A stretch of DNA of 64,000 nt from NCBI RefSeq assembly GCF_000002075.1, contig NW_004797501.1, positions 925,684 through 989,683 of the forward strand. Direction: 5' to 3'. Below the pieces are notes generated by a model, which had not been told where the DNA came from, made no database searches, and saw only the letters and a program-made list of their open reading frames with translations. Below, piece after piece: positions 1 through 64,000 of this stretch; position 1 is the stretch's first letter; each line of letters opens with the position of its first letter. A program made the translations under genes and the position numbers. The stretch comes from Aplysia californica. Its lineage: Eukaryota.

Positions 1-610
1 GTGGGGGGGGGGGCTTATAACGGACTTATATAACTGTTCATCAACTAAAAACTTAGTCGTCTCCGTGTTACTTTTCTCTGTTCCCAGAAGTTAATCGTCA
101 GGTTAGACTGGTATCGTTTAAATTTAGTTTTGATAATGTTTTCCCTTAATCCTGGAAATAGGCCATCTTGTCCTACTTTCTCAGTCCACAAGCAAACACA
201 TTTTCACCTCAAGATAGCAAGACAGTGGTAAACGTCTTTCCTTTAAATTGGTCTTATCTTTCTGCTATTTTCCTCCTTCTACTCATTCTGTTCCCTCTCC
301 TCCTGCTCTTTCTCCTCCTGCCCCTCCCCCTGCTCTTTCTTCTCTTCTTCCTCCTCTTCTCCTCCTTTCCCCTCCTCCTTNNNNNNNNNNNNNNNNNNNN
401 NNNNNNNNNNNNNNNNNNNNNNNNNNNNNNNNNNNNNNNNNNNNNNNNNNNNNNNNNNNNNNNNNNNNNNNNNNNNNNNNNNNNNNNNNNNNNNNNNNNN
501 NNNNNNNNNNNNNNNNNNNNNNNNNNNNNNNNNNNNNNTCGCCTGACTGACTTTATAATATTTATATTCTTCAGTCAACAATATTAACAAATTTCTCACA
601 TTTCCCTCAG

Positions 611-847
611 ATTGTTCTCAAGAAGGGCACCCGCATTCGTTTCATCACAGAAGATATTGGAACACCCATGGAAAATCTGGGCAGTTTCACCAACTTCCAC
701 TTCTGCAACATTCCGCCTTTCTCCTACCACTCCTTCCCGTTCGGCGAGGTGCATGCCCTGAGCCCTGGCGACTACTTCTTCGTCAACAGAGACAGTGGCT
801 TGTGTAACTCTGGCAGGAGACTGCAGATCACAGTGACCGACGAGTAA
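611..847 (+). CDS. Hemocyanin, terminal coding exon (C-terminal cupredoxin-like tail of functional unit h)
   Basis: Acceptor tttccctcag|att; reads IVLKKGTRIRFITEDIGTPMENLGSFTNFHFCNIPPFSYHSFPFGEVHALSPGDYFFVNRDSGLCNSGRRLQITVTDE*, matching the gastropod FU-h tail pattern (KKGTRI..NLGS(Y/F)T..C.(V/I)PPFS.H..GDY..LC..L.I.V.(D/H)E*). AATAAA at 926-931. Not in the ORF track; the rest of the gene lies upstream of the window. Confidence 0.9.
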   Translation: MVLKKGTRIRFITEDIGTPMENLGSFTNFHFCNIPPFSYHSFPFGEVHALSPGDYFFVNRDSGLCNSGRRLQITVTDE

Positions 848-2248
848 ATTATTATAGTGTCTCAAGTTGCTGTGGAGCAAAAGTAAGTTTCTTTCTGTTA
901 CACTTCATTTTGGAGGTGTCAGAAAAATAAAGGGTGTAGGGTGTAAGTCACCTTGGCGTCGTTTCGAGCAGAAAAAAAAACAGCTGGGCTTAATCAAGTT
1001 CATCAATGATGATATAATGTTACTGAATTTTGGAACTTCAACGACATCTAAACATTAAAATTTCATTCAAATGCTATACTGCGTTGATTCCCCGGCACGT
1101 GACGTCATTATTAAGAGCTCTATTTTTAGCAAAATGTGACTTAGACCCATTATTTCCTAACTTAATCCCTTCGTTATGTTTCGTTATTTCTTTCATGGAT
1201 TTTAATTGAAAAATAACGAGTGCCCTAGAGTCGTGGTTCTGATTTAGGGCTCTTTTTTCTCTTTAGTTTCTTTTTTCACTTGTAAAAATGACTTAGGCGC
1301 TTGTGGTATGACGATAACGATATGGCGTAATCATCAATAGATCCAATTACAGTACCTAAATTCCCCCCCCCCTCGTCCCCCCACATCAAATGGAGTACCT
1401 AAAGTTACCCCACTTCCATCGAAACCTTTTAAGTGTTATTGAGGATTTGGGGGTGAGGGAGGGGGGGGGGGCTCGGGGGGTTTGAGACTTTCGTGGTCTA
1501 GAATAAGGACAACACAGGGAGACAATGCATTCTTGGCATTTGTCAAATTTACCTTTGTTGGACTAGATTCCCTAATGATTGTAATAAAATGGCATTTATG
1601 AAAGCTCTCGTACATAGATATCTATTACTTCTCCTTTGGTACAATTTAGATCTTTTAGGACACCAGGACCAACACAACCTGAGTGATGCAATATCTCAGC
1701 AGAAAGACTGAAATACTTGATTAAATGGAAAGAAATCTTACAGTGTGTTTATATGTGTGTGNNNNNNNNNNNNNNNNNNNNNNNNNNNNNNNNNNNNNNN
1801 NNNNNNNNNNNNNNNNNNNNNNNNNNNNNNNNNNNNNNNNNNNNNNNNNNNNNNNNNNNNNNNNNNNNNNNNNNNNNNNNNNNNNNNNNNNNNNNNNNNN
1901 NNNNNNNNNNNNNNNNNNNNNNNNNNNNNNNNNNNNNNNNNNNNNNNNNNNNNNNNNNNNNNNNNNNNNNNNNNNNNNNNNNNNNNNNNNNNNNNNNNNN
2001 NNNNNNNNNNNNNNNNNNNNNNNNNNNNNNNNNNNNNNNNNNNNNNNNNNNNNNNNNNNNNNNNNNNNNNNNNNNNNNNNNNNNNNNNNNNNNNNNNNNN
2101 NNNNNNNNNNNNNNNNNNNNNNNNNNNNNNNNNNNNNNNNNNNNNNNNNNNNNNNNNNNNNNNNNNNNNNNNNNNNNNNNNNNNNNNNNNNNNNNNNNNN
2201 NNNNNNNNNNNNNNNNNNNNNNNNNNNNNNNNNNNNNNNNNNNNNNNN

Positions 2249-2249
<1 letters not shown>

Positions 2250-2300
<51 letters not shown>

Positions 2301-2301
2301 G
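2250..2301. repeat. (GT)n microsatellite next to a gap
   Basis: Directly visible. Other microsatellites: (CT)n 4640-4744, 17724-17940, 20803-20856, 54833-54875; (GA)n 8323-8435; (TA)n 17541-17604, 28852-28895, 44941-45029; (CA)n 48773-48852. Confidence 0.98.
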
Positions 2302-3643
2302 CGGGCACGCGTCGCTAAGAGAAGACACTAGCCATTTAACTACAGAAGCCGGTTTACTGAGCTATTCAGGCACCTCTCTCTTTGCACTCCATTATAGCTA
2401 TGCTTAGAGACTAGGGTTATCTACTCAATCCAATGGCTGTGTTTGCCACCAATATCTTCGAGCTTTGCCATTATTTTCAGTTTAACGATGACGTCTGAGG
2501 AGGTTTATCGTTTATTGAAATTAAGATTCCTTTTTTTTTTTCAAATAAAAAATACCGGTATTCTATTTCAGTTCCACCGATGACACGAGACGTCCTGGGA
2601 GAAAGGACAAAGGATTGACTCCCAGAACGTGCGAGTCTTGGTAAAAAAAAAAATGAAACTTCGAGCAGGTTGTTTTTTTAAACTCCCAAAAATGGGTAAA
2701 TTTAAACGGGTCAGCAGTATTCTGTCAGCAAATGTGATCTACTTACTTTATAACACTTTGTCTATTCAGAGACTGCATTTATGTGTTCATGTATAGTGCT
2801 TTGTGAAATTTTTATTTTTGTTTTTATCTTGTGGTATATGTTTTGTGTAATTTGATGTTGTCTCCTTTGGCTTGAGAGATCGTCGTTTGTTGATGTCATT
2901 TTTCTTCTTAATTCTTGGTGTCTGCTTTATGTATCGACTTCATTATAAGAAAGCAGTTGGAAGTGAAGGGTTGCTACACCAGATTTACGCAAGAAATAGA
3001 GTGAAAATGAGCAACTGCAAAATTTGCTATATAAGGTGTTTCGGGTATGAGCTGTTGAATTATACACATGTTGGTGTTCATAAACTCAGTATAATATATT
3101 GCCTTGTGAGTAACATTTTTGCTAGAATGTTGACGATTGTTTGTGCCATGGTATTACGAACATGTAACATGTAGTCTTGCTTTTTCCATTTATTGGTGAA
3201 ATGTTAGATACCTATATATCCAGATTTTAGCTGTAAAACGACCAAGCACTAAAGCGCCTCAAACTAGTTCTTTTTCCACAGATCATTTTATTCAAACAGA
3301 AATACTTTACAGAGTACAGGAAACAATCGAGAAATGTGACATAGTGAAAAATGTTCATCACCTTCGCTTGCTAAGATCCTTCAATGCGGTGATTTGACAA
3401 AAACATTTCTCAAAACACAATGTATTCAAATGTAGACATCTATGTTCTTTAGTATCTTTTCTTCACTAGAAGCTGATTCGGGGTGCAACTGCGGATCTAT
3501 AGCATTCACCTAATTTTGTGTTCATCATAATCCTCAATGTGCAAATGGAATAAAGAAAATGGTTCCCCATACACATGTGTACTTTGGCATTGTCCTTTCT
3601 TATTTTAGTTCAAGTGAAATAGAGCACTTTAGAGTTAAATAAA

Positions 3644-3959
3644 GGGGATTCTCATGGTCTAGAGGTTAAGTTGTTTGCCGCTGATTCAATAATACATCTC
3701 AGGTTTGAATCCGGATAGCAACGCAAAATTTTCCTCTCTGAAATGTTCTCCTTTCACATCCGTCACTGCTCTTTAACAACGTTCTGACGTCTGCTTTCGT
3801 TTCCACTTTCTGCCCCCACCCCCTCACCTCCTCTGTCCCCCCTCTGGTCTCCTGACTCTTTCGGCAGCCTTTTTACCTCTACTCCTTGGCGCTTTCTTAC
3901 TGCTGTCTTTCAGTTTCAGCCACACCCCTGTTGAGCGGGGATATGCGCTATACAAATGC

Positions 3960-3993
<34 letters not shown>

Positions 3994-4208
3994 CTAACAT
4001 CTAGCCTTCTCGGATAAAGGCGAAAAATCTCGAAGGTCCCGAGTGCAAGTTGCTCACATTAAAGATCCCTTGCTGGTCCAAAATCGATTTATAAGAGTAG
4101 GCTTTGGCCGCCACCTAGGAAAAAATCAAAATTTCCTTCCAACTGAAAATGTTTAATGAGTCTGCACGCTCATATGACCTAATTCAGTTGCGAGCGCTGT
4201 AAAACACT
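3644..4208 (+). mobile_element. tRNA-headed SINE, family A (contains a 3' tail fragment of another SINE at ~3929-3992)
   Basis: tRNA-like head (tggtctagaggttaag ... ggtttgaatcc), pyrimidine-rich body, tail gctcatatgacc..cagttgcgagcgctgtaaaac. Further copies at 44349-46158, 52030-52496 and 58729-59211. Confidence 0.75.
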
Positions 4209-4631
4209 TACCAAAGAACACTATGCATAACATACAACCGAACCTGTCCAAGACGACCTCCCACTGTCAAGGAGAAAAGTGTTCCTCTTAGGCAGGTGGT
4301 CTTTTTTGGACAGTGTCAATAATATATGCAGCAAAAACACAAGGGACGAAGCGCACGGGGGAGGGGGGGGGTGTACATATGACTGTCTTGGACAGGTGGT
4401 AGTTCGAACAGGTTCAACTGTACTCCAGGACCCATTAGACAAATTTGGACCAATACGCCCTAGACTACATCCAGGAGGGGTAATTGTAAAAAATTTCATA
4501 CATGTACTAACTTATTCCTTAGAGGTGCAAAGAGCCCAATTTTTTTATTTTTACTCATGATTCTTCACGATGAAGCATCACTGATCACTAAGTGTGGTGT
4601 TAGTCAAAAAGTTAAACTTTAAGGATACATC

Positions 4632-4723
<92 letters not shown>

Positions 4724-7083
4724 GGAGAGGGTGTCTCTCTCTCTNNNNNNNNNNNNNNNNNNNNNNNNNNNNNNNNNNNNNNNNNNNNNNNNNNNNNNNN
4801 NNNNNNNNNNNNNNNNNNNNNNNNNNNNNNNNNNNNNNNNNNNNNNNNNNNNNNNNNNNNNNNNNNNNNNNNNNNNNNNNNNNNNTGAACCTCATTGGCA
4901 AAGACAAATCTAATATTGGTCTTTATTTGATTTTTAAAAGTTGGACACTTCCAAGATAATCTTTAGAGAGTGAAGTGAAAAGATATCACGCTTTTTTTAA
5001 GAAAAAGAGCAAGCTTTAAAATAACAAACACACATGCCATGTAAGTCGCAATGTTTATAATCCCATTAACCTTTTATTCTTATCATGATACATATATCAC
5101 ACAACAAATGAAAAAATTGAGCATGAGGAGACTTTCCTTAAATGGTTGAGAATTATTGATGAATAAAAATTTTAATAATTGTACACATACTCGACTCAGG
5201 AGTCAATAGAGAAATATTGCAAATGTTTGTCTAAAAAATATAAGATTTTTAAAAACCTTAAAAGTGTTGTAATAAAGGTTCCTTAACGGTGACATGGAAC
5301 AACAGAAATATGTGTGTATAAAAAATAAAAGTAAAGATTGTTTCATCCACACCCATCAGTTTCCTCATTCATCTCAGCAACAACAAAAAAGTAAACAGTA
5401 ACATTCAGAAGAAACAACTCAATAAATATCATGAAGCTACCTGAAATGGATACGCTGACACAGCAAACAACTTTTGAGCAATAAAACTAGGTCTACATAA
5501 ATCCACTTAAACCAAGAACAGCTATAAACCAAAAGAAAATAGAGAGTCACCATCTTTTTTTTTCATTATTTGAGCAATCCCTCTAAACTAAAAAACACAT
5601 CACAAACAAAGAACATTTGGAGACCCAAAAGGTTTTGGTTTAAGAGGATTCCACTCTATGTGTTGTCATATTGTGAATTACAATCAAACTTTTAAAAATC
5701 TCCAAATCAGGCAATAAATATATAACATATCATACAGTCATGATATAGCACTACTTGGAGTGAAAAGAGTAACAAAAGTATTCTTATTCAGCAAATGCCA
5801 CTAGTTGTATTCATAACTCAAGGAAATGAACATCAAAATGTCTAAAAATCACAAAAAAGCAACACTGCCCACTTAAAAATGAACATAACAAGTCACTATT
5901 GCGAACAATGTGAAACTTTGAAGTCTTCAAGAGGGTCTAATAGATGGAAAATCTGTCTGCAAAACTTACAGTTGTAAGACGACGACGTTATAATTTTTAA
6001 ATTCTCCCGATGAGCAGAGAAAAGATTCACTGCAACCCCTCTCCACAGAGTAAACAGAACTATAGCTTGTTCACTTTCATCTGACCGCGGATAAAGCAAG
6101 AAAAAATGAAATCGCTCTGTTTAAGTTAGTTTAACCTTCTCAGATCTTTCCATACGGGTCTAAAAGTTGGATGACAAGTAGAATCTTAGTAAAAAAAGGC
6201 CATAAATAAAGGTTGCTGCAAACTAAAGTTTCGACACATTTACTTTGATGTAAACCTAAAGCGGGTCAAAAAAATATTATGGCATTTACAGCGTACACCT
6301 AAAACATTCAAAAGTTGACACATTTTCCTCAAAATCACACGCTTAAGAAACCCGTTTCCAGGGACGGGGTGAGTAACTTTTGAGACTCCCATGGAGCACG
6401 TGGAGACGTCTAGACAGCTGGAGGATGAAATCTACAAGCTTACTCTGAAATATGGGGGCAGGGTGGTGTTGCTGTCTTAAAATGAGCAATTTGTAGGCAA
6501 GGTTACTGTATATCATTTATTTAGCGATCTTGTGTATGCATCCAAAAAGCGGTTTTTAACACAAGGCCTAAAGAGAAAAACTTTTTTATAACAGAATCAA
6601 AATATTTTTTTTTTTAGGTCACAGACTTGCAGAAGTACCATGCAAGGTTTCGTGGGCATTTGTTAATTAATAAACGAGCTAGAATTTTATTTACAAAAGT
6701 GAACAAGCTATACATGTAATAATAATAAATAACGAATAATGTATGACACATATCCTCTTTCAACAGCAAGCTGTATGCCCTTTCCAATCTATATTATTAC
6801 CCCAGCAGACTCAAGGACACTCAGAAACATTCTCGGCTTCCCGGGCAGCAAACAGTCTAATCATATTATTATTTATTTCACAGATTACTCTTTGTTGTTA
6901 TCTTGTACTTGAACATGGCTCTAACGCGTAGCCTACAGTTGCTGTAGTGCTCTCTGAACATCCAAAAGCATCTGCACAGGTGCTTAAATCTACATAATTT
7001 TGAAGCACAGAAAAATCCTCCATAAAAGCTGGAACCAGACATTAACACACAAACATGTTTTGTAACTTCCTTTTTTAGTTTTA

Positions 7084-7254
7084 GTAGAGGTTTACGGCGC
7101 TCGCAACTGCATGAGGTCATATGAGCGCCAGAAGATTAGAGGTGTTACAAGAGAGTAACAAACATAAAAAAGAAGAAGGGGAGATAAGAAGGATAGATGT
7201 TTCATTTCATAGATAAGAAGAAGCAAACCACACCAGAGCACCCGCCAACCACCC
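7084..7254 (-). repeat. Short interspersed repeat, family C (arm 1 of inverted pair in ENDOV 3' region)
   Basis: Similar to 35890-36056 and to the reverse complement of 7405-7566; core agaagaagcaaaccacaccagagcacccgccaaccac. Confidence 0.75.
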
Positions 7255-7404
7255 ACTTCCATTACACAATAAGGGCACAAATCTCATAAATGAAAGCACA
7301 AAAGTAAGGTCTTGTCGGTATACAATATCTGCACTAACTACATGCACAATACAGTAGTGGCCTCCTGTTCCATTCAAACAACAATAATAGCCATTAAGTC
7401 TTCG

Positions 7405-7566
7405 TGTGTGATTGGCAGGTGTTCTGGTGTGGTTTGCTTCTTCTGCTCTATTAAACATCTATCGTCCTCATATATATATCTTGCCTCCTTCTTTTCTTTG
7501 TATGTTACTCTCAATTAAAACCTCATATCTTCATATTTGTGTTGCAAGTGCTATAAAACTCTTACC
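7405..7566 (+). repeat. Short interspersed repeat, family C (arm 2 of inverted pair)
   Basis: gtgattggcaggtgttctggtgtggtttgcttcttct is the reverse complement of the arm 1 core with 3 mismatches in 37 bp. Confidence 0.75.
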
Positions 7567-7579
7567 AACATTAAAATCA

Positions 7580-7648
7580 TTAAGTCTTAATGAATTCATG
7601 TAGGTCCCTCCTGTTCTGCCTCAGGTACTCCCTGGAATCCAGGTCCGC
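7580..7648 (-). CDS. ENDOV: Endonuclease V, coding exon 8 (last)
   Basis: Acceptor tttctag|gcg; ADLDSREYLRQNRRDLHEFIKT*; completes the PEPVR-AD..SRE motif containing the last catalytic Asp. Confidence 0.88.
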   Translation of the reverse strand, partial: ADLDSREYLRQNRRDLHEFIKT

Positions 7649-8347
7649 CTAGAAAGTACACCAGAGACAAATATCATAAGTATATCATGCACAAATGAAG
7701 TGTATAGATAAAACATAAAGCTAGCAGAGATTCAAACTAAAAATTATCGCATGCTACACAGAAAATCAAAAAGTGGGGAGGGGAGAGAGATTCTCACAGA
7801 AAGACAGCATAAGTTTACAGAGCATCTTTTTAATGAGGTCCAGAAAACATGATTTGGATGTCTCGATTATTTCTTTGCCTGTTTTTGTTGAAGTGTGTTG
7901 TCAACTAGTCACAGAACTTATATATTAATTTAAAGATAGAGCATTCCAGTCTAACTTACACACAGTGAACACCTACAGAGCGAACAGATTTTAAGGCCCC
8001 AATTTATTTCTAATATAATATGTATATTCTTTGTATTCAAAACACATACAAAGCAAAATATACACAACAAAAAGATTTCAGCAACCCACTAATTTTACTT
8101 TATGCATGCTTGACTACAGTTCCCCCAACAGGACGCCAGTCATAAAGGATACTGTCCAGAAATAACAAGGGTTCAAACCTTAAACTAATATGGCAACGTG
8201 TGTAAAATAACCCCCACACCATTTTCAAAAGACACACCTGGAGTTATACATTTTAACTGGCCTATTTCACAGAAAAACAGCTGGGCCTTTTATATTGGTT
8301 GGGGATAGGGAGAGGGAGTGGAAAGAGAGAGAGAGGGAGAGAAAGAT

Positions 8348-8407
<60 letters not shown>

Positions 8408-9953
8408 AGAAAGAAAGAAGAGAAAAAAGAGAGAGAATTATAGGGAATAGGGGAAATAACTACCATGAATATTTCCAACCTAAGAATTCACGTAGTTATG
8501 TCCCCTTCGCTAGAACAGGTTTAGTGGGCGTCAACCAGTTGTCCCACTGTCCCATGGAAAGTAATACATGGACATGTGGATTTAATTGAATTCTCACATC
8601 GACAATGTTACCTTTTAACAGACCGGAGATGCTGTTAGTTATTCCTACTTTGACTTTTTTTTTCTCTGCTGAACTCTTCTTCCCCTTGATCTGAATAGTT
8701 TTACATGTGTTTATGACTCAAATACAAAGACCACTTCTTCTACAAGCAGACAGGGCTCTACGTCAGAGGGGTGACAATATAGGGAACATCACAATCATAG
8801 GTTTCTAATATATTAATAGAAAAACCAAAAAAATTTTATCCTTTAATTTTCATCCTAACATCATAAACCAATGCACAAGAGAAATTTACAAGACCTGCAA
8901 ATTGAGCGACAAAATGATCATAAAACAGGATTAAAGCTTTCAATCAAGACTAAGAACTGCTTCACTCTATGAAAAAATTAACGCAAAAAAGTTATTCTTG
9001 AATTTACACGACACACACGCACAGAAATTTGTTGCACCTGAAAATCAAGGAGCAGTGCTTTTAGACTAGACTGAAAATTATTGAGAACTATGAGTCTCAA
9101 GGGTATCTCAGGTACATGATGAGACACACTCTTCATATTATCATGCACATCCTATAGACTGATGAGACCATTTGAGAAAGAAAAATAAAGACTGAAAAAC
9201 GAGACACTCGCAATAAGGTTTACCAGAACATCTAATCAATAATGCACTGATAAGTCTGCGTGGTGTGTGAAAGCATATTACGTCTATAATACATGCATAT
9301 TTATATATGTATGCATTCATATGTCTTCAGTGTATAAGTGTTTTTCCTACCAATGAAAAAAAAACCCACCTCATCAAGAGCCCGAAACAGAACAACAAGG
9401 GAAAACAATAGGGTACAGAATTGTCAAAAAGCCTTGAGAAAGAGAAAGTCTCAATTCTACGAGTAAACCGTCACAGAAGGTAAGAGAACCCACAGCACTC
9501 TTTGACAACTTTCCTTTATATATATTCTGTAGAGGTGTCAGCTTTACAAACATAGAGTGATTGATCCAAGAGAGGAGCTGTAAGAAAAAACTAAAAAAAC
9601 AGTTTCATGAAGTGGGAATTATTTCCTACTTTACCGTTCTTGCTGCCTCTCCCCAACGAGGGCCAAAAAAAAAACATTTGTCAAGTCTATGGTTGCATCT
9701 ACTTAAACTGAACATAGTTAATCCAAAAACAGACATTGACTGAAAGAAAATAGAATCCCTGATTTTTTTTCTCAGCTATTTGAGCCATCCCTCTATACTG
9801 AAAAAATGGCTACACCGAAAAAAATCTGGGGGTCCAGCAGATTTTGCTTTAAGTGGACTCCACTGTGCTTAGCTGCTCTGCCCCAGTGTCATGATGATTA
9901 GAGCCATATCCATTTCAACAGAAGAAATACTTTTGACCATGGACAAAACTCAC

Positions 9954-10082
9954 CCTTCTGACAGGCTCAGGGATACGGTACTTGCTGCACTCTAGAGCCA
10001 ACCACACTGCTGAGTCTATTGATATCTTGTGGCCAATGGAGACGTAGACCGGGTTTGGTGCTTGGTCATGGACGCGGACACA
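9954..10082 (-). CDS. ENDOV: Endonuclease V, coding exon 7
   Basis: 129 bp, AG/GT bounded; [43 protein letters not shown] (PxYxSxGH and RIPEPVR motifs). Confidence 0.95.
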
Positions 10083-10912
10083 CTGAAATTTCAAAACAAC
10101 TTAGAGGTTTGACCAGTGCTTGCCAACCTGGGCGATACCAGTCACAAGTGGCAATTCGGAAATTTTTAAATTTTAGTTGGCATTGGGAATCACCCAATTA
10201 TTTCATGCCATGTTAGGAAATCAATGAAGGTGGGTGGTAAGAAATCTTAGCCTCTTTTAAGGTGGCAAAAGTGGGTGCTGGCTATAAAAAAGTTGATATG
10301 CACTGGGTTAGACTTAAGAGGTCAGTGATAGCTACAGAGTGGTTGGTCACAGCTGTGAGAGTATCTGCTCCACTTCTTTTCATGCGTCCATGTCCTTCTC
10401 TCCAACTTGGCCAAGTGAACAGACTCTTCATAGACTAAAACACAACAGAAATTAGGCCAAAAATTGATATGGCACATCTGTCATTGGTAGACAGGTCACT
10501 TCTTTTCTTTTTAACTTTTAAACGGTAATAGCAAGAGGGGCTAGTATAAACAGTATGAATCAGGTACGCTCCTTGATCCACAGCCTCAGATAAAAAAATA
10601 GGTAAGTAGTGCTTTTCATTCCTTTTTTCACACAATAGAATCCCGTAACGAAAATGCCTTCATCGATTTTCATGGGGTAAATTTTATAGGACGCAATACC
10701 AACCCTGATGTTACAAGGAAACTTATATAAAAATAGTCAATTTCATGTAGCCTGCAAAAACTACCAGAACTTAATGGGTTTCTACTTGAAAGTTATGGTA
10801 TATACCATTAGAACAGTAATAAAAAATAAGTAACATGAAAACCACAATACAGTGGACTAAGATACTAAATATTTCAGAAACAATGTATAAGAAGACTAAA
10901 AAAAGCTGTCAC

Positions 10913-10981
10913 CTTTCCAAGGACTTCCCCTGAATCGGACGTCAAATCAAAATCATCGCCAGCACCTGCCAAAGTTTTTTT
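10913..10981 (-). CDS. ENDOV: Endonuclease V, coding exon 6
   Basis: 69 bp, phase 0/0; KKTLAGAGDDFDLTSDSGEVLGK (GDxFxLxxDSGxVLG). Confidence 0.9.
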
Positions 10982-11635
10982 CTGTCAGGATAAGAAATAA
11001 AGATGATTAGAGAAGAGTTGTCCAAGAAAAGCGGACCACAGAAAAAAAACTGATCTGTCAGAGAACAGATCAACAAACCAAAATTCATGATTCAACAAAC
11101 GAGTGGCCAGTGACAGGTCATCACACACTTGAGCCTTTGGGGGATCTCAACACCACCTTCTTTGAACAAGCCCTATCTATCTGGAACTCTCTTCTACAAT
11201 ATTTGAAGGATAAAAAGCAACATTTGAGGGATGCAATGTCAGAGACAAAATTTACAATACTTCTTGAAAAGCCATCTTGACAGATAGTCCCTCTTATTCG
11301 TAGTGCTCTAAAGTTCTTAAAATAATGTGCATATTACTGTCATCCATTGTGCAGTGATTGTCAGAATGTCTGCTTGTGTGTTAGTGTCAATCTAAAGAAT
11401 GTATGTATGCATGTTCACGCATAGGTATAAGGTATTGTCAAAGTCCACAGCTGCAGAATACGGGAGTGGGCACCATAGAAAATACCTGCATTATTATTAT
11501 TATTACACTTAGACACCAGAAGTAGCAGGCCAATAAAAAAAAAAATACACCAGTACTTGATTGCGGCCTGTTTCTCTACTTCCTCAAATAATTTTCTATG
11601 ACACAATCTGAAAAGAAACATTGATACTTCCTCAC

Positions 11636-11748
11636 CTTTTTCTTATGAGCCTCATCGTCAACGATACCTTGGGCAGATATCAGAGTTTTTGCTACCCCCA
11701 TTGTCGGCACATCCAGGACCACACCCAACTGGCAAGCCAATCCAAATC
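11636..11748 (-). CDS. ENDOV: Endonuclease V, coding exon 5
   Basis: 113 bp; (G)FGLACQLGVVLDVPTMGVAKTLISAQGIVDDEAHKKK; GVAK motif; canonical splice sites. Confidence 0.95.
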
Positions 11749-12168
11749 CTGCAAAACACGTTCACATGAATTTGACCCAATAAAACAAAACAAAATTTGG
11801 CTGGAAAAACATCCAAAAACATTTTTACAATTTTAGCCTGTAACAGCTTTGCAGGTCAATGTGAAAATAAGCTAAACTCATATCAAAATGTCATAAATTA
11901 CTTCTAAAACAGTCTTCTCAAGAAGAACCTCTCAAAGCAAACATTTTGACTATTAAATCCTGACCTGAAAGATCCTGTCTACACTTCTTCAATGTTCTGG
12001 CAGTCCTTCCCTATGCACTTTTTCTCACTTGCTTCAAGTCCACACTCATGATAATTATTGCTACATTTCTACGGGAACAAATTCAGACAAAAATGATACA
12101 GAAAGAATTAGAAGGAGAAAACCACACCGCAACATCTAGCCACTGAGAAGCAAGAAACAAAGTCATAC

Positions 12169-12208
12169 CTCTGGGATGTAACATGCCGTTTCCATCTACC
12201 ATGATGAG
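12169..12208 (-). CDS. ENDOV: Endonuclease V, coding exon 4
   Basis: 40 bp; LIMVDGNGMLHPR (catalytic DGNG motif). Confidence 0.95.
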
Positions 12209-13241
12209 CTGGTATCGGAAGAGATTACAAAAATGTGCATGAATTTCAAAACTGTTAATAAGCTCATGATATGGAATGAAACAAACAAACAAACATTTGA
12301 CGATAGTGCTCTTTTTTCCATGATTCACTGTACTAACAACATGAATACCAGAGTCGATACATGTACAACCGGTTTATATTAGTTGAACAGCAAACGAGAG
12401 CAATCTTCAGTAAAAATGAGACAAGCAACCACCTCAATAGAGACAAGCAAAATATTTTCACAATTCAATATTTCAAAGTTATTTACACATTTAAATCTTT
12501 AAAAAAAACTAGTTGATGAAGAAAGTTGTAACAATTGAGGGACTTTAACAAACTTTTTTAAAATATCTAATAAATGTATGACCAAGACCAAATACTTTCA
12601 AAACACATAAACTAACCTGCATAAAATGTCAGCCAAATTGTAACAGATCATAGGCATACCTTACATTTCTACTCATAACATGACAAGTTAGGACCCCTTT
12701 GCACTGTCATAACTTGTACAGTCACATAGCACAGACTTTGACTTTTGTTTTCTTAAATAACATCAAAACTGAATTGGTTACAAGCTCAGAAGCAGACCTG
12801 CCGACAACTCTATGACCTTATACAGGAGATTTTGACAGAGTTGTCCCCAAAAATAGGAGTTGGGGGTGGGGGGGGGGGGGGGGGAATTGGAGTCTCCAGA
12901 ACCCAGGTAAATTAAGATTACATGAACTGACCGCGGCAAATAAAAGAGTATTGCAAAAACATGAAAAAGTACTGTCCACGAAAGCAAACTCAAATAAAAA
13001 AATGTTTACTTTCAAGTCATCTACAATAAGTAATACAAATGTTGTATGTAAACCCAAATAAAACTGTATTTTCAAATCATTTATGATAACTTGCATACGA
13101 CCAGATAAAAATGAAATTCAAGACAGAAAAATTGAATTCTAAGCACAACTTTCAGGGTTTTTCGATGAAAGGAAAAAAAAAATTGGAGAGTGATTTCATC
13201 AGAGTACCTGGCAGGTCTACAGATGCTGTATTTGTACTTAC

Positions 13242-13376
13242 ATCTGGCAGATACTGAGGTGCTGACTTTTCCATTTCGTGATACAGATCAACAAGAGCTG
13301 GAACTTCTCGGAAAGCCAAAAAACCTGGTATATATGGCTGAGTAAGCTGAATCATCTCCATCCTCTGGTAAACCAT
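13242..13376 (-). CDS. ENDOV: Endonuclease V, coding exon 3
   Basis: 135 bp; MVYQRMEMIQLTQPYIPGFLAFREVPALVDLYHEMEKSAPQYLPD (PYIP wedge, FLAFRE catalytic Glu). Confidence 0.97.
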
Positions 13377-13593
13377 CTGCACATAGAAAAATGAAAAATA
13401 TTCTGAAGTTAACAACATTTTAAAAAACTCAACTTTAATCTTAAATCAATTAATATTTTATAACGATTTTAATACACACAATTCCTCCACAGCCTACAGC
13501 ATGAACAAAAGAACAAAGGTACATGTGATGTAGAAACATTGTATTATTCTCATTCATTCTTTTTCTATCCAGAAAAGCACATAGGCCTCTCAC

Positions 13594-13783
13594 CTGGAGG
13601 TCTGGCATCTGTATCACACTCAAGCAGGCACAGGCATCAACGTTGTTTCCTTTTATGAAGGAAATGTCAACACCACCGATATAAAAACGACCACCACCTT
13701 CTTTTCTTCTGCATCCACTGACAAGGGCAGAGATAACAGGTGTGTCAGTCTTGCAAAGCTGCCTTTTGTAATCAATTTGTTCT
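13594..13783 (-). CDS. ENDOV: Endonuclease V, coding exon 2
   Basis: 190 bp; EQIDYKRQLCKTDTPVISALVSGCRRKEGGGRFYIGGVDISFIKGNNVDACACLSVIQMPDLQ (GGVDxSF catalytic Asp). Confidence 0.95.
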
Positions 13784-15794
13784 CTGTAAAAAAAAAAAAA
13801 ACAGCATTCAAGAAATATGAACGATAATGATTTTATATCTATCCCCCCAAAGGCTAAATCTGGCTTAGTAAGCCTGCATACTTCTTGTCTTTCCTTTACA
13901 GAAAGTAAGAACTAAATTCAAAATATCCTTTATTCTCAAACATAACAGACCTGCGATTGGGGAAAACTCATAATCTGTGGGAAATTAGCAAGACCTAATT
14001 TTTTTATTTTTTTTTAAACAAGTTCATGAGACGATCAATATACAGAATATCAACCAAAAAAAACTCCGTGTCTGAACATGAACATAATCATAATATTATT
14101 ATAATGTGTATAAAACATTTGTATGAAAGTTGCTGAAATCTTATACAGGGAGATAACTGCGTGATAACGAAAAACAAAAATTGTTTCGTAGGTGATGTCC
14201 CTTGGCTTACAGTTTGTAAAAGGGAGGGGGGGTTGGTGGTTAATAACGATTAAAATTGTGTTTTGTGTTTTGAATGTGAATCCATATTGGGGAGATTTTC
14301 AATTTAAAAAATACTGAACCATACCTAAAAAGTACCAGTGATCCTTTTTTTGAGCAATCCTTCTATAACAAGATAGTCAACCTGAGCAAATTTGAAGATA
14401 ATCCATCGGTTGACTAAGGAACAACCATGTACATGTAGCTGACTAGAAAATATTTTAGAGTCTGAAAATCTTAGCATGGGCCACTGCACTGCAGTCTTGT
14501 CACTGGGCCAAAAACACTAGCCTATTTTAATTAAAAAACAAAAATCCGAAAGAAGCAAAATATAAACTAAGATATTACACACGTCATAGAATGATAGAGT
14601 TTCATCAAATCTCTATAATATTTGATATGGTTTGATCCATTTGAGGGCAGCCAGATTTTCATTCATGCAGGAGCAAAAGCTATGATTTTGGGAAAAGTTG
14701 ATCAAATCCTCAAAATTAAAAAATATAATATTTTATAATAGTAATGATACTAATGATACTAAAAATGATAATATTATTACAATAAAATTATATATGAAGG
14801 GCACAAGTGAAAAACTAGCGATGTCAGGTTTTTGCAGTTTCCAGATAATTGAAAAACAAACTTTAAAGACTTACAACTCCTTTTCTGTTACAATGATTTC
14901 TCCACTGTATACATTGACTTCAACTTCAAGTAAGACCATTTATGTTAACAATGGGAAATTTTCATAGTCCTTTGTGACATGGGTGTTTCAGAGAGAGCAA
15001 AATAGAAAAATTAGGTAGCAAACTGACAGCGCTGGATTTTCCCATTTAAGTTGTGGGCAAGGTCTCCATCCACTAGTAAGCCTATGAATTGTGAGTTTCT
15101 TTACTCATTTGCGAATACAAACAAAACTAAAAGATTCAAACAAGAAAATTGCACACCATTTTATAATTATATTTACTACTTTCATTTTTATTCTATTTAA
15201 TATTCATTTTTGGATGATGACTCTGAGTCATCAGACTCTTGTGTGGCACTTGGTCCCCCAGTAAGAGGTAATTCGGAGAAAAGCTGTCGGGCCAGAACAC
15301 CTTCATGTCTGTAGACCTATATTTGGCAGCTTTGATGGTCAGCGGGCTCTTATAGAGGGGTATCAGGAACTGGAGTCTTGCAGCCCGCTTCTTTTCCACC
15401 GGCTTCATAATGATTGCGGTGTGAAACGGACAGTTCCAGCTCTCACTATACAGCATTGGCTGTGGATGGGCCTATGAGATGCAGAGGTCAAGTGGGTATA
15501 TGGCAGGAGACCCTGTAGAAGGGTTTAAGATTTTTTAATACATTTTTTAACACATTCTGGAATACGGCTTGTGTTATCCCCACTATCTGGAGCGGCGAGG
15601 GTTTCCAAAGGGCTGTCTCGAGTTGCTCCACCCAACTGGCTGGCATATCTATGCCATGTCTCTGTCGCATTCCAAGCAGCTGTGGCCTCTCACTGGAAAT
15701 GAGTTGTTGGGCAACAACATGACAGAGAAACCAGATCACCGTCTAGTTCTTGTTCTGGTAGGTGCACGAGTTACATTGCTGGCAGAATGTGAAT

Positions 15795-15995
15795 AAGGGA
15801 ACTGTTGCTTTTCTTTCCTCATCCTTACTATCGTCATTTTCCCCTACTTCTTTTGCATGTTTGGCACACTCTTGTGCTGTTGAGGCTAGAGAGGTGAGCA
15901 GAGTAAGCCTGATTCCCAGTTTGGACTTCTCTGTTGACATCCACCCCTTGGCGCTCATATGACCTTACGCAGTTGCAAGAGAGGTAAAACCTTAC
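15795..15995 (+). repeat. Retroposon 3'-end repeat, family B
   Basis: gctagagaggtgagcagagtaagcctgattccc...ggcgctcatatgacc..gcagttgc; other copies at ~51735-52010 and, split by an insertion, at ~49420-49597 plus 51207-51305. Confidence 0.65.
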
Positions 15996-16310
15996 TAAAG
16001 TTTTTAAAGAATTAAAAGTAATGTACCAGCATGCTAGCCACATCATCCCCACCCTTTTTGCCGATTGTCTCGTAACAGTACAGGTGAACTGTTTCATCAC
16101 TAAGAAAGTACATTTAAAGGAGAAGAAAGATAGCTGCTAACGATTGTACAAATTGTTTGCCGACATTTTTGGGCAGCCCAAGTTCTTTGAAAAATCAAAG
16201 GTTAGGGTAGCATGGGTGCCAATGAATGATTTACCAGTTTAGCAACGCATATAAGAACAGTGCAGGGATTCAAGCCTCAGCTCAGTCCGATGTTGTGTCT
16301 TTGGAAAAGG

Positions 16311-17151
16311 CATCATCATCATCATCATTGCCTTTCTCACCCTGCATCAGGGTATAGGCCACGGACAAACACCCTCCACTTTTCTCTATCCTGGGCTAGC
16401 CTCTTGATGTTATTCCATGTCTTCAAACTTTTCTGTACATCCATTTCTGTGATTCTTCTCTAAGTTCCACAAGGTTTTCCCCTTGATCTCTTGCCCTGTG
16501 GGTTCCAATCCAAAACTTTCTTTGTTATGCAGCTGCCTGACTTCCTGAGAGTATGTCCAATCCATCGCCACCGCCTTCTTCCTATCTCATCTCTGACTGG
16601 GATCTGTCTTGTTTTCCTTAACACTTCCACATTGGTGACCCTATCTGTCCATCTGATCCTCAATGACTTTCTTAGACACCTGTTCAAGAAAACCTGGATC
16701 CTCTTTTACAAGTCTGTAAAGCGTTCCATGCCTCACATCCATACAACAGGACCGACTTCACGTTTGAATTGAAAATCCTCAGCTTTGTTCGAAGTGAGAT
16801 CTCTCTGGTCTTCCAAATCCTATCCAAAGATATGAAAGCAGCCTGTGCTTTTTCCAATGCGGGACTTTATTTCAGCACCTGTTCCTCCCTCTCTGTCAAT
16901 TATGCTCCCCAAGATAACAGAAGGATTCAACGTTTTCTAGGGCCTTTCCTTCTATTGTGACCTGCTGCTTTCGTTGTGCATCTGTCCTTAGGACCTTTGA
17001 CTTTCCGGGGTGGATCCTCAATCCAACAGACTCCGAGGCTGTTTAATACTGAAGTCTTTGCTTGCATCTGTTCCTGGGTGTGCGACAGAAGCACCATGTC
17101 GTCTGCAAAATCCAGATTGTCCAACTGTGTCCATGGTGTCCACTGTATACC
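16311..17151 (-). mobile_element. RTE-clade LINE, degenerate 3' fragment (RT C-terminus)
   Basis: GIQWTPWTQLDNLDFADDMVLLSH (FADD motif), RCLRKSLRIRW..RRRWRWIGHTLR..DWNPQGKRSRGKP; trinucleotide (ATG)n tail at 16311-16328; frameshifts. Confidence 0.9.
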
Positions 17152-17537
17152 AGGCACTTTACATGAATTTCATATTTGGCTCAGTCCTTTCGGGGATGGA
17201 CTTAAACTCAGAGGTCCCGCCTTTTAAATAACCTAATACTGTTGACAGGGTGTTAAATCTATACCATTTCACCATTTGTCACTGAAATATTATTAATTGG
17301 TAACAAAGAGAGGCAACAAAGAAAAGTATGCTTTTAACATCGCTGGTTTTTCCGTTGTTTACGTCCTGACATCGCTGGTTCTTCTATTGTGGGCTATATT
17401 TTCTAACCCTCACAGAGGCTGGCACCACTGGTTTTTTCGTACGTCTTAGACGGACTAAAGCAGACCAAGCCAGGCATCATGCCAGGACAATAACCCAGAA
17501 AATGAAAAAAACTGACATCGCTGGTTTTTCCCTTGTG

Positions 17538-17600
<63 letters not shown>

Positions 17601-17758
17601 ATATGCCTTTATAAAATACCTTTAGGTTTTTAAAACAAAATAATATGAAAAGCAGATAATAGGGTTACAAGGTATCTCTCTTGTACACATGATCTTTATC
17701 AAATTCTTCTTCTTCTTTCTTTTTATCTCTCTCTACCCTCCCCTTCTCTTTCTCTCCC

Positions 17759-17820
<62 letters not shown>

Positions 17821-18213
17821 ATTATCTCTCTCTCATCATTCTCTCTCTAGACACTCTGTCTCTGGCTCTCTCTCCTCCCTTTCTTTGTGTGGTTTGTGGA
17901 TCTCTGTGATCTCTCTTTCTTGATCTCTCTCTGTGTGCCTGNNNNNNNNNNNNNNNNNNNNNNNNNNNNNNNNNNNNNNNNNNNNNNNNNNNNNNNNNNN
18001 NNNNNNNNNNNNNNNNNNNNNNNNNNNNNNNNNNNNNNNNNNNNNNNNNNNNNNNNNNNNNNNNNNNNNNNNNNNNNNNNAGACATTGCCTCACATATTA
18101 ACTCCCTCTTCCTCTTTGCTAATCTTCTATTGTAACTCTCAGTTTAATCATAATGAGTCTCAAGAGTAGTATCAAGAGTCTTCAATATTTCAATGCATAC
18201 GATTAGTACTTAC

Positions 18214-18614
18214 TTTTCCCACTTTTCTCTAATATCACTAGCAACGAGGTTTCCTGCTAAACTCCTTGGGGATTTCTCCTTTTTTACAATAGTCCATCCA
18301 GGGTCAGTATTACCTTGATTACCACCACTAGTATTATGACCCTTTGGTTGACTGCTTTTCGAAGAAGTCTGTCTGTCTGCCTCATCATCACTGGAAGATG
18401 TTGAAATATTCATAGAACGATGTGAGTAAAAGTCTGTGGCGGCAGAGTTTCCATGACCAGAGACAGGCTGGCTACTCCCACTATTATGGCATAATTCACA
18501 ATCACAAGGTTCACGTGCAGTCTTGCGCTTTCGTTTCATTTCATTGCAGGGATTGCAATATTCTGATTCAACATTGGGCGGGAGAAGTATCCCACAGTCA
18601 TCACAGAAATCCAT
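18214..18614 (-). CDS. ENDOV: Endonuclease V, coding exon 1 with long N-terminal extension
   Basis: ATG at 18614 (in-frame stop upstream at 18642-18644). The open frame ends WE-aa|gtaagta (phase 2) and joins exon 2 to give IREKWEKEQ, matching the conserved W..EQ start of eukaryotic ENDOV. Total CDS 1146 nt, 381 aa. Confidence 0.82.
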
Positions 18615-19039
18615 CACTTTTGTCTCTTTAAAGAACTGAAATCAGTTGAAACTAGATCTAAGTAGTTCTGCAGTTTCACCAATTTCATTTAACAATTCAA
18701 GCAAAAGCCTTCTAGTTCCTTCAGGGTAAGATGTATTGTTAATGTATTGAGGCCGAGCTAACAAAATTACAAACAACAACTTGAAAGTCACTTATTTGAC
18801 TTTGATGGCATGGACTTTTTGTTGATGTTGAGCAAAGGCAAAGGAAAATGACAAACTGATCATGCTAATAGCAACTGTTGGAATTCAGTGGGAAGAAGAG
18901 CGGTAGAGCTTGCTATATATGGTTAACTACGTTTCTTGGATTGCACCACGCTGCATAAGCTAAGCGAACTTTCAGGTAGAATCTAGTTTCTAAAGAAATT
19001 AGACGACGTGAATTCGTTTCATTGGTACTGCATCATTCT

Positions 19040-19200
19040 AAATCGAGAACCTTTCGTTACTTCCGTAAACAACAACTCAAGAAGGGACGCTACTCTATGG
19101 CAATATGTTGCATTTTGCTTGGTTTCATTTTTTATCTTTTTTTTTAACGAAATTTATTTCAAATTAATAGATCTAGGATCTAGATCTAGATCTAGTAGCG
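19040..19200 (-). promoter_or_regulatory. Putative ENDOV promoter region (ETS-type ACGGAAGTAA at 19057-19066; TCTAGA array at 19168-19196)
   Basis: ETS core GGAAG 10-mer identical to the one at 48510-48519; locally raised CpG; ~450 bp upstream of the ATG. TSS not determined. Confidence 0.4.
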
Positions 19201-20799
19201 TAAACATTTTTACTAAATTAATTAGTGTTTTGCCATAAGTTTATTACTTATTAAGTCCAAAGTTGTTGGTGGCTGTCATGTTGCATTAGTTCTTATCAAA
19301 ACAAACTGACAATACTGACATGCATGCAGTAGAGTTAATCTTTTACAAGTGCAAGCACTGTTGAGCACATGTTTCGCACAGTACAATACCCTCTCTGGTA
19401 CAATATTATATTGTAGATCTGATACTGATCTTCAGATTTTTTGTTCTAAATATTAAGGTTGGCAGACGTCTGTGATGCAATTGTTGTTAGGTAAATCTAC
19501 TTCGCTGTCACTCGCAGGAGAAGCGAGTTCGATTCCTGAGTCATGAAAAAAAAAATGATTATCTCGGGCTTTGTGGGGTGTTGTATCCCTTTCAGTCAGC
19601 CCGGTTTGGCACAAGCAGGCGGTCAGCCTCATAAATTACCTAAATTGTGCCGATGGAAGTGTAAAAACATCTAGATTTTACATTATAAGGAAGATTTTCT
19701 ATTTGAGTTTTTCATTCAGAATTGTTTTTTGGGGGGAGGGGGTGCTAGGGAACGTTCAAATCTTTAGTGCGGTCAAAAATTTATCCTCGATTATATAGAT
19801 CTTTAACAGCTTAGGCGGGTGTATCTATGTCGCCCATACTCTACTTTGCACAGCAGCAGTTTGAATAAATTTGTCTTCACTTTATTCTATTTTTTCCACC
19901 TAACTGAGGCTAGATTTAAACAACTTTTGTTCATATATCTATACTATAATTATAGCACTTCCCACTTTTTACACACATTTTTTCATACATGGATCTACGT
20001 CACGGCTCACCATGGACAATTTTTAGAGGCAAAACTTGTTACAGGCAGCTTATTTTAGAGTGCATCAAAAGTTCTCAAAACATATGCGTTCTTAGCATAA
20101 TATGTCACGATTAGGGAAAGAAAATGACGAACTCGCTTTTAAAGAGTCTAATATAAACTTTCTAAAATCTGTAGAAACACCCAATTGGATTTTTTTTAAA
20201 TTAGTAGGGCCTTCATGTATTCATTAAAGAATTTGCAAGCATACAGCTAACCTTACAAAAATGCTAATCTTTTCAAACCTCTTAATGAGATGCAAGTCAT
20301 TTGTGCAAAAGCTGTAGAATCTATGTTTGGTAGTTAAGGAAATAGTTTGCAATAAATTGGGCCAAATTTTTTTTTACCGCAATTCTCCATTCTCGATCAA
20401 AATCAATGAGCAACAAGTACAAACTGAAAGAAGTCCTAAACAGAAGCGAAAAAACAGGAGAGGGAGGGGTAGGGGGCATGTCTTAGCTTTTGGCAGTGGA
20501 AGAGCAGAGGAGGGCGAGCGAAAAGCAGAATGACACAAATTCTCAAACAAACAAGCAAACAGAAGAGAACGTGAGAACACGTTTACGACAGTTTACGTCT
20601 TTCTGTTGTTGTTCTTAATGAGATAAAATTTGGTTACGTTACGGGCACTCATTATTTAAGTCAGGGTAAAAGTAAACTTGAGCCCTTCAGTCCCGAACTT
20701 AGTTTGTATCCCCTGGTTAAAATTGTTGCCTTGACTTGACGTTATGCGCGAAATACATTATCTTCCATCTGTCCTTTCCCTCTTTCTTTTCTCTCTACG

Positions 20800-20863
<64 letters not shown>

Positions 20864-23800
20864 TCAAACTCACCCATACAGTGGCTTGAGCCCCCCTCCC
20901 CCTCCCAACTCTATCCCAAAGTAAATGAAAGTTGAAACCGTTATGACTGCACGCAGTGAACACAGGGTGATCAACTTGGCGGTTTGCTCGTTCATCCAAT
21001 CACTGTTGTCACCGCGTACAGCTATAGGTACCCAGCAGCCACTCAAATGTCTTTAGGGTTCAGCAAAGGATGATCCCTTTCCCACGGCCCGCCCTGAAAC
21101 TCTTCTTGTAAAAAAAAAAGGTAAAAGACTTGATGAAAAAAGAATACTGTACTGAGAGCTCACGCTCTCCTACCCCTAGCCTAGTGTAGAATTCTGTGCC
21201 CCTAGCCCTGACAATGAGGTCGTGACAGTTTACGACAAACTTTCTACCACTGACACAGATACCCATGCGCTCATTGGTTCTTTGTTGGGTGGTTCCAACT
21301 TTCTCGACCACACAGCCTAATCCAGCTCACAGTAGTAATGTTTGAAGTGCTGTGTGTGGATGTTTGTGTTTGTGCCACTGAGATTTAACAGTTATAAATC
21401 AGGTCGAACTACGTTTAAGGCAACTTTTTCATCACATGAAAATCGATTAGAGGAAATTTGGAGGTGAATCGGCTTCGTACTCACCATCAACAAGAATTTA
21501 ACTAAGAACAAAGAGATGGAAAACAAAAGCAACTCTTCTCATTTGAATGGTTTTCAAAATGCCGTGGCTCATCGTAAGTATAGAAAAATCATCACTGTTT
21601 AGTTCTTATTGCTTGCTATTTGGTGGTAAAGAACTGGAAGCAACCGAAGCCCCACCCAAATTTTGGTCCACCCACCGCCACTGAACCAAGGATTACTGAA
21701 CACACCCAAGCGTGCAAGCAGGCATGGATCTCGACGTGATAATAATTAGACTATTCATTATCGGCAGACACTATGTAATGTAAAGATAATAGTCAGCAGC
21801 TCACTTGTTCGAACGTATTATATTTCATTGATCTCACTTTGCACGGTGCGTATATTTTATCACGATTCAGCGCGTCCATTTCCTTCGTGGATTTTTGTTT
21901 TCAAATTTAGGGTTTTTAAACACAATTTAGAGCTTTCCTGTCAGGGTCGACCGAGCTGAGAGGTATGCCTACCATAGGGCATACATGCATAGCGTCCCAG
22001 CGTAAAAACGCCGAGACACTATTATACTCGATAAGAATTATTATCCCCGAACGGAAATCTGTTAAATCAAATACGTGTAAGTTCATTTGTTATATAAACT
22101 GTGGTGCAGTTTTCAACAGTGCGTTGTTTGCCGGTGCTGGTGTGACATCCTACAGAATACCCCATCAGAGAATCCCCCCCCCCCCCCCCTCCCCAGATTA
22201 AAAAACAACAATCAGCATGACCCTCCCAGACACTGGTTTATGTCATGACTCAGTTAATACCATAAACAAAAATAAATAAAACTCGATGCTGGCCTGTACT
22301 ATCTATATATCTATAGCTTTTTATGTATTTTTTAGCATCCGAATGTTCCGTACTGTTGACTAACGGAAAAAAGGACGCAATTTTATTTATTTTTTTAATA
22401 AAAAGATCACATTGAAATATTTTATCTGTAGATTTATATTTGTGGCGTGGTATAAAGGTTTGCGGTTAAACCATCCTGTCGTCTTTGAAAAGATTACATT
22501 ATGTTGAAACATTGTATCCTCAGAACACTTTGCAGTGATTTTCTAAATAAGTGTAAGCACTACAATTCAAATTATGACACAACAACATACATGTACCTCA
22601 AAACACGATTAGACATCATCCCCACCCATCCCCCTTGCCCTACTGCCCTCCCTCCCTCCCTTCCTCTCCCTACGCCCACCCTCGATCTCTCTCNNNNNNN
22701 NNNNNNNNNNNNNNNNNNNNNNNNNNNNNNNNNNNNNNNNNNNNNNNNNNNNNNNNNNNNNNNNNNNNNNNNNNNNNNNNNNNNNNNNNNNNNCCCCCCA
22801 CGTCCGTTCCACTTATCTTTGCCCACAATATGTAATATGTGGGTGCTCCTTGGTACACAGCCGTACCGAACAGAAACATCTGGTTTACTTGATTTTGACC
22901 CTGAGCGCTGCTCGCATGTCCCTGACAAGACCTAGCTATACCCACTTCCACCCCATCTGGGTGAGCCCGAAATATATGGGCCTTGAACCCACTCACCCAT
23001 GCCCAGCCCATAAGTTTCTGACAAGCCCATGTCTTCCTCACTCACTTGAATAGCACCACGCTGTACCGTACCATGTATAACAAGATGCGTTATAATATTT
23101 ATTGCCTACATTCATTCAAATAATTTAGAGGGCCAGCTGCTTCCAATCTGCTTTTCACGGCCATTCCAGGCACTGTAAGGTATACTTTCCTAGAAAAAAT
23201 AGATAAAATATGAATATGTCCCTACACGGGAACCGATTCAAACGAGGGTACTCCCATCCATTTCGGGCTGACAAAATATAAACGCCTACTTTGTAGAAAA
23301 AAAACACCTGTTTCCTTGTAAAGTCAACCTATATAAAGCCGGGCTATGGAAAGAGCTATAAAAAAAAAAAGAAATCGACCCTCTGGGAAAACTCTGCAAT
23401 TGCCGACAAACGAGAAGAGAAAGAAAGAAAGAAAATATTTTTTTTTTTTTAAGGGAAAAAGAATAATTCATTTTGATAGGTCATACATCATTTATTAGTT
23501 TAAAGATAAAACACAGAAGAAAAAAATGTGATACTTAGACTTCTGTTGATTTTAATTTGACCATTAAAAAACACAAAAAACAATAATATTATATTGTTTT
23601 AGTTTTTAAAAAATAACAGATCTCTTGACAGTGACGTAAAACATCTCTCTGATTCCGATCTTTGCAGTGAGGAATGATAGTCGGGAAACTTTGTTTTCAC
23701 ACGGCCAATTCACGGAAGACACAAAATCATTCTGAAAAGGGGGGGGGGGGGGTATAGTTTGAGCTTGACAAAGCATGTTCATGTAATATGAGCACTTGGG

Positions 23801-23984
23801 ATAATATGTGTAGAACGAATCGGATAATGAGCATGGGAGAGAGGGAGAAAAGGGGGAAGAAGGAACTGCATTTTTGGGCATTTTGAGTTATCTATACCAT
23901 GCTGATCAGTTTGACGAGATCTTTCTTCTCTCAAAGCGAAAAGGTGCTATCTCTACTAGTTTTCGAGTTATAAAATATCCGAGT

Positions 23985-26900
23985 TACGTCGTATCGAAAA
24001 ATCAGGACGTATTCAATCTCACGAAGAGTCGTATCATATCATACGTCACTTCGTGAGATACAATAACAATATACTGCTCTCTCAGTATCAGTCATTGCCA
24101 ATCTCACGAAGGGACGTATCGCTTTCAACAGTGGTTCATAGGCATTGGCATTTGGCCTCTCGCAGCCCTTAAACGTGCCAATGGGCAATCTGGCATGAGG
24201 CAGTGGAAGTTCATGCAGTCATTACGCACGTAGTCTTGAAACTTGTTTACAGAAACTGCGATTTTCTGCTGAAGCTCTTTAAAAACGTGTGCCTTTTGGC
24301 TGATGTTATCTCTAAATGCCAGGGTGCTACTGCGGAGGAGTCTTTTGAGTTTGACAATTCTGACACTGATCCATCATTTCAACCGGGGCTGTGTGAAGCT
24401 AGGCGTTGTAAAGAGGAAGTTTTTGCAGCATGCGATAGGTGTGATGCTCTTTTTTGCTACGTTCATTTTTTGGAGGACACAAATGTGTGTGATCATGGCA
24501 ATAGGAAGAAAACAGCATTGACCAAGAAAAAGAGGAAAAGAAAACAGAATTGACCAAGAAAAAGAGGAAAAGAAAACAGAATTGACCAAGAAAAAGAAGG
24601 AAAACAAAGCAGTGAAAGAAAATAGAAAGGTGCCTGAATCCAGTGAACAACCAGAACATTTCGTTCTTGAAGGCTCACGAAAAGAACATGCAGTTGAAAA
24701 ACATCCACGAATCAATAAGCAAAAGGCAGCCAAGAGAAAATTGGCTTCAGATGAAGATTATTTCAGCCCTTATACAAAGAAAGTCATGCCTGCAAAAAAA
24801 ATGAGGGAAGCCTGCTTAGGTGTTACGTGCAAGAATAGAGCACTAGAGTGTGATACAATCACAGAGTCACTGAGGAAAGACATTTTCCAAGAATTCTATT
24901 CACTTGCAAGCCTCCAACTCCAACGTGAGTTCATTCTGCGCCATGTAGTGAACAGTGACAAGAAAAAGGAAAGCTCACACCAAAGTCGGCGCCAGAAGAC
25001 CAATGTATATTACCTGACTGCTCAAGGAAGCCTTGTTAAAGTTTGCAAAAAACTCTTTTTGAACACTTTAGCCATGTCAGACAGAACAGTGAGAACAGCC
25101 TTCAAGAAATTGACACCCAGTGGAACAATAGAGAAAGAAAGAAGAGGTGGTCGGCAGTCAGCTAAAATTGTTGAAAGAGACACAAAAATTCGAAATGACA
25201 TTGAAGAGCACCTGCGGCGGTTCCCAAGGATGGAGTCGCATTATTGCCGTGCAAGCACTGCAAAGGAGTATCTGCCCCCAGACCTGAACCTTAGAAAAAT
25301 GTACTCCAGGTTTCTAGAGCAGTACCATGGGACTGACCCCCTCCAAGTTTCAGTACGTACAGTCGAGTGTTCAAAAAAGCAAATATGGCGTTCCACACCC
25401 CCATAAAGGACCAATGCTCACTGTGCACAACGTTCTTTGAAGGGGATGAAACAACAAAGGCTGAACTCAAGGACGCATTCGAGAAACATGTCTCTGAAAA
25501 GAAAAGAGTAAGAGAAATAAAGGAGGAATGCAAGCAAAGAGCATCAACGGATGAAACAGTTCTGAGTGCTACATTCGATCTGCAGCAAGTAATCTATCTT
25601 CCCATCTCGAATGAAAGTGCTTTGTTTTACAAGCGGCGCTTCTCCAACTATAACCTGACTTTTTATAACCTCGGAAATGCTGACTGCCACTGCTTCCTGT
25701 GGAATGAAAGCCAAAGCAAGCGTGGAAGCTCAGAAATATCCACAGCTGTGTTCGAAGCGCTTCAGCACTATGACAGTTGTGGAAAAAAGATAGCATACCT
25801 CTTTTCGGATGGCTGCCAGGGGCAGAACAAAAACACTATCATTCCAACAATGTTGCTATACTCTGTGAACACACTTCCAAATCTCAGAGAGATCTCTCAG
25901 CGGTTCTTTGTGACAAACTACGGCCAAATGAGGGGGACTCTGTTCATTGCACTATCTTCTCTGCGATGTCTGCAGCTGGGAACGTCTATGTACCAACAGA
26001 GCTGACGCCCATATTCAGACTTGCCAGAGTAAAGCAGCCTTACACCACGATACCACTTGAGTTCTCTGACTTTTGGAATTTCAAGCAATTGTCACTCGAC
26101 CTGTGTGTTCTGGGAGTTCAAAGAGATTCAGAGAGTGACACTATCAACTGGAACAAAATGATGTAGTTCAGAGTTCTGAAGGAGTGCCCAACAACAATAT
26201 TCTTCAAAACCAGCCATAATGAGTCAGCGTACAGAACAATCCAATTGAAGAGACACACAAAGCAAACCACAGAGAGTTTCACTCTCTTGAAACTCAACAC
26301 AGAACCAACCAAAGTTCCAATGGCTAAGTACAATGACTTAGTGTCGCTGTGCTCTGGCGTAACGCCAGTGGTAAGACAAGCTGATCACAAGGCTCTCTAT
26401 TTTTCACTTCCCCATTAAATTTGACTGAGATATTCTTGGATACTCATAGTGTTACTTACTCATACATCTACATTATGTGAATTGCTGTCCAACATGGTTA
26501 CAGTTCAAATGAGCTAAAACAGCTCCAAAATATGTCTTTATTTGTTCAAATTTTCTTCAATAAACAATTGGTAATCGTAGTGAGATCTCATGTTTTTTAT
26601 GCCATTGTGATTTGGTTTTCTCATTTTGCGTATTATGAAACAAAAATTAGAAACACAGTGTTTTTCCTTCCTGCAATACAAAGAAAATGTAATAATACGA
26701 CACTTGGTGAGATGTCCATTGATGATGGGACCGATGAAGGTATATTTCACGAAGTGACGTATCGGATTTTCTCCCGATTTTCTCACAGGAATGATACAAT
26801 ACTGCCGAAAACAGCATGTGGAGTGAAAATGTACCGCTCAAAGAAGCTTTGATCCAAACCGCATAGATTCCAGTCTTCCGGTTTTGACGCTAGAGCAAAA

Positions 26901-26985
26901 AGAAAAGTGCCAAAAACTTTAAAGCTCTCTCCTGCAAAACTCTAATTTTGCAGATACGACACTTCGTGAGATGACCGACGATATA
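23985..26985 (+). mobile_element. DNA transposon, probably Sola1-like, with frameshifted transposase (24203-26418)
   Basis: Segments 24203-24553, 24582-25406, 25367-26005 and 25930-26418 carry SHYCRAST, FHTPxKDQC, FDLQQ..P, FYKRRFSNYNLTFY, WNE..KRGSSEI, FSDGCxGQNKN and EGDSVH; premature TAG at 26164; repeated subterminal motif atctcacgaagtgacgtatc at both ends. Superfamily assigned from motif memory; left boundary approximate. Confidence 0.75.
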
Positions 26986-27085
26986 NNNNNNNNNNNNNNN
27001 NNNNNNNNNNNNNNNNNNNNNNNNNNNNNNNNNNNNNNNNNNNNNNNNNNNNNNNNNNNNNNNNNNNNNNNNNNNNNNNNNNNNN

Positions 27086-28855
27086 CCTGCGGCGGTTCCC
27101 AAGGATGGAGTCGCATTATTGCCGTGCAAGCACTGCAAAGGAGTATCTGCACCCAGACCTGAACCTTAGAAAAAATGTACTCCATGTTTCTAGAGCAGTA
27201 CCATGGGACTGACCCCTCCAAGTTTCAGTACGTACAGTCGAGTGTTCAAAAAAGCAAATCTGGCGTTCCACACCCCCAAAAAAGACCAATGCTCACTGTG
27301 CACAACGTTCTTTGAAGGGGATGAAACAACAAAGGCTGAACTCAAGGACGCATTCGAGAAACATGTCTCTGAAAAGAAAAGAGTAAGTAAAGGAGGAATG
27401 CAAGCAACGGGCATCAAAGGATGAAACAGTTCTGAGTGCTACATTCGATCTGCAGCAAGTAATCTATCTTCCCATCTCGAATGAAAGTGCTTTGTTTTAC
27501 AAGCGGCGCTTCTCCAACTACAACCTGACTTTTTATAACCTTGGACGTACTGACTGCCACTGCTTCCTGTGGAATGAAAGCCAAAGCAAGCGTGGAAGCT
27601 CAGAAATATCCACAGCTGTGTTCGAAGCGCTTCAGCACTATGACAGTTGTGGTAAAAAGATAGCATACCTCTTTTCGGATGGCTGTCCGGGGCAGAACAA
27701 AAACACTATCATTCCAACAATGTTGCTATACTCTGTGAACACACTTCCAAATCTCAGAGAGATCTCCCAGCGGTTCTTTGTGACAAACTACGGCCAAATG
27801 AAGGGGGACTCTGTTCATAGCACTATCTCCTCTGCGATGTCTGCAGCTGGGAACGTCTATGTACCAACAGAGCTGACGCCCATATTCAGACTTGCCAGAC
27901 CAAAGCAGCCTTACACCGTGATGCCGCTTGAGTTCTCTGACTTTTGGAATTTCAAGCAATTGTCACTCGACCTGCGTGTTCTGGGAGTTCAAAGAGATTC
28001 AGAGAGTGACACTATCAACTGGAACAAAATGATGGAGTTCAGAGTTCTGAAGGAGTGCCCAACAACAATATTCTTCAAAACCAGCCATATTGAGTCAGAT
28101 TACAGAACAATCCAATTGAAGAGACACACAAAGCAAACCACAGAGAGTTTCACTCTCTTCAAACTCAACACAGAACCAACCAAAGTTCCAATGGCTAAGT
28201 ACAATGACTTAGTGTCGCTGTGCTCTGGCGTAACGCCTGTGGTAAGACAAGCTGATCACAAGGCTTTCTATTTTTCACTTCCCCATTAAATTTGACTGAG
28301 ATATTCTTGGATATTCATAGTGTTACTTACTGATACATCTACATTATGTGAATTGCTGTCCAACATGGTTGCAGTTCAAATGAGCTAAAACGTCTCCAAA
28401 ATATGTCTTTATTTGTTCAAATTTTCTTCAATAAACAATTGGAAATCGTAGTGAGATCTCATGTTTTTTTATGCCATTGTGATTTGGTTTTCTCATTTTG
28501 CGTATTATGAAACAAAAATTAGAAACACGGTGTTTTTCCTTCATATAATACAAAGAAAATATAATAATACGACACTTGGTGAGACGTCCATTGATGGTGG
28601 GACCGATGAAGGTATATCTCACGAAGTGACGTATCGGATTTTCTGCCGATTTTCTCACAGGAATGATACAATACTGCCGAAAACAGCATGTGGAGTGAAA
28701 GTGTACCGCTCAAAGAAGCTTTGATCCAAACCGCATAGATTCCAGTCTTCCGGTTTTGACGCCAGAGCAAAAAGAAAAGTGCCAAAAACTTTAAAGCTCT
28801 CTCCTGCAAAACTCTAATTTTGCAGATACGACACTTCGTGAGATGACCGACGATA
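27086..28855 (+). mobile_element. Second, partial copy of the same transposon (3' half; ORF 27492-28289)
   Basis: Near-identical to 25211-26985 immediately after a 100-N gap; ends gagatgaccgacgata followed by (TA)n. Confidence 0.8.
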
Positions 28856-30097
28856 TATATATACATATATATATTATATATATATATATATATATTGTGT
28901 CATGGCATGATGGAATCAGACGCTCATCAATTTTTGGGCACATAGAGTTATTGGTACCTTCAAGCAAGTGCCTTTGTCTTGCCTCTGATTAAAAAAAAAA
29001 AACTACTCATTTATCTTCAATACAAGTCAGGATATTTGCAATTGAAGGAGGCGGAAGTCGACTACTATATATTAAAATTAGAGAGAAAGTGGCTGTAAAA
29101 GTTCCCAAAGCTTCAGTGTCCTTGGAAACTGCAACGTTACATTTTTGTGCCTTTGATCTATGTTTTCAAGTAAAATCCACACAGAAATGGGTTTTAATTT
29201 GACATAAAAGGTGCTGAGCCTCCCTGGAAAAATTCAATAAAAATTGCCTTACAGGGGAACAAATGTTGGTGTCTTCGATTTCATTATTCTGACGAGCGCT
29301 TGATTTCACCATGACATCACACACATATATGAGATCATGCAGGTGTACAGCATACTAATACTAATACAGCAGGATCTAGAGGTACCCTGTGACTACAGTA
29401 GTAGGCCTATATTCTTCGAATGTATCACGAAATTCCTCACACACAACTTTTTGCCAGATCGTAATATACCCAATATTTAGGCATGGAACGAAAAGCCTGA
29501 CATAATACTACATTGCCCTGAAATCCAAGAACTCACTTGCACATGAATACATAATTTAAACTAAAATACCCAAAACCACTCACAAAATAACTTAGGTCAC
29601 ACTGATTTCATCACGTGTGTGTTGTCATGATGCTATGCGATATGTCTGTTCTATTTCACAAAAGCAAAAGAAAGTATGATGGGGCCTGGCTACAACAGGA
29701 CAGCTGGGATCAACGTGATATCCCTGTTATAGCCTAATCCTGTTAGAGGTGATGATCAAGTCTAAACACTATCTCTAATAATTAACAGTTATAAATTGCT
29801 CCTTTCTCCAACAAAATCCTTCTCAAGTGACATTTTTTCTCATCTTTACTTTACTTTTTCTTGTACATGTCTTCTAGTTTCATAGAGGGAGGGTGACTAG
29901 ACACCAATTGATATGCATGGGCAATAATAATAATACTGTTGCATAAAAGCACATCATATTCCACAGAGTTTAAAGTCTACAACATGCTATTAGCACTGTA
30001 CAATTATTCAAAATCGAACAATTATACAGTTTGGAAAAGGAACACACAATGGTAGCTTAAGATCTATCACTATCACCCAGTGTCTTCAATCATTTAT

Positions 30098-30278
30098 CTG
30101 TCCCCTTGGTTTAATGCAAAATTTTTTACATGAAATTATGCAAACTGAGCCCAAAATTGTGAAATTATGTGATTCTGTTAATTTTAACAATGAATGACGA
30201 AGGAAAATAATCAGAAATTATGCAAAAAATGATCAAACTTTGCTAAATTATGCGGGGTGCATAAAACCCCGGGGACAG
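30098..30278. mobile_element. Small non-autonomous TIR element with 6-bp TSD (hAT6-like)
   Basis: Ends ctgtcccc...ggggacag flanked by ATTTAT on both sides; internal aaattatgc repeats. Confidence 0.65.
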
Positions 30279-31539
30279 ATTTATTTCCTTTGCAAATCTC
30301 ACTACCTCATGGGGAACAACGTGACGTTGTGGTGCCAGACCAAGGCCACGCAAAGTCATCATTAATTAACTGGATTTGCATCAACACCAAAGTACAACCA
30401 GCTTCCCCCCCCCCCCTGCACACGGTAAGACACTTTAAATATGTACGATCAACTCAGTAGGCATACTGTAGGTCACATAAGCGCAATTCGCCATGTTGAA
30501 TGTTGCTTTTTTTTCATATATTATATATACATTTTTCTGCTTTTTTGTCTGCTTGTTTTAGAGTTTTGATGAAGGTTGGACTCCAGTTATAGCTGAGCTC
30601 CTCTGACTGAATGTATGCTATGAAAGAAGTTTTTTTACTATGCATTAAGGAGGGACTAGACTCAGGGTTATTTTAAGCCTGCTATAGCTGAAATCCTGTT
30701 ATAACTGTAACTGTTATAAGCAGGACCCACTGCACATTGTAAATTTGCTCCAATAGAGGATCAAGAAAGTAGTTGAGCTCAGATACCTTTAACACACCAG
30801 GGGTTGGCAAATAATTAATTTATGTGTTCAACTTATCTGTAATTATATAAGTAATTAGAGTAAACCATGACAACCAAAAATAACAAAAATATAATTTAAA
30901 CAGAAGAAAATCAAAGAAAATAACTAACATGGTACAATGATTGGAAAATACAGTCAAACACGGCTGACTCGAATTTGTCGGGGATTGGAAATAGTGTTCA
31001 AGGTCTACGTAAATCGTCATGTTCCCTGAAAGCCTCAAATACAAAGAAATTAAAGCCTGCCTTTGTGCACGAGCATTGTTATATATACAAAGCTTACTTC
31101 GTTGTGGGGATTGTTGGAACAGTTTCTTAGAGGGATGGGTTGAAACGAAAATAGCCATTCTCTCTACTTGAAAGACGTGAAAGACCAGGCCACCCTCGTC
31201 CCTGACAGCAAATTAGGTCCCTATGGCATCATGCGGTTCGGTCCCCTTCGACCCTGCATAACTCGAACAAAGCATTGACCACTCCGTGCTCTTCATCGGT
31301 TTCTATTCGTCAATGGCTTGCTACCAGCTTCCTCAATAAAGGCAAATTCATACCGCTTAATGTTCTGCATCAGCCATGCTGCATATTGATGTGTAGTTGC
31401 TTCAGTCCTATTCGGCGGGAGCATCCTCTGGATATTTTTAAATGGTGATCAATTCACCTTAAAATTAAACTACTTATGGTTGTCATCAACTCAGTTTGAG
31501 CACATTAAAACGCTTGTCATGTTGAATAATCTTTGTGGG

Positions 31540-31745
31540 GGATATTTGCTTTTGCTATGTGGCATTTGAACTTGCTATTGTGTTACATTTGGATTTGCTA
31601 TTTGTACATTTGAATTTGTTGCGCACAATTGTGCACTAAAATTTCCTATTGTACATTTGAACTTTCTATGTGGCGTGAAATTTTCTATGCGGCATTTGAA
31701 CTTGCTATGTGGCATTTGTATTTCTTATGTGTACATTTGATCTGA
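31540..31745. repeat. Degenerate ~20-22 bp minisatellite
   Basis: Repeated (t)tgctatgtggcatttgaac / ctattgtacatttgaa units. Confidence 0.6.
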
Positions 31746-31752
31746 AAAAACT

Positions 31753-32217
31753 ATATAACAGGGATGGTGGGACCAGAGAAATAGTCCAGTTATATCAGAT
31801 CCCTGTTAAATCAGAAATGCAAGGGAAGTAAGCATTTGTGGACTAATCCAGCTGTATTTATTCACGGGTAGTTTCCCATGGCCTGCGCATGACAAATTAC
31901 GCATACGTGTGGCTAGGCTTAGGGCTAGATTGAAGTCTGCAGCACACCACAGCTCTCTTTTGCTAAACTCGCTGCGTGTGCTTGCAGTGGCGTGGCTTGC
32001 GTGGTCTTGCTCCATCACTGCGTTACTCTGTCTCTTACTTTTTACACATTGTTAACGAGCCTTTGTCCCTACTATAACTGATTGGGCTCCGATGAGGCCC
32101 TGTTATCGTTGATAACTTTTAATAAAGACAAAGAGTAGGAAAAAACGGGAATTTAAAAAATCCCTGTTAATACCGGACCCCTGTTATTACCGGGCCTGTT
32201 ATATATGGTTTCCACTG
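31753..32217. mobile_element. Tigger-like MITE (truncated copy of the 53035/54476 family)
   Basis: Colinear with 54476-55076; ends cctgttatatatggtttccactg. Confidence 0.75.
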
Positions 32218-32469
32218 CACTTTTGATTGAGAAAGTCCAATACATTACTTGCTAGGTGCTTGTAATTATCTCCACAAAAACATCATGTTTGCTATAACGA
32301 ACACTGATTCAACTAAATTTAAGGTCAGGCCCGATGACTTTGTTAAATCCGAGTTCCACTGTTATATTGCAAAAAGCAACCAAACAAATGAACACACAAT
32401 ACCAATACAATTCTGAAGTAGGCCTTCCAGCAAATAACAGGCAATAAAAAAAGAACAGACATTTAACTA

Positions 32470-33442
32470 CGAGGGCTGTCCCACGGAAAACCGGAATTTG
32501 GCTGTAATTTGAAAACTATTCAATATTTTCACATTCTGTTAACGCACACTTGTAAACCAATCATTTAGAAATTTCCCGATTGAGCACCATGAGCATCGCA
32601 CAAACCAAACGAGCACAGCAGTTCTCAAAAGAAGGCTACCCCCTTGGAAAATTGGTCAAGGGTAGAAGTGAGGTCTGTCATTCGGTTTCTGACCGCAAAA
32701 GGTCTCAAACCTCTAGAAATACACACTGAAATAAAGTCAGTTTATGGGGAGAAAGTAATGGCAAAGTCACAGGTATATGAGTGATGTAGTAAGTTCAAAG
32801 CCAAGCACTCCGATATCAATAACAAAGTTTACAGGATCTTGTTTTTCTGCCAAGACTGAGGACAACAAGAGTTGCGTTAACGAACTTATTCAAACAGACA
32901 GGCGCCTAAAAATTCGCAAAATTTGCGAGTCGCTAAACATTTCAAAGTCGACAGTCTATAGGATAGAGTTTGATGACCTGCACTATTGAAAGGTCTCTGC
33001 TTGATGGGTTGGGACCGAAAAAGACCAGCGGGGTCATTTTGCAGCATGGCAACACAACGTCACACACAGCAAACGTCACGAAAGACTGGTTCCAAAGGTT
33101 CGGCTAGGAAGTTCTACTACACCCCCCTCACAGTCCTGACTTGGCCCTGTCAGATTATCACCTTTTTGAACCAATGAAACGCCATATTTCTGGACAGCGA
33201 TTCACCAACGACGAAGACCTCGTGGAAGCCGTGAACGATTGGTTGAAACCCCTTGACGAAAGATTCTTCAGGGAGGGTATCTTCTCCCAGATCCAGCGAT
33301 GGGAAAAATGTGTCCAGCGGGATGGTGATTACATTGAGAAATAAAGCACATGTTGAGGTATGACGAGTTACAGTTTTATTATAATAGGACAAAGATTTTT
33401 GCTTTTACGGACCTTTTCTGGTTTTCCGTGGGACAGCCCTCG
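32470..33442 (+). mobile_element. Defective mariner (Tc1/mariner) transposon
   Basis: Perfect 23-bp TIRs cgagggctgtcccacggaaaacc with TA on both sides; remnants EVRSVIRFL, HPPHSPDLALSDYHLF, WEKCVQRDGDYIEK*; stops and an internal deletion. Confidence 0.93.
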
Positions 33443-33617
33443 TATTACTGTATTACAGCAAGGTAAGTAGGCCCACATGTACATTATGAGTAGGCCTATG
33501 TGCCAAGGGTATGATTTTCTTCATGTACAGTGTATTATTCTATTGCTCGGATACTAGGCCTATTACCAACAGAGTATTCTGACTAAAGAAAATATTTCCA
33601 TTTCAAACGACAAATCT

Positions 33618-35192
33618 CTAAACTTTTTGGAAGAAATCCGTTATGGAAGATTGCTTCCTTCTCTTCAGAGAAACCATCTCAATGTCGGAGGAAATATTGC
33701 CAAGGACATTGACATACTGTTCAGCTTGGGGAAAGTCGTGAGCCTGGATAAACTCTCTCAGCTTTTGTAGAGCCTCCCTCGCCTCTGCTGCAGTTGGGAC
33801 GGATGGAGGAGTGGGACTGTCATCCTGCTCTTGTTCTTCGTTATTTGTAACACTAACAGACGCACAGACTTCCTCTGTGCTGAGCTGTCCTGTTGTCTCG
33901 ACGGCATCGTCCACTGAGAAAAAGTCTTCGAGGGAGACTCCTGGTGGCAGAAATTTCTTTGCCATCGCTTCGAACAGGTTGTCCGTGCCATTAGAAGCAG
34001 TTGCAGGTGAAGTTGATGTTTCCTCAAAGTCTGTTGTTGGTGTAGCATCGTCGGGTGGTTGCTCACTTCCAACCACAAATCCCGCGTGCCTGAAGGAGTT
34101 TTTCACTGTGGCACAGGAGACGAGATTCCAAGCAGCCTTCAGTTCATACATGGCATCGAGAAGCGACATTTCAAAGGTATCAGCGCTCTTACCATCCTCC
34201 GCGTAAGCAATGAGTTTGCGGAAGACAATTGTTCGATAGTGCTTTTTCAGGGAAGCGATGATGCCCTGGCTGCATGGCTGAAGTACAGAGGTTGTGTTGG
34301 GTGGAAGTCGCACCAGTGTCACGGCCTGTAGGTTATTGATATTGGGGTGGGCAGGGCAGTTATCGATGACAAGTGCGATCTTCCTTCCTTCAAGCTTGAA
34401 ACGGGCATCCAGCGATCTCACCCAGTCCACAAACAAGGCCGCCGTCATCCACGATTTTTTGTTGGCCTTATACTGCAGGGGCAGGTACTTGCAATATTTG
34501 AAGCAGTGAGGTCGATTGAACTTCCCTATGATAAGCAATGGCAGTTTGTCACTGCCGTCCATGTTGGCAGCAACCAGCACTGTGAGTCGGTTTCTGGGCG
34601 CTTTTCCACCATTGCATTTCTCTCCCTTGAGTGCGAGGGCCTTGGAAGGGAGACACCGATAAAACAGGCCTGTTTCATCGGCGTTGTATATGTCTCTGGG
34701 CTCAAAGTCTCTAAGAAATGTCAGCAAACCCTTTGTTCGCGATTCCGTTGGCATTAATGACTCAGTCTTGACAGCAGCCGACTCTCCACAGACGGACTTG
34801 TACAGGATGCCATAGCGTTTCTTGAAACGATCAAGCCAGCCAGTGTTGCTTTTGAAATCAAGGCCCATCTCAGCCCCAATCTCTTCTGCCTTCGACATCA
34901 AGATCGGCCCTGATATGGGGATAGCCATGGCTCGGGCTTGCTTAAACCAAACGAACAGAGATTTCTCAATGGCATCGGACTTTACTGTGCGTTGCTTTTT
35001 TCTGCTTGGTTGGCATGCCTCGCTCTGACTGTTGATTTTGTCCCGATTTTTTATGAAGGTGGACAGGGTTGACTTTGGGATATCGAACTGCTTGCAAATG
35101 TCTGTTTTGCTCATTGTTTTTTGATCCACGAGAGCCAGGATTTCACGTTTCTTCTCAAACGTGAGACAGTTGAGTTTCCTCTTCTCTGCCAT
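33618..35192 (-). CDS. Tigger/pogo-family transposase (TIGD4/6-like), 524 aa, uninterrupted ORF
   Basis: MAEKRKLNCLTFEKK (CENP-B N HTH), PISGPILMSKA..GWLDRFKKR (HTH Tc5), IYNADETGLF, LVIDNCPAH, LPPNTTSVLQPCSQGII, C-terminal KQSSITDFF. Element end ...gtggactttactg-TA at 35715. Confidence 0.92.
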   Translation of the reverse strand: MAEKRKLNCLTFEKKREILALVDQKTMSKTDICKQFDIPKSTLSTFIKNRDKINSQSEACQPSRKKQRTVKSDAIEKSLFVWFKQARAMAIPISGPILMSKAEEIGAEMGLDFKSNTGWLDRFKKRYGILYKSVCGESAAVKTESLMPTESRTKGLLTFLRDFEPRDIYNADETGLFYRCLPSKALALKGEKCNGGKAPRNRLTVLVAANMDGSDKLPLLIIGKFNRPHCFKYCKYLPLQYKANKKSWMTAALFVDWVRSLDARFKLEGRKIALVIDNCPAHPNINNLQAVTLVRLPPNTTSVLQPCSQGIIASLKKHYRTIVFRKLIAYAEDGKSADTFEMSLLDAMYELKAAWNLVSCATVKNSFRHAGFVVGSEQPPDDATPTTDFEETSTSPATASNGTDNLFEAMAKKFLPPGVSLEDFFSVDDAVETTGQLSTEEVCASVSVTNNEEQEQDDSPTPPSVPTAAEAREALQKLREFIQAHDFPQAEQYVNVLGNISSDIEMVSLKRRKQSSITDFFQKV

Positions 35193-36371
35193 CACTCTTA
35201 GGTCTAAGTGTCTAAGTTGTAACAATGAGACGGTGATGATGAACGTGTTGACGGTGTGAAAGCAAAAAGATGAATGAATGTGGAAAGCTAAAAATCTCAC
35301 ATATGCACAGGCGACTTCTACGTCTTTCCTTTCCTCTCATTTCATTGGCTTTCAGAAAGTTACGCTTCTTGCCATCCGTATCGCGCGCGTCCCATAGCAT
35401 GTCTGCACACCTGGCGAGCCAGTTGTGTGGTGCGGTCAGTATCATTCCCCAACCCCCCTTCCTCCAGCCCCTTGTGGTGAGACAAGGACCACGTTTTGAA
35501 TGTAACAATAACAAAAAAACACCTACCCGCAGCCAGAAAGGCTGTAAAGCCGGTCTTTAGTAGAGAATGCGGAGTGGATTTGTTCGAAATTCGAGTGTTG
35601 CGTGTTGGAGTGTGTTTGGGAACTCTGTGAAGTCAATACAAAGAAAACAACTAAAACGGGACCGAGGATTATGTTTGAGAAACCCATGAATTCATGATTT
35701 TCGTGGACTTTACTGTAAATTACTGATTATCTCCCCTCTACCATTCCCAGATTGAACTTGGATCGCGCATGCACTATTTGGTTTGAGAGGGGGGGGGGCT
35801 TTTTATAAATATTTATTTGGTTTCACCATTTAACACTAACAGCACTGAAGAGAAAAAGCAAAAATACGAACAATGAACATGACATGTTAGTTTTAGTAAG
35901 AGTTTTACGGCACTTGCAACACAATAAGGTAATATAAGCTGAAGATTAGATGTGTTACAAGGGAGTAACAAACACAAAAAAGGAGGAGAGATCAGGACGA
36001 TAGATGTAATGATAGGAAAGAAGGAGCAAACCACACCAGAGCACTCACCAATCACCAATGACAATGATCTAATGAGTTGTCACAAATGCAAATTACTAGA
36101 CATAGTTGAAGTTATGTAATTTTTTTTAAAAGTGGAAAAATCCTAGCAAATAAAAGTAAATGAAATGAGTAAGCAATAGGTACAGTTGGATATTTCATCA
36201 ATGGTAGCATTATCCTCACACTTGTCATTTACATAGAACACCAAATAAAAGAACAGAAAACGAATTAAAGCAAAAGGAAAACATATGACATGCACAGGTA
36301 AGCAAGAACTGCCAGAATTCTTCTGAACTTTTTGTATATCTACCAGCAAATAATTTAATTTACTGCAAGAA

Positions 36372-36660
36372 AGTCAAGGTGGCTTTCACAGAGTGAGGAG
36401 TACAGTGGATATGGTTTTTGCTGCCTGACAAAAACAAAAGAAAGGCAGTGAACGAAACATCTAAACGGCATTTGTTGACTTCACACCATCAGTCATGAAG
36501 GCCTCTGAGAAATTATGATAAAATCCAAATGCCCACCTAAATTCATCAACTTTCTGAGACAAGTCCATGACGGCATGCAGGCTAGGGCCAAAAGCTAAAT
36601 TTATGGTAAACTACAGGAGCCTTTCCCTGTCATGAATGGTGTGAAGCAAGGCTGTGTTCG
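36372..36660 (+). mobile_element. RTE (BovB-like) LINE reverse transcriptase remnant
   Basis: Degenerate QxGF..RSTVDMVFAA, AFVD, CPPKFI, HDGMQAR, EPFPVMNGVKQGCV. Confidence 0.75.
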
Positions 36661-37316
36661 AATTATCTGTGCTCAACTGTAAGATATATATATTATTCAT
36701 TCTGTATAGAATCCTACTCACTTTCACTTTTCATGCTCCATGTTGTCTTTATAATTTGACTCATTACTGTTGAACTCCCTTTCAAACCATCAGCACCCAG
36801 CACTGTCATTTTTGCTTCTTCATTGATGGCAACAAAAGTTTCATGGAAATGTTCATGCACAGTTAAATGGAGATGGTACACTTCCAAAGTATCACAGTCG
36901 AAACTGAAAGGCAAAACCCAGGCAACCTCTGAAAAGCTATTGTGCAACTCTCAACCTGATTCCATTCCAACCACAATATGAAAACTGTATTTTACAAACA
37001 GACACAGAAATCCTTGACTGAACCAGGTCGTTAGAAAGTCATCTTTTGGAGACACTGATCATAAATCCAATAAGACTTTCTTTAATGTACTAAGCCATGG
37101 AGCAATGGGACCATGTGTATCTCAGTAGCAATGTCCCAGTTAAAAGGCAGAAATTAAAGAGAGTAAAGGAAATCATGCTTTCAAAGTGAAAATGTCACAA
37201 TTCACGTTCAATAGCCTAAGGCACAATGGAGGGCCACAGCAAACTCCGAACATCAATGATGTTAATATTCTGGCAAAGGCATCTATTATGTGCCCAAATA
37301 AATATTTGTCCTCTCC

Positions 37317-37445
37317 CTATACCACTTGTTCGCTTGCAGCTGAAGACTTCAAATTACTTGTGTTTACTTTCTCACTTTTGGCACTGATTTCTTGCTGGGA
37401 ACTCAATAACCTCTCCTTCTCCATTTCCACTTTCTTGTCAAGCTC
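37317..37445 (-). CDS. UQCC6: BRAWNIN/C12orf73 (sloth2-like) coding exon 2
   Basis: Strong acceptor tttctttttatcatttcag|gag, phase 0; ELDKKVEMEKERLLSSQQEISAKSEKVNTSNLKSSAASEQVV*. Assigned by splice logic; this C-terminus is poorly conserved. Confidence 0.7.
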   Translation of the reverse strand, partial: ELDKKVEMEKERLLSSQQEISAKSEKVNTSNLKSSAASEQVV

Positions 37446-37487
37446 CTGAAATGATAAAAAGAAAGAAATAAACTTGTAAATGTACTA

Positions 37488-39411
37488 CAGTAGTCTCTGC
37501 CTATACCGCGCCATACAAAAGCACGCTCCGCACAAATGCAAGCTTTCATCATATGGCTGGGGTTTTTTGCTATATATAATTTAGACGTACATGTACTAAC
37601 GCAGGGTCCCTCCTTCTAAATGCAAGCTTCAATCCGCGAAACAAGCCAACTGGTAAAGCTTGACAAGAGGAAAGTTTTGCTACAACCTGCACAGCTTGCA
37701 TAAGACATGTCTAGACAACCGGATATTTGGTGAGACTTCCCCTCCAGCAGAACAAAGAGAGTGGACAGCGTTTTCATATCCAATTTCCAAGGACACATAA
37801 GTCTAGGATTGGTCGGGTGATATGTTAGGGATGGGGGGGACTGAAATGTCTTTTAATTGATCATTCGAAATGCGTCTGTGAGAGAAAGTTTCTAACTGGA
37901 GTTCGGTGACTGCATGAATAATGTTTATTTAGACCTATGATGCACAACATGTGTAAATACGGTAGAACTGAGAGCGCAAGATAGGCCTAGTCAAGTAATC
38001 GGCTGCGCTCAAAGAACTTATATGTACTGTTTCAACAAATCACAAGAGAAAAGTCTCTTGGAATGTCTGATTCTGATGTCATTCTTGCATTTACCGAGTT
38101 GCAATAAGATGACAGGCAGTCGAGAGTCGTTTTTCCCCGACTATAAGTTTCCTTTTAAATAATCCCGACATTTTTATACTGCATTCAGTAAGTGAATCTG
38201 TCTTTCTGCTCCCCCCCCCCCTCCACTCATTCAATGCCTATGTATTCACAATTCATAACCACAGTCGAGGAATCTTTCACAAAACAGTCACGTGTCGTCA
38301 CATTACAGTAGTCTCCGTCTAAGATCCCACCACTTATGGTCCCGGTTCCTCTTAGATCCCAACATTTTGGAAAAACAGAATTTTTACTATATAAAAGTCA
38401 CCCCTAAGATCCCGCTCTGATCCGCACTGAAGGAGCTACATTCGACTAAGATCCCGCTTTTCAGGTCATATTTTAGTTGTTTTTCTTCTTTTTTTTAAAG
38501 AAAAAAAAGAGAATCCTTGTCGCGCTCAGCTGATAAATCAAGTAGTAAAAATGTGCAATCATTGTACGGTCCGTTGCATCTCGAACAATCCACTCTCAGG
38601 ATTGCGATCACACCTCTGTTGTAAATGTCGATCAGCGGTTACAATGTTTGCTCCAGACGGGACCGCACCAAGGTGTGAACTCGTCGACATGTTGCTTTCC
38701 CAATCACCAGAGCCATCCACCTGATCTTATATCACACACTAGGTGGGGAAGGCCTACAAGTAAGCATCAGACTGCATTCCATCAAAGTGTGAATTCTCGT
38801 GGACGCTTACTCTTCCCCTAACATCAGTTTTCCGCTCGAACTTCCTAGACAGACAGGAGCCCATACTCGTGGACTGTCCCATTGCCTTAGCGTTATGCCG
38901 GTGTGGTCACAACACAACGATTTCTGATGCACCATGACATGGGCAGTGAACTCCGTCAGAGACGGAAAGCAATAAATTTTTGGTGGGGGGCATTGCCTGA
39001 AGCCAACTGGTTAACACTTGGCACAGCCCCCCCACCCCCCATCAAAAAAAAGAGGAAAAACTGACTTCTGAAAAGAACTTTTAGTGTCCAGGAGTCACGT
39101 CAGTTCATTTTAAAGTAAGGGAAGATCATTGTACAGATTTTGGGCCTGACCATGAGTCACTGTGGATTCTTCCCCCCGGCTATTCAGCTAAGATCCCGGT
39201 TCGCCTAAGATCCTTGCTCCCGAGCACTGGGGTCTTAGGCAGAGACTACTGTATTGGCCAAAATAACCCCCACCACCCAAGGGAGGCCACTAAAATATCA
39301 AGGAAATGAGATGATTGTGTCCCTTCACCCCCTTTGCTTAGGCTCATGAAAACACACACTCCATACGCCAGTGAGTCCTCCTGAGCTCCATGTGTTAAAC
39401 AGAGACTACTG
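37488..39411. mobile_element. Tigger-like MITE containing a nested MITE at 38306-39251
   Basis: Outer ends cagtagtctctg...cagagactactg with TA flanks; inner ends cagtagtctccgtctaagatccc...gggtcttaggcagagactactg with TA flanks. Confidence 0.7.
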
Positions 39412-39828
39412 TACTATGAAACAGGTTGTGCAGAAGGCGAACAACAACAAAAAAAGGGGGGGGGGGGGGGGGCGCACATTTCAATGCATTATGAATGAAA
39501 AGTTGAGAGTGTTTTCGTGGTTTCTTTTGAAGTTCTAATAAAGTTTGCAGCTCTTATTTTTTAAAAACCAACTTTTTTTTTTAAAATTGGGGGGGGGGGG
39601 GGGGAAAAAGGGGGAGGGGGGGAAGAGGGGTGTGAGAGATGAATAAGAACAGAAATATTTGTAACCACATACATGTATAGATAAACAAAACTGGCAGCAA
39701 ACCGAAAAAAGATAACAGCAAAACAACAAACAACAGACTGGAGAATAGAACACAGGGGACAAGATTAGGCTGGTGGGGCCCGAAAACCACAGAACTATGA
39801 AGCAGGCATGGAAATGGAAGAGGAAAGT

Positions 39829-40398
39829 AGTCAAACACGGGTACCTCAAATTCATCGGGGATTGGAAATAGTGTTCCAGATTTTCATAATTCGTGTGAAA
39901 GCAAGAAGATGAATGACTGTGGAAAGCTTAAAATCTCATGTGTGCACAGCCGACTCCTATGTCATTCCTTTCCTCTCATTTCATTGGCTTACAGAAAGTT
40001 ACGCCTCTTGCCATCCGCACTGTGCGCATCCCACAGCATGATTGCACGCGTGGCAAGCCAGTCATGTGGTGCGGTCAGCATCACTCCCCAACCCCCCCTT
40101 CCCCGCCCCCCCTTCCTCCAGCCTCTAGTGGTGAGACAAGGACCACCTTTTGGCTGTAACAATAACAAAGAAACACCAACCCACAGCTAGAAATGCTGTA
40201 AAGCCGGGTTTTTAGTTGAGAATGTGAAGTGGATTTGTTCGAGATTCGAGTGTTGCGTCAAGTTTTCGAGTGTTGTGTGTTCGGGAACTCCGTGAAGTCA
40301 ATATAAAGAAAACATTAGGACGGAAAAGGGACCGCGTCTTATGTTTGAGATACCTGAAAATTTGTGATTTTCGTGCATGAGATTCGTGGACTTTACAG
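39829..40398 (-). mobile_element. Internal-deletion derivative of the Tigger element at 33618-35715
   Basis: 39894-40398 is colinear with 35254-35715; its left end agtcaaacacgg..tcggggattggaaatagtgttc also matches 30951-31000. Confidence 0.8.
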
Positions 40399-40400
40399 TA

Positions 40401-52690: not shown

Positions 52691-52798
52691 GGTCGTGGGT
52701 TCGAACCCCGGCCGGGTTAAAGAGAAGACTTAAAAATTGGTATTCTGGTAGCTTCCTCGCTTGACATCAGCATTCTGAGGTTAGTGCCAGGACTGGTC
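52691..52798 (+). mobile_element. MetaSINE-like fragment
   Basis: B box gggttcgaacccc followed by aagacttaaaaattggtatt..gcttcctcgcttgac.tcagcatt..ggactggt, resembling the Meta central domain. Confidence 0.55.
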
Positions 52799-53034
52799 TA
52801 CAATTTACCAATCTAAGGGGAGGGTTGTGGCTGTAGACGGAGGGAAGTCGTACAAAAATAAGATGAACTTACATAGCCTAGACCAATCACTAATCAGGCA
52901 TGAATGAAGTTCACACTGTCCGACATTGCATACTTTTTTTTCACCATCAGGCCAGTGTTCAGCACACTTCACATTTTCCTCGATAGATCCCATGACTACA
53001 TTGTTTACTTTTCAATGTGCATGTCAATATAGTA

Positions 53035-53825
53035 CAGTGGAAACCATATATAACAGGCCCGGTAATAACAGGGACCCGGTAATAACAGGGATTTTTTAAA
53101 TCCCCGATTTTTCTTACTCTTTGTCTCTATTAAAAGTTATCGGCAATAACAGGGCCTCATCGGAGCCCCACCGGTTATAGCAGGGACAAAGGCTCGTTAA
53201 CAATGTGTAAAAAGACAAAGAGAGAGAGAGAGAATAACGCAGTGATGGAGCAAGCCCATGCAAGACATGCCACTGCAAGCACACGCAGCGTGTGAAACGA
53301 GAGAGGGCTGCGGTATGCTGCAGACCTCGATCTAGCCCGAAACCTAGCAACACGCACGCGTAATATGTCACCAACGATGTCAAGCGCAAGAGAAAATGCG
53401 TTTCAATTGACAAAAAAACCAAAACGAAATAATCCAGGTTGTTGACAAAAAGCAAGCTCCACTGGCAGAGATTTGTCGTCAGTTCGACATTCCACAAGGG
53501 TCGATTCACACCATTATCAAGGATAGAGAGAAGATAGTAGCAGCATACTCCAATGCAAAGTCTGCTCTGGATCGAAAGAAGATGAGACTACCCGATGCAG
53601 ATGCTGTGGACCAAGCTCTTCTGATGTAGTTTAAGGAGGCAAGGAGAAAGCTGGTACCAAAACCCTGTTCGTGGGTACTTGTGGCAAAGGAAACTACCCA
53701 CGAATAAGTACAGCTGGATTAGTCCACAAATGCTTACTTTCTTTGCATTTCTGATTTAACAGGGATCGGATATAACAGGACATTTTCTCTACTCCCACCA
53801 CCCCTGTTATATCAGGTTTCCACTG
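53035..53825 (+). mobile_element. Tigger-like MITE with remnant transposase HTH
   Basis: TIRs cagtggaaacc..atataacagg / cctgttatatcaggtttccactg with TA flanks; remnant MSSARENA..EICRQFDIP..STIIKDREKI..DAVDQALLM*FKEAR. Confidence 0.85.
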
Positions 53826-54475
53826 TATGACATAAGGGCTGAACTGTTTGCTATAATAGTTCCCAACACCGGTTGGGAATAAGTAAATTCTACTATTCCT
53901 AACACCGGTTGGGAAAAAGCAATTTGTACTGTTCCCAACACTGGTTGGGAATAAGCACAGCCTTCCACAATAATGGCCAATGGGGCGGGGGTTCAGGGTC
54001 GCATGCCCCATATATTTCACTTGATGTTTTGCTACTAGATAGATGTCTAGAATCTATTAGTTTTAATATTTTTTCTTGAAATTAATTGAAAGTGAAAGCT
54101 ATTGATTTGGGTTTAATTTTAGTTTTTTTAGTGGTCTCATTGTATGTTATTGTTATGCAGCCAAAATATGGTGGTTTAGCCCCCAAAAGAACTTAAAAGT
54201 GCATCTGCATGTGGAAGTGAAAGTAAAATTTTATTGTTGCAGTATTATTTTACTTACACTCCTGTCTAATGCTGTGATGTTCACTTTTCTTGTTCATTTT
54301 GTCCGTTTTACAAATACTTCTGACTTAATTATATCCATTACAAATTATCAGTTTCTGGGAAACATAGCATGCAGACCAATTATGGCTGAGATCGCGACAG
54401 TTCCAAGGACACTGCTTATTATGACTTTTTTCACTTTGAGGGAGTAGTTATTCCTAAGGCTCAAATTTCAATATA

Positions 54476-54830
54476 CATTGGAAACCTGATATAACAGGGA
54501 TGGTGGGACCAGAGAAAAAAATCCTGTTATATCAGATCCCTGTTAAATCAGGAATGCAAGGGAAGTAAGCATTTGTGGACTAATCCAGCTGTATTTATTC
54601 ATGGTTAGTTTCCCTTGCCACAAGTACCCACGAACAGGGGTTTTTGCCATGTGGCAGGCCTGTGCATGACACATGACGCGAGCGTGTAGCTAGGCTTAGG
54701 GCTAGATCGAAGTCTGCCGTCCTCTCTCACTTCACCCACTGCGTGTGCTTGCAGTGGCGTGGCTTGCGTGGGCTTGCTCCATCCACTGACCTAAAAGTAT
54801 CTTTTTAGGTCAGTGGCTCCATCACTGCCT

Positions 54831-54879
<49 letters not shown>

Positions 54880-55076
54880 TCTCCCTCTCCGTTTCTTACT
54901 TTTTACACATTTTTATCGAGCCTTTGTCCCTGCTATAACCTATTGGACTCCAATGAGGCCCTGTTATTGCCGATAACTTTTAATAGAGGCAAAGAGTAGG
55001 AATAAAAGGAGATTTAAAAAATGCCTGTTATTACCTGATCCCTGTTATTACCGGGCCTGTTATATGGTTTCCACTG
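54476..55076 (-). mobile_element. Tigger-like MITE, inverted copy of the 53035 family
   Basis: Same TIRs with TA flanks; body is the reverse complement of both ends of 53035-53825. Confidence 0.85.
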
Positions 55077-55582
55077 TAATTTTCCGAATGTTTACAAAAT
55101 TCTAAAACACCCTGTTTGTACTTTGGGACATTTTTTTCTAGTTCTATTATATTGCTCTTTCATGCAAAACAAACATCTAAAATGAATCCCTCATACAGTT
55201 TTCCACCAGAATTGATGAAAAAACTTTTAATGATAGCATCAGACCAATTAAATTTTTTTCAGGCATTGTTGATGCCATAGTTCAAGTCAAACTGTGCCCT
55301 TTTTAAAAAATAGATTTTCCCATGCTTTGTGTAAGATATTCTCACAGCTCACTGGTTAGCATTCAACCGTTATTAAATCTAGTTACCAACCCAAGAGGTG
55401 GACAATTTTAGAGCACACCATCGTTGGGCAATAACCAGGCATGGCTTGCTCATTTAGCACAGTTTGGCAAAGCCGCCTGAAGTTTTAAGGCATAGATGTT
55501 GCGTAAAGCACACTCAAACAGAAGACAGAAGTAACCAGCAACAAATACTATTCAAATCTTTTATCAATACAAGATCTTTACT

Positions 55583-56237
55583 CTGTCCCCGTTGGATTAT
55601 GCGATTATGCGGCCGTGTTTTTTCGCGTAATTCTGCAACATTTGCATCATTTTGGATTCCCGTTCGTTTTTCCCCCTTTTTCACAAAATAATTAATTAAC
55701 GCCTCACCATGTGACTAAAGGGAAGTAATCACCGTAACAAGTCTCATTTAAATTTCCCTTGTTAGAAGATCTTGGTTATGGGTTGGGATTTTGTTCCTTT
55801 TGCATGTTCAATTTTTCAATCCGACAAAAGTTGTTGTTGTCATGTCTGCTGATGTTTCATGTTTGGCAGGTATCCCTGGTTTTAGTAATGGGCCAGCATC
55901 AGAGGTCCAGATGTCCTTTTTCTTTTTTTTTTTTTTACATTTTTCTTCCTCTATAGATCTAGATCTACAGCTGAAAGTTACAGAGATTAAAATTGTTGGT
56001 TGTTGTTTTTTTCTGACTGATATGTATTGTTTTCTTTCCAAATACACAACAAATTACTGATGCTATGTTCTGTTTTCAATTTTTCTGTACATAAAACATG
56101 AAAATCATGAAAATTCTTGTTGAAAATGTGCAAAACATGTCGCGAATGGTGTTACGGTAACTTGCTTAATTTTTGCATAATTTTTCATTTTTTTGCATAA
56201 TTTGGCCGTCTAAATTTGCATAATTCTTCAGGGACTG
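55583..56237. mobile_element. Non-autonomous TIR element with 6-bp TSD (hAT6-like)
   Basis: Ends ctgtcccc...gggactg flanked by TTTACT on both sides; subterminal ttatgc/gcataa repeats as in 30098-30278. Confidence 0.65.
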
Positions 56238-56709
56238 TTTACTGCATTTAAATAGACATTAGTAGTGCTGTGCTGGAAGTGTTATCACTGGAGTATGCCA
56301 TTCCTCTAATGCAGTATGAAGGAAGGTTCAAGAATGCATCTCATTTACCCAGCCTTTGACTGTCTTCGACATGTGAAAGCTTAATTGTGCATGCCTACTT
56401 ATTTAGAGACGCTGCCCCTGCCTACATGGGTCTCGTTTTTGACTTATACTAGTACTCATTCTTGTCAACAAGGGTTGATCCCTCATTCGCGCCCCCCCCC
56501 CCTCCCTTTTCCCCCCCTCTCCTTCTCTGCTTTCCTTGTGAACCAAAGCCAAAAGTGTTGAACGTTTAAATGTTGTGGTTTAAAAACACCCCATTATAAT
56601 TTGATATTTTCCAGATGTTTTATCTTTTGAGACGGTCTTTTCAATGCTTCCAGTTGATGGGGAAACTTTGACTGGGATAGTGGAGATACTGAGCTACTCC
56701 TTCTGAAAC

Positions 56710-56750
56710 ATGGCAGGTGCATCTGGGAAGACACCAGCACCAGCTATGAG
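56710..56750 (+). CDS. HDAC11: Histone deacetylase 11, probable first coding exon (exon ~56615-56750)
   Basis: aaacATGG context; MAGASGKTPAPAM-ag|gtctgt; phase 2 matches the next exon; acceptor ttttccag at 56614. Sequence not conserved, so assigned by splice phase only. Confidence 0.55.
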
Positions 56751-57046
56751 GTCTGTGAAAGATCCTTTTGTTGTCTCTTTGTGTAGATAGTTGTGATTAA
56801 CTCTTATTTGTAGCTTGCAACCAGTAAGCAATTCAAGCTCCTAGAGCCTAGCTGCAATAACAATTTGTGTGGCATTGTAGTGAAATCAGGCACTCGTCAA
56901 AATAATGGAAGCGAAGAAATCAACATTTTTTCACCCACCAATTTTGTATCAATTTTATTATATTCTTTTTTACACAAAACCTATTATGTCTATTTAAAAA
57001 CACATTTCTGTTGTGGATTTTTTTAAAAACCCTTTAATCTAAGGCT

Positions 57047-57402
57047 TCGGTGGCCTAGTGGGTAGGCTCTCGGACTCGCAACCGTAAGGTAGTGGGTTCG
57101 AATCCCGTCAGGGGGCCCGATGTTGTGTCCTTGGGAAAGGCACTTTACACGAATTTTCCTCACTTCACCCAGGTGGGAATGGTACCCAGCTATAGACAGC
57201 GAAAGATATTGTCAGTTTGTTAATGTTTGAGCGCTTAATCAGCTGCTTGCACTGTATGCTTCCCGGGAAGCTGAGAATGTTTCGGAGTGTTCTATGGTCT
57301 GCTGGGGTAATAATATAGTGTAAAGCGCATAGAGCCTGCTGTTGAGCGGGGATATGCGCTATACAAATGCTATTTATTATTATTTATTATTATTATTATT
57401 AT
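57047..57402 (+). mobile_element. Full-length tRNA-derived SINE (Deu/Nin-domain-like) with (TAT)n tail
   Basis: A box tggcctagtgg, B box ggttcgaatcc, gttgtgtccttgggaaaggcacttt, tgtatgcttccc..gctgag, tail gcgctatacaaatgctatttattatt; taaggct repeated at both flanks. Fragments at ~6760-6860 (-), 41760-41905 and 3929-3992. Confidence 0.85.
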
Positions 57403-57659
57403 TAAGGCTAAAAAAATGTAAATTTGCAGTTTCAAAGGACTCTGGTTTTGGAAGTCACCGTAATTTGATGGCAATTTTCTTTCTAATTTTACTTCTGATA
57501 TCAGGAGAACCACACTTATTTCAATCTAAAGGACTTCTATTCAAGACATATATGAGTATTTTTCTCCTTGAAAGAAAGACAATACATATGCCCAAAAAAT
57601 GACAAGCGCCTGATTCCACTGTGTCATAACATACGACGTGTTCTCAATTGATCTGAGGC

Positions 57660-60058
57660 TAGGCCTACTCAGGTCAGGCCCTGTATCTCGGACGGTTGGC
57701 TTCAGTATTGGAGGCCGGCCAGGTTCGGGGAGGGTCAATGTGAAAAGCGGCGATAGACAAGTGCGCTGGAGCGGTTGTTGGAGAATTCTCGCTCTGTTCT
57801 CGCTTGACTGGCCGACAGCGAACCTTGCTTAAATTCAATGCATTTTTGTTCTTGCTGCTTTTTTTTGTGAGAGTTTATTGCCTCTTATAAGAAAGGAAGA
57901 TCACATCAGTGACAGAGTGTATCTTTTCATCAACATAAAAATAAATTAGGTTTGCCTTTTACCATGAAAAACAGACCATGGCACACGAGAAGGATAACTT
58001 TTGTTCTTCACTTGCAACAAAAACAAGAGACATTGTTCTCATTCTACACATTTTAACAAATATGAAATAAAGTTAATTTGACACATACACACAAACACAC
58101 ACACACACACACACATATGCTCTTCAGATGGAGTGCATGAAACTGAACCCAATCAGCTGTTGATAAAAAACATTCTCTTACCTCTGAAAAAGTTACTGTT
58201 TGCATGATCCGGATGACAGCTTTGCAATTTTTTTCTTCGCCTGTCCTTCATTCCACAAAGCACTTTGCTTAGCAAATCTTTTCATGAAGATATTTGCTAA
58301 CCGCATCAGCGCACTCTTTGCGATAACAATATCAAGATGGAATATCGCAGGAAAGTCCCTCAAAATCGCCACTAATCAATTTTTGCAGTTTTTCAGTGGT
58401 TAAAAAAACAACAACCCAAAAAACAAGTAGGCCAGCAATGTGTCTCTGGAAAGTTACACACAAAGTACAAAATTTAATCTAAGTGGCTCCAGCATGTGAC
58501 AACATCTCTAGTGAAGCTTGGATGCCTGATGCACCTCATCATGTAACCTCTTTCACGTGGTCATGGGTATGGCGAACAACCGTAAAGTACATACGTGGAA
58601 AATGCAAAAACAGGGCCGTCTCGAGTTCTGCTGAGCAAGACAAATGTATTATAATCTTTGCTCTTTGCAACATTGCCAATGGCTGTCAGCTTCATTTCCA
58701 TTTTTTTTTTTGTGGGGGGGGGGGAGTGTTTTACTATGCTCGCAACTGCATAAGGTCATATGAGTGTGTGGGACACATGAAACTTTTTTCAGTTAGTAGG
58801 AAATTTTGAATTTTGCCAAAGCCTATTCTTAATAATTTTAGACCTCCAAGGGATCTTTAACGTGCACAACTTGCACAGGGGCCCTCCGAGATTTTCCGCC
58901 CTTGTCCGAGAAGGCTAGGTGTAGATCTTTCCTACCAGAAGATCAGGGGTGTAGCTGAAAGAAAGCAGTAAGAAGGAGCCAAGGAGTGGCAGAAGAAAGG
59001 CTGCAGAAAGAGTCAGGAGCCCAGAAAAGGAGGTGAGGGGGTGGGGGCAGAAAGAGGAGACGAAAGCAGACGACAGAACATTACCAGAGAGCAGGAAAGG
59101 AGGTGAAAGGAGACAATTTTAGAGAAGAAAATTTTTCGGTCGCTACCTGGATTCTAACCCGGCACCTTTGAATGAGAGGCCAACACCTTGACCTCAGGGC
59201 CACGAGAGCCCTCCTTTCCATTGTTTGATAAATGAATCGAACTTGAAGGCATCTCTTTCTTTGAATACGCTCATTTTTTAATTATCAACAGCTCAAGAAG
59301 AAGCTGAACTTTTTGTAGTTGCTCTCTTTTTTAGAGCTGGTGTGCCACAACATGATGGTGGTACTTCTGGAAATATTAATGGTGGCTCTGTGGGCAACAT
59401 AAATTTACCAGCCCGCGCCAAACGTACATCAGGTGGGAAGTTTACAGAGCAAACTCCCATGTAATCAGTGACATCTACGATTAATTTATTTGGGACACTC
59501 TTGACCCACTGTGTTTTTTTTCTGAATCTTTTCTCTTTCTTCCCATGTTCAAATGTTGCGCACACGATTCTTTGTGCTGAAACTGAGACATCAGCTGAAA
59601 ACTTTTTCACAGTAACAATAACATTCAATATGAAAGAAAACTAGAACCTGGGCTGAACACAAAAACACATAATATAAGGACAAATTTAATCCTTAGAATT
59701 AAGTGTAGTAAAAATACGTCCAAAGGAAAAGAACTTGTACATCCAAGATCTCTGAATGAACCAATGAAGAGGCTAGGAGATTAGACAGACTAGACGGCTA
59801 CACACTACACACTACACACATTACACTATCGGCAGGCAAAAGCATAATGCAAGAATGTTCCATCACCTGTATACATTATATTAGTATAAGAGCATCTGCC
59901 TATCGCCACTTTTCACTTTTAATTGCTGTTTTTCGCTTTGATCCTCGATAAGATAAGGACTAGTCTTGAGGCAAGCTTATCAAGATAAGGTCATCCAAAC
60001 CAGACTCCCATGCCGGAGCCAACCGTACGGGATATAGGGCCTGAACTGAGAAGGCCTC
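57660..60058 (-). mobile_element. Degenerate TIR DNA transposon with a THAP-like ORF remnant (59293-59628) and 10-bp TSD
   Basis: ~43-bp imperfect TIRs aggcctactcaggtcaggccctgtatctcggacggttggcttc / ggagccaaccgtacgggatatagggcctgaactgagaaggcct; GATCTGAGGC at 57650-57659 and 60059-60068; W...VP....VCSxxFP...P..PPxIF motif. Confidence 0.7.
58729..59211 (-). mobile_element. SINE family A copy nested in the THAP element
   Basis: Full head-to-tail similarity to 3644-4208 in reverse orientation. Confidence 0.8.
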
Positions 60059-60815
60059 GATCTGAGGCCATTCCCATCACATCAGGAAAGTTGATAAGCT
60101 TGTCAAAAAGTTTGCAGGTCAAATGCCAACAGTGCCCTGTTCTAGTATTACTAGTAAGGTCACAATTTCATAGCACAACTCTAGTAATTGACACGGTTAG
60201 GTTTTGTTATATTTCATTTCATAAAGGGGAAATTGAGCCCAGTCTTAAATTAACTACGTTTCAAGCCACAGCTTCAGGGTTGAAATTTGTTAGGAAATGA
60301 CTCACTCACTCTTAAGTATACCGTAGTAGAAAATGTGGAACCTACTTTTTCACCCTTCTTGTGCTTGATATAACTGTGAATGGATGTCTTGGCCCGATGT
60401 AGTCCTGCACCTGAGTAATACAAACACTCCTAGATGCCTCATGAAGTCAAGTCCACCAGCAGTGAGAAGGGAATCATCTGTTTTATGCTGTGCATTTTGT
60501 ATTCTATGCCTAGCAGAGGTCAGGTATGTTAAGATATATATATAGATCCTATTCTACTGTACTTTTATCAGCATCGTGGTTCTGACTGTAACTTTTTTCC
60601 CCTGTTCCTACCCCAGACAATGCCCTCACGCTACTGCAAATAACAACTTTTGAAGACCAACATCTGATTTAACATGGCGTTGAGCCGAAGAGCATGTGCA
60701 CGAAGGCTACTGGAATGACAGCTACAACAACTATAAGTATCCCAGACGGGGTGCCATTGATAAGTTAAAGAACTAGATATAAAGTTATTGTATTTTTTTT
60801 TTTCAAATTTTACAG

Positions 60816-60958
60816 ATGCAGGCAGTATGAAGCTGAAATTAAGCTTACACAGTGGCCCATCATATACAGTAGTGAGTACAACATAGGCTTCTGTGGATTA
60901 GAAAAGCTGCATCCATTTGATGCTGGAAAATGGGGTCGTATCTTCAACTTTCTTAAAG
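60816..60958 (+). CDS. HDAC11: Histone deacetylase 11, coding exon
   Basis: tttacag|a ... g|gtgag; CRQYEAEIKLTQWPIIYSSEYNIGFCGLEKLHPFDAGKWGRIFNFLK; GLEKLHPFDAGKWG is characteristic of HDAC11. Confidence 0.96.
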
Positions 60959-61176
60959 GTGAGATGAGTTTACTTTATAATTGTTTTTGTAAAACTACTT
61001 ATGATAATGAAATAGGCTGATGTGCAGTGCTATAATAAAGTAACTAGGATTTTGAGTTGTCTGTAAAAGCAGAGGGTAACCACCTGATAGTGTAGTAAGT
61101 GAGATTTGTTATATTTTTATCTTGAAATACTAGTTCTGAATTTGAGGCTGACATGCCTTATCTTTGAACACGTTTA

Positions 61177-62002
61177 CAGTGGAACTCTGATTCAACGAGA
61201 ACTTGAATTCAACGAGATGAGATAGATTCCTCGTTTTTTTTCTTCTTTAAAATCAATAAAAATAACCCGAATTCAACTAGCACTTACACCAGTGAGCTCG
61301 GATTCAACTAAGTCGCTTCCAGGGTGGACAGCCCCCGCAGACGTGGCTTTGCTAATTTTTCTCCCGGAACGAACTTTATCTATTCCCAGAAACCATCCAT
61401 TGCTCCTGCATCGTGAACCATTATTCACTTAACCGATTGCATGCGACCAATCAGTGGCCTTTTTTTATACCTACACATGCGTTGTTGACACGCGCACATG
61501 TCTTCTCGGGCGTGTGTCGGGGTCGGATGGGCAGCCTGCACACGTGTGGCTATGTGTGCGTGTCAGGGAGAGGGGGGGGCACTAGTGGTCAGGGCGTTAT
61601 ATAATAAGCGTCACAGATACAAACGCATCAATCTTTTTTTCTCCCTCAGCAACTGATCATCATTACAATGACAAGCTAGTCTCGACGTAGATCTATGTAA
61701 TGAATTGTGCGCTGGTCTATGGAATCAAAAGTTGCCGTATGCTAGGCTCTACACTGCAGCACAACTTTTTGGTAAACAATCGAGACGGCACAGGCGTGTG
61801 CATTTGAACGAATCGGTTTTATTTTTTTACACAGCTCATAATAATCAGGCATTTCAGGCACTACTTGTGACTTCTCTTTATACATTACTTGCTCAGTGCC
61901 TGTAATTATCTACACAAAACCTCATGTTTGCTATAACGAACTCTCGGATTCAACGAGATTCTAGGTCAGGCTCGGCGACCTCGTTGAATCCGAGTTCCAC
62001 TG
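61177..62002. mobile_element. Tigger-like MITE
   Basis: TIRs cagtggaactctgattcaacgag / ctcgttgaatccgagttccactg with TA flanks; a 3' end of the same family is at ~32245-32361. Confidence 0.8.
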
Positions 62003-62311
62003 TACTGTCTTACATGAGGTAAGATATGCTTTAATTGAGCCTTCTGTCTTGTAGTATTGTTGCAGTTGTTTTGAAGGATTTTATAACCTACAGTAAAGTC
62101 TGCTTAAATTGAAATCTTCGTGACAGTTGGGCTTCTTCGGTTTAGCAGTTTTTTCAGTTTAGAGAGGTTGCTCAGATAGCAAAGACAAATATCTGGGATT
62201 ATATCTGCTTTTGGTTTACTACTGTTAGTGTATTAACCGTGGTCAGTTTAACTGGACTCTACTGTAATTCCATAGTGAAGTATATGCCTTACTTTGTTGT
62301 TTTTTTATAAG

Positions 62312-62412
62312 ATGCTGGTATGCTGAGAGACGACACTATAATTGAACCAATGGAAGCGTCTGAAACAGAACTGCTATTGGTTCATACAAAACGCTACATC
62401 AGCAGTCTCAGG
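62312..62412 (+). CDS. HDAC11: Histone deacetylase 11, next coding exon (gene continues beyond the window)
   Basis: 101 bp, phase 1/0; (D)AGMLRDDTIIEPMEASETELLLVHTKRYISSLR|gtatgg (EAS..(D/E)LL.VHT.RY). Confidence 0.94.
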
Positions 62413-64000
62413 GTATGGTGAAACTGTCTCTCTTTACTAATATTTGAAAGGCCGCATGACAAAACTTCTTTTTGAGGTCGGTTTATTGATTGTTTGATTG
62501 ATCACTTAAAACTATTGTGAATAATAAGTTAGAAGAAATAAATGCTTTGTCACTACTGGTGGGAGCTGAGATGAGGCATTATGGTGGCAGTAGTTCTGTA
62601 CTTGAGCTTTTTATGAATGCTATTTTACCATGCTGCAATCTATTGTTGAAATGAGTGATCCTTCTGAAACTTAAGCATTTGAAATCTCCCTGCTTGAACT
62701 TACGAGTCTCCCTGCTTGCAGTTATTCTTTTAGGTCAAAGACAAACAATTGTTGTTGTTTTTTCTGAAAATATGAACTGCAGGATTTCCTCCTTGATAAA
62801 GATTTATCTTGCTAAACCTCCTTGTTGAATTAGTACCTGTGCATTTATGCCCTTGTTATCAGGGTGGGATCTTCCCCCTTTTTTTCTCTTCCTATTTTTT
62901 GGGGTGTTTATTTTAAGATGTCATTTTAAAAATACTCTAAATATTTGGGACTTGAAATGGGCACATAATTCAGCCTTGCAGAGATTTAGCAAAAGTCTTT
63001 TTATTCATCAACTCTCAACATACTTTGAATCATGTATTGTGTTGGATTTTTAAGTGCATGGTTGGTTTACAGTGAAGCCTGTCTCATGTTTTTACTTACG
63101 TACAATGCATGTAGTCTTTCATGTTTTAAATCTCTTTCCACTTAAATAGTATATTTTTACCACCCTTTCTGTCTACTTCATTCATTTTTGTGCATTTTTT
63201 TTACCATTGTCTTAAGCTTACAAATATTGTGGAGGGAATCAATGAGGTACTTATTGTTTTTGATTCTCAATTTCAGGCTTTTTTGTGCTTTGAAGTGTCC
63301 AATTTTCTTTTACTGCGTTTTTTTACCTTGTACATATTTTCATGTGTTCGGTCTGTTTTGTGAGAGTGGGGTCTGTGGAAGTGCTTTTGTCAGTGCATAT
63401 GTTTACTTTATAAAAAAAACCCAAGCAAAATAAGAATATGATTAAAAAGAATGGGTTTGTTTCAGATTCTGATATTCCCAGGATGCATGACTTCTTACAC
63501 CACAAAATCAAAGATCATGTATTATTAAGCAGATTATATGACTGGTTTGTATAACTCCCACTTTCCAACTTCTAGTTGGCTTTTTTTACAGCTTTTCTAT
63601 GAGCATCAAATGTGTTCTTTGGCTTTTGGCTTGATGTTATAGCGTACCTGACATACCAACCTGCAGATGAAACCCAGAGCATTGGTCGCGTTAATCATAT
63701 AACCAGGTGTTATGAGGCAGTACAAGACAAGTATTCATCCCATTGTCAACCTGTCTTGGTCCATAATGGGATCTTTAGAAACAATTGTAAACAGTCAAAA
63801 TGATTTGCCTTAACATTCTTGATCTTCGGTAAAAATGCATGCTCATCTCACCCATTCAGTTTGACCTCCAGATTTTATGCTTCAATCGGGCTTCTTTTCT
63901 CAAGCATATTATACTTGAATTGGTGACATATCTGGATGGGTTTGAAGTGGTTTGGAAGGGGTGTATGATATTCATAAATAACGGAACTTTGTTGTCATTT

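Follow-up and report, generated by a model that had tools for sequence, protein, structure and literature searches.

Introduction

Endonuclease V (ENDOV) has been reported to cleave RNA specifically at inosine in Ciona, mouse and human (PMC8526164, PMC3741635), and it has been argued that the enzyme needs tight regulation through compartments or partners (PMC3741635). Human ENDOV, which has no N-terminal extension of the kind considered below, is reported to be cytoplasmic with some nucleolar signal, the latter depending on its C-terminal tail (PMC6839837), and the ENDOV knockout mouse is reported to be viable with no visible abnormalities (PMC7192598). The in vivo role of eukaryotic ENDOV and its control are open questions. 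Among small zinc-binding folds, the treble clef is defined by an N-terminal knuckle (CxxCG) and a second ligand pair at the start of a helix, and treble clefs bind nucleic acids too (PMC4999995).

Our analysis concerns the ENDOV of the sea hare Aplysia californica, which carries a seven-cysteine module ahead of its catalytic core. The gene lies in a stretch of 64,000 nucleotides (the window, whose positions are used throughout) and is already annotated; the part of interest here is the module, which matches no Pfam family at cut-off.

Results

The sea hare ENDOV gene and its transcripts

The A. californica ENDOV gene (RefSeq XP_005100019.1, 381 amino acids) occupies eight exons on the minus strand. 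The genome has three PF04493 matches, every one inside this locus, which makes ENDOV a single-copy gene; no second, module-less ENDOV was found among these matches. Read from the ATG at 18614, the minus-strand frame begins MDFCDDCGILLPPNVESEYCNPC and runs through KRKRK and CDCELCH into a serine-rich linker and on to KWE, where a phase-2 GT donor at 18213 closes the frame of exon 1. The gene is laid out as follows.

18615..19064, minus strand: 5' leader, at most 450 nt of exon 1; the contigs begin at 19028, 19047, 19047 and 19064
18214..18614, minus strand: coding sequence of exon 1 for residues 1-133, with two further bases, joined to 13783
13784..18213, minus strand: intron 1, GT..AG, phase 2, 4,430 nt
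13594..13783, minus strand: exon 2, with catalytic D173
13242..13376, minus strand: exon 3, with wedge Y212 and catalytic E221
12169..12208, minus strand: exon 4, with catalytic D247; contig joint read with the cut at +1
11636..11748, minus strand: exon 5, from contig joints and joined translation
10913..10981, minus strand: exon 6, from contig joints and joined translation
9954..10082, minus strand: exon 7, from contig joints and joined translation
7580..7648, minus strand: coding part of exon 8, with D361 and the stop TAA; a loose contig end at 9953 enters this exon

Exons 1-7, when joined, give the first 359 residues of XP_005100019.1, and exon 8 (7648-7580) supplies the remainder. Contigs from all four runs, which come from four studies, cover exon 1 from 18214 to 19028-19064. 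In each of the four the loose contig end at 18214 is the start of exon 2 (13754-13783), and the loose end at 13783 continues into exon 1 in all three runs among the matches listed. Five downstream joints with canonical ends recur in 4/4 runs in a second contig mapping, and runs X3 and X9 carry exons 1-7 on single contigs. A preliminary description, made from the sequence of the window, had proposed both the 18214/13783 junction and a long N-terminal extension on ENDOV; the contigs bear this out, with the cysteine motifs included in the spliced exon and the extension transcribed and spliced in frame. This transcript evidence consists of the spliced structure of contigs from runs whose kind was guessed in each case, and contigs reveal neither the main start site of ENDOV nor whether it is translated. 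Apart from a change at codon 31, considered below, the contigs differ from the assembly by one silent difference in all four runs and, in one run, by an in-frame insertion of 6 nt directly behind the last module cysteine, at the start of the linker.

The catalytic core matches PF04493, aligns with human ENDOV (4NSP) at E 5.6e-70 and is modelled with a pLDDT above 90. Residues D173, Y212, E221, D247 and D361 are invariant in 20/20 aligned ENDOVs, so the four catalytic acidic residues (D173, E221, D247 and D361) are intact, as first described; we take D361 to be the counterpart of human D240. The other four invariant residues correspond to D52, Y91, E100 and D126 of the human enzyme, in the order D173, Y212, E221, D247 (PMC4842958). 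Since the core residues match the human catalytic set, the sea hare protein is, by analogy, likely to be an active inosine-specific RNase.

Several other elements were observed in the window. Intron 1 contains a broken reverse-transcriptase fragment (about 16460-17231, minus strand), which we take to be RTE-like LINE material. At 24173-28289 (plus strand) lie two transposase-like fragments, partly duplicated, of a presumably Sola-like DDE DNA transposon, and a transposase with an open frame of 572 codons, possibly recent or domesticated and to our eye Tigger/pogo-like, lies at 33618-35336 (minus strand). An exon at 47767-48045 (minus strand) presumably resembles SMIM4/UQCC5.

A seven-cysteine module at the N-terminus

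The N-terminus of A. californica ENDOV carries seven cysteines in the pattern CxxCG-x-CxxC-x-CxCxxC. Exon 1 and its leader contain the following elements.

18614..18688, minus strand: upstream open reading frame of 24 codons, whose TGA overlaps the ENDOV ATG (TGATG)
18546..18605, minus strand: C4 unit, C4-x2-C7-G-x11-C20-x2-C23, a predicted treble-clef zinc finger
18522..18536, minus strand: KRKRK patch, located on the predicted helix; it reads KRKRY in 4/4 runs and is not conserved
18489..18506, minus strand: second cysteine cluster, C37-x-C39-x2-C42, three putative ligands invariant in 10/10 rows
18261..18485, minus strand: serine-rich linker, residues 44-118, predicted to be disordered
18214..18260, minus strand: first residues of the ENDOV core helix (119-133, including W132; helix 119-142 in the model)

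None of 200,000 shuffles of the exon-1 peptide produced the full pattern, and the single hit among 795 six-frame window ORFs of at least 40 amino acids is ENDOV exon 1 itself; together with the spliced contigs, these counts led us to reject an artefact or a chance ORF. Nine residues (C4, C7, G8, L10, C20, C23, C37, C39 and C42) are invariant in all ten aligned gastropod rows. The conservation of the cysteines in mollusc orthologues, on which the preliminary description had staked its reading, is thereby confirmed, and this extends to the second cluster (CDCELCH) that it had pointed out. Nine invariant residues in an otherwise divergent extension imply that selection acts on the protein.

These residues, held across subclasses, weigh against the reading that the extension is transcribed and left mostly untranslated, with translation starting at Met26 or Met68, or that it is an artefact of the gene model. 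The leader does contain seven upstream ATGs, no fewer than chance would give (6.3 expected, hence no enrichment). Of the three in-frame ATGs, however, Met1 lies in the most favourable context (GTG-ATG-G, with G at -3 and +4), and the sole indel observed keeps the frame and falls outside the module; we regard the non-translation of the extension as extremely improbable. The nearest upstream in-frame stop is a TGA at 18644-18642, and the TGATG overlap of the upstream ORF could reflect reinitiation control or chance.

Distribution of the module among molluscs

Of 1,487 ENDOV matches we considered the best 120, among which 15 have a CxxC ahead of the core, all of them from molluscs or grouping with molluscs, and ten have the full seven-cysteine pattern. 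These ten come from Aplysia, Elysia chlorotica, Bulinus, Littorina, Nucella, Babylonia, Batillaria, Haliotis and Gigantopelta, together with one further sequence. The module is also present in Biomphalaria, Plakobranchus, Elysia marginata and further pieces, which brings the set to 20 sequences from heterobranch, caenogastropod, vetigastropod and neomphaline snails. In caenogastropod ENDOVs (P0011, P0014, P0015, P0027, P0164 and P0174) the C4 unit is duplicated. The two copies are linked by a conserved TPCG that holds an extra cysteine. Outside the snails, the pearl oyster Pinctada and one bivalve-grade sequence have the C4 unit without the three-cysteine site, and a scallop-sister sequence keeps three cysteines of the C4 unit.

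The module is absent from the gene models of Lymnaea, Physella, Pomacea and one Nucella paralogue, and three ENDOVs of the land-snail clade (P0010, P0012 and P0013) have a Cys/His-rich region in its place, which in Candidula and Bradybaena contains many 11-residue repeats and whose cysteine cluster is reminiscent of metallothionein. The module-less snail models and the land-snail replacement indicate that the module can be lost. Some of the apparent losses may be start-codon calls; P0007, for example, is P0156 read from an internal Met. The Nucella sequences P0014 and P0024 are ENDOV paralogues with close locus tags, one of them with the module and the other with a repeat-rich N-terminus that lacks it. 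A separate case is P0105, a non-mollusc-like ENDOV with a 148-residue N-terminal extension that presumably resembles an RRM and is possibly another, independent accessory domain on ENDOV.

A tree of 52 ENDOV cores, chosen from the matches with most vertebrate and unassigned rows left out and rooted at the midpoint, places all 11 seven-cysteine rows in the gastropod clade (support 99/94), where rows that lack the module are interspersed with them. This topology fits one early gain of the module and later losses. The lineage-specific domain gain proposed at the outset thus holds in the sense that the module is restricted to one lineage, but that lineage spans the gastropods, with remnants in bivalves, and is not confined to Aplysia.

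Searches beyond ENDOV

A profile of the module, searched against 1.84 billion proteins, gave 19 matches at E<=0.001, of which ten show the whole module at the N-terminus of an ENDOV and nine match through C4-type or simple repeats only. In a separate search with the module profile, 12 proteins appeared at E<=10, all of them ENDOV or pieces of ENDOV exon 1. A word-based search with exon 1 alone returned nothing beyond XP_005100019.1 itself; DNA and protein searches of the sea hare genome for a source copy of the module returned the ENDOV locus only. No module match under E 0.001 was found in BFVD, and the best ESM Atlas scores of 0.83 and 0.86 are leads only. The literature searched, which lies outside subscription journals and supplements, contains no description of the module on ENDOV.

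Predicted fold of the module

AlphaFold models of the module alone (10 sequences) and of the full protein (58 sequences) both give residues 1-30 a pLDDT of 83-91 and both contain a helix at residues 21-32 (18554-18519) that begins at the second CxxC. The CxCxxC part is modelled at low confidence (pLDDT 54-60), the module-only run has a pTM of 0.45 with two of its five models near pLDDT 55, and the beta content of the module model is confined to bridges at residues 3 and 10. In these models the C4 unit is predicted to adopt the ligand layout of a treble clef, a knuckle and then a CxxC where a helix begins, and the present fold of the module is likely to be a treble clef. The remaining cysteines, C37, C39 and C42, would likely form an incomplete second metal site.

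Fold searches returned weak neighbours throughout (best Z 3.0-3.1, no Foldseek E under 0.001), among them TraR (Z 2.5, rmsd 1.8, 35 residues aligned), the ClpX ZBD, YacG, GATA, E6 and T4 endonuclease VII. We take the chains to be mostly treble clefs, and several are ribosomal or DNA-binding. The 48-residue model gives rows of Z 2-3 only; the PDB fold rows list neither a polymerase-subunit ribbon nor a ZNRD2 chain, an absence that excludes nothing. Other readings of the cysteine pattern were discarded. The RING (C3HC4) consensus has a C-x-H pair and eight cross-brace ligands; single modules have no C-x-H pair before the third CxxC, and CGH occurs in one of the six duplicated caenogastropod modules. 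A20 and MYND were dropped on comparison with their consensus patterns.

Likeness to polymerase-subunit ribbons and the basic patch

The preliminary description had likened the start of the protein to the zinc ribbon of RPA12-type RNA polymerase subunits. As far as sequence likeness goes this stands: ribbons (RPA12, SSSCA1 and RpoM) are the top PDB rows by sequence profile, with E values of 0.005, 0.027 and 0.091 for RPA12 and 0.01 for RpoM, and hhalign aligns the module with the sea hare's own RPA12-like exon at a probability of 79.5. A PF02150 match, on the other hand, was not recovered, and the models predict a different fold. Across the 23 alignment rows scanned, which hold 22 different sequences, PF02150 is not matched once (0/10 at E<=1 and 0/13 at E<=5), the hhalign match spans 13 columns and covers only the first knuckle, and the probability against the RPC11-like exon is 3. 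In a polymerase-subunit ribbon the second knuckle is part of a beta-hairpin, and CxxC(G/P) leads into a strand; the RPA12-like and RPC11-like ribbons of the sea hare itself carry CxxCP; the AlphaFold check suggested for the N-terminal residues yields the knuckle, but with a helix and not a ribbon strand after the second CxxC. A profile of 27 C4 units scores the RPA12-like ribbon at 3.5 bits and the RPC11-like ribbon at -0.2, against up to 19.7 for C4 repeats, a comparison that leans toward the repeats since they had been found with a related profile.

The basic patch bears on the same question. Codon 31 (18522-18524) encodes Lys in the assembly and Tyr in 4/4 runs, a difference of two bases, so the expressed patch reads KRKRY and the reference holds either a rare allele or an error; A-to-I editing was rejected as the source, since the sense-strand changes are A>T and G>C. 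Despite K31Y, K27-R28-K29-R30 fits the classical monopartite NLS consensus K[KR]x[KR], and to this extent the NLS-like patch seen at the outset is present in Aplysia. A general function for it does not follow, since the motif is in place in only two of the 20 module-bearing sequences. A strong basic patch somewhere in the extension occurs in 7/20 against 2.9 expected, which would favour targeting, but four of the seven belong to close sacoglossan kin, and human ENDOV is reported to be partly nucleolar already, owing to its C-terminal tail (PMC6839837). Some species may use the patch for nuclear targeting, but this would leave the conserved cysteines unexplained. That the extension is an RPA12/RPC11-type ribbon plus NLS, taken from an RNA polymerase subunit and sending ENDOV to the nucleus or nucleolus, is on all these grounds very unlikely.

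Helix charge, possible docking surface and predicted tether

Binding of RNA by the module, whether hyper-edited double-stranded RNA, tRNA or rRNA, would raise the affinity or selectivity of the enzyme, and parts of the evidence point this way: several of the weak fold neighbours are treble clefs that bind DNA or belong to the ribosome, the similar sequences that score best outside ENDOV consist of C4 units in tandem whose helices are basic, the Aplysia helix is itself basic (six K/R), and the caenogastropod duplication would fit avidity. Across orthologues, however, the predicted helix has 0-6 K/R and no conserved basic position, whereas the helices of the prokaryote-like C4 repeats are basic; most orthologues have 0-4 K/R with about two D/E, and the net charge of the extension is negative in 13/20. 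We therefore consider RNA binding unlikely. The residue after the knuckle Gly is I, F or Y in 25/25 gastropod C4 units. With conserved non-ligand residues that are hydrophobic and a helix that is not consistently basic, docking to a protein is favoured over binding to RNA.

Between module and core, most of residues 44-109 have a pLDDT under 50, and the linker varies ninefold among orthologues, from 21 to 193 residues, which fits a tether better than fixed packing of the module as a lid on the core.

Discussion

A model for the seven-cysteine module

We propose that the seven-cysteine module is a zinc-finger protein-docking unit on a disordered tether, a reading that we consider about evenly balanced between right and wrong. 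In the predicted knuckle-plus-helix fold, C4, C7, C20 and C23 would bind one zinc ion, and C37, C39 and C42 would take a fourth ligand from a bridging cysteine, from a second copy or from a partner. I9 of Aplysia, at the conserved hydrophobic position that follows the Gly, would form part of the docking face, through which the module would bring ENDOV onto a partner, or onto a second ENDOV copy, by way of the flexible tether. The enzyme itself would cut RNA 3' of inosine, as its Ciona, mouse and human orthologues do, and the module would alter where or when inosine cleavage happens and leave the chemistry as it is.

The seven invariant cysteines are an odd number, which leaves one site unsaturated and raises the alternative of a metal, redox or nitric-oxide sensor, in which a weak three-cysteine metal site would switch the activity, stability or location of the enzyme upon oxidation, nitrosation or uptake of a different metal. 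Land snails have exchanged the module for another Cys/His-rich sequence, as if ligands and not a fold were being kept, nitrosative deamination is reported to yield inosine (PMC8526164), and human ENDOV is reported to relocate under oxidative stress (PMC6839837). The pearl-oyster version, however, is without the three-cysteine site, and the repeats of the land snails may have expanded independently of it; a sensor of this kind appears distinctly unlikely to us. It is likewise distinctly improbable, in our estimate, that the module is an undescribed seven-cysteine two-zinc domain in which a treble clef is joined by a CxCxxC half-site that is completed by a dimer or partner and acts as a metal- or redox-gated switch. 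If such a two-zinc gated switch were real, an animal endonuclease V would carry a so far unnamed accessory domain that gates the attack on edited RNA, and the partner of this domain would indicate what ENDOV does in vivo.

The module has a long history on this enzyme. The gastropod subclasses split roughly 450-500 million years ago, and since then the module has been kept on ENDOV, duplicated in one subclass and replaced or lost in others. It offers a natural handle toward an ENDOV partner or substrate class, and as a 45-residue unit with no Pfam family at cut-off it is a candidate for a new curated family; its reach is modest until a partner of the module is found.

Comparison with known systems

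Compared with human and mouse ENDOV (PF04493; PDB 4NSP, 6OZE and 5AOY), the Aplysia protein has the same core and catalytic residues, and differs in its predicted folded cysteine module and in a short C-terminal tail of about 17 residues after DSREY. Ahead of the conserved Trp there are 131 residues in A. californica, as against 16 in marsupial and monotreme rows.

The ribbons of RPA12, RPC11, RPB9 and RpoM share with the module the MxFCxxCGxLL start and a similar spacing. The module departs from them in the predicted helix after its second CxxC, in having no Gly or Pro after the fourth Cys (0/27 C4 units within three residues), and in the position of the hydrophobic residue before the third Cys, which stands at -1 (21/27 C4 units) rather than at -2 (4/27). 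SSSCA1/ZNRD2 (PF06677, PDB 6HCZ) is matched by the module profile at E 0.013 and 0.0077, and its C4 site is reported to adjoin a disordered region (PMC7070046), as predicted for the module. The helix that precedes this site and mediates dimerization in ZNRD2 is absent from the module, PF06677 matches two of the 23 rows, both below cut-off (best E 0.0064 and 0.013), and the sea hare has a separate ZNRD2 gene elsewhere.

The tandem CxxCG-x(11-16)-CxxC-helix repeats (P0163 and P0167-P0171) agree with the module in spacing and in the hydrophobic residue before the third Cys. These prokaryote- or phage-like C4 units differ from it in being repeated, in their basic helices and in being without either CxCxxC or an ENDOV domain; at E values of 1e-5 to 1e-3, convergence is as likely as kinship. 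The mononuclear treble clefs of TraR/DksA, the ClpX ZBD, YacG and GATA have the same CxxCG knuckle and the same CxxC at the helix start as the models of the module. The module differs from these in that its model shows no clear primary beta-hairpin and no family HMM matches it at cut-off, and in snails it adds a CxCxxC after the helix.
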